DNA of 58,340 nt, filler included, from Dirinaria sp. TL-2023a (lineage: Eukaryota): assembly GCA_051941275.1 (NCBI GenBank). It is 7 parts of 7 records of this genome, joined end to end, with 100 filler letters (N's around TTAATTAATTAA, not from the genome) between each part and the next. Parts side by side here need not be neighbours in the genome. Positions count along the whole stretch, not along the records: positions 8,396 to 16,679 come from JAVEBF010001207.1; 6 more parts are not named here. One strand, written 5' to 3'. The notes under the pieces were generated by a model. That model did not search any database and was not told the DNA's origin. It was given only the letters and a program-made list of their open reading frames with translations. Shown here piece by piece: positions 1 through 58,340 of the stretch. Made by a program: the position numbers and the translations under genes. Each line of letters begins with the position of its first letter. Within the stretch, counting starts at the first letter, position 1.

Positions 1-757
1 GGTCTAGGCCATCAAGGCTTTCGATTTTCTGGATCTTGTTCTGTACGAAGTAAAGATCCTTAAGTTTTTGTAAGTGGTTGACATTCTTGATGTGCTTGAT
101 GTTGTTGAAGCTGAGATCCAGGCTCGTGAGTTCTTTGAATGCTTCGAGACCTTTTATGTGGGATATCACGTTGTCGTAAAGGTCCAGCTCTTGTAATTTG
201 GCGCCAAAATCTTCGGGAAATTTAATGTGTGAGATGGCGTTTTGACGAAGGCAAAGTTTCTGAATGGTGAATGGTTAGCTAGCCTTGTAGCTCCATGGCT
301 GCTTATAGGCGTCGGCCTTCAGAACAGCGTACCTCTACTTCTTGGAACCGTTCGAGGCGTAGTGCAGGTATAGAAGAGATGCGGCAATGGACAAGGTCAA
401 TTTCCTACAACAGCAAGGGAAAGTCAGTATCTCTCGTAAATGGCTATACTGCATCGTACATCCGCATCCTCCTCGAGATCATCCAGCAAATCTACCAGAC
501 TTCCGTATCAGCAACGAATTCCGGGAAACTCCTCAAAACCTACCGTCATCGGCATCAATTTTCTCTACTGGTGGAGCATCCTCGTCCGAGTAATCTGGAT
601 CCGACAATATCTCGGCATTGGTGACTTCCACCTTTTTCCCAACGCGCAGCTTTCCATCCCATCCCTTGCTATCTCGAGGGATGGCGCCATTTGTTGAAGG
701 CTGAGGACTGGCACCGCCATCAATAGCCGCTTGAGATGACTCTGGGTTATCTGTCAT
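1..757 (-). CDS. SDS22: Protein phosphatase 1 regulatory subunit Sds22 (LRR protein); 3' part cut off at window/contig start; at least 3 introns
   Basis: The N-terminus has RDSKGWDGKLR and SDPDYSDEDAPPVEKIDADD. After splicing (first intron 543-492) it continues DLLDDLEEDAD / EIDLVHCRISSIPALRLERF / KLCLRQNAISHI...LQELDLYDNVISHIKGLEAFKELTSLDLSFNNIKHIKNV, which are SDS22-type leucine-rich repeats. Confidence 0.93.
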
Positions 758-1318
758 TCTTGTCTCGCTTTGTAAGAGAAAATTGTAGACTTGGTAAACG
801 GAAGAGAAAGTTAAAACAGCCCATGTGAACGAAGTACCTTAAGCCAAGAATCCCCCGATTCGCTTATGATAGATATGATTTGATAACAGGGTAAGCGATT
901 ATCGATTATCGCGGCTGATCGCCAACGCTAAAAGCACAATTAAAGATCTTCTGAAATTGAACTCTTCCTTTGTATCAGAACATTTGTGCTTCTTTTGTGT
1001 GCTTTGTTGGGAATGCTCAGGTCAGCTTTTGTGAGCGGCCTCATCAAGCCTATTTGAAAGCAAGTCCTCAAGATCGGATTTCAAATGCAGGTGAGGCAAA
1101 CAAGTGGACTTCTGCCTTGTTAGGTGGATTAGAACGCTCGGCAAGCCTCCACAATTTGTTAGAGAGCAATTGGTTGAATGTGTCTTATTGAACGATTTTT
1201 CTCTTTTTAAGGCTCCATGAGCCATGCAAATGGGTACAAGTGCCTAGTATAGGCACAAGTATATGCCTTAACCTCCTGACTTCCTGTTACCACATTCCTC
1301 GCTGAGTTCAAGGCGGTC

Positions 1319-1675
1319 CTAAGAACCACGCTTGTCCTTTTTTGCACGCCATTCTTTGTATGCTTCCACTAGCTCCTCATCATGCTCCTTGCAGAATTTC
1401 TCCATCTTGCTGTCGTCTTCGCCGGCGCACAAGTTTTCCAGGTCTAAGTCGTTCAGGAACTGTTGGACCTTGGACGCCGTAGCGCTATGGTATATCAGTA
1501 TATTTCCTTCATGGCAACATGGAGCCATATGGCAGAGGAGATACGTCTTATCTGAAAGGAGATAGCAACGTCTACACTTTCTATGCTGGCAGCGAAGACA
1601 GCGTAGCTGATCATGCTGGTTTACTCCTTCCTTGCAATTATGGCATCCCCATTCCTTCCCCTCTTTGCGCGCCAT
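1319..1675 (-). CDS. Small Cys/His-rich putative zinc-binding protein (cluster member 1, 118 aa)
   Basis: ATG at 1675 gives MARKEGKEWGCHNC-x11-CLRCQHRKCRRC, followed by a charged C-terminal tail. The motif is shared with three other ORFs in this contig. Confidence 0.65.
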   Translation of the reverse strand: MARKEGKEWGCHNCKEGVNQHDQLRCLRCQHRKCRRCYLLSDKTYLLCHMAPCCHEGNILIYHSATASKVQQFLNDLDLENLCAGEDDSKMEKFCKEHDEELVEAYKEWRAKKDKRGS

Positions 1676-2361
1676 GATACGAGGCGTCGGAAAATGGCGA
1701 CTGGGTGAGGAGCAAGGCGATTTGTGGATATGTTTGTATTTCAATGTGAGGGTGTGGGAGTGTGAGGATGTGAGATTGGTTGGATGAGTGTGCGGGTGGG
1801 AGATTTGTGAGATTTTGATTTATTGTGGTAGTGTAAAAACGGCACAATAATCCTCGCACTAGTATCTTATTCGCGTTACAGAAAGGTATGGTCCTTCATA
1901 CAAAGAATCAGCCCTTGCCGCTTATGGGGACATCAGTATTAACACTTGTTTAGACAGATAACATAAAGCAAGCCCCCTGCACAATCTGTTTGTGAAAGCA
2001 ATCTATCACACCCGGCAAGCAGATACAAATCCGAATCAGCAGATCTCTTCAGCCATCCATCTTCGAAAACGCCGAAGTCTCAGAATCCAAGAAGCGGCAG
2101 TCAAGATACGCAAACTTCAACGGTCTTCGCTCTCACGATCTTCAAAGCCTTGTCTCTGATATCCTTAGCCATGCAGTTCCAATGGCGAGTCTTTGGTTCG
2201 TCCGACCTGCACTCAAGCCAAAATTAGTCCAGCTGGTTCGTTGATTGCAGATCTACAGCTTGAGCCCGCAGCGATAGACTGAATAAGCTTTGTGTTTAAT
2301 TGAACTGACGGCTAGCTCGAGCAAAGCGTCAATGAGGTCATCGTTTTCCTACAACGTTAGA

Positions 2362-2577
2362 TCAATTCCTAGGAGTATCTCCATATACCGCACCGCCGGC
2401 TGATGCTGATGTGTTTTGACGTTGGAGGCTGTATTCCTGCCGGCTACTTGTTCGGCTTGGATTTATGTTGTGGTGTTCGCAACTACAACAAACAACGTGC
2501 GAGCATTTCAGACATTTCGGTGTGTGTTCTGACATCCAAGTGTCACCGCACTGACAGCATAACCACCCGCATATCAT
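2362..2577 (-). CDS. Small Cys/His-rich putative zinc-binding protein (cluster member 2, 71 aa unspliced)
   Basis: ATG at 2577 gives MICGWLCCQCGDTWMSEHTPKCLKCSHVVCCSC. A CTAAC...GTAG branch/acceptor near 2350 suggests it may splice onward toward about 2100. Confidence 0.65.
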   Translation of the reverse strand: MICGWLCCQCGDTWMSEHTPKCLKCSHVVCCSCEHHNINPSRTSSRQEYSLQRQNTSASAGGAVYGDTPRN

Positions 2578-3162
2578 TCTAGCTGTCCAGGACAGACTCA
2601 ACAATGTTTGAGTTGTGGATATGGCTGCAATAACCTGGCCCCGTAAAATGGGATTGCAGGATCTGTCTGCTTCGATATGGTAATATGACTTAGAAGAAGA
2701 TCAGAAATTGGTTGGCGAACTGGCAATTTATATCTGGAAGCGTCCTTTCAGAGTCATAGATTTTCGTTCATCTGGCTCACGAGGAGTCAGTTTCTATCCC
2801 ATTTCCTTGCTCATAGCGAGTCAAAATTGCTCATTATTTCCTCGGCCATGAAGAGTCTCGTAATTTCTGGGTGACCTTTATTAAAAGTCAAACGATCCAT
2901 TTGTGTCATTTCTCCTCGATCTATTTCTGATAGTAACGCAATCAACAATGGAGGCTTTCCCATTCCCAGGTTTAGAAGCTGTAATGGCCCATCTGTGAGT
3001 TCTGGGCACTTTTGAATCTGCCGGCGTTTTTTTTACAACAATGCATAAGGTATTATGCTTGGCATAGATGTTCGATACGGTCATGCAACGAGATTTTGCA
3101 GGGGGGGCCGGGACTAATCTGACGAGGCAAGTACTCGAATGGAAGTACAATATCCTACTATA

Positions 3163-4162
3163 CTAAACGTCAAGTTCTCCTCTGACGAACTCAAGCATTG
3201 CCGCGGCAATAAGTGTACCGTCGTGTTTATCATAGACCCTATTCATCGCATCACTGTACAGCGTCTTGTCTGTGAACCCAATAGCATCACCTGCTTTCAG
3301 CAACTCGAGCATAATTTCCTCGTTGAACTCGGGATGGCCTTGGAGGGTGATAAGCTTGCGTGGTAAATACATGCCTTGTACTTCGCAGACGGGCGATGTG
3401 CCAAGTGGTGTCACTCCTGGAGGATAGGAGCATACGATGTCGTGATGCATTTGATGGATTGCCTGCTTATTCATTAATGACTGCCAGGAACGTCTCTGTA
3501 GGCGGTTGTGGAAACATGCAGGACGATTTATCGATGAAGCTTTGACGGGAGATTGAAGAAGTCCCAAGGCAGGCCTCCTACACAAGCGGTGGCGATTGTA
3601 AAGGGTTCTTTGATAGAAGAAAAAAAGTTCAGCAGACAAGGGTAGACACACTAATTGATCTTTACCAAACATTTTGGCACCAAGCGGCAGCATATCTACC
3701 TTACAGACACTCATTTCGTATCCAAGACTATTGATCGCCCCTTTTGCGCCGAGCGCACGGCCAACGATCTGATGACCGAAACAGAGCCCGATGATCGTGA
3801 CATGATGGTGCGCAAGTACTTGCCGAACATACTCGACAAGCTTATCGATCCATTCGATATCATCGTAGGCGCTGAATCCTGAACATTGCTTCAACACCGT
3901 CTCACATTAAAGGCCGTGTAATTGAGTACTAGGACATACTCGAGCCGGTGATCACTATCGAGTCGACTTCTTCTAAGCCAGGATAAACTTGTCTCTCATC
4001 TACATTCCATACTGACAGCGTAAGCTCATCAAATGGAAGGCCGATACACTCGGCACCGGCTCGAAAGAAGGCTGCCACGACGCCCCCGTAGTCGCCGTAT
4101 GTTTTACGGATAGCTTCTGTTAAGGGATCGCAATCAAGAATAGCGATGCGGGTAGGTGCCAT
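3163..4162 (-). CDS. Class I glutamine amidotransferase-like protein (stand-alone, YLR126C-like); 2 introns
   Basis: It starts RIAILDCD and has VITGS(R)FSAYDDIEWIDKLVEY, the nucleophile motif GLCFGHQ, IHQMHHDIV and the catalytic QGHPEF. Introns lie at about 3939-3880 and 3651-3463. Confidence 0.9.
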
Positions 4163-4619
4163 CTATCTCGGTCGTATTCAAGCAAGCTTTCTTGCATCCT
4201 GATAAGTGAAGGCTCGTTCCACAAGAGGATGCTCCTCTTGCTTGAGTCACGTGATGGTATTCTTATCATCGTATCAGAAGCCTAAATGACGGGATGTTCT
4301 GCTGGGTTTCTGTTATCGATCTTTGAAGATCATTGCGGTTTCTGCGACGGCTGCTTCCGCTTCGTCGTTTGTTATCTTTCGCGCAACCGCCAACCATGAG
4401 ATCACAATCTAACTGGGTTAATCTCCTTCTGTGTTACGTTGTCGTTGAACTTGTTTGACAAGAGTAATTTATGGCTATGAGAACGGACGGGTCAGTCATA
4501 AGGTAATGACCGAATGCCGGTCTAGGGGTCAGAACCGGCAGCTTAGCATGTGGAGCAGCATGGTGTGAACAGTCCATTGCCGCGACCGAGCTTCGTCTTC
4601 TCAGTTTCCAGACAAAAAA

Positions 4620-4710
4620 ATGACACTCAGCACAAGTGTCAACATCCGAGGCAAATGCGAGGAGGCCGAGGAGGACCACTAAATGGTAAACATTTGGTGC
4701 AATAACGCAG
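4620..4710 (-). pseudogene. Probable decayed copy of the small Cys/His protein family
   Basis: One frame reads LRYCTKC-x12-CLGC*H, then after a frameshift CAECH (compare CRICRHRRCAECH in the 5906-6049 paralogue). There is an internal TGA and no in-frame ATG. Confidence 0.4.
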
Positions 4711-5905
4711 ACAACGGAATTTGACTGAGGGGCTGGTTACTTATGACGATGTATCAGACCCACCTCTATCCTAATGATCGTTCATTCTGACGGTCTGTCC
4801 TTGAATGGTGTTAATTCACAAGTACTCCATACTCCGTACCACACACAAAAGAAGAAGAACGTCGCCGTAGTGGCTAGCGGGATCAATGCCACTAATGCAG
4901 CGGTTAAATGGGTGCTGCCCAGAGCCCCTAACGACCACATCAAATTTCACCGTCAGCACCTCTTAGCGCTGATCGCCCTGGCCATGCCTTTTGGTGAGAT
5001 CCTCCGTAAATCAGTAACATCGGGTCGTCATGGAGATTGAGGTTATGCAAATGAGGGTTTAGATATCTGGGTCAAAGCAAAGCTCCACTTATTGATTTCA
5101 GTCCGTCTATTTGTGGTTGATGCAATGGGCAATCGGGTCGGAGCAACGCATACCCTTCAGCTAACGAATCTCAGAACTTATTGGAGGCTCAGCGCAATCA
5201 GCAAGGCGAGCTCCAGATCTATCTTATTTGGGCAATGGTCATCTACGATCAGAGGAATACAGATATTACGTCTTTGCGAAGTTGAGACTTTCTTGCCATG
5301 GATCACGTGGACTTCAGGGTATGGCCGATCTATCAAGCTCTGGAGATTTCCAGCCTCCTATGAATCGCCAAGAAACCCATATGAACGGGCAAACGAGAAA
5401 AACAATTTGTGTCAGTCTTAATCTTACTTTACGTTCAGGCCGGTTTGTTCATTGATATGACTATTTATCAAAAATGCACGGTTTCAAATTATGCATCAAC
5501 CCCATGCTTTGAATGGAATGAGTCTGAATCATCTAATATTCCAAGCAGACAAACTTAAATAACATACTACAATTCACCAATCTCGGTTACTAGCTGCTCA
5601 GGTATAAGAGTTAAATTGTAAAATCGAACCATAGAGGTGCACCTTGAACCTCGCCCCCAAAATGCAAGTATTTAAGGTCTTTCGGCTCACGCTTCTCAGA
5701 GCGTTTTTTTACAATAGTGTAATGTCAAATAGCAGGCTGCGCAAGGATAGCAGGCTGTGCAAAGATATCTCCTTCATGTCCTCCACAATCGACTTCACAT
5801 CAAGCTTCCTGTGGTGGGGTTTCCGACGCTGCACTGAGTCAGAGCTTGATCCGAAATACTACTGCAGCTTCGGAATCAAACCTAGCTCTTCTCGGCGTTG
5901 CCAAC

Positions 5906-6049
5906 CTAGCCCAAGTACTCGACGTGGCATTCTGCACATCTTCGGTGGCGGCATATCCTGCAGCGGCCCTGCCTGTAAGAGCTATTCCAGATCCTGTATC
6001 CTCCACTGGCACAGTGACAGCACCACCAGCCATGGACCCTTGAGAACAT
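5906..6049 (-). CDS. Small Cys/His-rich putative zinc-binding protein (cluster member 3, 47 aa; below the ORF-track cutoff)
   Basis: Hand translation: MFSRVHGWWCCHCASGGYRIWNSSYRQGRCRICRHRRCAECHVEYLG*. The start context CAAC-ATG is favourable and the full family motif is present. Confidence 0.7.
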   Translation of the reverse strand: MFSRVHGWWCCHCASGGYRIWNSSYRQGRCRICRHRRCAECHVEYLG

Positions 6050-7348
6050 GTTGGTAGCGCTTGGTGAAAGGTTGGTGTTAAGTAATAGAGGGATAATTGA
6101 TGACTGTTTCAGTTAAAGAAGTAGCTGGTTTTATCAGACTGACGCTTTTAGCAGATAGAGGCCGATCATGCACAGTGTTAAAAAGTAAAAGAAATCTCGA
6201 AACAAGGCAAGCAGTTCGGGATTAATACACGAAAACTCATTCTTCAGAGTCATATCCCCAGCTCGAGGTTCTCTTACTCAAATTCACATTTCATGAAGGC
6301 CTACCTCTCGGTCATCACCCTTCGTCAGTCATGGTCGACAAATTTGATTCAGCTCATGATAACCTCATGCATGCTATCAGGTATTGAAACTGCAAAGGAA
6401 CCTTATTACTCAGTAACGCAGTCCTCATACTTAAAGAGACTTGTTTGCTAACAAACTGTGTTTGCTGACTATTCATCATGAACTATAAGTTCTCTCTAGC
6501 ATCTCCAGCATAGCCTCACATGAAACTTGTGCAAACTTGCCGAGCATACTACAAATGCGTGTTCACACATGTTACGATACCACAAAATTGCGGTCTCTTC
6601 TCAACAACTTGGTAATGACATACTCCAATTCAAGATGTTGTGCATGACTCTGAGCGGGTTTGAAATTCAAAAAAAGAGCAAATAAGATTGATGAAGCCTG
6701 AATCCACATGCCAGATCCGTCAAACTCGGATCTACATCATCGATATGGCTCATGTTTTCGTTTTTCGTCGTAGAGCTTTACTTTTCTTTGCTATAGTTTG
6801 CGCCAGATCCTCGATTATGATCTCCGATATTTACTCCGATGTCCATCCGCTCTCATGATCTGCAAGTTATAAACACGGACAGACCCCCGACCCGAAGCCA
6901 GATCCTCCCAGCAAAACCAATCTCCTACGTCCTATTCAATCTTCATGTTTTCATACAAACTCAGCAATGTGTGAACTACCCCGGATCTCATTCTATGAGT
7001 CTGAGACATCTATCACGCAGGGGCTGTGCTGGCTCTAAGGTTTCGTCAAAGATGGCGTGGCTTCACTGTTTCCTCCCTGCCTTTGTCATACCCAGCTTTC
7101 GTGTCTTCAATCTCCTTCCCCCTGCCAACAATCCTATATGATCCATCCTTTAGCAGTGTTTCTCTATTTCTTTCTCTCCTCTACTTCTCTTGCTACCCAA
7201 TCATATCACATGATTCCCTCCATTCCCTCATAACCCTTCCAAAACCGATTCTTGTCTTACAAAGCCCCCAAAAAACTCGAACCTCCTTCAACAGAGATCC
7301 GAAGAAGAAATACAATATCTGCCTCACATCTTCTCTATCCTCCCAAAA

Positions 7349-7804
7349 ATGGTCAACGGATGGTGGTGCCACGTCTGCCCCCTCGCCAACCGCCGGCGGA
7401 TGTGGATGTCCTACCACAAGACCCAATGCACAGCGTGCGGGCACCTGGTCTGCAACCTCTGCTTGTGGGACGATATCGGCAAGGTGACCGCCAGCTCTCG
7501 GTCTCACCAACATCACAGCCAGCAGGGGCCTTCTAATCGTAGACACGGCGGAGGAGGAAGAGATATCCCTAACATCACAACCACCTCATCTCTGGACGAA
7601 GACCTCAGTCGCCTTTTTCCAGATGATTTCCCCACGAACATCCCAATTCCGAGCTCTTCAACGGGCCAGCAACAATACACCCTCGCAGAGCCATCGAATC
7701 TCGTCCCTGCGACTCAAAAGCAAGAAGAAGAAGAAGGAGCGCATCCTTGCCAGGGAGAAGAAGGCGTTTGTTGGTTGGGCGATATTGAGATGAAGAAAGA
7801 GTAA
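7349..7804 (+). CDS. Small Cys/His-rich putative zinc-binding protein (cluster member 4, 151 aa)
   Basis: AAAA-ATG start; MVNGWWCHVCPLANRRRMWMSYHKTQCTACGHLVCNLC followed by a low-complexity tail. Confidence 0.7.
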   Translation: MVNGWWCHVCPLANRRRMWMSYHKTQCTACGHLVCNLCLWDDIGKVTASSRSHQHHSQQGPSNRRHGGGGRDIPNITTTSSLDEDLSRLFPDDFPTNIPIPSSSTGQQQYTLAEPSNLVPATQKQEEEEGAHPCQGEEGVCWLGDIEMKKE

Positions 7805-8295
7805 TTTAGGGAAAGAGCGGATGGCGAATAGCGAAGAGCAATGGTCTAGAAAAGGAATTACACAACTCCATGAAATAGTTTTCATAGATAAAGGAAGTTT
7901 CTGGTTTGAGACCTTTCTTCTCTCTTGTTACCAAAATTTCCTATCTCTCATAGCCTACATATCTTCCATTCCTTTTTTTTTTTTTTTTTTTTTTTTCTTT
8001 TTTCTTTTTCTCAAAATCCGGACCATTGAAACAAGACCCCCTCTCCGCGCAGCGAGCGCGAGTGCACAATTTCCTCATCCTAATCCCGTCGCCCTCCATA
8101 TCCCAACCCTACCTCTTTTCCAATCTCCTTTCCCCCCTTTTCTCAATCCCACTCAAAGAAACCAAACTTTCTCCCTACCTACCTACCTACCGCGCCTCCT
8201 CCTCCCCCTCTCTTCTCCTTTATCAGACCCAGAACCAATAGATCGATCACATGTGCCATCCCTTTTCCCCCTCTCTTGGCTTGGTATATATACCC

Positions 8296-8395
8296 NNNNN
8301 NNNNNNNNNNNNNNNNNNNNNNNNNNNNNNNNNNNNNNNTTAATTAATTAANNNNNNNNNNNNNNNNNNNNNNNNNNNNNNNNNNNNNNNNNNNN
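8296..8395. other. Artificial contig-joining linker (N44-TTAATTAATTAA-N44)
   Basis: 100-bp spacer with a core giving stops in all six frames; identical at six places in the window. Confidence 0.99.
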
Positions 8396-9870
8396 CATTG
8401 AACTTCTCAGTCGATTTCTCTCAATTGAATTAAGTAGATTTTTGTCGAATTTTGTATGTGACGACGAGCGATTGCCTTTAATTTGTTCGTTGTTATTAGC
8501 TCAAACAGAGTTTTAGTTGAAAAATCTTTGGAAGCCCAAGCCTATAAGCGTTATTCACCTGCTGTCTGTAGCAGATTGCATTCTGTTTTTCACGCTTCTT
8601 GTCAGGAACCATATAATGGTCGAGAAAGACGACGATTTTATCTTCGAATTAACTCTATCTGAGCTAGGATCTTCCTAGACTGAGATTTAGGAGCCTTTAT
8701 TTGATGTCCCTTTTTGGATTTAGATAGCATAAAAAGAGACAGCTTCTTTTCGACGAGTAGCGAGAGCTCTTTCTGCTCCATTTTCAGAAGCATCTCTGAA
8801 CGCATGCATGCTTTCGAGTTTCTGTCACTTATTGTTGCTTGATTTTGAGTCTGATAATATAGCTCTGTCTTTCTTGACAATCGCCAAGGACCAGGATAAC
8901 AATTGCTCTGGAATCTGAATATGAAGTCCAATTTGATAGTAACTTCTTCTTTCTTCCAAATTCTTGAAAAATTGATTAATCTTTCAAAGTCTTTGTTCGA
9001 TCTTGAATCATGAGTCGATTTTGCGAATCGAAAATTATCTTGACTTCGAAGACCCAGTAAATTCAACGATGATAAAATGCATCAATGAAATGAACTTGCT
9101 GAACTCTTCAGTGGAGTTTTCAAGTCTTTTCTCTCAATTGAATTAAATAAATTCCTTTCGAAGAGTTTGCATGTGACGACGAGCAATTTTTATTGTCTCG
9201 TTCGACGATAGTAGCTCGAAGAGAATTAAGACATTCATGTTTGCTGTCATTCTTTGTAATTTGAGTTGGGATTGATATTGCAGTTAGCCTTGTCTCTCAC
9301 GAGTACCGCCAAGTAGAAACGGATCATTTGCTCTGTATACGAAGCCCAATTTGACAGAAACTTCTTCTTTCAGTTTTGTGAAAAACTTGGTGATTTTCGT
9401 GTTGAGATGTGTATCGTCGATTAAAACTGTTCTCGGAAAACGCTTTTTCCCTTTGAACTTCAACTAATTGGTCCGAGCGAATTCGGTTTAAGTTCAAGAA
9501 TCTCTTGAGAATTCAATTAATACAAGATCAAGAATAGAGTCTTTCGCGTGCAAACTCGATTGTATGAATCGAGCTGCGAAACATGAACGTTTAGAGTCTT
9601 GATTTGATCTCGGATCAAAGATCATTTTGATTCCGAGAATTCAATAAATCGAAGATTGATAAAATATATTAATGAAATCAACACATTGAGCTTTCGAGTT
9701 GTTTCTTTCGATTGATTTTTGTCAATTTTTCTCGAGTTTTGCATGTGATGACGAGCGATCGATTTTTCTCATTCGTTGTTATTAATTTCAAGAGAACTGA
9801 GACATCCGTGCTTGTCATCACTTATTGTTGCTTGATTTTGAGTCTGATATCGCAGCTCTGTCTTTCTCGA
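8396..9870. repeat. Degenerate, AT-enriched direct-repeat array (about 3 units spaced about 570-720 bp apart); probably a decayed gene or transposon
   Basis: The block TG(C/T)ATGTGA(C/T)GACGAGC recurs near 8455, 9170 and 9745. Positions 8825-8874 and 9818-9867 match at 46 of 50 bases. No long intact ORF spans the region. Confidence 0.7.
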
Positions 9871-10438
9871 GTATCGGTCTCTTAATCCTGATCAATCCGC
9901 TCAACAGAGTCTTGTCCGATCATGATTTTGAGTTGTTTCTTGCGAAAATGATTTGTAGAATATAGTCGTAGATGTGATGGATCGTGAGAACGTATATATA
10001 GCATATGCAATCTTGACCGGTGCGAGAACCTCGCGCTAAGATTCGCAGAGACGTCTGCGTCTCCTGAGAAGGTTAAGAATGGAAATGTCTAAGCAATTAA
10101 ATGAAGACCGTTATCAATATTAAACTGATTAGCCTCGACCTAGTATTTCAATCTCCATAAAGACTTCTGGGGGGATTCGAAAGTGCTGGGGAGCCTTTTC
10201 AACCGTTCGTTAATTCGTGAAAAAGTCGTTCACCGAGTTGTGGCTCATCATGGTTGTCGCGCAATTAGCTCTCGGTATCTGAGTGTTCAAGACCACTATT
10301 CTGACTCGACAACGATCCAGAATTGAAAAACCTTTCTGACGAGAAATATCTGTTCAGATCCCTTGTATCTTCATCAATTCGTTAATCCGTTATTGGATCC
10401 AAATGCGTTGTACAGCACGAAATTCAGCACCAGGAGGA

Positions 10439-11230
10439 CTAGGGCTCCGACTGCTTAGGTACCGCTTTGGCAGTGTCCCAACAGTGTGCATTCTTGTGTT
10501 GGACGAACGGTGAGGCAAAATGAGCATTGGCAGCTCGAGTTTGAGTGCAGATTGAGAATGAAGCGGACGCCACTGTAGCGGCTGCGGGAGTCTTGCTGGA
10601 AGTAGATAGCGAGTTCGCGTACTTATGGCTTAACGAAGTTTGAGAGCGGCAGTAAGTCACTCTTGACGGCGAGTCATCGATACAGGGACTCACTGTAAAA
10701 AAAGTTAGCGATTATCTCACTGCATCGAATGGGAACCTCCCTCGATATTTCACGCCCAAACAAGATTGAAACTGGTGGCGTACGAAGATGCTCCAAGTCT
10801 CTTTTCTTCAGTCTGACCAATGGCTGCGGCGGAGGAGCGCCCGACGCTCTGCGATGAAGAAACGATAGATGGTTATGAGGTTGGTGATGCAGTAGCGAGC
10901 AGCTCTGACAATCACGTCCGTGATCTGGAGGTGCTTGGGAGATGATCGTAGGCATCAGGTCTTCTGATTTGGTTCTGTTGCCGTATGAGTATGACAGTGT
11001 GGTAGAAGATACTTCTCACTTACAATACTCCTCCTCATCCGATGACAATGAGCTGCAAGGGCTGTTCCTCGCATCAGGCGCGAGAGCAGTACCAACATCT
11101 TCAAAATCAGCATCAAAATCAGTCAACGGAGCACCAGAACCAGATGCGACCCTGAGCGAGCGTTTGAAGGTATGATGTGACTGGGTTGATGCCGGATGTT
11201 TGGACATAGGCTCGATAGGAAACAGTCGAA
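10439..11230 (-). pseudogene. Possible relic of a spliced gene
   Basis: There are splice-like signals (GTAAGT donor near 11023; GCTAAC-polyT-ACAG acceptor ending near 10694) and an acidic/Ser segment (DFDADFED, SSDEEEY). The most protein-like frames contain stops and I recognise no family. Confidence 0.25.
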
Positions 11231-11866
11231 ATTCGACCGATAGCGACCGGAGGAGTCCTACAAGCCCAGTGGCACTGCGTTTAGAGCCTTGAGGAGTGAC
11301 CAGTAAGTAAATACGCACGAGGAGGGTAAGGGAAAGGAGAAGGGATTAGCAGGGTATGTACTTGTATCTCGGAGTGAGAAAGAGCATTTGCCTTCAAACG
11401 AAGCATAAATGAGGCTGATAGCCGCCTCTCAGGCATTCCAACCCTCGCGGAATCACTGCGTGTTGTCCTGCTTCACTACTAAGTAAGCTTTGTGATACCG
11501 TTTGACTCAAGATATGTTCGATAAGTTTTCCGATTCCAAAGATTGCGTTGAGTGCGAAGTCTGTGGGTATTTGTTGTGCCATCTGAGGCTCCTCGGGAGA
11601 AAACCCTGGAGACGCTAAATCACATGAGCCAACACTTGGACGTGTATTTCAAACCATGTAAACATAGACGTGTTCCTATTGATTGGCTAATCTGACCTGC
11701 TGACGAGCTACCAATGGAATTTTTATATGAGTGGCTAAACGATAAGCTGAGAATTGAAGTCTTCATATATTTGAAAGCATCTCCCACGCCTTTTAAGCGG
11801 TGGGGACATCTTCACGCTCTCGCCTTGCAGAAATCTTCTACTGGCTAATTTTTCGTCGTGTATAGA

Positions 11867-12060
11867 CAAAGACGATTCATCGCTTCGAAGAACTGAAGCT
11901 AACGTTCAAGAGCTCTCGTCGCTTGCTGCGCGGGTTTCTCTACAGCAATTTTGAAGCCCAAAGAAGATTCATCCTCTCGAAGAATTGAAGCCAACGGTTA
12001 AGAGCCCCTGTCGCTTGCTGCGTGGGTTTTCTCTACAGCGATTTCGAAGCCCAAAGAAGA
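11867..12060. repeat. Tandem duplication of about 2.1 units of 92-93 bp
   Basis: The unit CAAAGA(C/A)GATTCATC...GTCGCTTGCTGCG...CTCTACAGC...GAAGCC starts at 11867 and 11959, with a partial third copy at 12052. Confidence 0.9.
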
Positions 12061-14636
12061 GGACCACTGCGATCATCACAGAGGAGTTATAAAGGATCAA
12101 GTCAAAGAGATTATACAAAAGGTACGGTGGGTGGTGGGCATCGTCATCAATAGCCAGTATCTAGATGTAATGATTTTTGGAATTATTTTGACGTTTATAG
12201 AGGTGCCTAAAGAGAAAACCATGTGGGTGTTCAAGAGATTGAATTTGGAGATGCTCAATATAGCCAGCTGACAGATCAAAGGTAATGAAATGTCTTTCCT
12301 TTCAGAAAGAGCTCTCTTTCCACATATATCACGAAACTATTTCTGTAAATCAGGTGGATTGCTGAAAAGAACTCCCAAACAGTGGTGCGTTACTCAAGAT
12401 TATCAGATATCCACACAAAGATTTCCAAGGAGAAGTCTGAAGTTCATAGAGACAGAGGAAAGAGAATAGCTCACGGCTCAACATTTGAGCCATCATGGTA
12501 TGGCAATGAAGAGTATGATGCCTGAAGAGATTTAAGAAAGGTGGATGAGAAGAGATGGACCTCATTCTAATAGGCAGCTGCTCTGCTTGATATATTGCAA
12601 GAAAGGCTTCAGTGGAAACAGCATTGATGAATCGATTTTGCATACAAATAGCATGGGAATAAAGAGTAACCACAAAGTGTGACTGGAGAAAGAGGAACAT
12701 TGAGAGAAACAGTGATGTCTCTCTGATATCTGTCACCACAAAGTCGAATTAGCGTGAAGCAGCATCCAGAAGAAAACGATTTACAGGAAAAAGTGAATCA
12801 GCACTATGAAGGCATGGCAATTTATTGATTTAGCGGAGAGAATATCACTTGGCTAGCTCTTTATATTTCAAAATTGAGCTGCGTTTATTCTCAGACATAG
12901 TCGTGGATCGTTTAGCGGAACGAAGACGTTGCACGAGACATCGCACAATACATTGCACAGTGTTGGAAGACTTTTGGAGTCTCCTTATTTGTCTCGTTAC
13001 TTTGCCATAGTCATCAATTTTCAGATGGCAAGGTGGTTTAGGAGCTCATGTCGCCAAAGGGTCATCTACCAAATATCAGGACCATCCACCAGAATATCAG
13101 TTCCAATTTCGGGATTGTAGCTTGATAACGTATGTTATTCGCTACTATCGCATATTCAAAGCTTATAGAAGAACGCCTAATAGCAACATGTCTAAGGCGC
13201 TTCAACTCTCAGGTGCAGCCATCTAAAAATGATAAAGGCTAAAGGAGTTGCGACAGTTCTCATAACTCTTTTTAATCAAAGCTTCCAAGTACCAGTGTGT
13301 GTCGACATGATTTTGAGGATATGGCGCTCTTATCTAAAATCCAATATACACCTTCAGCAGCCCGCAAGCTATGTTACGCCCATTGACAAGCCTCGAATCT
13401 TAACAGAGAAAACTTTGCAACCTGCCTGTTCCATTGTAGCGCCTGTGAGGCTTCAGTATCGCCAGCTGGAAAAAAAAAAAAAAAAACTAATAGAAAAAAG
13501 CTTAAGGCTTCATTCATAGAGCTATGACTGTGAAGAAAGAAAAAAAAAATAAAGAAAAAAGGCTTGGAAAGATGCTGGTCCGCTGGACTGAGGCATGATA
13601 GTGAACTGCTAAGCTTCATGACTAAGCGTTCATGACGACGACTTCGCAACCCAGACTCTTTCTCTGCCTCCATGTTGAGAAAAATCCTGTGTTGCTGACT
13701 CATAAAGTACAGTACCTCTCTATGAGCCAATTTGGACTGAACTATGTCTGTCTTTTGTTGCTTGCCTGACTATCTAGTAGCGCTCCAGGAAAACATGAAC
13801 AACAGATGCTCTGCAACACTGGATATACGTGGTAATACCAGTTTCTGGAGCCAAACGTGTACCTTCTAAAAAGGTCGGCTCGCTCTGGATCATAAACTTG
13901 CTTTTGAAATGCTATCTGATTTGATTTGTCGCTTGAACGTCGGCTTCAAGGAAGACCGCATCGATCCGACACGAAGAAGATCTTGGGGTCTGGGTGAACG
14001 GCTGATGTCTCTGTTAGAGTGCTTCCTGGTTGGTCATATCCTTTCGCTCATGACTCAGATATGATAGTGTGAGAGCTTATGCCCATCACGAACACGAACA
14101 AGAATAGCTAGCTTTGAGGTGCTCAGAGATAAGAGCCGACGCAGCAAGAATTCAAGGACGCTTGCTTATGATGTCCAATATCATTTGGAGTCCTAGCACT
14201 GCCCACTCCGGACCCAAGTACTCTTCGGCGAGATGCGCATTCACTCTTCCAACGTGGGTCTCCAACTTCCCTTGTCACAAACATTGGTAGTCATCACCTT
14301 GAGGCATGTACTAGACAGAAGATTTGTCGGAGCTTTATACACATATCGAGATAAGTACACGTTGTAGAAAATGCCAGTCACCACTTTATGTCGCTAGCAC
14401 TTCACGCTTCAAATCGCGATCACTCGAATTCAGCAGACAATGCAAACTCTAAATTGTGCAGGTTTTATAACAACAATCATTAATTGGGGTATCAAACTGC
14501 TCTTTGTTTTTCAAAGGCGGCAGCCTTAACTTTCAAAAGCTCAACACCTTCCTCGATGAAGATTGGTAGAAAGTTGGCCAAAAGCAAAGACAAAGTTCGC
14601 ATGAATGAGCACGATGAACAGGAACGGCCGCGAAGC

Positions 14637-15545
14637 TCATATGTTGTCTGCATCTTCTCGCTCATGTGCCTCCTTCTCTACCAGGAATCCTTGGGCATCG
14701 AATGCCCTATGATCTTCTGCCCAACCTTTCAGCTCCTCGAAATTCCGACAAATTCTTGGAAATCCTGCTCCGAGAAAACCATTGACCGTATCCACCGCAG
14801 GCTCAATTGTTGAATCAGCCGAGCATAAGATACCCTGTCGAATGTAATCAAAACAGTGCGCAACGTGTGGCTTTCTTTCTTTTCCAAGGTCAAAGTCCTC
14901 TAACTCCCCGTCTTTTCTATTCGAATAGTACGCTCTTCGGACTGTGTACTAATTTGTTTCAGCTAAATCTCGCGTGAAAGGATACGCCAAACTCACAAGA
15001 CAATGCAGCTGGTGAAAGGCGCTGAGAACCGACGTTTCTGAAACTATGTCCGTGTTCTTGATATAGCCCAGGCCATCTACATTGGAATTTCAGAAACAGT
15101 GCCTTTAACGCTGATAGGATGTCACACTCACTGGGAATCATCGAGTCCCATATAGGCTCCCTCTCTCCATCTCCTGGTGGAGGTGTGGCAAAGCTGCTGT
15201 TATACTGGAAAGTCTTTCTAGAGGCGCTGATTGGTACTTATTAGACGAGTTAGCACCTTGAAGCAGCGACACTGCAAAATCTGGGTTTCTACCTCGAGCT
15301 GCCACATCCGAAGAAGAACTTGTCACGCCACAGTTGTTACTCCGTAGTACACCAAAAACATATCCAGTCACACCGGCGACAACAATGAGTATTGCAGAAA
15401 GCCCGCAGAACCAATATCGCGACCATTTCAAGCTCTTGGTGCGGCAGTCAAGTTCTTCTTGAAATGATTTCTCGGCAATTTCGCCATCCACTAACCGATC
15501 GTAATCCTCTGTTCTATGATGGGACCCCGCGAAGATTTTATACAT
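14637..15545 (-). CDS. UstYa-family (DUF3328) oxidase, 249 aa, 4 exons (15545-15293, 15236-15132, 15076-14997, 14948-14637)
   Basis: The spliced length is 750 nt, in frame and without internal stops. It has an N-terminal TM helix (WFCGLSAILIVVAGVTGYVFGVL), WDSMIPNGLGYI, two HxxHC motifs (FHQLHCL and HVAHCFDYIRQGILCSADSTIE), and CRNFEELKGWAEDH. Confidence 0.93.
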
Positions 15546-16578
15546 GGCTGATTGTCATATGCTTGTCTTGATCTTAATAAGAATGCAACGATGGACATTC
15601 GAGCTTACATGGTAGGAATCACCTCTGTAACATTACCTCAGCAGACCAGGCTTACACAAAGCAATACAGTATCTTTTGCCAATTCAAGGCCATTCGCCAT
15701 GCTTCCCAGCCTTAGACTCGGCGTCTTCTAGAAGCCTATTTGGAAGGAGCGTGCATGATCAAGCCATGACACCATGCTGCATCTAACCCTACCTATTGGC
15801 TCGCTATCACTATACCCGCCGAACTAAAGCATCCATGTCCACATGCATTCTACATTAGGCTACACAACATCATCCTCCTTAGCGTTACCACCACCAAACA
15901 GGAACCGTCCTACGAAAACTCATGAGGAATTCCTTTAGATAACGTGTATGTACAATGTACGGATGCGTTGTTCGAGGAGGAGCATTGACTCATCTGCGAC
16001 CCGTCAATCCGTCCAACCATTTCGTCCATATGATGGACCCCTCTCTTCTATGCAAGCCATCAACCGTGGCCAGCGACCTAATATGGATGGTTGCTCGAGA
16101 AATCACTGCGACCACAATCCTCTTAACCTATTCTCCTCCCACCTAATCGGTAGTGGCTGCACGTTGAACCCCATGGATTGGGTCACACTGGTCAGAAACG
16201 CAGTGAACAAACTCCAAGTCCGTCAAAGTGCTGTAACCAACCAGGCAAGTCCGAGGGCTAGAAGTTCTAGGCCGAAAATCAAGGAATACGCAGTATGACA
16301 TCGGATTAATCAAATATAGTCCGGTGAATTGAGGAGTATCCCGGACCGAGATCGTCGATGACGCATCTATCACGCACGCTTCGAAATAATCGACGAGATC
16401 GTGTAATTCCCCGGGCGGTATATCAATAGCGAAATGCCAATCCAGCTCCCCAAAAAAAAAGACCCTGAATTCTCCACCGAATCTGTGACTCTACTCAATC
16501 TTCAACCAATATCACAAACCCCCACAGTCCTGGAAAACAAACGAAACACCTTCAGTTTGAATTAAAGAAACAGAAACA

Positions 16579-16679
16579 ATGTATTTCCTCCGCGCACCTA
16601 TCACGTTACCACTCCTCCTCCTCGCTTCCTCAACCCTCACAGTCATCGCTTCACCTCGTAAGTTCCCCCACTCTTTCAC
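16579..16679 (+). CDS. First exon (signal peptide) of a secreted protein, truncated by the contig end; candidate RiPP precursor
   Basis: AAACA-ATG start; MYFLRAPITLPLLLLASSTLTVIASP (hydrophobic core, likely VIA|SP cleavage), then a consensus GTAAGT donor at 16658. Confidence 0.7.
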
Positions 16680-16779
16680 NNNNNNNNNNNNNNNNNNNNN
16701 NNNNNNNNNNNNNNNNNNNNNNNTTAATTAATTAANNNNNNNNNNNNNNNNNNNNNNNNNNNNNNNNNNNNNNNNNNNN
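16680..16779. other. Artificial contig-joining linker
   Basis: N44-TTAATTAATTAA-N44. Confidence 0.99.
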
Positions 16780-17128
16780 AGAGACAGAGAGAGTGTGTGT
16801 AAACGAAAGCAGGGACAAGAAATGGAGGATATGGATAGAGAACGACAACACAGAAGAATTCACTCAGTAATTTCTTCATCGAGTTCGAAATAGCAAGAAT
16901 TTTCTAATCTAAACTACACCTTATCCCAAGGATATGTGTACATTCATCCCCAGAATCTGAAGAAAAGAGTGTCCAAAACCCCCCCTCCCCCACAGTTGTA
17001 CATTCAAAACCAGAAACCAAAACAAACAAAAACTTTTCAAAGCCATTACCAATTATCGCACATCGAAAGTAATGAATGTATGCATGCATACAACCCTGCT
17101 AACCCCCTACCTAATCAACTTTCTTCGC

Positions 17129-18562
17129 TTAAGCCTGGAAAGCCTTGCCACCGGCCTTAGCACCGAAGATCTTAGAGCGTTTGTTCTTTTTGCACATCGT
17201 GGAAGTGGCATTACCACTTCCACCTGTAGGCTGCGCCACGGGCGTTGCGGTGCCCGAAAACGTGCGATCGCTGAGGCTGATCGTTGGAACGCCCGGCTCG
17301 GCGGACTTCAGCGCCGTTGGTTGGACAATCTTGGTGCTTTTGGGCAACGTCACCATTTTGGTCGATTTGGCCGCGACTGGAGACGAAGGAGAAGAGGCTT
17401 GCACAGTCACTGTCACCTTGTCGGTCACGGTTTTGGCTGCCGGAGGGGAAGCTGCAGCCGGTGGTGGAGCCTGTGGTGCTGGAGCTGGGGCCTGTGGTGC
17501 TGGGGCTGGAGCCTGGGGTGCTGGAGCTGGAGCTTGTGGTGCTGGGCTAGCGGCTGGAGCTGGAGGAGGCGTCGATGCAGCCGGGGCTGTGGTTGCTGCT
17601 GCTGGCTCACTATTCGCGTTGCCGGAGCCTGCGAGTTTCTCTCCAGCGGGTAAGGCGGTTGGTGCGTTGAGCGGCTTTCCAGCTGCGATGGCAGAGATCT
17701 GGCCAGCGACACCGGCGGAGTCGAGGTTTTGGCCTTGTTTGAAGCTTATCGACGACTCTGCCTTGTTATTCGAGGCTTGGCCATTGACGTTGATGTCCAT
17801 GCAAGTGGTGTAGAATTCCAGCTTTCCGTTGGGAACGCCGGGAGTCCCTGGAGCCGTCGGCCAGTTCCAAACCCAGTAAAGTGTATAAGGCTTGCCGGAA
17901 GGAGCGTCGGTAGGGAGCTGGAGGTCGTTCTGACACCACAAATCGGCTCCCATGGTCTGGTCTGCCGTGTGGGCGTCCTGCTTTTGGCGGCTTTGTGAGA
18001 TAGCGCCACCATTGACTTGGTAACACTGGCCATCATCATAGTTGAACGTGGCCAGGAGTTTGCCTTTTTTGTTTCCTCCGCTTCCATCCGTATTCCATTT
18101 ATTGAAGATGTCGAGGAATTTGTCATCTGGGGAAGATTGAGTAGTTCCATAGACATATATCGTACCGCGGTTCTCCGGCTTTCCGGGTTGATTTTGGGGT
18201 AGTGTGACGTGGCCGTTCTCCTGGTAGCGGAGAGCGACCATGTCACCGGGAGCGGCATTGAGCCTAGGGCTGCCAGCAGTCTGAGTTTGCTGTTGCTGGT
18301 GGCCCGGGAAGCACATTGTGTCGGATGGCAGGACACCTTGAGTCGGATCACGGCCGTCGGGAGGGAGGAGGTAGACCATGCTCTTGTCAACAGCGGCATT
18401 GCCCTGTCGCTGGACATTACCGCGTGCGAAGCCAGGGGCGCCAGTGAAGGTACCGTTGGGAGCGATGACATCGAGTTGTTCGATCCACGAGTGTGCGGAG
18501 GCGGAGGCGGAGAGAAGAGCCAACGCCGCCAGGGCGTTAGCTGCTGTCTTGAGCGAATGCAT
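17129..18562 (-). CDS. Secreted LPMO-like protein with N-terminal His and Pro/Ala/Thr-rich C-terminal region (477 aa, intronless)
   Basis: ATG at 18562; the signal peptide ends ...SASASA|HSWIEQ. Other motifs are YQENGHVT, four Cys in the globular domain, and YTLYWVWNWP...EFYTTCMDI, which resembles the last strands of LPMO-fold proteins. The ORF is well supported; the LPMO-like label is inference. Confidence 0.8.
   Translation of the reverse strand: MHSLKTAANALAALALLSASASAHSWIEQLDVIAPNGTFTGAPGFARGNVQRQGNAAVDKSMVYLLPPDGRDPTQGVLPSDTMCFPGHQQQQTQTAGSPRLNAAPGDMVALRYQENGHVTLPQNQPGKPENRGTIYVYGTTQSSPDDKFLDIFNKWNTDGSGGNKKGKLLATFNYDDGQCYQVNGGAISQSRQKQDAHTADQTMGADLWCQNDLQLPTDAPSGKPYTLYWVWNWPTAPGTPGVPNGKLEFYTTCMDINVNGQASNNKAESSISFKQGQNLDSAGVAGQISAIAAGKPLNAPTALPAGEKLAGSGNANSEPAAATTAPAASTPPPAPAASPAPQAPAPAPQAPAPAPQAPAPAPQAPPPAAASPPAAKTVTDKVTVTVQASSPSSPVAAKSTKMVTLPKSTKIVQPTALKSAEPGVPTISLSDRTFSGTATPVAQPTGGSGNATSTMCKKNKRSKIFGAKAGGKAFQA
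17466..17549 (-). repeat. Coding minisatellite, about 4 x 21 bp (APAPQAP)
   Basis: GGAGCCTGTGGTGCTGGAGCT-like units in tandem, encoding the Pro/Ala linker. Confidence 0.85.
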
Positions 18563-21500
18563 TTTGCGCGTTGTAGGTAACGAGTTTTCTGAACTAGGTA
18601 GAGCGTCCTGCGCGATGTATGATGAGATCACGGAGATCGAGAATAGATTATGAGATGATGTTCTACTTGGGAAGTATTCTTGAAGTGGGTAGAAGTGAGG
18701 TCGTGGGGAAGAAAATCTAGAACTAACAATGCATGGCCAGCATGTAGAGATCTTATAACAAAGCTAGAAAGACAATAGAGAAGTGAAAGAGGGCCGTTGA
18801 GGTTGGGACAATGGCGTCGTCTACAATGGATTGTGATGAAGAGGCAAGTAGGAAAAGGTGTTCCCAACAATGGGCATTCACCGAGGGAAGAACAAAGAAG
18901 AGGTGAACAGGCACCCGCAAAGCTTTGAAACTCGACAATAGCATTGTGATCCAGGTGCACATTCACTGAAGGGTTGAAGGTGGGATCTGTTCATTACTTT
19001 GGTGGGACGGTCACTGGAGTTGTTGAAAGCCAATGGAGTTGGTGGGCGCGTTTGGTGCCAAACGCAGTCGGGGTTCACATCACAGTGGCAATTCATAGCT
19101 GATATCCAGTCAAAGTCTATGTCTTCGTGCAATGGAGAGTCTAGATGCGGCTTCGTGTATCGCAGGCCTAGTGAACTCGTTCAACGATAGGCGCAATGCT
19201 CGACGGCGTTTGGTTGGCGATGTGTTTACGGGTCAACAGAGCTATTGTTGGGTATCAGGAGGCATCCGCGAAATGGCGTGCTTCACTCAACACCAGCTGG
19301 TTCTTGATCTGGATCTATTCCTGTGGCCAGGAAGCGATAGAAGTTTTACGGGGAATGCGCTGTTTGAGGGTTGAGGTTCCATGACCAGTGAAAGGTGCAG
19401 TGCGATCACCAGCTGGGGGTTGTTTCAGGTTGGTTCTATTGGACGATGTTTCGTGTTTCGTGTTTTCGTGTTTCGGATTCGGGATAAATTTCGGGATTTC
19501 GGCTTCTGCCCCCGGTTTCGTTCTTGGCGCCCGAGGTTCGTGACAATAGGAAGCACTCACTGTACCTTAGAAAATGATGTATGAACGAAGACAACCAATT
19601 TCACCCCCTCACCTACCACTTTCTATCGTCAAATCCTTCGGTTGTATCGCAAACGTTCATTAGCTGCTTTGCCATCATGCGGAGCAATCATCGAGACATG
19701 GACTGGCTCCTCCCCATGAAGACTGACCCCTCTACTATGATGGAAGATGACTCCTCTAAGGAGGATCTGTTCATACACAATCTCATCATACATTTCTAGC
19801 TCTCCAATCCAGGCTCTGCAGAAAACCTGGTCATATTGAAATTGTTGCCGAGCACGGTACGCAATGCAATTGGGTTCCTGCGTTGTGGAACACATTACCC
19901 CGACAAGCCGTTCAATCCACGCTTGCCTAGCACCGAGCCCACTCGTCGGTATACCTAACTTCTCGTCTAGCAATGCCTCTCTTGTTCCTGTGCCTCGTCT
20001 CAGTTCCGTTGTGGCAATGCTCCGAAAGTCTCCTCATCGACACCTGATAACGCCAGTCGATCCTCCACCAGCCGCGTCTGTTCTGTGATCTCTCCTTTCC
20101 TAAACGTAGTCTTCCTTTAGGAAGTTCCTCGCTGGCCCGGTGCAAGATAAAAATGGCAGGAACGTTGGTGTGAAATTTTCCTGGAGAGCTAGCGAATGGG
20201 CTTGTCAGTTCTAGGCTCATCGGCGACAAGAGGGGTGGCCCTGTAGCCATCGAAGGGGGCGTCATCGGGCATAACCGTACGTCTGGGAAGGAACGTTACA
20301 CCTGCATGGGCAGGAGAACGGCGGGGACTGATTGCTGTATCAAGATGCAAGGTGAGAATGGGAGATAGCGTGAGCAGATGCTGTTAACGGAGATGTAGAG
20401 TGAGGGCGATCAAGAGAAAAGACGTTCCTGCAGTGAGCACTCTTATCTTGATAATACATGAAGAGCGTGGGGTGGGAAATCATACATATGTATCCTGCAT
20501 GCATGTACCTGCCCTCATGAGGAGAAGCGGCAAGGATATGCACTGCAAAGCTCCGATTGCCGTACAGAGTCACAAGACGCCCTCGCTCGAGATGATCGGA
20601 TGAGCTGTTGCAGAATTACATCGCGAGAGCCTGAACCGCCATCGTCGGCGATTATTGACTGTTTTGATAGCATGAAGCCGCGTGATGGGCTCGTGAAATC
20701 AGGAGCAGTCGTTTGGGAGCCGGCTCTTGAATGAATATTCTCTAGTTGCTGAAGATGGCTTTCGCTCGACAACTCTAGAGACGCAACACCATCCTACGTG
20801 CAAGCCAGGTTGCCTTGTCAAAGGAGAGCAATCCTGCTGGTCTGCTCCGAACCACATTCCAAGGGGCTTCGACATGTGACACTGGAATTTGACGAAGAAA
20901 ACCAGCATCGAGGAAAGGACAGCCTCTGACCGTGTCCAGGACCATGTTTCGACGTCCATACAAACTCAGCACCATTCCACAAAGTAAGTTGCTGGCAAGA
21001 CCACAGAGGTGGAAAGGCGCGGAATAAGAACGTTGAATTCCACAACGCGGCAAGCCTGAAGCTTTTCAGGAGTCGGAAAGTTTCTGTGTCACCGCCACAA
21101 AGGCTGTTCGTTTGGTGCGTCTTACTGCGAGGCTAAAGTATCCTAATGCACAGATGACACCAGCAAAAATAATGACCACCTGGTAAGCGAGAAACCGTTG
21201 GAATTGCCTGGTCGTCCCTGGCCCAAGAGTGGAGAGAGCGCGGAAATAACGCCACGTGCAAAAAGATGTCAGCAGATGCGTTGATTATCATCCTTTTTTT
21301 CATTCTTTGCATTCTCACATACATATTCGGTCGGCTTTATCGCGCTCTTGCAACACCGACGGCTGATCTGGATGTGAGTTGCTGCAGCATCGAAAGCGCT
21401 TGGGAACGAGGATGCAGGACCTCAAGGTAGGGATTCTACGAACAACGGTCGCTTCCCTAATTTCCGTCGTACTCGTACCATCATGAACCAAATATGCCAA

Positions 21501-22285
21501 GGCGCTAGCCGCACAAAGGAGATCCGCCAAGCCCCGCACCACCACAAGATTGAACAAAGCAAAGAACAAAGAACACCAGTTTGAAGGCGTGCCGACTTTC
21601 CAGGTTTTGGGATTCCGGTCGGGTCCTTCCCTGTAGGATAGATCCGCCACTCGGCACGTCACGGCATCGAAGCTTCCTCTTCCTGAGGGCTTGCAGAGGG
21701 TTCGGTACGAGATCTCAGATGCAGCGCTGGATTCGGCGACCGAAAGAGACCGCGACCTAACATGTCCATGATGCCTCTTTCTCGTACCAACGAGCAACAC
21801 GACTGCCCATGAATGGTCAATGGCAGCCATCAAAGCTGCATCCCATGGCCCAATTCTACCTGTGCATGGCCCCCATGAATTCCCACAAGTGGTCTAGCGC
21901 CGGGCCTGGTAGCCTTGGGAGCCTCATGCTAGTTTGTTGCCACCTGCAATAAGGCACTTTACCTCATGCATCAACGCTATTACCTCGAGTTGTACCGGCG
22001 GTGTGTAGCGTACCTGCCTTTAGGTACATGTACCTTCCCTACCTTACTGTACAATACCTTAGAGTCTCCATATACCTTAGCGTTGATAGTGGATACCTTA
22101 TTGATGATGATGACGATGACTGTGCCACGCGGTCCCCAGTCGTGGAGCTCAACCTTCCGTGGCTCGTCCACTTTCACCCATGCTGAGCCGGTCATTCAAA
22201 TACAGCTTCCGCCTGGTCTCCTTTCCATCCATTCTTTCTCCCTCTCTCTGTCTCCTGCGTTAATATCTAATAGTCCCTTCCCGTC

Positions 22286-24249
22286 ATGTGGTTTCCAAAG
22301 CTCTGCGCGCTTGGCCTGTTGGTCAGCGCTTCACGCTCGTTGTGTAGCAATGTCTATTTCGAGATTAGCCTTACCTGGGCGCAGGGAGCTCCGGATGGTC
22401 AATCCAGGAACATGATCTATACCAATGGGTCGTTTCCAGGGCCACCGCTGATCGTGGATTATGGCGACTTTGTGACTGTATGTAGCTTCGTGGTCCCGAG
22501 AATATGCCTGAACAGAGCTCTAATATGCTGCAGTTTGTCGTCCACAACCAGATGCCCTTCGACACCTCAGTGCACTTCCATGGCATAGAGTACGCTCTGC
22601 AATCAATCTGTCCCGACTGCGGAAAGCTGACTGCAATCTAGACAGCTTGGGACCCCTTGGTCTGATGGTGTACCGGGAGTTTCTCAAAAGCCTATTCCAT
22701 CCGGTGGCAGCTTCACGTATAAATGGTCCGCTCTTCAATCTGGTGCATACTGGTATGTCGCCTTCCACTGATTTGAAAATTCGATGCTGACGTTGCACCT
22801 AGGTACCATGGCCATGCAAAAGGCCAGGTCCAGGATGGTCTGTACGGCCCAATCTACATTCGTCCTCCACCGAACGCGCCTCAGCCATTCTCGCAGTTTG
22901 CGAATGGCAGTCAAGATCTTGCAGCAATGAAGAAGGCAGACGAAACGCCAAGACTGGTGATGCTATCAGACTGGGATCACCTGACTTCGGACGAATATTT
23001 GGCCGCGGAACAAGCGTCCAACCTGGACACTTTCTGCGTTGACAGCATGCTCGTCAATGGCAAAGGCTCGGTCAATTGCCAGCCGCAGTCATTACTAAAC
23101 AATCTGACGCTACCTCCGCTGCTGCAGCTTCTCAATGGCTCTTTCGTCAGTGATCGGGGATGCACTCCCCCGGTACAAAAAGCGTTGGACGAGGGGAATT
23201 TCACAAGCGACATCACCAAGCTGCCACCGGGCTTGATCGACGGCTGCAAACCTACGAACGGGAGTCAAGAGATCATTGAGGTGGATGCTAAAGACGGATA
23301 TGTCAGCATTCACTGGATCAGTGCCATGAGTATCAAGACCCCTGTCGTTTCGATCGACGAGCACCCGATGTGCGTCTTCGCTGTGGACGGCCAATACATC
23401 CAGCCTCAGCCCGCGGATACCATCTTCATGTACAACGGGGAGCGATTCGCAGCGATGGTGAAGCTCGACAAGCCGCCAGGCGACTACACCATCCGTGTAG
23501 CAAACTCGGGCGCGGATCAGCTCATCTCCGGCTACGCCACTCTGCGCGTAAAGGGTAATGACTCAACATCTACCTCGCCCACGCCAGCGTCGACCTCAAC
23601 CCCCTACATCAACTACGCCGGCGGCAACGTCTCCGCGTCCGTCATCCCGCTGGACGAAACGAAACTCGTCCCCTTCCCCGCGTCCAAGCCGGCTCCCACG
23701 GCCGACGCAACGCACTTCCTGAAATTCGGCCGCCTGAACGCGAACTGGGAATGGACCCTCAGCGGCAACGGCTCCTACCCAGAAACGGCCGACTACCAGC
23801 AGCCGCTACTATTCTACCCGAACAGCACCGACGCGCACAACAGCTCCCTAGTCTTCCGCACCAAGAACGGCACCTGGGTCGACGTCGTCATGCAGGTCGT
23901 GCTCAACGCCGCCGCGCCCGCCCAGCCCGCTCACCCCATCCACAAGCACAGCAACAAGGCCTACATCATCGGCGCGGGCAACGGCGTCTTCAACTACTCC
24001 AGCGTCGCCGACGCCATCCAATCCATCCCGGGCAGCTTCAACCTCGAAACCCCGAGCCTGCGGGACAGTTTCGCCACCCCGTCCGTGCTGCAGGGCCCGG
24101 CCTGGGTCGTGTTCCGGTACCAGTCCATCAACCCGGGCGCGTTCTACGTGCATTGCCATATCCAGACGCATTTGACGGGGGGGATGGCTATGACTATTCT
24201 TGATGGCGTCGATGTTTGGCCTGAGGTTCCGCCCGAGTATCAAATCTAG
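22286..24249 (+). CDS. Secreted laccase-type multicopper oxidase (CAZy AA1, Abr2-like); 3 introns
   Basis: Signal peptide plus all four copper motifs across exons: SVHFHG, YWYHGH, HPIHKHSN and HCHIQTHLTGGM (Met axial ligand). WSDGVPGVSQKPI is also present. Confidence 0.95.
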
Positions 24250-25046
24250 ATCTAGAGTAACGAACGAACGAACACACACACACACTCTCTCTCTCGTTTG
24301 GCTCACTTCTTTTCGTCAGGTGTCAGGTCAGGTCTCAGGTCTCAGGGCAGGAATGGGAGTTCCGAGTCGATGTACATAGCACATTATGTCTATCCCTATT
24401 GCTTTTGCCCTTTCGCCTTTTTGCGTGCTTGCGCAGTTTAGAGATGACCCAAACAAACCCCTTTATTACACTTTGAACAAATGAAACGAAACGAACGGGT
24501 GGTGTTGCATGGAAGGGGAGCGCGCTTTTTACTTAAGGTAGAATCAATTGATACATCTCCACTTGCAATCATGGCTCACACTGGGCAGCGGGGAAAACCC
24601 TTGTCAGCCCTTCACCCTTCCTTCCGATTCTTGACACCGAACTGAATACCACTGTAGTTATTTAGCCATATTTTTCCCTTTTTTTTTTTTTTTTTCGTTT
24701 TTGTTTGTCTCAATATAAATTCTTCCCGGAATTTTTTTTGTACCCTCTTTCTCCTTCTTTCATCGATCAACACACCAAGCAGAGTCATATTAACTCGCTA
24801 TGTCATGTAATGTATGTGACTTGAGTCGGCTAGGCCTGCGCATCAAAAAAAAAAAAATCAAAAAAAAAGGAAATCCTTAATGGTGGAGTACCCGTGTTTT
24901 GATATCGTTGGTTGCAAAATTCTGGTCCGTTTCGACAAAACGTCGATTTCATCGGAACACGAAAAAAATCGATTTTGTAAACTTCGCAGCGTTGTACACA
25001 GCGCAATCCGACTGCAAACAAATCAATGTTCATATTAAAGTTATAG

Positions 25047-25146
25047 NNNNNNNNNNNNNNNNNNNNNNNNNNNNNNNNNNNNNNNNNNNNTTAATTAATT
25101 AANNNNNNNNNNNNNNNNNNNNNNNNNNNNNNNNNNNNNNNNNNNN
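25047..25146. other. Artificial contig-joining linker
   Basis: N44-TTAATTAATTAA-N44. Confidence 0.99.
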
Positions 25147-26324
25147 GGGAGGGGAAAGAAGGGGGAAAAGCCGGATGGGTGTATATGTAAGTATTCATGG
25201 TAAGGTATCGTACCTTGCTTGCTTGTTCATCCATGATATAACCCTTCAGGGGGTTTCCTTTTAAGGTCCATATTTATCTTACCTACGATCATCTTTTCCC
25301 AACCATATATATAAATAGCCAAAAAAAATCCCTCCCAGAAAGTAAATAATAAAATAAAAAAGTCAATCTCATTTCTTTCCATTAACAAGGTGTCCAACCC
25401 CCCTTCCTCCAAAACAACACACAAACAGTCCGTCCCCTGAATCCTGGTCTTCCCTCGCATGTTCAGTCCACTCAGGACCTCCAGATTTTCGGCTCTGGGG
25501 TGTTATGATTTAGAAGCAGTCAGATATAATCCGATCCTGCCACTGCCACCAAACGAAAAAAATGGCATTGAGGGATATGTCCATGCGAGGTGCACGCAAG
25601 GCAAGGGGGAAGGTGGTTTTACTAATAAGAAGGTGTATATATGCAGAATAGAAATAGGGATAAGGGAATTGGGATGGGGATGGTGTTGGGCACAGGAAGG
25701 GGGATAAGGTACTCGTACCATCGGAAATACCTTGTGGTCTAGGTAATGCTTTAGGATTAGGATGCTAGTCTGTTGTGGGGTACTTACTTTTGGAGGTATG
25801 AAGGAGGGGCAATGGTTGGGGTTATATTTGGATGTTGTTGTTTTTTTTTTGCTTCTTCTTCTTCTTCTTCTTGGCTTGCTTTTCTTCTTGGTCAGTAAAT
25901 TAGGCATGGGGGATAACTTCGTCAAGCTGGACTGGCTCGATAAACTAAGCACCATTCCGGCTTTTTGTAGGAGGGGCCACAGAGAGTACGGGACCTGGTC
26001 AATAGCGAATAGTCACGCAATAAAAACCTCGCACCTAGGTATTTTTCAATGTAGATTGTTGCTTTGCAGCCTTCCTACCTATCGACCGATATAGAACCTC
26101 CTCGGCCGCCACGGGATATGATACCAACTAATTGCGCCCCCAATCATCGTTCTGCGCCGTGCTGCGCCCGTTTGCATACATGAGGAAAAAAAAAAGGGGG
26201 GGGAAACAGATTTTCCCGTAGAGCTTGGGGGACCGATCTGTCTGTGCCATTATTCGGGGATAGGATAGGATAGGCAGTTGTTGGAAGAGTGGGCGGGAAA
26301 GGGGTTTGGGTTTTGCGAAGTGCC

Positions 26325-26813
26325 TTAGTAGGAGCTGCCGCCGATCTGCTCCTGGTGCACTTCGAGAGTGTCGCCGTCTTGCATTTCCAACTGGTGAGGG
26401 GGATGCGTGTTAGCCTTTCTTTTTTTTTTGGTTCTTGTTTTTAAGGGGTTTTGGGGAGCATGCAAATAGGGAGCCAGGGGCTGAAAAGGTTTGATGATGG
26501 GGTGGAGTCATATAAGTACTGGAAAATGTGGATGGAGATGATAAAGGATGGAGATGATAAAGAATAGAGAACTCACGGATTCAGGGCTATCAGTTGGGTT
26601 GACACGCGCACCATCGAACAGGAAGCGGACGGTTGCCATCTGCTTGCCTTGACGGTCGCAGAAGGCGTTCATCAGCTTGGAGAGAGCGGTGGTCCGTTTG
26701 ATCTTGAAGAAGACCTCATTGTTGTTGTCGGTCACTTTGATGTTGAGGTGTTCCGCCTTGGGTTGCTCCTCTGCGTTGCCCCCCGCGCTGGGTGAATGTT
26801 CACGGTCAGACAT
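26325..26813 (-). CDS. SMT3: SUMO (ubiquitin-like protein Smt3); exons 26813-26577 and 26390-26325
   Basis: EHLNIKVTDNNNEVFFKIKRTTALSKLMNAFCDRQGK...VRFLFDG, spliced to LEMQDGDTLEVHQEQIGG-SSY* (di-glycine plus a short propeptide). Confidence 0.97.
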
Positions 26814-28243
26814 CTTGAACGATACGTGTCAGGTTGTTCGTTAGGATGGTAAATGGAGCGGATTGTGGGAAGGGTGACGATGATTACGCGGCTGATAGCG
26901 GATTTCCTTTTTTTTTTTTTGGGAACGCAAGCCTTGCTTTGCTTTTTTTTGACTCTACAGTCAGTGTTACACACTGACTACTGCAAGCAAACTTTTTGGG
27001 CAGAAACGTACCTGATCCTGGGAATCTGTTTGCTTGCAGATGTGAGCTGTTTTGGACGTTTTGGAGTTGGGAGAGGGGTTGCTGGTGATGCCAACAGTGA
27101 AAAATTAACAAGAAGGTTGAAGTTACGAAGTCAGACTGGTAGACACGGTGTGAAGGTGAAGTCAAAGAGGCGCTGGCCAATCAGAGCATTCTTCTAGAAT
27201 TTAGCGACACCCGGTTAAACTCCGGAAAGTCCGATAGCACTGTAGAGATGCTAAAGTATGCACTCAGATGAGATAGGCATGCACCTTCAGAGAAATACGA
27301 GGTACTAGATCGAGGCGAGAGCCAGAATTTCGAGATTCAAGACTACGGCGAAGTAGCAATAATGGTAGCTCTATGCGGTGTTCGCTTTATGATCTACTTT
27401 GAAGCTTACTGCTATTGGGCTTTAGGGTCTCGAAGAACAATTGCAGAGTGATCCGCCATGTCATCCTGGCGCGGTGAGTCATAGTTGAATTATCAAGCAC
27501 TCCGTGGATACTGAGAAGCTCCTCCAGTGTGCCATCCAAGGTGTGCGACAGTGCAACTTCTCCCAAGTTTCTGTTGACGTTAAAGGTTCCGTGCTGACAG
27601 CTGGCTAGATTGCTTGCAAAAAAATTCGTATCAAGAGGAGAAATGCAGAGCCCAAATCGACGCTCTTTATGAGTGCTGCAATGCCTTCTATGAGCGGCAA
27701 GGTGACGAGGCGAAGACGGTCAGCTGCCCAAAGGCGAATCTTTTGAGGTTAAAGATGAAGCAGCGAAGTCAAGGCATCTGAATCAAGGAATACTCAGACA
27801 TGATTGATAGATACCAAAAGCGCGTGTGAACAGCTGCAAACATAGGCTAGATTTATCTCGTATCATGTAACAGCCTCTGCTTGTGTCAAGGCCTTCGTCC
27901 CCCACGGAATGAGGTCTAGCCCGATATCAGTGACTGTAGACGATCTAAGGCGATCGTGAGCACGCATGGAGATCCTCATGGGATCTGAACAAACACTGAA
28001 TCGATACTCCGAATCGGAGGTCTGTTCCGAGACTCTAATGATCACCTGTGTAACATTGTTGAAGAAAAAATGGAAGCGTGCAACACTGGATGTTTTATCA
28101 CTAGAATTCCGTTTAGCGGAAATCCGGTCCGCGACGCGACGCGCTTTCGTTTCAAAGCCTATTTCTCTACATGACCCGAACATAACACAGGAGTAAGGGC
28201 TGTCTATTCATCGGCATTTTCTCAAATTTCAATGTTCAGAGCG

Positions 28244-31200
28244 ATGGTATTACTGCACTAGTCTCTCGAGAATTCATCATGCCTTCAAGAGTCAGTGACT
28301 GAAGCTGTCCAAATACTCAGAATCTGACATTGGTCAACAGCAGGCCGTTAGTGAGGAGAGTTGGAGCAGCATGCACGTCTGTTCCTCTGATACCTGTTTC
28401 AAGCGTATGGTAAATTGATCATCATTATAGCATTCCGATGCGTCTAGAGATGACCTAGACGGTGACCTGGACAGTGACATGGACGGCGATCAGGATTATG
28501 ACAAGATGGATGTCGACGATGTATCTGAAACTGGCAGCGACGGTATTTTTCTATCAAGTGACATCCGTCTTGAATTACTGAGATACATACAGATATAGAA
28601 TCAACATTATCACGGCCACAAACAGTCAGCGAAGTTCGTCGATCACTGCGTCCTCTTCAAGCTACTGCAGACAGAGTTGGAAAACAGGTCGAGCATTTTG
28701 CGGAACACCTTGATCGTTACATGAGCCAGAAGCCCAAGACAATACAAAAAGATTGTCGCCATGTCCTTCCGCTAGTTAATGAATACAGGCGGATTGCTAG
28801 TGATACTCTCAAATATTTGAAAGGCATCCATTCCGCCGAACAGGACAAGCGTGCGAGTGGTACATGGAAACTTAGGCTGAGGAGCTCAAACAGAAGCTTG
28901 GGCTCGAACAGAAGCTTCAGCTCTCAATCTTCACAAGCCGACGCAGAAGAAAATGGCGGAATCAGGACAAGTGTCAAGGACCTCAAGGACTGGGAGCAAG
29001 AAGAGCAGACTTGGGAACTGCTCGCTCATCTGTTGCAAGTCCAGTATGCCGTCCCACAGTCAGAAATTGAGAACCTCGGCATTCCAGAGAAGTATCATCG
29101 GCCTCCCAGACGCACCGTAGACCCCCGATTTTCCTCAGAGAAAGATGCCTGGGATCAATTCCTTGCTGAAGACGACCTGGCATGGGAGCGACATACTGTG
29201 GTGGAATGGTTAAAGAGATGTGCAGATGCTTCCAATCAAGACATTGACGAGGTCGTCCGAGACTTGGAACTCGGTGCTGATCGTGGAACGAGTCTTTGGG
29301 CTCACGGCTGGCTGTACACTAAAGAATCGGTCAAAGGGCAAAAGCGCTTGCGATCATGGCCTCAGGCGCTTGACCCAGATGACCCGGGTATAGAGTCCTC
29401 ACTTAGGAGTGCGGACAAGACCAAGAGCCTAGTAACCCAGCTGGATCCGGATGCAATCACCCGCCAAGGCCGCGATCTTGAAAGCCAGGATCTCTACTTT
29501 GAGCGAGCAATGTGGCTCGCTTGTTGGGAGATGGTACGTCGTGGGAAAGAGTGGAGCTATATTCGTGAGTGGTGTCAAGAAAAAGCGGAAGGTTGGAGGG
29601 CCACGCTCATGCGGGGCGACCCCCGCGCTCTGTCCGCGGACAAAACTCCCCCTATGAGTGGTTGGCAATCACGAGCGCTCTGGCGGAAAGTCTGTTGCTC
29701 CGCTGCAAAAGACGGTGGTGTAGATCAATACGAAAACGCTGTATACGGCGTACTTGGTGGCTCTCTGCATAGCGTTCTCAAGGTCTGCGGCAACTGGAAT
29801 GATTATCTATTCGCGCACTACAACACGTATCTCCTTCGCCAATTCGATGACTACGAAAGCAATGGTCTTTCAGTCTCTACGTCGCCATCGATCATGCCAA
29901 TCACACAGTCCGCCTTTTCCAGAGATGAAGATGGGAGCCAGATAGTGGAAAGGATGAAGAGTCTTGAATCAACCAAAAAGCAAGCAGCTACACTTACAAA
30001 AATGCTACAGGGAAGCTTGATAGCCAAATCGTTTCGGGAGTTTGCCATCCATCAAGGTGTCAGACTAGCTCAGTCAGCCAATTCTGAGGAGGAGTCCAAG
30101 GTCATACCAGAGCCGAGTGAAAGGCATCTTCGACAGCTTGAAGAGAAGGTGACTGCACGGATCACCGTGGAAGATTACGATATGTTGCGCACTGTCACAC
30201 ACATGTTGTTCGTTTTTCAGGACCTTGGCATGAACTTCGATTATGAAGATGATCTCTCCGCTGCCGAGAATATCGTCGTCGCATACATTGAGTATCTAAG
30301 TAAAGCCGGCAAACAGCAGTTGTTACCTTTGTACGCCTCGCGTCTGTCCCCGAGCAGGGCTACCAACTGCCTTGCGCGACAATTACCCTTGATTCAAGAT
30401 CACTCGGAACGGCGAACTGTGATGTCTTTGATGGAGAAGAGCGGCCTGGACGCTCCAGGTATTCTTATGACTCAGCTCAAGCTCATTATCCTTGATGCTC
30501 CACCGCGTCCTAAAAGCAGCGTCCTCTGCTCGCCGCTCAGCATCGTGGAGTCACCCGCAAGTAATACTGGAAAAATGAGAGCAGTTAAGAAATCTTTCAT
30601 TGGAGATTCCATCTCGGACGACGAGAACGATCTCATCAATGGTTTTGAGTGGTATTTGCTTATTCAGGACCAGTGGCAACAGATTATGAGCATGGGCGCT
30701 ATCCTCTACAAACATTTCTTGCGTAGGTGCTCCGCTGCAACACCAGATGTTCGAAAGTTGTTGACAATCGATAGGTCACGGTAGTTTCGCAGCGGGCCGA
30801 GAGCTGTCGAAAAGGATGTCTTTCTCGAAGATTTCACTTAATCAAACTAGGCACATTCTTGGCCACATAGTCGATCTTAGTAAAATGGCCGAAGAAAGCG
30901 AAGAAAGCAACGACGATGAGGAGTACGAGTCGATTGAAGGAGGTGACCGTAAAATAGAAAAGCGGCTTCTTACGCAGGCACGTACTTTCCGAGACTTTGA
31001 GAACCTCTTCATTGCACTCGATGCCATGGAAAGATGGAAGGACGCAGTGGAGAAGATGGATGGGTTGGTCACCCTTGGTCATCATTTTTTGCTGATGCTA
31101 AAAAAGAATACTTTGTTTTAGTCACACCAGGTCGGATGGCGGAGACGAATCACTCAACAGTTTCCGGGACACGTTTAAATTCGTCTACGGTGAAGTTGAG

Positions 31201-31641
31201 GCAGCCATAGCGCCTTTGCTTCGGAGCTGGCTGGAGCACCCTTACGACGGTAAATACATTACAAATCCTCGTGCCATGCTCTAGCAGGCCACTAACGGTT
31301 CAGCAGACGACGAAGCCACACAATTCCGAGCCATCCGGAGGGTTTGCCTACCGGAGGTAGTGCTCGCGTTCATCAATGTGCTCAGGGACAGCGCGCGGTT
31401 CTTCACTCGCGACTTGCTGTTGAACAGCATGGACCTCGCTACGTTGGTGGCCGAAGAAGGATCGGACGTCGGCGAATGCTTTATGGAGGCTGGCAAGATG
31501 GCGGAACTGGTAAGGGCCTTCGCCTTTACGAGCCAAGCAATCATGCGAGCGGACGAGGTGGGGCGTGGGTCGAAGAGGAGTCGACGGAAGCTGGACGGCA
31601 AGAGTTTGGAGATATGGTCTATCAGGGCTCGGGCGGAGTGA
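28244..31641 (+). CDS. NUP84: Nucleoporin Nup84/Nup107; multi-exon, 5' exons approximate
   Basis: LRPLQATADRVGKQVEHFAEHLD, WEQEEQTWELL, GWLYTKESVKGQKRLR, LVTQLDPDAITRQ, WNDYLFAHYN, LLPLYASRL, RRVCLPEVVLAF and C-terminal LEIWSI. Confidence 0.92.
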
Positions 31642-33383
31642 GAGCTGGAGTTCGCGGTCTGGTGTGTGGTTTGTGATTTGGTTTCTTCGGATGTCTCATC
31701 CCGCCTCAAGAAGCTTTCCAATCAGAGGTGAACGATGCCAGTCAGGTGGTGCGGTCGGGCAGCGGCGACATCCAGCTGTCATCCGGACCACGCCTACATT
31801 AAGCAGCTCACGACGACAGGCTGACTCAGGTAATTAGCGCCACTTTCCCTTACTGTATGCTCGTCCGTATCGTGTAAAGATACCCAAAATGCATTGACCA
31901 TGCCGGACCTACCTACCTTGAAAATTTTCCGAAGTGCTAGAGGGAGGGCATGGAGGGGAAGCTTCCAGCAAGACCGGTCAATTTAAAGCCTCACCTCCAT
32001 CGAGCGTAAAGTAAGCGAACCAGTATCATGACTCGCTCTTTCGGACGAACGTCGACCCGCCCACCATCAAACGGTCCAACTGTAAGTAGAACCGTGCAAG
32101 GCAAGCTCTCAAGTGGTGGATGAACCTACTACAGTAGAAATTACGCTGAGATCTTCATCAAATGAGAGAATTCTTGGCATCTGGTAGATAAGGTAGATTC
32201 TACAACTGCTACTGCTGCCATTATTATGCGAAGAGCAATGACATGGTGAGATTGTGTTTTCTTAAGCGAACCACGAATACTCCGTACCTTCGCTACCTTA
32301 TGTATGTACAATGTACATGCTAGGGTGAAACATTGGCGGCAGCATTGCAGAAGCAGGGGCTTTATCAGGCCTCTTTCCGGCGGGGGTCTGACACGAGGTC
32401 GGGGGTCAATGAAGCCGTCAGTGCTCATTGGCCACCTTTGCTCAATTTCGCGCCAGTGTGAGAGATTGATCTCGTTAAACGGAGAGACGAATGTGATAGG
32501 AGGAGAAAAGGAATGTTTATCTGCACGAAGATGTGTCCAGTGATACAAACATGCGGGAATGTGCAGAGAATCCGTAGAGATTGCGCATTAGGGGCTTCTT
32601 GGAGGATGCGGTGCCAAGGCTGGATTTTCCAGTGGGCCAAGGCGGAAGGAGTGAGTTTGAGTCTTTGAGAGGCTTGAGAGGCTTGAGAGGGAGAAGCCGA
32701 GGGAGAAGCCGAGGGAGCTTGATTCAGAGCCTCTTTTTGTGTTTGCTCAGCTGAAAAGGTAAGTAATAACAAGGCAAAAAACCAACACTTTCACTACACT
32801 TCAGCTCTTCTTTCTCCTCCTCCATTCAGACACATGCACTTGGTGGCGAGTTTCCATCCGGGCCTTTTCTCGGCATCGGCCTTCAACTGAAGACGAACGA
32901 GTCCATATCGCCTCATTATTGTTTATTCTTACTTTATTCTTGTCAGAGTCTCAGCAGTCTCTGGTCCAATACTCTGTAGGCGCCTTACCGTCTTCGGGCA
33001 TGGCTGGCGGGGCTGTGCAAGCGCCAAGAACGAGCTTCAGAGGAGGGACCAGCAAATAATGCACAGAACACGCATCCGCCGCGCAGGGAAGATCAGTCAG
33101 TCACAGAGAGCGCAGAGAGCACGCACCTTACTTTATAGAAACAAGGAAAATCAAGCCGAAATCTTACCAGACCATCGCTTCCCCTCGTAACGGGTGTACG
33201 TGTGTGTCTGTGTCTCTCTCTGTGTGTAGGTGTGGATACACGCACCATGCTCTAGATTCCTTTTTACACACATTTCCTTATTCCCTCGAACCTCCCTCTA
33301 TTATCTAAAACCCCCTCCTGCCCAATTCTCTATCATTCTCCGAAGAGCCTCCTTTCTTTCTCTTCCTCCTTTCCTTCTTTCCC

Positions 33384-33483
33384 NNNNNNNNNNNNNNNNN
33401 NNNNNNNNNNNNNNNNNNNNNNNNNNNTTAATTAATTAANNNNNNNNNNNNNNNNNNNNNNNNNNNNNNNNNNNNNNNNNNNN
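33384..33483. other. Artificial contig-joining linker
   Basis: N44-TTAATTAATTAA-N44. Confidence 0.99.
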
Positions 33484-33501
33484 CGATTCAGGGGTCGTTC
33501 T

Positions 33502-35526
33502 TCAAACAATGAGGGGCGCTTGAGGTTCTCTTGCTTGGATAGGTACCCATCTAATCAGGCGTCCGGGTCGCGCGCCCTCCTCCTCCTCCTCCTCCGTAGT
33601 AATAATGTCAGTACGCTGAAGCCGTACCGGGATCGAATTCTCCCACATCCAGCTTAGCGGCGTGTCCCGCCAAATGCGATCGGCTTCCCATTCCCGGTCC
33701 ATGGCTAGAGCGTCGTCCAGGAGGTCCGCGAGGCTTCGGACCGCCTTGTAGCGGTGCGCGGCGGCGAGGTCCTGGTCGAACAAGGCGCTCCAGGCATCCC
33801 TGGTCGACTCCACTTGCGGTGCCGTGATCGATTTCTGGATTTGCTCCCGCAGCGTGCAGTTCGGTTCCGGGAGACCGAAGTTCACCCCTAGCACCACCTT
33901 CCCGACGTATTGCTTCCATGCCTGGGTCCGTTTGGGTGGTGTTTGTTTGGCCGGGGCTGGTTCGTCGAGAATACTCCTGCCCACGATCAAGCGCAGTTTG
34001 AAGGATGTGTAGCCTTCCAAGCACGCGTATCTCCAGACCACTTTCGCGCAGTTGTAATGCCTGCATCTCCAGAATAAGGTGAAGAGAGCTTCGTATGCGG
34101 TCTCGTCGGGCGGGATCATTTCATGTGGGAGTTTGCGAAGGACGCGTAGTGCGAGTCTGTAATTCTTATCTGGGAGGCAGCGGTGGAGTAGGATACAGAG
34201 GGTTATTTTGTCGGGCACCATCCCTCGCTCGAGCATCTGGTCGAGCATGTCCAGTGCGTCCTCGCCAACACCACGTTTTCCGGCCTCGTCGATGATGGTG
34301 TTCCCGGTTGGCGTGGTAAGCCAATCGAATTCGTCGAGGTTGTCCAGGTACGCGAGCAGCCACTCAGTCGAATGTCCTTGATCGAATGTTACATGGAGGA
34401 TCTCGGGGACGTTCAACGAGAAGAACTTGCTCATTGACCAGGATTTGCTTAGAAGGCCTCGCTCCAGCATGCTCAGCATAATTTCACATCGAGCATCCTT
34501 GTTGCTCACCAAGAAAAAGGCTTGCCAAGTGCCGACGTCGGGCTTCAAATTCCTTCTGCGCATTGAATAGAGCAAGCCCGGGAACTGGCTAAATCTCTTT
34601 TCTTTGGCGGCGACGAGCAGCATGATGTTAAAGGTCTCTGTTGAAGTGACGAATCGCAACGTGTCCATTCGAGAAAAAAGCATCCTAATTCTATGCATCA
34701 TCGAATGTTTGCTGAAGAATTTCAGAGCTTCATTGCAGGCTGCAACGCTCCAGTAAGGGACGAGAGAGTTGTCTTGAAGTAATTCGTCAAGCAGATCGCC
34801 CACCGCTGATACATGGGACTCTCCTTCTTTGTATAAATGGCGACGGCGAAGGGGGGAGTGATAAGATGTGGCAAGAGATTGGACGTAGTAACGGAAACTG
34901 TCAACAGTCCATACTTCGGGTTGACGTATTTGGTCTGCTCTGGTTTGGGTGACTGGCCATCTGTTGGTAGTCGGAATATAGCGAACCACGTGTTGGTCCG
35001 GATCGATGGTCTCAAGCTGCAACAGCCTCAAGCATGAGCGCCAATCGATGTTTGGAGACTTGACATCTGCGAGTTCGGCGCGTCTCTTCGCCTTGTTTTC
35101 CTTGTGAACCTGTGACCATGCTACAGCTGCTCGTATTCGGGCCCGCCTTTTCTCCGGTCTGCCGGTGGGGACTTCTCGAGTGAATACGTTGACATGCTCA
35201 ATTGCTAATAGCTCGTCCCGCCTGGGATCATGAGCTACCTCAAGCACGTCTGTTACATCGTCCCACGGGGCGCCAACAATTTCATTGTGGTCGACAGGCT
35301 CATTGTGTGAGAGCTTCTGGTGGTCAACAAGCTCATTGCGTGAGAGTTGATCTAGATGGAGCTTTTGCGTATTCGTGGTATGGTGATTGTAGCGCACAAC
35401 CGAACTCCAATGGTGCTTGGGACGAAGATGATGAACGTTTGACCGTGGAAAACCCTTGTGGCGCACAAGCACACTCCACAAAGCAGGGACGATGCTCTTC
35501 GTACTTGAGCATCTCCCTTGGGACAT
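33502..35526 (-). CDS. Pentatricopeptide-repeat (PPR) protein, probably mitochondrial
   Basis: 674-aa ORF with a basic presequence-like N-terminus and PPR-like 35-aa motifs (TFNIMLLVAAKEKRFSQFPGLLYSMRRRNLKPDVG; TGNTIIDEAGKRGVGEDALDMLDQMLERGMVPDKI). Confidence 0.85.
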   Translation of the reverse strand: MSQGRCSSTKSIVPALWSVLVRHKGFPRSNVHHLRPKHHWSSVVRYNHHTTNTQKLHLDQLSRNELVDHQKLSHNEPVDHNEIVGAPWDDVTDVLEVAHDPRRDELLAIEHVNVFTREVPTGRPEKRRARIRAAVAWSQVHKENKAKRRAELADVKSPNIDWRSCLRLLQLETIDPDQHVVRYIPTTNRWPVTQTRADQIRQPEVWTVDSFRYYVQSLATSYHSPLRRRHLYKEGESHVSAVGDLLDELLQDNSLVPYWSVAACNEALKFFSKHSMMHRIRMLFSRMDTLRFVTSTETFNIMLLVAAKEKRFSQFPGLLYSMRRRNLKPDVGTWQAFFLVSNKDARCEIMLSMLERGLLSKSWSMSKFFSLNVPEILHVTFDQGHSTEWLLAYLDNLDEFDWLTTPTGNTIIDEAGKRGVGEDALDMLDQMLERGMVPDKITLCILLHRCLPDKNYRLALRVLRKLPHEMIPPDETAYEALFTLFWRCRHYNCAKVVWRYACLEGYTSFKLRLIVGRSILDEPAPAKQTPPKRTQAWKQYVGKVVLGVNFGLPEPNCTLREQIQKSITAPQVESTRDAWSALFDQDLAAAHRYKAVRSLADLLDDALAMDREWEADRIWRDTPLSWMWENSIPVRLQRTDIITTEEEEEEGARPGRLIRWVPIQAREPQAPLIV

Positions 35527-35849
35527 GTGCTATAGCAGCGTCATAATGTAATGTCGACTGACTGAGCAATCAATCAAACTTGGACTGGTGGGAGCGAGAA
35601 GGGAAAAGGAGAATTACCTTGGCTCTGGGTCCGGCTATTCTTCGGCTAAAGTTGTTGCCCTATGATGCCCCGTTCGAGCCTGTCCAGCGCAGGCTCCTAC
35701 TTCTTACGTGTGTGATACATGGAAATGCAAGTATCGTCCTTCGAATTCGGACAGACACATAGCTGGAAGCTCGCCAAGCTTTACTGAGAAGCAATCCAAT
35801 ACTGTACAATAGGAAGTAGTATCTCGAGCTGGTTCTGATATTCGCAATT

Positions 35850-36930
35850 ATGTCAGGTTTGTCCATCAATCAACCACTCGGGTCAGTCGCGGGCACGTTA
35901 GCTAACACACCCTCTTTCTCCATACAGGTAGTGCAGGTGCCGATAGGCACATTACTATCTTCTCAGATACAGGGAGACTGTATCAAGTTGGTCAGTTCTT
36001 CTGTCGGTTTCGCGGCTTGGGCAGTTTTCTTCTTCAAAAATTGCACCTACCGCTCCCTTGAGTCTACCGATAGCTGGCCCATGCTCTCTAGCTCGCCTCG
36101 AGAGCTGTGTTGACCTTATACTTTAATAGAATATGCTTTCAAAGCAATCACAGCAGCCAACATAACGTCTGTGGGAGTCAAAGGCAAGGGTTGCGCCGTT
36201 GTGCTTTCACAGAAAAAGGTTCCCGTAAGTTGAAGGGCTTTGCAGGCTGTGCCCGACGCCGGTTGACCATGAGCTCCAATAGGACAAACTCATCGATCCC
36301 TCGTCCGTGTCTTACGTCTTTAAAATCTCAGCGTCCGTTGGCTGCGTCATCACAGGGTCAATAGCGGATGCTCGTGCATCCGTAACAAGAGCAAGGAGCG
36401 AAGCAGCGGAGTTCAGGTATAAAAATGGTTACGAGATGCCATGCGATGTCTTGGCAAAGCGGTTGGCCAACATCAATCAGGTTTACACACAGAGGGTAAG
36501 GGGACGGGTGAGACTTGGCATAGCCCGCTGCTGAACGTTCCAGGCAAACATGCGCCCTCTGGGAGTTGCAAGCACTCTGATATCAGTCGACACGGAATTC
36601 GGTCCTCAGCTGTACAAATGCGATCCTGCGGGGTACTATGTCGGGTACAAAGCCACTGCGTCAGGGCCCAAACAGCAAGAAGCATTGAACCACCTTGAGA
36701 AGAAGCTGAAGAACAAGGATTGTGCTGAAGGAACATGGGAAGACGTGGTTGAACTGGGCATATCAACGCTGAGCACCGTGCTGAGTGTGGATTTCAAGAA
36801 GGGCGAACTCGAGGTGGGCATCGTGGGGGGACCACGTTCCGATGGCAAGGAAGGATCCGACCCGGGGTTTCGGGCGCTGACTGAGGATGAAATCGATGAG
36901 CGATTACAGGCTATTGCTGAGAAGGATTAG
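35850..36930 (+). CDS. SCL1: 20S proteasome subunit alpha-1 (alpha type-6); 4 introns
   Basis: Spliced sequence [34 protein letters not shown]...SQKKVPDKLIDP...[32 protein letters not shown]...MRPLG...[19 protein letters not shown]...[12 protein letters not shown]. Confidence 0.96.
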
Positions 36931-37926
36931 GGCAGAGGTAGTGGAGACGAAGAACAGGTGGGTGACACCTTCGCCAACTCACACCCTCAATCCTCATTGT
37001 GTTACTTATCGGATATAGACACGAGCTGTCAGCGGCTGGCATCCGGAGGACTGGACAGGACACAGCATAATGGACATGTTATTGAGTGGAGTGTTCAGCC
37101 TCTATCGCATGCAGTCATGGTAGTCTCGATTGGAATGGACTCAAGCTGTCCAGAGTTGATATCGTCTCTCAGTTGGCTGAGAGGGTCAGCGACCGTGCGC
37201 CACAGTGTGGTTCGAAGAAACTCAGACGTGATGACCGAAAGCCACAATTACAATTTTCCGCGTCTTCGTGTTGTGTGTGTCGAGTTGCAAGTCGTGACGG
37301 GTAGAGCGAGGTGGACAGTCACTAGCAACATCAGGCGGCTAACTTTAGGTGTCGATACGGAGAAGTGGTTCGAATTGGCCAATGGTAGGAGAAGAAGACC
37401 CTCTCAGCTTCCATGTGCTTTCGTTTCGAATTAAGCTTGCTGTCGGGTTATGGTATTGACGGTCCGCCGCGTTGGCTAAACCGCATTGCGACTGCACTCG
37501 CGCCAAGACCAGCCAGTTTGGCCCGTGGCGCTTCTTTCAGCGGGCTGAAGTCGCTTCAATTGCATCGGCTGAGTATCAATCTCTTCTTTCCTCCTAATCC
37601 GTCTCACTATCCTCACTTTCCAGCTTGCGAATTATGGAAATTCTTAGACGCTTTAGCATTTTGTCTTCAGACGCTGTCATACCTTCATGCCGTCACTCTT
37701 CCTACTCAATTGACCATGGCCAATCGATGCCCTTTCTTGGGTGTTACACCAATATAATGCCTCGTTGACTCTCCGTATAGTGATATCCTAGAGAGGCTGG
37801 GATCATTCTACTTCAAAAGCATGCCACGAGCCGTTAGGATGGCGAACAAACTTCGCAACGAACACGCCAATGCCTCGCATAGCAAGCAAAAGAGGCACAC
37901 AAGCCACACCAGCTTTCGCCAAGCCA

Positions 37927-38653
37927 ATGGCAGACGGACGCAAGTAACATCCATTGAGGCCGTGACGACTTGGCCACCACTTTCGTAGGACTCTGCTGAA
38001 TTTGTGCAGTCAATGAAGCGCGAGCGATGAGGATTGCCGAAGTTATGAACGACTACCACATGATACAACGCCGCATCTCTCAGTACCAGGTAGTTGCACC
38101 CCAGCAGGACTACTATGAAGAGGGCTACGTGATCCTACGCCAATGTGCCGCGGAAGCTCAAGCTGTGCTTGCCGCTCCCTACGACTATCAGTTGTTAGAC
38201 ATACCAAGGGGGCCAGGAGAAAACGAGAAGCGCCAATTGCAAAGGCAAGTTACCGAAATCGATAGCACCCTATGACCTTTTTGAGATCCTCTAGCTTACA
38301 ATGATTAGGATACTACTCGACGCAAGTGCGCGCCGTTTCCAGGCTCAGAAAATTTATCTCCGAGCAGCCGCCGCCATACGGTGGGTTAACACACGGAACA
38401 CTATCTTGCGAGGCCAAAGCCCCTCAAATGGTAACCTTCCGGCCCAACTACAGCAGGTCAATGGAGCATTAAGAAGCGTAAGCAATGCCCAAAGCAGTGG
38501 AGTGTCCCGCTCACCTTAGCCCCACAGGAACTCGCGCAGATCAACGACGAGCGGATTGTGACTGAATTCCGAAGAGCAGACGCGACAGCGGAGCACTACA
38601 TTTCCGAGGATCCCTCACTCTCAATTATCCTTAGCTGGATTCACTCCCACTGA
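37927..38653 (+). CDS. Hypothetical protein of a type I recall from filamentous ascomycetes; 3 introns, two with GC donors
   Basis: Spliced sequence MADGLNEARAMRIAEVMNDY...YYEEGYVILRQC...QLQRILLDASARRFQAQKIYLRAAAAIRWVNTRN...ELAQINDERIVTEFRRAD...EDPSLSIILSWIHSH*. Confidence 0.8.
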
Positions 38654-40293
38654 TCCTGAGGGCTCTACTTATGCTGGCCTTCGCTGTAGCCATCGGTCGC
38701 GAGCACTTCCACTCTCCATCGATCCTCTTCATTCCATCCCAAGATCACATCTTCCATTGTAATCTGTATCCTGTACAAGAAATGTTTAACATCCGGGGGG
38801 GTTTTAGGCGTTCTTCTGTACTAGCTCCCCAGTCATCGCAGCATCTCCCTCTTCCTTGAAGCTCCAGGGCCGGCCCTATAGAAGCTTCGCACCTTTTCAC
38901 AGCAGCAGGTCCTAATCAGGATATGATGGGAGGGGGAAAAGGTAAATCGCGGGAATTTGGATCATGGATTTGCATACAACCCAAATAGATCTCATTCAAT
39001 TTCATTTCCTCACCACTATTACAAAGTTTCTTGATCTTCCATCATCATACCACACATCCTGAGAATTAATCAAAGGAATGTGTCAGACTCCTTAGAAGCC
39101 CTCGCGATATTTTCTCAACTCAATTGAAACTCTACAGCCCGGCGCTCCTATAGAAGCTGTCCCGCTTTTGTTCCGTACAGGTAGGTGAATAATAATGAGG
39201 GGAAACTAGAGAGTTGCAGGAAGCTTGAATACAGCCTTCCTCCCCGAACCCCGAAACCTTGCTCGAAATTCGAATCAAAACTCCCTCCTTCCATTTCACT
39301 ACAGTACATGAAAGCACTATTCTTCCCATTTATTCACCTTCGAAACGGTATCAAATTTCAGCCCTGGCATCCACTTCTGGCGCTTGCTTATGTTGGTGGA
39401 ACCCTGCAGACGACACTTTGACGATTCAGCATGGATGCTATTATTATTGGTGTGTTGAAGGTCAATATCAGTCATAGGTATTTGGTGGGTTCCATTCCAT
39501 TTGCACCAAGTGCCTTGTTGGGCCTAGCGTCTAAGCCCTGGCCGCACACAAAATAGATTTCCCGTCTACATCATCTACATGCTGTACTTGGCACTTACTT
39601 CTTCCAGAAGAGTACAGTACTCATCCATCAACCCAATTCATTTGACGTACTGCTCCAAGTATTGCTCTTGCCCTAACATTTCAACCTGCCAAGTAGGAGC
39701 GAAAGTCTGTCTACTCATCATCCATGCATAGAGACGATTTGGTTGCTGCACGATATTTCGACATTGTCCCGAGGTGGGACACATTGCTTACCACATTGCA
39801 ACCGACGATGGGAGGTACGTGCCAGGCTATCCTTTCTTGCGCTGTTCGTGTAACGCTGTTGCCTACCTATTTCAGCCTCCTATGTTTTCTGTAAAGTGCA
39901 GTACCTCACCTACATGAAGAATGTCACCCTAGCACACCACCAAGTGACTGCCTCGGCGTTCTTGGGCGTCGTCTTGGCAGATATGTCAGGTGATATGTGG
40001 TGTGATTCTATAGCAAGGCTACAACTCAATCCCCATCCTCACCCACCTGGACTCCCACACTCGCGCTCCATGTAATGAACATAGTCTCCAGCTTAGAGAC
40101 GTCGTTCAAGAAAACCTTTTGATATCCTTTCTTGCTTCACAAGAATCCCCGCTTAAAGGCACAAGTGCTTGCTTCTTCGCAAATCACTTCGCTCTCTCAA
40201 GCACGGCTTACGTTGCCATTGCGTTAGTGATCTGAACAAAGAGAGAGAGAGGGGGAGAGAGAGCGCGCGTCTGTGCAGGATTCATAATCCTTA

Positions 40294-40803
40294 ATGGATC
40301 CAACAGAGTTGGACGGCAACGCGCACAGCGTTCAAAGTGCCAATGGAATGGCCATCGAGAAATCCATGAGATGCATCGACACCATCTATGAAATCCCGGT
40401 GGCGCATCGCAATTGGATCAAAAGCCAGTACAACTCCAATTCCCTCGCCCATAGTCTTTGGAAGAGCCATGATTCCACCCGTACCGGACCTATCGTTGTC
40501 GAAATCAACACACGCTTCGATGGGAAGTGGCAGAATGGCACCCGCTACACCATCGATTGTATGTTAGACGTCGATATTCCGCAACCCGATTCGGATCAAA
40601 GACCTCATCTGGGTTGGGAGGTCAAATTCAATGGCAACAGGAGGGGCCTTGGACATATATGGGTGCCGGAAGGGGTAATACAACTTGGGCGCCCAAAACC
40701 AGGAGTGGAGTTGCAAGTGTATGGTACTGGTGATATTAAGTTGAAGGATGATTTCCCGTGTGGTGGAAGTGTGCAGTGCATGGGCTCCTTTAGAAGATAT
40801 TAG
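40294..40803 (+). CDS. Hypothetical protein (169 aa, intronless)
   Basis: Isolated ORF with globular, protein-like composition; no family recognised. Confidence 0.55.
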   Translation: MDPTELDGNAHSVQSANGMAIEKSMRCIDTIYEIPVAHRNWIKSQYNSNSLAHSLWKSHDSTRTGPIVVEINTRFDGKWQNGTRYTIDCMLDVDIPQPDSDQRPHLGWEVKFNGNRRGLGHIWVPEGVIQLGRPKPGVELQVYGTGDIKLKDDFPCGGSVQCMGSFRRY

Positions 40804-41704
40804 GTCAAAGCCCCCCGAGACGGCAACAGAAGAATCGGACATTATTCTTACTCGACGATCTTTTCCTTATCAAAGGATCTTATACGCTACCAACTATGCT
40901 CCTTCGTTCGAGAGCGTTTGATACTACCTTCAGAGCCTAACTTCAACAAATCCTCAAGTCGCATCAGTGCCCGACAAATCCGTTTGACAGGTGGAAAGTT
41001 TGACGGGCGTTCGAGCAACAGCAGGCTGGATGACGCATCAATATTCATCGAACTTGTTACAGATTGACACGACTAACGGCAGCTAGATTAAATACGCCAT
41101 AAGCCAAATTAGGCTCCTGCACTGCTCTACTGAGTGCTCACTCGATTGCTCCTAAGTCTCTCTCCCTTTCCCTTTTCAAGATTTTCTTCTCTCCCAGTCA
41201 ACGAACGCTTTCAAAGCGACCTCTCCTTTTCCTTCGCAAACGAATCTCAAAGATACGTAATACCTTTGTAACACGTACACAGACCACAATCCACAATCGG
41301 TTAATATTCTTTCCTCCAATCCATCCTCTAGTCCAATCCATCCAAGTATCCGTCTCTCTCTCTAAATTTTTCCAATTCCATTTTCCTTCCCTTCGAAACT
41401 CCACGGCAAAAAGAAGGAGCCAATACACTCAATAAATGCCGTCGCTGCCGCTGTTGCGTCTTTACTCGATTCACCACATCCTCCTCCTGCTCCTTTTTCT
41501 TTTCTTTTTCTTTTTCTTTTTCTTTTTTTATTTTTGCCCCATCCAGTTCTAGAATTGTCTTGGATCTTTGCTCTGGCCAATGATGATGAGGAGGGGGAGG
41601 AGGGGGAGGAGGCTCCTTCCAAAGAATTTGTATATATGCATTTTTTGGTGCCTGGCTATGTTCTCCTTCTGCCGTGCTGCGGCGACAGATTTTATCTTCC
41701 ACCC

Positions 41705-41804
41705 NNNNNNNNNNNNNNNNNNNNNNNNNNNNNNNNNNNNNNNNNNNNTTAATTAATTAANNNNNNNNNNNNNNNNNNNNNNNNNNNNNNNNNNNNNNNN
41801 NNNN
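41705..41804. other. Artificial contig-joining linker
   Basis: N44-TTAATTAATTAA-N44. Confidence 0.99.
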
Positions 41805-42200
41805 AGGTACTACGGCAAGCAAGCAAACAGTTAGACAAACTTTTTTTTGGCATCGACCGGCGCCTCGCTCGCTCGCTCGCTGCGGGCTGATTACATTAAT
41901 ATACCCCTGTTTTGTTTGTGAAATGGAGGGAGTCTTCTTCTCATCATCTTCCTATATGATTGATAACCGCTCGGTGGTAGACGCTTGAAAAAAAAGCAGA
42001 CGGAGGGATGCAATCATTGTTCAAGTACTTTCGAATTCCGGGGTCCTCGTATCTTCTTCCGAAAATACCTACGTAGTGGTTGGTACGCCCTTTCCATTAC
42101 ATTTCATGCATGCCGCTCAAGAAACCGTCGAATCTTATTAAGAAAACAACCCCAAGTCCCTACCATCCTAATTTCCACCCCCCAAAAAAACGAGGAACGC

Positions 42201-44986
42201 TCAATCCCATGCATCGCCCCAATCGTCGTCGGCAGCTTCATCCTTCGGCTTCGTGTCAATAACGGCCGGCTTGGCTACATTCGACTTCGAGATCGTGGTG
42301 GTAGTAGCGACTTTCTTCACCCCAGCGCCTGACCCAACGCCACCCGTCGTCACCGTCCTTGTCGTTGCCGGCTTCGCAGATTTAGCTAGCCCCTTCGGCA
42401 GCGGTGGTTTTGACTTCGCTTTTGCCTGCGCACTGAGCCAGCCTTCAAAGTCGGGTTCGCCGCCATCATCGAAGCTGACCAGCGGAGGCGCGGGAGGGGG
42501 AGGCCGAGGCGCAGCAGAATCATCGGACGGCTCCGAGGGCGCATCGTGGAAAGGTTCGTCTTCCATTTCGCCCCATGCCTCGTCGAGCTCGTCGTCTTCG
42601 TTTTGGACCGTGCTGAAGAACTGGTCTGTGGGCGTGCGTGTCAGTTTCGGTGCGGTTACCCCGCCAACAGCTTGCCGGTGCAGATCCGATGCCGAGGCAG
42701 TCGAGCGAGAGGCGTTGAGAGGAGCAGGCGCGGATGTGGAGCGATTTCCGGTTGATGATGGCCGTGTCGGTGGGACGGGTTGGGTTTGCATTTCTCCGCT
42801 GGCGCTTCCTAGCTTGTTGGTGAAGGATGAGATGGCCCAGCCGGCCCATGTGGATTCGTTTTGAGGTGTAGACATTCGAGGAGCGGCGCCATTGGTGTTT
42901 GGTGGAGGGAGCACAGAGTCAGGCAGGGTATTGGCGTATTTCCGCGTTCGTTGCACATAGACGTCGAAGCATTTATTGGCTTGATCACGAACCAGTCTAA
43001 AGAAAGTCAGTGCGTCTATCCGGCTCCGTATGAAGATTAAGTATACTTTTCTTTATCAATGAGCGACGGGCACAGAGCCGGCAGTATTTTGATGGCGCAA
43101 TCTTCGTCATTGAAAAGATCTGAGGTTGCAGCTAGAGCAAGGAGTGCGGCGTTGCGAGCATGCACGAATGGATCTCTTAATGAGCGCGCAAAGGCCGCAG
43201 TAAGTACCTTTTGTCGAGTCTACAGACTATGTCAGCAGGTCAACAGGCAAAGACACGGCAGTGGAAGAGCATAATTTACGTTCGCACCAAGATTACGCGC
43301 TATTTTTCCGAGGCAGATGGTGGTATTCGTTCGAATTCCTGGCTGTTCATCATTTGCGGTCTTCGCGAGGTGCTTCAGTAGGTCGCCATTGATAGTTCGG
43401 TCAGATAATTTAGGAGCCACTGTCAGCACCGCTTTTACTGTCTGCTCTCGAACAATTGGCGCCACATCAGAGAACCCAGTAGTCTACAATGTCAGTATAT
43501 AGAAGGCGATGGTAGGCTCAGGCTGCTCACCATCTGTGGGAATATCTTGTCATTGACCACTTTCTGGCTTAAATGATCGATGATGCTGGGTAAGTTGTCA
43601 AGCAAGCAGACCCGAATCGCTCGGTCTGGATTCGTGAACAAGCGGATGATGACTGGAGTCACTTTGGCATCGAATTGTTCATCTGATAATTTACTGCCAA
43701 TTTTTACAATGGAGGACAGCACTCTCGGGCCTCCTCCACCGAATTCGACAGACTTGAGTAGCTCGGGAAGGACCTTCGCACTGAAATACTCTTCCGGAAA
43801 ATCATTCGATACCTCGTCAAGTTCGCTGAATGCTGGTTAGTAAAACGCTGTATCCACATCAGAGGACCAAGAAGCACCTGAGGAACTCATCTCGTTCATT
43901 TTCACTTTTAAGGCCAAGGTGCTCAAGCCCTTCTGAGAGCTTGATTAGGGGAGTCTCAAAGAATCCACCGCTTCGCCTGCCTTGATCTCTAAAATGAGCA
44001 ACACTGAGTCGCGCTTTAGGGTTGGTGTTCACAAGTCGCTTGTAGCTCTGATGCATACTTGGCGGGAGGTTCTTGGTCTGTCCGATCTGGTCGCTGTGGA
44101 TATTGCCTCCATTGAAGGCCTCGAAGATGAGCATTCCGAATCCGAACGAGTCTGCCGCAGATATTGGATGCCTTTTAATAGTCTCCCATCCAGACTTTGC
44201 TACTTCTGGGGCAGCATAGCGCCCTGAGTCTGGAACGAGACTTCCGTAAGTCTGGTTCTTGTTAGCCTCTACCAACGTGATGCGTCTGTCCGAGGAACCC
44301 ACATATATAATTGCGTCATCTTCTTTCATGGAGCTGAGGACCTCGAGACCACCAAGGCGCCATTCTCCGCTTTGACTTATGAAGACTGATGAGGTCCGGA
44401 CGTTGCCATGCACAGACAAAGCCTCCTCGTTTACAAACGCCAAGGTGTTCTAACCACATATTCAGCTTCTCAATATCCTCGCTTCTACATGTTCAGGACG
44501 CACAGCAATCGTGAAAAGGCCCCATTTTAATGTTTCCTCGCTCAGTACTTTCCTCCTCACGGGCCATTGCAGAGGTACCAGCCGTTCGGTGGCTACGTAG
44601 ATATATGTATCGGTCTGCACAGGTCACCAACGGGTCTCTTAAGGAGTCCGCACCCTTCCAAATAGGTACCTCAACAGTGTCCAGCACTTTTATCATTCCA
44701 GGATGTCTCAATGTTCGTAACTTTCGCACAGCATTTCTCGCCAACGGTAATCGTGACTTATTATCGAGAACGTCGAAAGTGAAGATACTGCAATCTGACT
44801 TATTTTCCTGTTCGAAAGCGTCAGCTATGATTACTCCACACTACTCGATCTCTCACCTACGCGCCTCACACCATTAAACAATTTCCAAATCGACTGGTCT
44901 AGAGTCACTTGATCCCCAAAAGTGTAGGGGAAAGGGGGACCTTTGACTTGATTGACAGCCGCAACGGCGGACTTGAGAAAGTCCAT
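42201..44986 (-). CDS. CEX1: SCY1-family pseudokinase with HEAT repeats (Cex1/SCYL1); multi-exon
   Basis: MDFLKSAVA, ARNAVRKLRTLRHPGMIKVLD, VHGNVRTSSVFISQSGEWRLGG, DRAIRVCLLDNL, DEQPGIRTNTTICLGKI, RSLRDPFVHARNAAL, WAGWAISSFT and C-terminal DDWGDAWD. Confidence 0.93.
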
Positions 44987-45969
44987 AGCTGCCCCTGCAC
45001 GAAGGAATTGGTGCACTCATAAACTCCCAAGTACGATTACATAGAGAGATAGATTGCATAGTGCTTGTAATCTAATCTACAGATTGTGCCACGGCCGGCA
45101 CAGCCACATTGTGGCGCACGCTCTTCTTTTCGTGAAATCAAATGCACCACTGAGTATATTTTACTTCTCAACTTCCCAAGGCCATTTCCATTAGTATGCC
45201 TTGGTAGTCCGCTCTCCCAAACATAGGTGTACCTGTGCATGAGCAGGATCTACCTTCAGGCCGAACGATGTTGGACATGCAGTATTTTGTGAAGTAAGCC
45301 AAATCTAGATTTCAGTCAATCCTGCGCTGTCTCTCTTTTTTTTCTCAATCAGTGTCGGTGATGAGAGAATTGGTAAAAGGTCTGACCGCAGTTCATCTTT
45401 CCGTGGTTTTGCTCCTTCCGTCTTGCGGGCTGTTCAGGGCTGGATATCCTATTTAACCCAGGATATAGCCATTTCTGGCATTTCATTCTTCGAGACATCT
45501 GCTTTCAACAAGTAGCAGAATGTTTCCTGTGACGAGGTGCATATCAACATCTACTGATGGCGCCACTTCTTGGGACCTCAATCACTGTCCGTATCTAGGG
45601 ATTGTCGTCAATGGCAGTGGCGTACAGAGTGGAGTGGCGAGATTATATACAGCATGGATATATCTAGGGTGACTGTGGATGCTGGCTCTTTCAGCACAGG
45701 GCAGAAAAGAGCATAGCCCAGAAAGATGGCAGGCTGAAGACCAATTTAAAACTGAAAAGACCTGAGACACAGTCTGCAAACATCACACGATTTCAATTTC
45801 TGATTCAAACAACTTTTCTGGTCAATCGAACCCATTGCTAATACAACTGGTCTAGGGTATACAGCAAATCTTCTGAACGTGCAAACGGCGGCTGTAAGCA
45901 TGCCGCGGGAATAATACAGGATCATGGACACGGGAGCTTTTCCAGATCTCCATGACATCATGGGTCTCA

Positions 45970-47539
45970 TCAATACATCTCCTTCTCTATAAGATGAACA
46001 TCCTCTGCTCGGTAATGGTCTGAGACTATCCTGTACAAATAGGAGGGAGCATGGCCACCCCTAAATATGGAATTAGCGGATTACATTTGGGGATAGGCAG
46101 GTCTGAATGTACATACAAGTTAGTGATGTAGAGATCGACGAGATCAGGAGGGACATAGTCATGCAAGGGATTTTCCACGTCGACCTTTTCAAGTAGCTCT
46201 CCATCCTCGTACGGGACGATCTTGCTGGTATCCCCATACTCGATAAATGCATCGATGTTAAAGGGATAAATCGGACTGAGTTTGTAAACGCCAGCGAGCA
46301 CCATGACGGGTACTTTGTGCGCGTTTGCGGCTTTGGCAATCAGTCTTGCTCCGGACGCTGTAACCAAACTTCCATTTGCGAGTACGGCATGAGTGCTCAG
46401 TATGACTTTGTTGACCCGAGGCATCAAGGCAAATATAGCCGAGTCGGGAACGAGTACAACAGTAATGCCAGCTGCGGTCAGAGATTTGTGTATGCGGTCG
46501 GGACCTGAACCACCAGCATCGCCTTTTGGGCTGCCCGCCACAGTTGCGTGCACGCTTTCATGGGCATTGGGGAAGGATTCTACGAATATAACGGTAAATT
46601 TTCTTTTGCCGGCAGCCTTTAACAGGAATTTCTGAACCGTGACCGAGGATGTGTGTGTAAGTATCACTTCGTTTGCGTATATATGATCCAAACCGTAGCC
46701 AGCGATTTGATCATCCACTGTATCAAGCTCCTCCATGATCTCTTCGATCGCTTCCCCCGCCTCGGCTCTAAGATCTCTTGTAGCATCTTCAAAGCTTTGG
46801 CTGGCGCTAATGGATGTGCCACTTGGTGATTGGCTACCAGGGGTCGCGGTTGGAGAAGATGCGTTTGATCTTGGATGTGACAGCAGACTAAACATACTCT
46901 TCAGGAGCGGCCTTTCAGTGTTGGCAGCAGAGGAGGCTTGCGAAGTCAGAGCAGGCCGAGCCAAGGAGTTACTCTCGCCACTGGACTCTACAAAGCCCAC
47001 ACCTTCCATAGACACGTCCGCAGATCTTAGTCCTTCTAGCATTAAGGGGCTGGAAGCCGCCAAAGCGGAAGACACGTTGTGGGACTCAAACGGTGGTCCT
47101 CGATTGCGTGCGAGCGTTGGTGGACGACCATCTGTAATTGTTTCGTTGGCATCGGCATCTCGATTCTCTTCTGCTTCGTCGCGTATCACTCCCAGAACTC
47201 GACGTACAATATTCCCAACAGCAAGCTCTTTAGGCTGAGCTAATACCAATTTTCGGCCCACATCCTGTACCCGTTTAATGATACTCGCCGCGTCTGTTAG
47301 TGGATACTGCTCCACGACCTGACGCATGAGTTGGGCTGTAGCAACGGCGCATGATCGAGAATTGCGGATTTGTCGGCGTTTAAGAAGACTGAATGGGTCA
47401 GCGCTCGCCTTCCTTCTACCGGTAATGGAAGGGGCGCTTACGATATCAGGTATTCAATGGAATAATCCACAGGCTTATCTCTGACGAAAGCCAAAAATGT
47501 GTGTAAGCCCGGGGTGCTTGACCCCATGGTGGAAGGCAT
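45970..47539 (-). CDS. GCD7: Translation initiation factor eIF2B beta subunit; 2 introns (alternative in-frame ATG at 47557)
   Basis: LLKRRQIRNSRSCAVATA, AQPKELAVGNIVRRVL, HIYANEVILTHTSSVTVQKFL, DSAIFALMPRVNKVIL, YKLSPIYP, DYVPPDLVDLYITNL|GGHAPSYLYRIVSDHY. Confidence 0.94.
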
Positions 47540-47980
47540 ATTGCTGGTCCTGGACATGCCTTTCAAGGTCTGAAGAATTGGCGTATGTAAGGGCGACTTT
47601 CTGAGAGGGTACGAGTACGAGTATTTTGTTCGATTGAGACATTGTGTGGGTTTGTACGAAAATTAGTGCTATGTGATCATTAGTTGCGGGCCATTTTCAA
47701 AGTGATGGTGACGCTCCTTGGAATAAGAACAAATAATAAAACAATAGATTCTCATTAAATATCGATCAATAAAAATTGCCCTGGAGAAATCACATGCAGT
47801 CATCAAAGCCCAAGCTTTCCCGCTCAGCCCTGCGCCTTGTCCGTCACCTGTCAGCAGTCGGTCACAGTATCTAAGTCAGCCACCTCAAAGCTTCGTCTTC
47901 CCGCAAACCGCAACATGTATCTACATTATGCTTCCGATATCAATACAATTATTCCTATAATAGCACCATGACACTCCATC

Positions 47981-49647
47981 ATGAACTCTCTGAACCTTCT
48001 CTCTGCGCGAATGATCGGCCAGAGTACATCAGAACCTTTAGCCAAAGGCCGACCAAGATCCCGCAGTGAGGGCAATGCAAACACCGGAAACATCGGTGCG
48101 TTACCACCAAAGCGGAGTGCAAGCCAGCACATCAAGAATGTTGTCGGAAGTGAGGAAAAAGACCCGTCATCCAGTGAAGACGAAGCCGATAAGCTGCAAG
48201 AGGCCAATGCGCCGTCAGACGAATGGGACGAGAAGACTCCGCTTTTGGATGACGAGACATCTATTGTGCCTTCAAGCGCCAAGTACAGCAAGCTCCACTT
48301 AGTTGCCCAAAGGCTTGTCGACGCTCTGGCCGCTTCGCTCAAATGGGTGCTGTCTACTTTGACTGCTCCGGGGGTCTACGCGGCAAGATATTTCTACGAT
48401 GACAGAGGGCATTTCTCTCCGCTCAGTCCAGTAAGGAAGCTGGGAAGGATAGTACCCAACCGCAATGGTCGAACGTCTACCGCGCAGGCCGTTGGACTTT
48501 CCGGGTCTTCTGATCATTCGGTAGCATCTAGTACCGACAGGCGCAATGGCCGCCGAAAGCAAACAGTGAAAGCTGGCGGTCGGAGACCAGATGTCGCACA
48601 GGCCGTTTCCACAGTATTCTCTTCCGAGTCGGAGACTGATGCTGCGGAAAACGATGAGGAGTCCGTGCAAAGACCAGAATCAAAGTCATCATCTTCGTCC
48701 CCAGAATATCCAGTGAGACGTTCAATTCGCATCAAGCTCTACAATGATGATACAGCAAGGCGGCGTAGGCACAAGAAGTCACCCAGTTCTACGGCCAACA
48801 GCGCAGAAGTATCTGAATCAGGGAATCAACCTCCACTAACAGTAGCCACCATCAAATCTCCTACGTCGCCAGCATCATCTCTAAGGCTAACAAAGTACCC
48901 TCGATCACCAGCTCCTCCACGACCGCTGGTACCGCGGCGCCAACCATCGTACTCCATCCGTCCAAGTCATCCTTCGCCCCATAATACTCAAAAGACCCTC
49001 GTGATCGACCTCGATGAAACACTCATCCATTCTCTTGCCAAGGGCGGTCGCATGTCGAGCGGGCATATGGTCGAAGTAAAGCTAGCCTCCGCCGTCGGCT
49101 ACGGTGGCACTACGCTAGGTCCTCAGCATCCAATCTTGTACTACGTGCACAAACGACCGCACTGCGACGACTTCCTCCGGAAAATCTGCAAATGGTATAA
49201 CCTGGTGGTGTTCACCGCTTCGGTTCAGGAGTATGCCGATCCAGTCATTGACTGGTTGGAGCAAGAGCGCCAGTATTTTTCGGGTAGATATTATAGACAG
49301 CATTGTACCTTTCGGAACGGCGCGTATATCAAGGACCTGAGCTCCATCGAACCCGATCTCAGCAAGGTCATGATATTGGACAATAGCCCGCTGAGCTATA
49401 TCTTTCACGAGGGTAAGCCAGCTCTTCTTCTAAAATAGCATCCTTTCCTACTCCTCCGCCTCCTTTTTTTCCTCCTCGCTAAGTTGACCTGGTCGCAGAT
49501 AACGCAATCCCAATAGAAGGCTGGATCAACGATCCCACCGACAACGACCTCCTCCATCTGGTTCCGCTGTTAGAAGCCCTGCAATATGTGACGGACGTCC
49601 GAGCTCTGCTCGCTTTAAGGAGAGGAGAAACAGAAACGGCGCCATGA
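47981..49647 (+). CDS. NEM1: NIF/FCP1-family HAD phosphatase, Nem1-like; 1 intron (about 49412-49498)
   Basis: KTLVIDLDETLIHS, YYVHKRPHCDDFL, VFTASVQEYADPVIDWLE, YIKDLS...ILDNSPLSY|DNAIPIEGWINDPTDNDLLHLVPLLEALQYVTDVRALL; N-terminus MNSLNLLS. Confidence 0.92.
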
Positions 49648-50023
49648 ACAAAAACAAACACAAAACCATTACTTCAACGCATGTTTATTTCCACAAATGT
49701 TTTTTTTTTTTTTTCCATCAATTCATCAGCATGGCGTTTGTTTTCTTCATTGTTTTCTTCTCTTTTTTTTTTTTTCCATAAAAAAAATTAGAAGAAAAAA
49801 AGATCCCCAAAGTTCCCCGAGAGAAATTTCGTGCTCGTGTTCATCATGTCTCAACACACACACAATCCGGACCCGGCGGCTAGAGCGATAGCTGTCGAGG
49901 TATGATACGATGGATCTCAATTCGCCTGGCGCTGCTGTTTTCCAGCGAAAGCGAAACCTAGATCATCAGAGAAAACACATTATTATCTCGTTCCCAAATT
50001 CCACTAACTTCCAACCCCTTCCC

Positions 50024-50123
50024 NNNNNNNNNNNNNNNNNNNNNNNNNNNNNNNNNNNNNNNNNNNNTTAATTAATTAANNNNNNNNNNNNNNNNNNNNN
50101 NNNNNNNNNNNNNNNNNNNNNNN
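50024..50123. other. Artificial contig-joining linker
   Basis: N44-TTAATTAATTAA-N44. Confidence 0.99.
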
Positions 50124-50207
50124 GATCGGGGTACGCGACACCCGCACGCGTATATATCTGGGACCCCCATTGTATCTAGCTTCTCTTCTTCTTCTTTCCT
50201 TCCTTAG

Positions 50208-50558
50208 TGATAATATCTTAGTTAACTATACCTGCATTGACTTGCTCTGCACCGGTCCTAACAGGTATCACAACAAGGTACAAGTTACTCTGAGCAGTAG
50301 ATAGCTATTGCAAAGATGTAGAACACGATGTCAGAAGAGCGTCGTGTTGAAGCTCTATATACACAAGGTCTAGAACGTCAAGTCCTCGCTGCTCAGTCCT
50401 GCTCAGTTGCTCAGTTGCTCAGTAGGACTGAGCAACACTGATCACACTGATCACTGAGCAAGTCGCTCAGTTGCATAATTGCCAAGACTCTCAGGGTCCA
50501 CTGATCACTTAGCGTAACCCTTTCCTTAACCCTAAGTATTAGACCCAGGGTCGTAACA
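50208..50558 (-). mobile_element. Probable solo LTR (about 350 bp, Gypsy-like termini)
   Basis: On the minus strand it begins TGTTACGAC and ends TTATCA (TG...CA). It has an internal TATATAGAG TATA-like box and short internal repeats (TGCTCAGT, ACTGATCAC). The flanks CTTAG/CTCGA are only an imperfect target-site duplication. Confidence 0.5.
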
Positions 50559-50932
50559 CTCGACAGAGTTTAAGTGCGTTTTCATGATTTCGATAAAGAT
50601 GAAGATGAACCTAATCTTCATATCAAAATCTGATGATAGTTTGCTCAAATAAGTTTAGTGCTGAGAGGGTGTGAAATTAGGAAGGGGGAGGGGGGCCAAA
50701 TTCTATGTGCTGATTTCCATATCACGTGTCGGGTAGAATTACCCGGAGTCACTACTTGGCACGTGACCGACCCCTTGTATACATGTATTATAGATGGGTC
50801 GCTCCCCCAGCTTCTAGATAGAAACTATGCGTTCTACCACCTAATTTTGATAGGTATCTAACACTAAGACATAAAGGTAAAGATAAAACAAAAAGACTAT
50901 TTAAGAGTATCTAAGTTCAAGCAGGAATAGCT

Positions 50933-51862
50933 TTAGCTTCGTATGAAGTAATGTGGGAGAAAGCTGAACTCTTTTCGAGGGAACATTTTCCTCTCAACTT
51001 TCTCTTGTACTATCTCCGAACACGGGGCAGTCAAGCCATCACTCGAGCTTTGCTTGCTGATTTTGACGCGAATTAACGGATTCATGAAGTACCTTAGCAA
51101 ATGCTTGCCTTCGCCGTTACTTGCATCACTTTGCGTCCAGTTGGTCCTATCGTCCAAGTGTTGTCGGGTGATCCTGTGAGCCAGCGCAGGTGCATCTTGA
51201 CGTAGTCCCAGGTCAATTCCCTCAAGATCGGTGTGATCGATGTCCCCCATGCTGAGCATTTGAAATCGAGCGTCAGCCTCCAGTAACGAACGGTACACAT
51301 GACCAGTCTGCTTGTCTGCAGTCTTTGAACGCGTCTCTTTTCTGGTTGTAGACCTATCTTTTAGAGTTGTGCGTCTGCGCAATAGACCTTGGTCGCTGCC
51401 TGGGCGATGTTGACTCCGTGTAGCAGGCTGCGTAGATGCGATTGACATTCGATTACAAAGGCTTTTCTGACATTCCGTACTCTCCCCGTCTGATCCTTCT
51501 GAAAGTCTCTTTTCAAGCTTCCCAGTGACATTCTTCTCGCTCTTGATGTTGGTGGGTGACAGGATCAATGGTGCTGATAGCCTGTGAGAGCGGGTCGATC
51601 TTCCCAACGCCGGCGTTGTAGTTCGCGTAAAGTCTGTCGCAGCAGTCTGAGGAATATGGCGATATGGTTCGCCAACCTTTGTTGGAGCTCGCTCCATTTC
51701 AGCTGCCTTTGACCGTCCTGACCAAGTCGCCGCCCGCTGGTGTCTCCTGATTTCTTCGAGCCGCTTACATAATTCTATAACATCCAAGTCTCCCGTAGGC
51801 TTGCCAATCCGTGCCGCCTTTCGGGGATACAGGAACGAAGGGTCATGTGTTTGGGACCGCAT
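50933..51862 (-). CDS. Hypothetical protein, largely low-complexity and basic
   Basis: Uninterrupted ORF of about 310 aa with short motif-like blocks (LDVIELCKRLEE, YRHIPQTAATDFTRTTT, DDRTNWTQSD). The start codon is uncertain. Confidence 0.7.
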   Translation of the reverse strand: MRSQTHDPSFLYPRKAARIGKPTGDLDVIELCKRLEEIRRHQRAATWSGRSKAAEMERAPTKVGEPYRHIPQTAATDFTRTTTPALGRSTRSHRLSAPLILSPTNIKSEKNVTGKLEKRLSEGSDGESTECQKSLCNRMSIASTQPATRSQHRPGSDQGLLRRRTTLKDRSTTRKETRSKTADKQTGHVYRSLLEADARFQMLSMGDIDHTDLEGIDLGLRQDAPALAHRITRQHLDDRTNWTQSDASNGEGKHLLRYFMNPLIRVKISKQSSSDGLTAPCSEIVQEKVERKMFPRKEFSFLPHYFIRS

Positions 51863-53177
51863 AGATAACGACGCCTGTATGGACATGAGCGAACACAAGC
51901 TTGTAGAAGATATCCGGATTGAGTTGGAAAGAACTTACAGTTTTTATGGGCTTTAGATTCGCTGGATTTAGCATTGGGATTGAGGCTTGTTGGCCGATTG
52001 ATGGACCATCTAGTCTTGGAGGGAAATCGAGTGACGTGGATGAAGCTGGGCCTGTTAATTGGGGGACAATGAAGACCATTTCCTCCGACGGCTGCTCGGG
52101 CCTGTATATAATAAGGATTCTAGTGGTCAAAGCAGCCCGGGTCTGAGCTCAAGCTGGATGGCAGCTGTCACGCGCAAGACCATGCTTGCGGACATGGGGC
52201 TAAGTGAGATGCCGGGACGGCCGCCGATTCGCACAACAGTTGGCTTCCCACACGCGCTTGGACTGGCACAAACAGGGTTTGTTTAGATTAAAAGTCCTCT
52301 GCACTCCGTACTGTATGGGGTTGGGAGATGGTGGCCACCGTCTCTCGTACCTTAGGCTCTCGGAAAGACTGCGATTCCGACAATACAGGGGTTGCATGAG
52401 GTGGGGTCAGATTATTGTTAGGACAAGGAGCTGTCGCTGTGCGGAGTGTGCGCTCGAGTACTCCGTACTCCGTACCGTACTGTGGCTCCGTATTTACGTA
52501 CATATCTTAGTGTCCATGTATTCCGAGAAGGCGTGCAGGGAGAAGGTGCGTGAGGCGATGCAGGTCACACGCAACCCCCCATGAACCCGGTCAACCCAGT
52601 CTTAAGGTACCTTAGCCCACTGAGAGCTCTATGCAGCTAGCTTTTTAAGCTTGTTTCTAAGCGGCCCAATGATGGCCGAGGCTGCGGCGTCGGAGTGGGG
52701 CGAGCAAGGGTATCGCATTACTAACCACGAATACCCCGGTGACCCCAGAGTCCAGATCATCGGCTGGAATTCTTGAACATACCCAAGACCAAGACAGACC
52801 TGGAGTGCATGATTGTTACCGGAGTCGAGCAAGGTTAAGTAGTAGGTAGTCCAGATCAACCACTTTATACTTCTAAACAGCTGCTGCTGCTGCAGCTGCA
52901 CTCATATCCCACCAGATTCCAGCAACAACCTTCAACACTCCCGGTCAGGATCCACGCTGAAAGCTTAGCTGTTGCGCCTCCTTGCACTCACTACGTACCT
53001 ACCATGGTACCGTGATCCTTTCAATCTGGCACCCTGTTCACACATCCCTTCTTACCGGCTGAATGCTCAATGTGCCACACCATCAGGCTTCTGATTCGGT
53101 TTCCCAACGACTCAGCAGTTGAAAATTCCGTTGAATCCATGGGGCGCCTTCGAAACATGCTGTACTGACAACATCTG

Positions 53178-56100
53178 ATGGAGTCTAGGAGGTCGAAGAC
53201 GACCAGGTCGCATGGCGAGGCATCGAAAAGTGCACGCGATCCTCGCTCTTCACTGTCTCCTGCCCACAGCTCCCGACCCCACCTAAAGGACCGTGTCAAA
53301 TCCGCGCCATTGGTTGCCCAGACATCCCGTGTAAGGCAAGATGCAATAAGATCAAAACACGCTTCCACATCAGCTAGGGCCGCCTCGAGGGAGAAGCAAT
53401 ACGGCAATTCTCCTCCATTGACACCAACACCACCGTTGTCGCCCTTGTTCCGACAACAGGCGGAGCCAGCGCAATACGCCAACGCACATGGACAGGTAAG
53501 GCCTACCATCGTGCCAAAGTCATCAGCCGTCATCTACTGACTGGACTTTAAATTGGTTAGACCAGAAATGAGAATGGCATTCGAGAGGTAACGCTGGCGG
53601 TGACCGGTGCTGACCAGGCCGGAAAGTCAACGTTCATAGAATGTGCATTGGACTTGAAAAAGCCTCTAAGTGCTCCGATTGCCACTAAGAAGGTATCACT
53701 GGAAGGTGTGATCTCGACCCTCCGTTTGGTAGAGATCCCACTTGCAAAATTGACGGCTGGCTCGGAAGAAGGTCTTGCTTTGCCTGAGACTGTAGGGGGC
53801 CAAGATACTCAGCATGTAGACGGTGCGTTAGTGGTGTACGATGTCATGAATCAGGAAAGCTTCAATCATCTATCCAGCATATTGAGTGAGTTTCCTCTCT
53901 GGTGCGAGAGTAACCTAGTTATTTCTATCTATATATCGATCCAATTTTGTGTTTTCGTCAGTTCTTGTAATAGCAGAGTCAGCTGACGGTAGAGACAATC
54001 AAGACAGGCTTTCCGATGCAGCTATTCCGACCATCCTTGTTTCCAACAAATGCGACAATCCGCCATCTTACTGGAAGGTTGGCCACGAAAGGGTCGAGCT
54101 CTTGTGCAGTACGTATGAAGGAACAGAATCTTTTCAAACTTCGGCTACTGCTCCAGAAACTCACAAGCGCTGCATTTCCGTGATATTAAGGCATATTGCC
54201 TTAAAGCGATCTGGTAAGCCTCTGAACAAATCACATACATTCTTCGTGCTTATTTTTCTGACCTATCTTCTAATGTCTGGAATCGGGCAACATCTTCTGT
54301 GCCTGTTTCTTTACGGCCGGCGGAAAACCGAGTTCTGAAAAGTCACTGACATATACGAAAAGGGACTCCTGCTGCTGCTGCTCGAACAACGCGGCCACGC
54401 GCATTGACGGGTACACAGAGTCCAAGCGCGGAGCCTATGCCTCAAAACAAAGTTAAGAGCAAGCACACTCGTGCTGCTTCGGAACTTCCTACCGCGATAT
54501 CACGTAGCTTAGATCCGCATTTGCCGGCATCTTCAGTCTTGGACATTTCAATATCGGACAGTTCCAGGGAAGGATGCTCTGTTCAGCATTGTGCAAGCCT
54601 CAGTACTCAGAATCCATATCCTTTGGGCAGGAATGCCGGTTTGAGGACGCAAACAACATCTGACAGCCATTTTGAAGTTCCAAAGATGGTTTCCGACGAT
54701 GACGAAGTAATCGATCAGCGCCTGCTAAAGTCACCAATCACAGATTCGACGCCTATTAGCATTACTAAGTCGTTCCTCGATACTAATGGTGAGCGTACAG
54801 AGGAATTCAGCGAAGAGGATACTAGACACTCTGCAACGTGCGAAGCCTCAAGTGAGGGTGGAGTAACGTTCGATGATCTCGTTGATAGGTTGCTTTCACA
54901 GCCAATGTCCAAATCCGATGGCAAATTTGCAGCTATCTTCCTATGTCTTTACCGAAAACTTGCTGCTCCTTCGGAGCTGCTTGCTGCGGTAACACAGCGC
55001 TTTCACCAACTGAATCGTAGCGTCAACCTTCATGTGTCACGCCTTGCATCTCAACTGCGTTATCTCAGTATCCTCGCTCAATGGGTCTCTGATTATCCAG
55101 GCGACTTCGCACATGCGCAGACTCGCCGTATTATGTCTGAATTTGTTACAAATCTATTCGGAAACAGGGCTTTCGCGGTCGCAGCCAAAGATATAAACTC
55201 CCATTTGGAGATCGTATCCGAGGATGACGATACTGAGTGGGCTTGCTCTGACAGAAGCAGGGGTAGGGCGGACACAGTGGACAGTTTCTTGAGCATATCC
55301 TCTCTACAGAGTACCGCATCAACTCTCAACGCCGAGTCTTCGTCGGAGGATGTTGCAGCAAGCACTCAAATTGAAGATAGGCCACAGGAGCATGGTATAC
55401 GGCACTCCACTAGTGCATCCTTGTCTTCTAGTGCAGATCGGTCCGAAAGCCAATCGACTGGGTCATTCCAGACCCTTTTGAACTCAGTGGAAAATGCTCA
55501 ACGTCAAGCGCAACTCTTAACACCTATTCCTAGGAATGCCCTTACAAAGGTTCAGTGGCATCAGCTGATGGATATTCCAGAGGAAGATGTAGCGAGGGAG
55601 CTGACACGAATTGACTGGATAATTTTCTCGTCCATAAGGCCCAGGGACCTTGTCCGCCATGTCAGCCTGCCAGGGCGCGAAAAAGAGAAGTGCAGAAGCC
55701 TTGGAAACGTCAACCGCATGGTTGATCAATTCAACCATACTGCTTTCTGGGTTGCAAATATGATCGTGCTTCGAGATAAACCGAAGCATCGTGCAAGGAT
55801 GCTGGAGCGATTCATGGCTATAGCATGGGTAAGGGGAGCACGAATACCGTTGGTAGCTTTGCTGATGATGGTACCTAGAAATTACGCCAGCGGAACAATT
55901 ATAACTCCCTCGGAGCAGTAGTTGCCGGTATCAACGGAACTGCTGTTCACCGATTGACCCAGACCCGCGAGCTGGTGCCACAGCAAGCCCAAAAACAATT
56001 CATGCGACTGGAGATTCTAATGGGAACACAAAGAAGTCATTTTGCGTACCGATTGGCGTGGACCAATACCTCGACTGAGAGAATACCCTTTCTCCCGCTT

Positions 56101-56574
56101 CATCTTCGAGACCTTGTTTTAGCCGAGGAAGGAAACCGAACCTACTTAGATGAAGACAATACACGAATCAATTGGAAAAAGTTCGAACTCATGGGCGAAG
56201 TCGTCGTAGGAGTCCAGAGAAGCCAAGGAACGCCTTACCCATGCACTGCTCGAAACGAAGAGGTACAAAGATTACTGCTTGATGGAAAATTTCCAAAAGA
56301 CGATGATGTAAGTGATTTCCTGAGTACCTATGCGGCTTTTTTGAGATCTATATGCTACAACCATACGCCGTTTCCTTGCAATTTGAAGTCGTGTTCAATA
56401 TGACTTCTTGGATATTTCCCGCCCAGCCTACATTAGGGCATGGAAAATAACATTGTTTATCATGATCCAATGTACTGATATAACGTCTTCTAGGAACTTT
56501 ATGAGCGGAGCATTCAAATAGAAGGGCCGGGGGCTTGGGAACCCAGGCGCAGATTTAATTGGTATAAGAGATAA
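53178..56574 (+). CDS. CDC25-type Ras guanine-nucleotide exchange factor with an N-terminal Ras-like GTPase domain; multi-exon, start uncertain
   Basis: P-loop GADQAGKST and NKCD; REM domain (TFDDLVDRLL...FAAIFLCLYRK...WVSDYPGDF); CDC25 domain (VARELTRID, MVDQFNHTAFWV, LRQRNNYNSLGAVVAGI, IPFLPLHLRDL, INWKKF); last exon ELYERSIQIE...FNWYKR*. Confidence 0.92.
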
Positions 56575-57146
56575 ACTTGGTATATATTTGCACTTGATTT
56601 GTCGTCGGTTGTAGGGCGCTAAAAGGTTGTTCCGCTGGGGTACAAAAGCCATGAGCGATGTTCATGAAAGATAGCATGATGAATGAATGCTGTATAATGT
56701 TGCCAATCATAGAACGAGTGCTTGCGAGCGTCTCACAGGAGCATTTCAATAGCCGGAGCAACCGTGTCTCATGATAATTTTCGAGCATCATATTACCACT
56801 CTAATTATCGCTTTAATGTACTTCTTTCAAAGTGAATGAAAACCAAAAATTCGAAGCGAAATGGCGAGGACTGAGGATTCGGCTGCATGTCTAGAAGCTA
56901 ACAATGGCCTGCTAGATAACGGGCGAGTCAAAATGGTTCACCTAAAAACGAGGGAGCTACGCCACAGGATACCTTAGAAATCGCCATTATTGTTCTCAAA
57001 CAGTACGATGGATCAAATAATCATTCACATGCTATTTTGATGAGCGTGAGCTTACAAGCACCCTTTGCTGACGTGCGAAAACTTGGCTTCACGCTCTAAT
57101 ATTTCCGCCGGCTGATAGTTGAGTTCTGTGGACTAATTGCAAAAGG

Positions 57147-57775
57147 TCATTGTTCTGGACGAGGATTGATTCGCTGTTTGATGATAACATCCGAAAGCGC
57201 TTTCAACGCGTCGCCGTTTCTTCCGTCCTTTTCTCTCAGCTCACGCAACAGACGAAGTCCATTCTTGCGACCTCGATCCAGCGTCCACGAGTGTTCTACA
57301 CTATTGTAGCGGCTCCCTTTACCACGTCTACCACCATGATTGAACCGAGGCCTATATTTGGGTTGACCCTCAGCTTCCTCAGTCTGCGGCTCAAGAGTCG
57401 CGCGGTAAATCTGATGAAGAAGATTACGGAGTTGAGGAAAGGCGCTATTGAGGCTCTGGAGCTTCATAGAAACCCCCACGCCAGTGACGGAGAAATTTGA
57501 GGATATGGAGCTATCGCTAAGATTTTGGCTAGTTATTTCATCGGCCAACGTCGGGGGGCGTAGTGTTGCAGGCAAATCATCCGTAGGGAGACCAGATGCT
57601 TCTTCCGGGTGCACTGCCTTATGCATTCTATAGCACTCGATTGAGCAACTAAGTTATAATCAGCAAGTCTTACGCGCACCTCGTCTGACTGATTGCAGAC
57701 TCACTAGAGAATCCGGCAGCAGGGACATTTGTATTTGGGAGTTTGGGAACCGCATACTGCGCAGAGAGTAGCCAT
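57147..57775 (-). CDS. HIT-type zinc-finger protein (Hit1-like); intron 57704-57649
   Basis: Spliced MATLCAVCGSQTPKYKCPCCRILYCSIECYRMHK matches the zf-HIT pattern, followed by LRNLLHQIYRATLEP. Confidence 0.88.
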
Positions 57776-58340
57776 TAATGCTTATCAACTATACATCTTG
57801 CGAGTCCGACAGTGATCTCTGATCCTCGGAAGTTCGATGGACAGAGATCGTGGGCTCTGATGGCTTCTGCGAGGGTCGGAAAGAGCAATTTCGTACTGAA
57901 GGAGGTTCGCAATAAGGTAGGGTAGAATACATTACTTTAGCTACCTTACCATACCCTGTTACGCCTGTAAGTATGTAATCTTACTGTACCTTAAGGTATG
58001 TATGTAGGCATACGTCATGGTGATCATTCTTGGCATTCTCTTTTATCACATTCACATGACTATTTGTTCAATTTGTCAGTCTGTCAGTCACGAGTGGAAG
58101 GACGCCTTCCTTGACACCCTTCATTTCTCTGCTTCTATCATTCAAGACCGAAATAAAAAGATATGGCTTTAGAAAAGATTGCCAAGGGAGTATTGAACAC
58201 CTCGCGGCCTTCTGTGTCAGGCAAGTCGAAGGGTATAGACCTTGCTACCTACAGGAGAGTCATTCATTACAACTCCAGATTCAAATCTCTCTCAACTCAA
58301 TACGTGGCATCGAGACCATGTTTATCACAATCCGAACGCC

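Follow-up and report, generated by a model that had tools for sequence, protein, structure and literature searches.

Closest Described Domains

RanBP2-type zinc fingers bind Ran-GDP, ubiquitin or single-stranded RNA and follow the PROSITE pattern W-x-C-x(2,4)-C-x3-N-x6-C-x2-C. The members of their Pfam family, PF00641 (Zn_ribbon_RanBP), include the ubiquitin-binding NZF fingers of Npl4, TAB2/3, Trabid and HOIP, the Ran-GDP-binding fingers of Nup153 and Nup358, and the RNA-binding fingers of ZRANB2, FUS and RBM5. For ubiquitin binding, NZF fingers use a Thr-Phe pair located directly after the first knuckle and a later hydrophobic residue. The module found in the four ORFs described here has the same first knuckle, W-x-C-x2-C, and the same second knuckle, C-x2-C (in all four ORFs and in 122–127 of 128 distinct domain copies, those of the window not excluded). 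A length of about 30 residues and frequent tandem occurrence with disordered linkers are also common to both. However, the spacer between the knuckles is 11–16 residues long here and 9–13 in the relatives, as compared with 10 residues and an Asn at position +4 in the RanBP2 pattern; ORF1 has an Asn at +5, and Met is found instead in ORF2 and ORF4. Moreover, the RanBP2-type finger has a single Cys4 site, whereas the module carries four extra near-invariant ligand positions, namely a Cys or His after Cys1 and those of the x-H-x2-C-x2-C element. The NZF Thr-Phe pair is absent, since the residues following C-x2-C are, as read by eye, KE, GD, AS and PL in ORF1–ORF4, respectively. None of the contact motifs known for Ran, ubiquitin or RNA was recognised in the four ORF sequences.

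Three other domains deserve comparison. PF26652, Zn_ribbon_double ('Probable double zinc ribbon domain-containing protein', the Pfam 38.1 label in the ESM Atlas), likewise occurs in small proteins restricted to Ascomycota, and its name could denote two zinc sites as well as a pair of ribbons in one protein. In the Atlas, both ORF4 (0.78) and the relative P0036 (0.82) have it as one of their nearest named clusters; these scores are leads only, because they are below 0.9. No paper mentioning PF26652 was found in the literature. The rubredoxin-like C-terminal domain of rubrerythrin (PF21349) gave the best match of the family profile to PDB sequences, which is not significant (E 0.0022); the alignment covers W-x-C-x2-C...C-P-x-C-x-H, including the His past the second knuckle, and sub-threshold Pfam matches to PF21349 were found in three of 46 domain sequences. 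Unlike the module, PF21349 has a single Fe(Cys)4 site, belongs to bacterial and archaeal enzymes and lacks the trailing x2-C-x2-C. Finally, the IBR/RBR domains and other cross-brace binuclear fingers (IBR, ZZ, FYVE, RING) use eight ligands for two zinc ions, as the module may do, and the IBR/Rcat domains carry a similar C-x-H-x2-C element. Weak Pfam matches, far below gathering, were indeed observed for IBR_1 in 8 of 46 domain sequences (best E 0.012) and for FYVE in several relatives. However, the first 28 residues of the ORF1 model appear to have ribbon geometry rather than a cross-brace, and many family members end 3–5 residues past the last Cys, too early for a fourth pair of ligands.

Organization of the Locus

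The window, that is, the whole stretch of DNA analysed (58,340 bases), consists of seven contigs joined via N44-TTAATTAATTAA-N44 spacers; only the fungal contig at 1-8295 (8,295 bases) is physically linked to the four-ORF cluster. The features of this contig are listed in Table 1.

Table 1. Features of the contig at 1-8295 carrying the four ORFs.
Feature	Position	Strand	Description
LRR (SDS22-like) exon, left contig end	2..274	-	Pfam LRR_4 E 1.7e-12, LRR_8 E 1e-9
ORF1, 118 aa	1319..1675	-	Putative N-terminal zinc module, motif 1565-1651, spacer 11, 81-aa tail
ORF2, 71 aa	2362..2577	-	Putative N-terminal zinc module, motif 2479-2565 (W-L-C-C-Q-C...), spacer 11
Class-I glutamine amidotransferase-like gene	3163..4162	-	Pfam PF00117 E 2.9e-7
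ORF3, 47 aa	5906..6049	-	Putative single-domain microprotein, motif 5927-6028, spacer 16
ORF4, 151 aa	7349..7804	+	Putative N-terminal zinc module, motif 7361-7462, spacer 16

Each of the four ORFs carries W-x-C-x2-C-x(11,11,16,16)-C-x2-C-x-H-x2-C-x2-C at the place given in the preliminary description. A six-frame search of the whole window for W.C..C-x(8-20)-C..C.H..C..C returned exactly four matches, all of them in 1-8295, and none in the other 49,505 bases. Neither the full motif nor the short core C..C.H..C..C occurred in 500 mononucleotide shuffles of 1-8295. The motif does lie near the start Met, as had been noted: the Trp is residue 9, 5, 8 and 5 in ORF1–ORF4, and in every case the open frame has its first ATG at the start Met, 4–8 codons upstream. 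The motif residues of ORF1 are W9, C11, H12, C14, C26, C29, H31, C34 and C37. Two further elements ascribed to three of the proteins, G-W-[WL]-C and W-[MN]-S, were found in ORF2, ORF3 and ORF4.

The remaining parts of the proteins differ. The C-terminal tails past the last Cys are as unequal as had been reported (81, 38, 6 and 113 aa in ORF1–ORF4); that of ORF2 is Ser/Thr/Gln-rich, that of ORF4 is low-complexity and acidic, and ORF3, with a net charge of +6, ends soon after its last Cys. There is no DNA-level repeat, and the bases in common are essentially those of the Cys, Trp and His codons, in agreement with the lack of obvious DNA similarity noticed before. The proposed absence of signal peptides also holds in a hydropathy scan: in the four ORFs, nothing in the first 40 aa resembles a signal peptide, because no 10-residue window has a mean Kyte–Doolittle hydropathy above 1.6, the only measure used.

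Two neighbours of the cluster lie outside the zinc-module family. The SDS22-like LRR exon, which had been named as the neighbourhood of the cluster, does share the contig with the four ORFs. The glutamine amidotransferase-like gene is located between ORF2 and ORF3 and comprises two open stretches, 3932-4162 and 3166-3906; no counterpart of it was found beside the relatives in the 94 loci examined.

Family Membership and Distribution

A profile built from the four motif regions, the approach suggested in the preliminary description, recovered a family. At E<=1e-3, it matched 36 proteins among 1,835,955,588, one of which is the window's own and 35 of which are other small proteins; 34 of these 35 contain at least two matched stretches. 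A DNA-pattern scan added 42 further distinct domain copies from 48 metagenome loci. When an HMM was built from 102 outside domains only, the four ORFs ranked as the top four among 11,707 ORFs, with 33.6 bits (E 1.4e-8) for ORF1, 18.2 bits (E 8.7e-4) for ORF2, 17.6 bits (E 1.4e-3) for ORF3 and 14.1 bits (E 0.017) for ORF4; the next-best window ORF had E 1.7. The value for ORF4 is borderline alone, but searching the other way, from the profile of the four copies, leads back to the family. A narrower leave-out HMM gave 30.4 bits (E 1.3e-7) for ORF1 and a weak score for ORF2 (E 0.14).

Judging by these sequence searches, the module defines a large, uncharacterised family of Ascomycota. Its members are mostly two-domain proteins of 100–250 aa or single-domain ORFs of about 45–60 aa, whose size and layout are those of ORF3; in other layouts, two modules are separated by long linkers or the module is joined to large proteins. 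The family is not confined to this locus but is spread across Ascomycota. On the other hand, the idea of an under-annotated family of small Cys/His-rich, presumably metal-binding and non-secreted proteins is borne out by the relatives and the outside-only HMMs. In a name look-up of 10 clusters of relatives, all four named clusters were labelled 'hypothetical protein', and one belonged to a Xylariomycetidae fungus.

The position of the module is also characteristic. In 17 of 32 complete cases among the relatives, the first Met is 4–22 aa upstream of it, and C-terminal domains are followed by a tail of <=10 aa before the stop in 28 of 42. Thus, all four ORFs of the window, in which the module is at the N-terminus, share with the family its location at the extreme terminus of a small protein. 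The spacer of the outside domains is 9–13 residues (mode 12, n = 60), and the value of 16 in ORF3 and ORF4 falls outside this range.

Structure Modelling and Likeness to RanBP2-Type Fingers

The AlphaFold2 model of ORF1 residues 1–43 had a pLDDT of 80.5, whereas the model of ORF4 residues 1–44 was poor (pLDDT 55.8). RanBP2-type fingers (NUP358, Nup153, Trabid NZF) made up 13 of the top 15 PDB rows in a Foldseek search with the ORF1 model; several superpositions on Nup153, NUP358 and NZF had an rmsd of 0.6–0.7 Å over 26–28 residues with 22–31% identity, and all had E >= 0.77. VIA-align placed TAB2 NZF (Z 3.9), Nup153 (Z 3.8), and RBM5 and Npl4 NZF (Z 3.7) close to the model. The RanBP2-type fingers as a whole scored Z 3.6–3.9, ribosomal-protein zinc ribbons scored equally, and no Z reached 5, so no structural match of the ORF1 model is significant in either search.

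Sequence comparisons point in the same direction. The family profile matched the Nup153 fingers among PDB sequences with E 0.005–0.011, and P0036, a typical relative, was assigned (0.93, 205 shared features) to an Atlas cluster of 110 ascomycete members automatically named 'RanBP2-type domain-containing protein'. No Pfam family was found above the cut-off in the modules or tails of the four ORFs with a library that lacked PF26652, and PF00641 did not match them even at E<=10. Among the 35 relatives, one PF00641 match was listed at E<=0.01, its 19.7 bits being below the gathering cut-off of 27 bits, and 4 of 46 domain sequences matched at E<=1 (best E 1.9e-4).

On the basis of the model, the module thus resembles the RanBP2/NZF zinc ribbon, to which it appears to be related, with additional conserved ligands. 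The RanBP2/NZF class was missing from the patterns compared in the preliminary description, according to which the motif had no nameable relative; its W-x-C-x2-C...C-x2-C part, at least, is modelled as such a ribbon, and the named Atlas cluster runs against that statement as well. It had also been said that the novelty would be lost with a confident match to a domain already well characterised. This is only half the case: the likeness to RanBP2 fingers is consistent, yet it stays below threshold, and the RanBP2 domain takes in just half of the conserved ligands.

Coding Status of the ORFs

The four ORFs are probably genuine fungal protein-coding genes, each with one N-terminal zinc module of about 35 residues that may serve for binding; the fungus is most likely one of the Ascomycota. 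ORF4 is present in public collections as a predicted protein called by a public pipeline (P0005, 150 aa). Among the relatives, the 60-codon single-domain ORFs L005, L042 and L054 have pN/pS values of 0.23–0.40, while the 300 bases upstream of them are only 56–71% identical.

A reading in which the ORFs, all or in part, are dead duplicates (family relics that decay or are not expressed) is unlikely, although several observations would fit it. Searches of two public protein collections gave no predicted protein for ORF1, ORF2 or ORF3, and no close orthologue, at or above about 50% identity, turned up for any of the four. Their codon-usage log-odds are not above those of 292 null ORFs (0.29, 0.93, 0.99 and 0.31 of the null ORFs reach or exceed the scores of ORF1–ORF4, respectively), and only the tails score like known genes. 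The spacer of 16 in ORF3 and ORF4 and the tails without a recognisable domain can be added to this list. However, gene callers routinely overlook short ORFs, and all four copies retain the open frame, the start codon shortly before the Trp and all eight ligand positions. Ligand codons account for about a quarter of the module, so decay should strike them first; they are intact despite a divergence that has left almost only the Cys, Trp and His codons in common.

Ligand Conservation and the Question of a Metal Role

The eight ligand positions and the Trp are invariant in the four window copies and agree with the family columns. In the 128 copies, conservation was found for Trp in 122, Cys1 in 127, Cys3 in 124, Cys4 in 126, Cys5 in 127, His in 126, and Cys7 and Cys8 in 125 each. 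The earlier observation that the Cys/His ligands were kept while the remainder diverged can thus be extended to the family, where they are near-invariant. The His and the final pair of Cys vary no more than do the four Cys of the ribbon. The residue following Cys1 is Cys or His in 112 of 128 copies (C 74, H 38, D 3, S 11, G 1); this proposed eighth ligand is therefore Ser in 11. Because these four positions are conserved at the level of ligands, we infer a second zinc site in the module.

Part of the preliminary proposal, in which adaptor, regulator and metal sensor were named as possible roles, was a metal role. Buffering, storing, sensing or chaperoning zinc or copper, in the manner of metallothioneins, would agree with the high Cys and His content (11 of the 47 residues of ORF3, 18 of the 118 of ORF1) and with the small size of the proteins, the local duplication of their genes and the lack of a signal peptide. 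Such a function in place of macromolecule binding is nevertheless distinctly improbable. The module has a rigid ribbon-like ligand pattern, a near-invariant Trp and a predicted beta-sheet core, and rigid ribbon patterns typify structural zinc sites, whereas metallothioneins have flexible Cys clusters. Furthermore, relatives often have two modules on long linkers or a module on a large protein, and these layouts fit interaction domains.

Relations among the Four ORFs

ORF2, ORF3 and ORF4 are among one another's closest matches, while ORF1 is nearer to outside members than to its neighbours. The local amplification suggested earlier is accordingly plausible for the first three and does not extend to ORF1. 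The cluster probably arose from old duplications, with ORF2, ORF3 and ORF4 as a loose group and ORF1 derived from another subgroup.

The outside matches also bear on the reading of ORF2 and ORF1 as two exons of one gene. The best matches of ORF2 are 'CCQCGDGP'-type domains and those of ORF1 are C-terminal 'W.CH.C..NNP'-type domains, which mirrors the two-domain layout common in the family ('CC-x-C-G-D' type, then 'C-H-x-C...N' type); both ORFs are on the minus strand, in the correct order and 686 bases apart. Yet no canonical fungal splice donor is present in ORF2 past the domain, and no in-frame GT...AG join onto the ORF1 open frame was found. The intron needed would be about 600–750 bases, and fungal introns are usually far shorter. 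ORF1 also has its own first-in-frame ATG and a long tail, in contrast to the short ends typical of the relatives' C-terminal domains, and a single split gene is thus very improbable. As for chance ORFs in non-coding DNA, their short length could suggest them, but the zero counts in 500 shuffles and in the remaining 49.5 kb from this genome, and the two-way searches tying the four ORFs to a family of >100 domain copies, effectively refute this reading.

Proposed Mechanism and Role of the Module

In the four proteins, the module would bind two Zn2+ ions. Site 1 would be a classical zinc ribbon formed by Cys1 and Cys3 of the first knuckle and Cys4 and Cys5 of the second, with the conserved Trp packed on top. 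The ligands of site 2 would be the residue after Cys1 (Cys/His), the His two residues past Cys5 and the final C-x2-C; this site would hold the C-terminal strand against the ribbon. The outcome would be a very small, rigid intracellular binding module, and the variable, mostly low-complexity tails (6–113 aa) may be disordered or may be a source of specificity.

The four-gene cluster is real, but only moderately unusual, because the module is part of a large, unstudied small-protein ascomycete family. By analogy with the RanBP2-type fingers, the role of the module is most likely the zinc-dependent binding of protein or RNA partners, rather than catalysis or secretion.

Cluster of four Cys/His-rich ORFs

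The window consists of seven contigs placed in order of decreasing length, the first of 8,295 and the last of 8,217 bases, and joined by N44-TTAATTAATTAA-N44 spacers; since they are separate contigs, features located on different pieces are not physically linked. Piece 1 (1–8295) is a whole contig, as the public entry of the ORF4 protein gives 8,295 bases for its longest contig. A six-frame scan of the 58 kb with the pattern W.C..C-x(8-20)-C..C.H..C..C gave exactly four matches, all of them on piece 1, while the other 49,505 bases of the window and 500 shuffles of piece 1 gave none. The spacers between the Cys knuckles in the four ORFs are 11, 11, 16, and 16 residues. The cluster of four ORFs, each with one N-terminal copy of the module of ~35 residues, is thus a real feature, and the ORFs are located where the preliminary description placed them. 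The other traits it had listed were also recovered, namely the G-W-[WL]-C and W-[MN]-S motifs in three of the four copies, unlike tails (6–113 aa), the absence of DNA similarity between the copies, and, in keeping with the claim that signal peptides are missing, the lack of a hydrophobic N-terminus in all four ORFs. Directly after its module, ORF1 has an extra Cys/His-rich stretch, C-H-x3-C-C-H (residues 38–66), which is absent from the other three copies and could provide further metal ligands.

Coordinates of the module ORFs, their surroundings, and selected ORFs of related metagenome loci
Feature	Sequence	Position	Strand	Remarks
ORF1	window, piece 1	1319-1675	-	118 aa
Extra Cys/His-rich stretch of ORF1	window, piece 1	1478-1564	-	residues 38-66
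ORF2	window, piece 1	2362-2577	-	71 aa
Class-I glutamine amidotransferase-like gene	window, piece 1	3163-4162	-	open stretches 3932-4162 and 3166-3906; between ORF2 and ORF3
ORF3	window, piece 1	5906-6049	-	47 aa
ORF4	window, piece 1	7349-7804	+	151 aa
Poly-T/CT-rich low-complexity tract	window, piece 1	7940-8295		3' of ORF4, reaches contig end
DUF7492 protein	window, another contig	17132-18763	-	E 9e-113
Multicopper oxidase	window, same contig as DUF7492 protein	22777-24246	+	~4 kb from DUF7492 protein
Spacers between contigs	window	8296-8395, 16680-16779, 25047-25146, 33384-33483, 41705-41804, 50024-50123
Tandem module ORF	L006	5986-6177	-	64 codons
Tandem module ORF	L006	6413-6610	-	66 codons
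Module with Asp_protease_2 match	L069	4813-6129	-	439-aa open frame
Degenerate module copy	L058	472-750	-

The two stretches of the glutamine amidotransferase-like gene are apparently separated by a short intron. A long low-complexity tract terminates the contig, and another contig of the same assembly carries DUF7492 protein and multicopper oxidase genes. Pfam matches in the other pieces (Nup84/107, PPR, proteasome, eIF2B, NIF phosphatase, RasGEF, multicopper oxidase, and DUF7492) indicate that the source is eukaryotic, evidently a fungus.

Relatives of the module

Word-indexed searches with a profile built from the four copies found nothing among proteins of 23–83 aa and only ORF4 itself among longer proteins; the profile of a 26-protein family returned only five proteins in such a search. 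When the four-copy profile was run exhaustively with HMMER against 1.84 billion representatives, 36 proteins were retrieved at E<=1e-3, namely ORF4 and 35 others (86–363 aa; best 43.5 bits, E 2.4e-6). At least two matched stretches are present in 34 of the 35 outside proteins, a bias towards two modules that is partly a scoring artefact, because the scores of two modules sum. In the alignments, the common layout is an N-terminal module (W-x-C-C-x-C-x-D-G-P...), a Pro/Ser-rich linker, and a C-terminal module (G-W-W-x-C-[CHS]-x-C-x3-N-N-P-x-L-...-C-x2-C-x-H-x-K-C-x2-C) followed by the stop codon a few residues later. Ten protein clusters were checked; four of them are named, all as 'hypothetical protein', and one is from a Xylariomycetidae fungus.

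A scan of metagenomes with a DNA pattern modelled on the WW-type module gave 87 loci, with the motif in frame in 64 and not in frame in 23. Before alignment, 16 in-frame loci were excluded (13 with low-complexity Cys repeats, two RING-like, and one doubtful), leaving 48 loci with 42 distinct domain copies. In these copies, the module lies at the very start or the very end of the protein: the first Met lies 4–22 aa upstream of the module in 17 of the 32 complete cases, and the tail is no longer than 10 aa in 28 of the 42 copies. About ten copies are single-module ORFs of roughly 45–60 codons, similar to ORF3. As a prokaryote control, the same pattern was run against the GTDB genome collection, where it matched seven stretches, none convincing: three do not keep the reading frame, two consist of TG-rich low-complexity sequence, and the remaining two, though in frame, are isolated and lack the family features.

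In some relatives, the module is joined to larger proteins, as in the 439-aa ORF of locus L069 and the 1,023-aa ORF of locus L011. The latter has no family match above the Pfam cut-off. In the former, the module is N-terminal and the middle part matches Asp_protease_2 (E 1.5e-5), so in this ORF the module may have been fused to a retropepsin/Ddi1-like protease.

With HMMs built from outside sequences only, ORF1–ORF4 are the top four of 11,707 ORFs. The 102-domain HMM gives 33.6 bits for ORF1 (E 1.4e-8), 18.2 bits for ORF2 (E 8.7e-4), 17.6 bits for ORF3 (E 1.4e-3), and 14.1 bits for ORF4 (E 0.017), the next ORF of the window having an E of 1.7; the respective E values with a narrower 42-domain HMM are 1.3e-7, 0.14, 0.0065, and 0.028. 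By these scores, ORF1 is a clear member of the family. ORF2, ORF3, and ORF4 are divergent members, which the reverse search with the four-copy profile also ties to the family.

Coding status of the ORFs

Several observations speak for ORF1–ORF4 being genes. The Trp and all eight ligand codons are intact in DNA that is otherwise unalignable; each open frame has its first ATG 4–8 codons ahead of the Trp, as in the relatives; and a public set lists ORF4 as a predicted protein. In the related 60-codon ORFs of loci L005, L042, and L054, pN/pS is 0.23–0.40 and the flanks are far less conserved. Against this, searches of public protein sets with the four-copy profile did not recover ORF1, ORF2, or ORF3, nor was a close orthologue of any of the four ORFs found in the protein sets searched. 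Codon-usage log-odds did not separate the four ORFs from null ORFs.

History of the cluster

The local amplification proposed in the preliminary description holds in part. In a comparison of pairwise scores that included 102 outside domains, ORF2 and ORF3, at ranks 2 and 3, are the closest partners of ORF4, which in turn is ranked 10th by ORF2 and 17th by ORF3; this supports a loose grouping of these three. ORF1, however, is nearer to outside C-terminal-type domains, and its neighbour ORFs take ranks 26–94. These ranks point to an old and mixed cluster and not to a recent burst.

More than one separate module ORF was found in four of the 19 relatives' loci of at least 7 kb (L006, L043, L058, and L059), none of which reaches four. 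Locus L006 contains two ORFs ~240 bases apart, each of which has its own Met seven codons ahead of the Trp and stops 5–8 codons past the last Cys; the same pair is present on the shorter L044. These are tandem single-module microprotein genes of another fungus-like contig. A tblastn search of the glutamine amidotransferase, the SDS22-like LRR exon of piece 1 (2–274, minus strand), and three of the ORF tails against all 94 retrieved loci gave no match, and no conserved gene neighbourhood around the module relatives was found in them. The order of ORF2 followed by ORF1 resembles the layout of the two-module proteins; splicing of both into one gene was rejected, as no canonical splice donor was found.

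Predicted fold and putative second zinc site

The AlphaFold2 model of the ORF4 domain, based on a 32-row alignment of whole two-domain proteins, was poor (pLDDT 55.8). That of the ORF1 domain, based on a 46-row domain alignment, reached a pLDDT of 80.5 and contains three short strands. Foldseek comparison of the ORF1 model with the PDB gave no match at E<=0.001; 13 of the 15 top rows are RanBP2-type fingers (NUP358, Nup153, and Trabid NZF1), several of which superpose with an rmsd of 0.6–0.7 Å over 26–28 residues. In VIA-align, none of 48,161 chains reached Z>=5 with the same model, and the top rows are mixed (ribosomal zinc ribbons, 4.0; TAB2 NZF, 3.9; Nup153, 3.8; RBM5 and Npl4 NZF, 3.7). 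The family profile matched the rubredoxin-like domain of rubrerythrin (E 0.0022) and Nup153 fingers (E 0.005–0.011) among PDB sequences, and a typical relative falls, with a score of 0.93, in an Atlas cluster of 110 members from Ascomycota whose automatic name is 'RanBP2-type domain-containing protein'. Each of these lines is sub-threshold on its own; together they say that the first ~28 residues of the module probably form a RanBP2-like zinc ribbon.

Among 128 distinct domain copies gathered by HMM without a regex and with no exclusion of the window's own copies, the His is conserved in 126, the last two Cys in 125 each, and the four ribbon Cys in 124–127. The residue directly after Cys1 is Cys in 74 copies, His in 38, Ser in 11, Asp in three, and Gly in one. 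Four Cys suffice for RanBP2 fingers. Given this and the near-invariance of the extra ligands, we infer a second zinc site, which would consist of the Cys or His at position 2, the His, Cys7, and Cys8, and would tie the C-terminal strand onto the first knuckle. Variants with Ser after Cys1 would have only three ligands left for it. In a degenerate copy of locus L058, the residue after Cys1 is Gly and the His and both final Cys are lost, while the four ribbon Cys are kept. Such a joint loss of all four proposed ligands fits a single co-dependent site, albeit as an anecdote.

Comparison with known domains and possible function

Of the known kinds, the RanBP2-type zinc ribbon comes closest to the module; however, the module is not filed as such because its spacer, Pfam score, and number of ligands do not fit. 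With the Pfam library of 24,736 models, which lacks PF26652, no family scored above the cut-off for ORF1–ORF4, the 35 relatives, eight longer domain-bearing ORFs, or 46 domain sequences. PF26652, 'Zn_ribbon_double' (Pfam 38.1, Ascomycota), is a weak Atlas neighbour of the module proteins (0.78 and 0.82). Should PF26652 and the module be one domain, the family would already have a database entry, albeit an uncharacterised one; a literature search at listing level found no description of the module or of PF26652.

The best-supported reading is that the module is a rigid, very small intracellular unit that would hold two zinc ions and present a binding surface, with the variable tails of ORF1–ORF4 being mostly disordered. 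Known partners of RanBP2 fingers are Ran-GDP, ubiquitin, and ssRNA. The Thr-Phe pair of NZF fingers is absent from the modules of ORF1–ORF4. Their net charges (+6 in ORF1 and ORF3, +2 in ORF4, and -1 in ORF2) make RNA or an acidic partner possible for some of them, and the attachment of the module to larger proteins (L069 and L011) speaks more for an interaction domain than for a metal store. A fuller reading, which we put forward only tentatively and consider rather doubtful as a whole, is an undescribed binuclear zinc fold in which a RanBP2-like ribbon is combined with a 'clasp' site formed by the C-terminal H-x2-C-x2-C and the Cys/His beside Cys1. It would define a large Ascomycota-specific family of microproteins of ~50 aa and two-module proteins diversifying by local duplication, whose members might serve as small zinc-dependent regulators or decoys of a conserved partner, e.g., a ubiquitin-like protein, a small GTPase, or RNA.

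The finding is a domain of unknown function and no new principle in itself. If the reading is true, ascomycete genomes hold many tiny genes, some of ~50 codons, for a compact zinc-binding module, and most gene callers overlook them, as with the three of four here that were not found in the public sets. The family would represent a minimal zinc-binding scaffold on a RanBP2 finger, probably with two zinc ions, and would illustrate the growth of a microprotein family through tandem duplication. Identifying the partner of the module could reveal a fungal-specific regulatory layer.

Follow-up and report, generated by a model that had tools for sequence, protein, structure and literature searches.

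The stretch of DNA analysed here, which we call the window, comes from the Dirinaria sp. TL-2023a genome and is 58,340 nucleotides long, filler included. It consists of individual contigs, each about 8.3 kb long, joined through N spacers. One of these, C1207, carries at its right-hand end a gene for a UstYa-family (DUF3328) oxidase, UstYa-1, and, diverging from it on the opposite strand, the first exon of a peptide precursor gene. The remainder of the precursor gene, together with a second oxidase gene, UstYa-2, is found on another contig, C921. The genome (G000) comprises 27.7 Mb in 3105 contigs. The nearest named relatives of the genes studied belong to lichen-forming Lecanoromycetes (Alectoria, Pseudevernia, Stereocaulon and Lepraria), and the only runs that contain the stretch are lichen metatranscriptomes, which makes a lichen-forming fungus the most likely source. 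As the contigs are separated by N spacers, the DNA after position 16780 is no neighbour of the locus, and the DUF7492 gene on the contig that follows in the window (17129-18763, minus strand), whose product has a Pro/Ala-rich repeat tail and is unrelated, was rejected as a cluster member. At the other end of C1207, positions 8396-10100 are AT-rich (36-41% GC) and hold degenerate internal repeats without a Pfam match, possibly a decayed transposon. Neither a Pfam match nor a tblastx match to related loci came from the 14 frames in the left part of this contig.

Table 1. Coordinates of the genes and features at the locus (window positions unless a contig is named).
Feature	Position	Strand	Description
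Contig C1207	8396-16679		carries UstYa-1 and precursor exon 1
UstYa-1 exon 1	15293..15545	minus	start codon, cytosolic N-terminus, membrane anchor; gene model and RNA
UstYa-1 intron 1	15237..15292	minus	56 nt; gene model and RNA joint
UstYa-1 exon 2	15132..15236	minus	gene model and RNA
UstYa-1 intron 2	15077..15131	minus	55 nt; gene model and RNA
UstYa-1 exon 3	14997..15076	minus	first HxxHC motif (HQLHC, 15014-15000)
UstYa-1 intron 3	14949..14996	minus	48 nt; gene model and RNA
UstYa-1 exon 4	14637..14948	minus	second HxxHC motif (HVAHC, 14867-14853), stop codon
Intergenic region between start codons	15546..16578		1033 nt
Precursor exon 1	16579..16657	plus	79 nt, 26 codons and 1 nt, phase-1 end
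Precursor intron 1, first 22 nt	16658..16679	plus	GTAAGT at 16658; C1207 ends at 16679
Precursor exon 2, coding	C921 10591-10200	minus	open for 392 nt in the phase set by exon 1
UstYa-2	C921 9139-9993	plus	one 84-nt intron, 256 aa, HNLHC/HISHC, converges on precursor
Rhodopsin-domain gene (PF20684, Pth11-like)	C921 ~7425-6065 (L017:1065-2425)	minus	no CFEM seen at N-terminus
Carboxylesterase gene (PF00135)	C921 ~5027-2914	minus	Pfam
UstYa contigs with PF20684 within 10 kb	C921, C402, C207, C24, C250, C119, C30, C432, C25		

The UstYa-1 gene encodes a protein of 249 amino acids with no internal stop, and all three of its introns are of the GT..AG type. The product has a single hydrophobic helix at residues 49-67 (approximately 15401-15345), with the HQLHC motif at residue 141 and HVAHC at residue 174. 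The last exon matches PF11807 with an E value of 1.2e-13 (51.9 bits, cut-off 25). Transcript evidence came from a close relative, in the form of unstranded contigs from two RNA runs of one sample. Contigs from both runs skip all three introns exactly as modelled, and the matching Logan protein, P0001, is 94.8% identical to UstYa-1 over 249 aa. The gene model, the PF11807 match and the RNA of the relative therefore agree with the initial annotation, which had described an intact UstYa gene with both HxxHC motifs and three introns.

The initial annotation also placed a truncated partner gene on the opposite strand, about 1.03 kb away, and its start codon indeed lies at 16579, 1033 nt from that of UstYa-1. 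RNA contigs of the relative enter the region between the two start codons as far as 15682 on one side and 16207 on the other, from which we infer a shared divergent promoter region between these positions. Exon 1 is a predicted ER signal peptide, judged by eye, with a basic start, a hydrophobic core and V-x-A ahead of S-P at its ...VIASP end. The same signal-like exon is present in two related metagenome loci, L020 and L022, and in named homologues. As the annotation had it, this exon is followed by a GTAAGT donor and the contig end, and it is at this donor that the RNA of the relative leaves the window. Transcription and splicing at the 16657 donor in the relative are seen in two RNA contigs, which run to exactly 16657 and then share the same letters, absent from the window. 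In the genome, the first 22 letters of this loose end match only once, at C921:10570-10591 (minus strand), with 0 mismatches although 3 were allowed. This site is a single base away from the contig end and directly follows the G of an acceptor. Both exon 1 and the C921 repeat exon are single-copy in the genome. Joined, they encode a precursor of 156 aa with eight VDVADGF cores, the last of which ends at the stop codon.

The truncated gene suspected of being the precursor is thus borne out as one: followed past 16679 through the RNA loose end, it has a second exon on C921 that holds eight tandem cores between KR/RR sites. Within the window itself, as the annotation stated, neither repeats nor KR sites can be seen. 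The proposal that a repetitive second exon could explain the assembly break was set aside as unsupported, as the repeat exon is whole on C921 and the break falls inside precursor intron 1, where approximately 35 nt are absent if the intron measures 58 nt as it does in a relative. The link between C1207 and C921 rests on the contigs of the relative, and a chimeric RNA contig could have joined exon 1 to the repeat exon of a different gene. We consider this very improbable, because two RNA contigs depart precisely at the donor and continue identically, and because the match is single, exact, at a contig end and keeps the reading frame. In addition, a Logan protein of a relative (P0124) reads in one frame through exon 1, a 58-nt intron and the repeat exon, and both L020 and L022 hold the same two-exon precursor gene unbroken.

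Each core in the precursor follows a short acidic spacer (EGEG, DDEG and similar), and KR or RR stands between every pair. With its signal peptide, judged by eye, and its cores separated by KR/RR, the protein has the features of a Kex2-processed repeat protein (KEP). For three of the eight cores, K-F or K-I stands between the core and the KR site, so that the core ends would be non-uniform unless extra trimming takes place. The eight 27-nt copies all differ from each other. The variation falls on every third codon position (9/9) and on none of the first and second positions (0/18), showing that it is the peptide, not the DNA, that has been kept. Phe is the sole aromatic residue of the core, and none of the eight cores contains Tyr.

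Searches for the precursor returned 7 proteins and then 39 representatives. Of these representatives, the 27 shorter than 260 aa were read, 25 of them carrying the motif, and the 12 longer than 260 aa were left out. Two proteins with different motifs, P0131 and P0157, were dropped from the family. The resulting set of 28 homologues (25 plus 3 from the first search) contains 106 cores with the pattern [VI]-D-[VI]-[AGS]-[DE]-[GA]-F, a pattern partly imposed by the search. When single positions were left free, the last residue was F in 94 of 94 cores and position 3 was V or I in 104 of 105. This Phe and the beta-branched residue four places earlier are the two most fixed positions of the core, and in 21 of the 28 homologues the protein ends exactly on the core Phe. 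Named members come from Lecanoromycetes (Stereocaulon, Fulgogasparrea), Eurotiomycetes (Penicillium verhagenii) and Sordariomycetes (Xylariales, Diaporthales and others). An Atlas search with a precursor homologue gave leads only, with a best score of 0.85 and no structure match.

On C921, UstYa-2 ends 206 nt past the precursor stop on the opposite strand. Its product matches PF11807 with 87.7 bits (cut-off 25), has an N-terminal membrane anchor, seen by eye in the alignment, and is 32% identical to UstYa-1 over 94 aa. No solved structure matched the UstYa-2 profile at an E value of 1. The length of a 1887-nt RNA contig, set beside the 1687 nt expected for merged precursor and UstYa-2 minus the UstYa-2 5' UTR, suggests that the two transcripts may have been merged through a 3' overlap. 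Upstream of UstYa-2 lie the rhodopsin-domain gene and the carboxylesterase gene, and an orthologue of the latter, 65-70% identical, occurs at L020:4477-5917, upstream of UstYa-2 in both loci. The initial annotation had suggested looking for further UstYa, tyrosinase, transporter or peptidase genes beyond the precursor. A second UstYa gene is present there. No tyrosinase, methyltransferase, transporter, peptidase or NRPS was found in 9 + 58 flanking frames of C1207, C921, L018 and L020, a scan with frame limits of 65-100 aa, below which short exons could be missed.

The conserved columns of the precursor alignment were too short for a locus scan, which was therefore run with the UstYa-2 alignment. 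It returned five metagenome loci, four of them distinct (L020 = L021). In three of the four (L018, L020, L022), UstYa-1, the precursor and UstYa-2 occur in the same order and orientation, UstYa-2 being convergent and UstYa-1 divergent relative to the precursor. The fourth, L019 (2.1 kb), shows UstYa-2 and the precursor and then ends, too short to show UstYa-1. By eye, the UstYa-2 protein of L018 resembles Penicillium proteins. Between the two UstYa genes of this locus, at L018:2200-2420 on the minus strand, lies what by eye is a single-core precursor ending GVVVADGF, which repeat-based screens would miss.

Among named species, the precursor and an enzyme gene carry consecutive locus tags in Stereocaulon virgatum (009689/009690), Penicillium verhagenii (007230/007229), Rostrohypoxylon terebratum (468784/468783) and Parahypoxylon ruwenzoriense (007621/007620), and UstYa-1 and UstYa-2 are two tags apart in P. 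concentricum and P. robsamsonii. We also used the longest-contig value as a proxy for shared location, in place of coordinates. By this measure 13 of 26 precursors share a value with a UstYa-1 or UstYa-2 match; the other 13 have no co-located enzyme among the matches, which counts against the cassette. The same proxy joins UstYa-1 to a UstYa-2 match in 5 of 15 UstYa-1 matches. None of the 15 proteins returned by the UstYa-1 search is from Xylariales.

The PF20684 gene stands head-to-head with UstYa-2 in C921 and also in L018 (L018:4-680). With the L018 protein as query, the best of 20 genome matches is the C921 gene (61% over 111 aa, E 2e-45), the next reaching 35%, and contigs bearing UstYa genes hold six of the seven top matches and none of the 13 others. 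PF11807 matches fall on 16 contigs, or 15 loci after merging C1207 with C921. Among the best 150 of 160 PF20684 matches, a member lies within 10 kb of UstYa in 9 of these 15 loci (Table 1), against an expected 5-12% per locus, or up to 22% at the highest density. The binomial p for this proximity ranges from 3e-6 to 2e-3, although a shared preference of the two families for secondary-metabolism regions could account for it. No PF20684 gene lies in the retrieved flanks of L020, where the esterase orthologue is directly upstream of UstYa-2. It is conceivable, though in our view unlikely, that the mature Phe-terminal peptide is the ligand of the neighbouring Pth11-like protein, which would then be its own receptor. 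If true, the role of dikaritin-type peptides would extend beyond that of toxins to that of ligands for a large class of orphan receptors in fungi, and the Pth11-like link would offer candidate ligands for these receptors.

Several other UstYa loci of this genome have features of their own. On C402, at 16106-15591 on the minus strand (L033, L024), a repeat precursor with ten EDAIAYPDSY units between KR sites lies approximately 0.9 kb from a UstYa gene, and P0157 of Xylographa vitiligo has similar repeats. C207 holds another at 16761-16348, minus strand (L035), with a signal-like start and four HDA-x-AAYGV-x-E units after KR, approximately 1.5 kb from two UstYa matches. Divergent UstYa pairs 4.5-6 kb apart occur at C30 29428-34236 and C432 3485-9637 and show no repeat precursor; next to the pair on C30 is a frame that by eye looks methyltransferase-like. 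A 5-mer repeat scan near the UstYa genes of C432, C30, C119, C24, C250 and C25 found no repeat precursor, a scan that a single-core precursor would escape.

The three genes very probably form a RiPP cassette that acts on the VDVADGF precursor. As to its product, we lean, with moderate confidence and largely by analogy, towards a dikaritin-type ribosomal peptide made by the three-gene cassette from VDVADGF and cross-linked through the terminal Phe. By comparison with known pathways, the signal peptide would take the precursor into the ER and Golgi, where Kex2 would cut after KR/RR and carboxypeptidases would trim the basic tails. The acidic spacer may be trimmed by some peptidase or may serve in recognition; no peptidase for the acidic spacers and the K-F/K-I tails is encoded nearby. 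The two membrane-anchored enzymes, with copper bound at their HxxHC pairs, would then oxidise C-H bonds in the core, as might be expected from CctR, a membrane-anchored luminal binuclear copper enzyme that uses HxxHC pairs (PMC12435403). In the least certain steps, one enzyme would activate the beta-carbon of Val/Ile-3 (or Asp-5) and the ring would close onto Phe-7 without a tyrosinase step, by analogy with victorin and with the beta-carbons of asperipin-2a.

Against a cross-link of this kind, ustiloxin, phomopsin and asperipin-2a use a phenol oxygen that Phe does not have, and the scanned frames near the precursor held no tyrosinase. DUF3328 enzymes are also reported to hydroxylate, halogenate and desaturate (PMC12435403, PMC10880069), so that a ring is not required. 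It is therefore possible, if on balance doubtful, that the same cassette only decorates a linear peptide, through beta-hydroxylation, desaturation or chlorination of Val/Ile and Asp, and leaves the Phe free as a recognition or activity residue. Such chemistry has precedent in the phomopsin DUF3328 homologues, which form dehydro-Ile, dehydro-Asp and dehydro-Pro (PMC10880069), and in the hydroxylation of a beta-carbon by CctR (PMC12435403), and it would suit a core rich in Val/Ile and Asp without a phenol. However, the five dikaritins covered by a 2022 review are all described as cyclised by UstYa homologues (PMC10512285), and the most strictly fixed positions of the core are its Phe and, four places earlier, the beta-branched residue.

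A further reading takes the enzymes away from the precursor altogether, which would yield an unmodified, mating-factor-like linear peptide while the UstYa enzymes act elsewhere, for example on a non-ribosomal peptide. Mating factors are linear, 78% of catalogued KEP genes have no DUF3328 nearby (PMC7329392), DUF3328 enzymes also serve the non-ribosomal cyclochlorotine pathway (PMC12435403), and a receptor-like gene adjoins the cassette in two loci. We nevertheless judge this reading improbable. Both enzymes directly flank the precursor, a position kept across three fungal classes, scans of C1207, C921 and the retrieved loci gave no NRPS domain, and mating-factor genes almost never have DUF3328 neighbours according to the same catalogue (PMC7329392). 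A modified peptide thus remains our preferred product, and the three-gene set, common to lichen fungi, moulds and wood-decay fungi, likely makes one.

How the cassette relates to dikaritins depends on the definition. In the broad sense, the term covers KEP precursors that UstYa homologues cyclise, of which the 2022 review gives five examples (PMC10512285), and at the gene level the precursor is flanked on both sides by UstYa genes here and in L018, L020 and L022. The original five-gene definition, as quoted in PMC12048977, asks for a tyrosinase and a methyltransferase; in the scanned frames we found neither, nor a transporter or peptidase. The core also has no Tyr to act as cross-link donor in the manner of ustiloxin, phomopsin, asperipin or epichloecyclin. 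With Phe the sole aromatic residue and no tyrosinase, the enzymes must act outside the Tyr-ether pattern of most known dikaritins. Like the VDVADGF locus, the ustiloxin and phomopsin systems have a signal peptide, repeated cores, acidic flanks, KR sites and two or more UstYa genes beside the precursor, but they need a core Tyr, a tyrosinase (UstQ), a methyltransferase and other enzymes (PMC6514808), none of which were found here.

Two further systems bear comparison. In asperipin-2a (aprA, aprY, aprT, aprR), likewise a small cluster without a tyrosinase, the DUF3328 enzyme is proposed to suffice for closing the ether rings and the ring chemistry uses beta-carbons (PMC6514808). It differs in its core, FYYTGY, which is linked through Tyr, in having one DUF3328 enzyme, and in its transporter and reductase, neither of which was found at the VDVADGF locus (PMC6514808). 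Victorin, from Cochliobolus victoriae, is also made from a multi-core Kex2-type precursor whose core ends in Phe, and its ring joins the side chain of this C-terminal Phe to an internal Leu (PMC9233826). Its core is another one, the product is chlorinated and heavily modified, and its cluster encodes peptidases (PMC9233826), whereas here only the two UstYa genes are constant.

It is common for a KEP gene to lie beside a DUF3328 gene, and the kind of system is therefore already known: the Umemura 2020 catalogue counts 1758 such genes, about a third without Tyr (PMC7329392). A Monosporascus homologue of our precursor, RYP52811.1 (P0139), appears in Table S2 of that catalogue marked 'DUF3328 in vicinity' and as type 0, apparently a stand-alone entry, and the Cytospora homologue ROW00561.1 is absent from that table (PMC7329392). 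As far as these two look-ups show, the VDVADGF family and its cassette were not recognised in the catalogue. The conserved motifs named in section 10 of PMC6339444 do not include a VDVADGF-type core. Our literature search, which mostly did not extend to subscription chemistry journals, found, among the papers listed, no description of the core, the family, the product, the cassette or a Pth11-DUF3328 link, and there is only a small chance that the product has already been characterised.

In lichens, Pasinato and Singh (2025) described Clans R1 and R2, with HxxHC DUF3328 signature genes, typically two in R1 (PMC12048977). Clan R1 combines these with a tyrosinase, an O-methyltransferase and an FGE-sulfatase and R2 with flanking GNAT acetyltransferases (PMC12048977), and neither set was found in the frames scanned here. 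For neither of these conserved clans did the survey report a repeated precursor, which its authors described as a mystery (PMC12048977). In contrast, the VDVADGF locus has a repeat precursor, which in this lichen fungus lies between two UstYa genes and is transcribed in a relative. The constant part of the system is three short genes that also occur in culturable moulds, which makes a lichen RiPP directly testable. What is new relative to the systems above is a minimal KEP-UstYa cassette, conserved and Phe-terminal, whose precursor is now identified.
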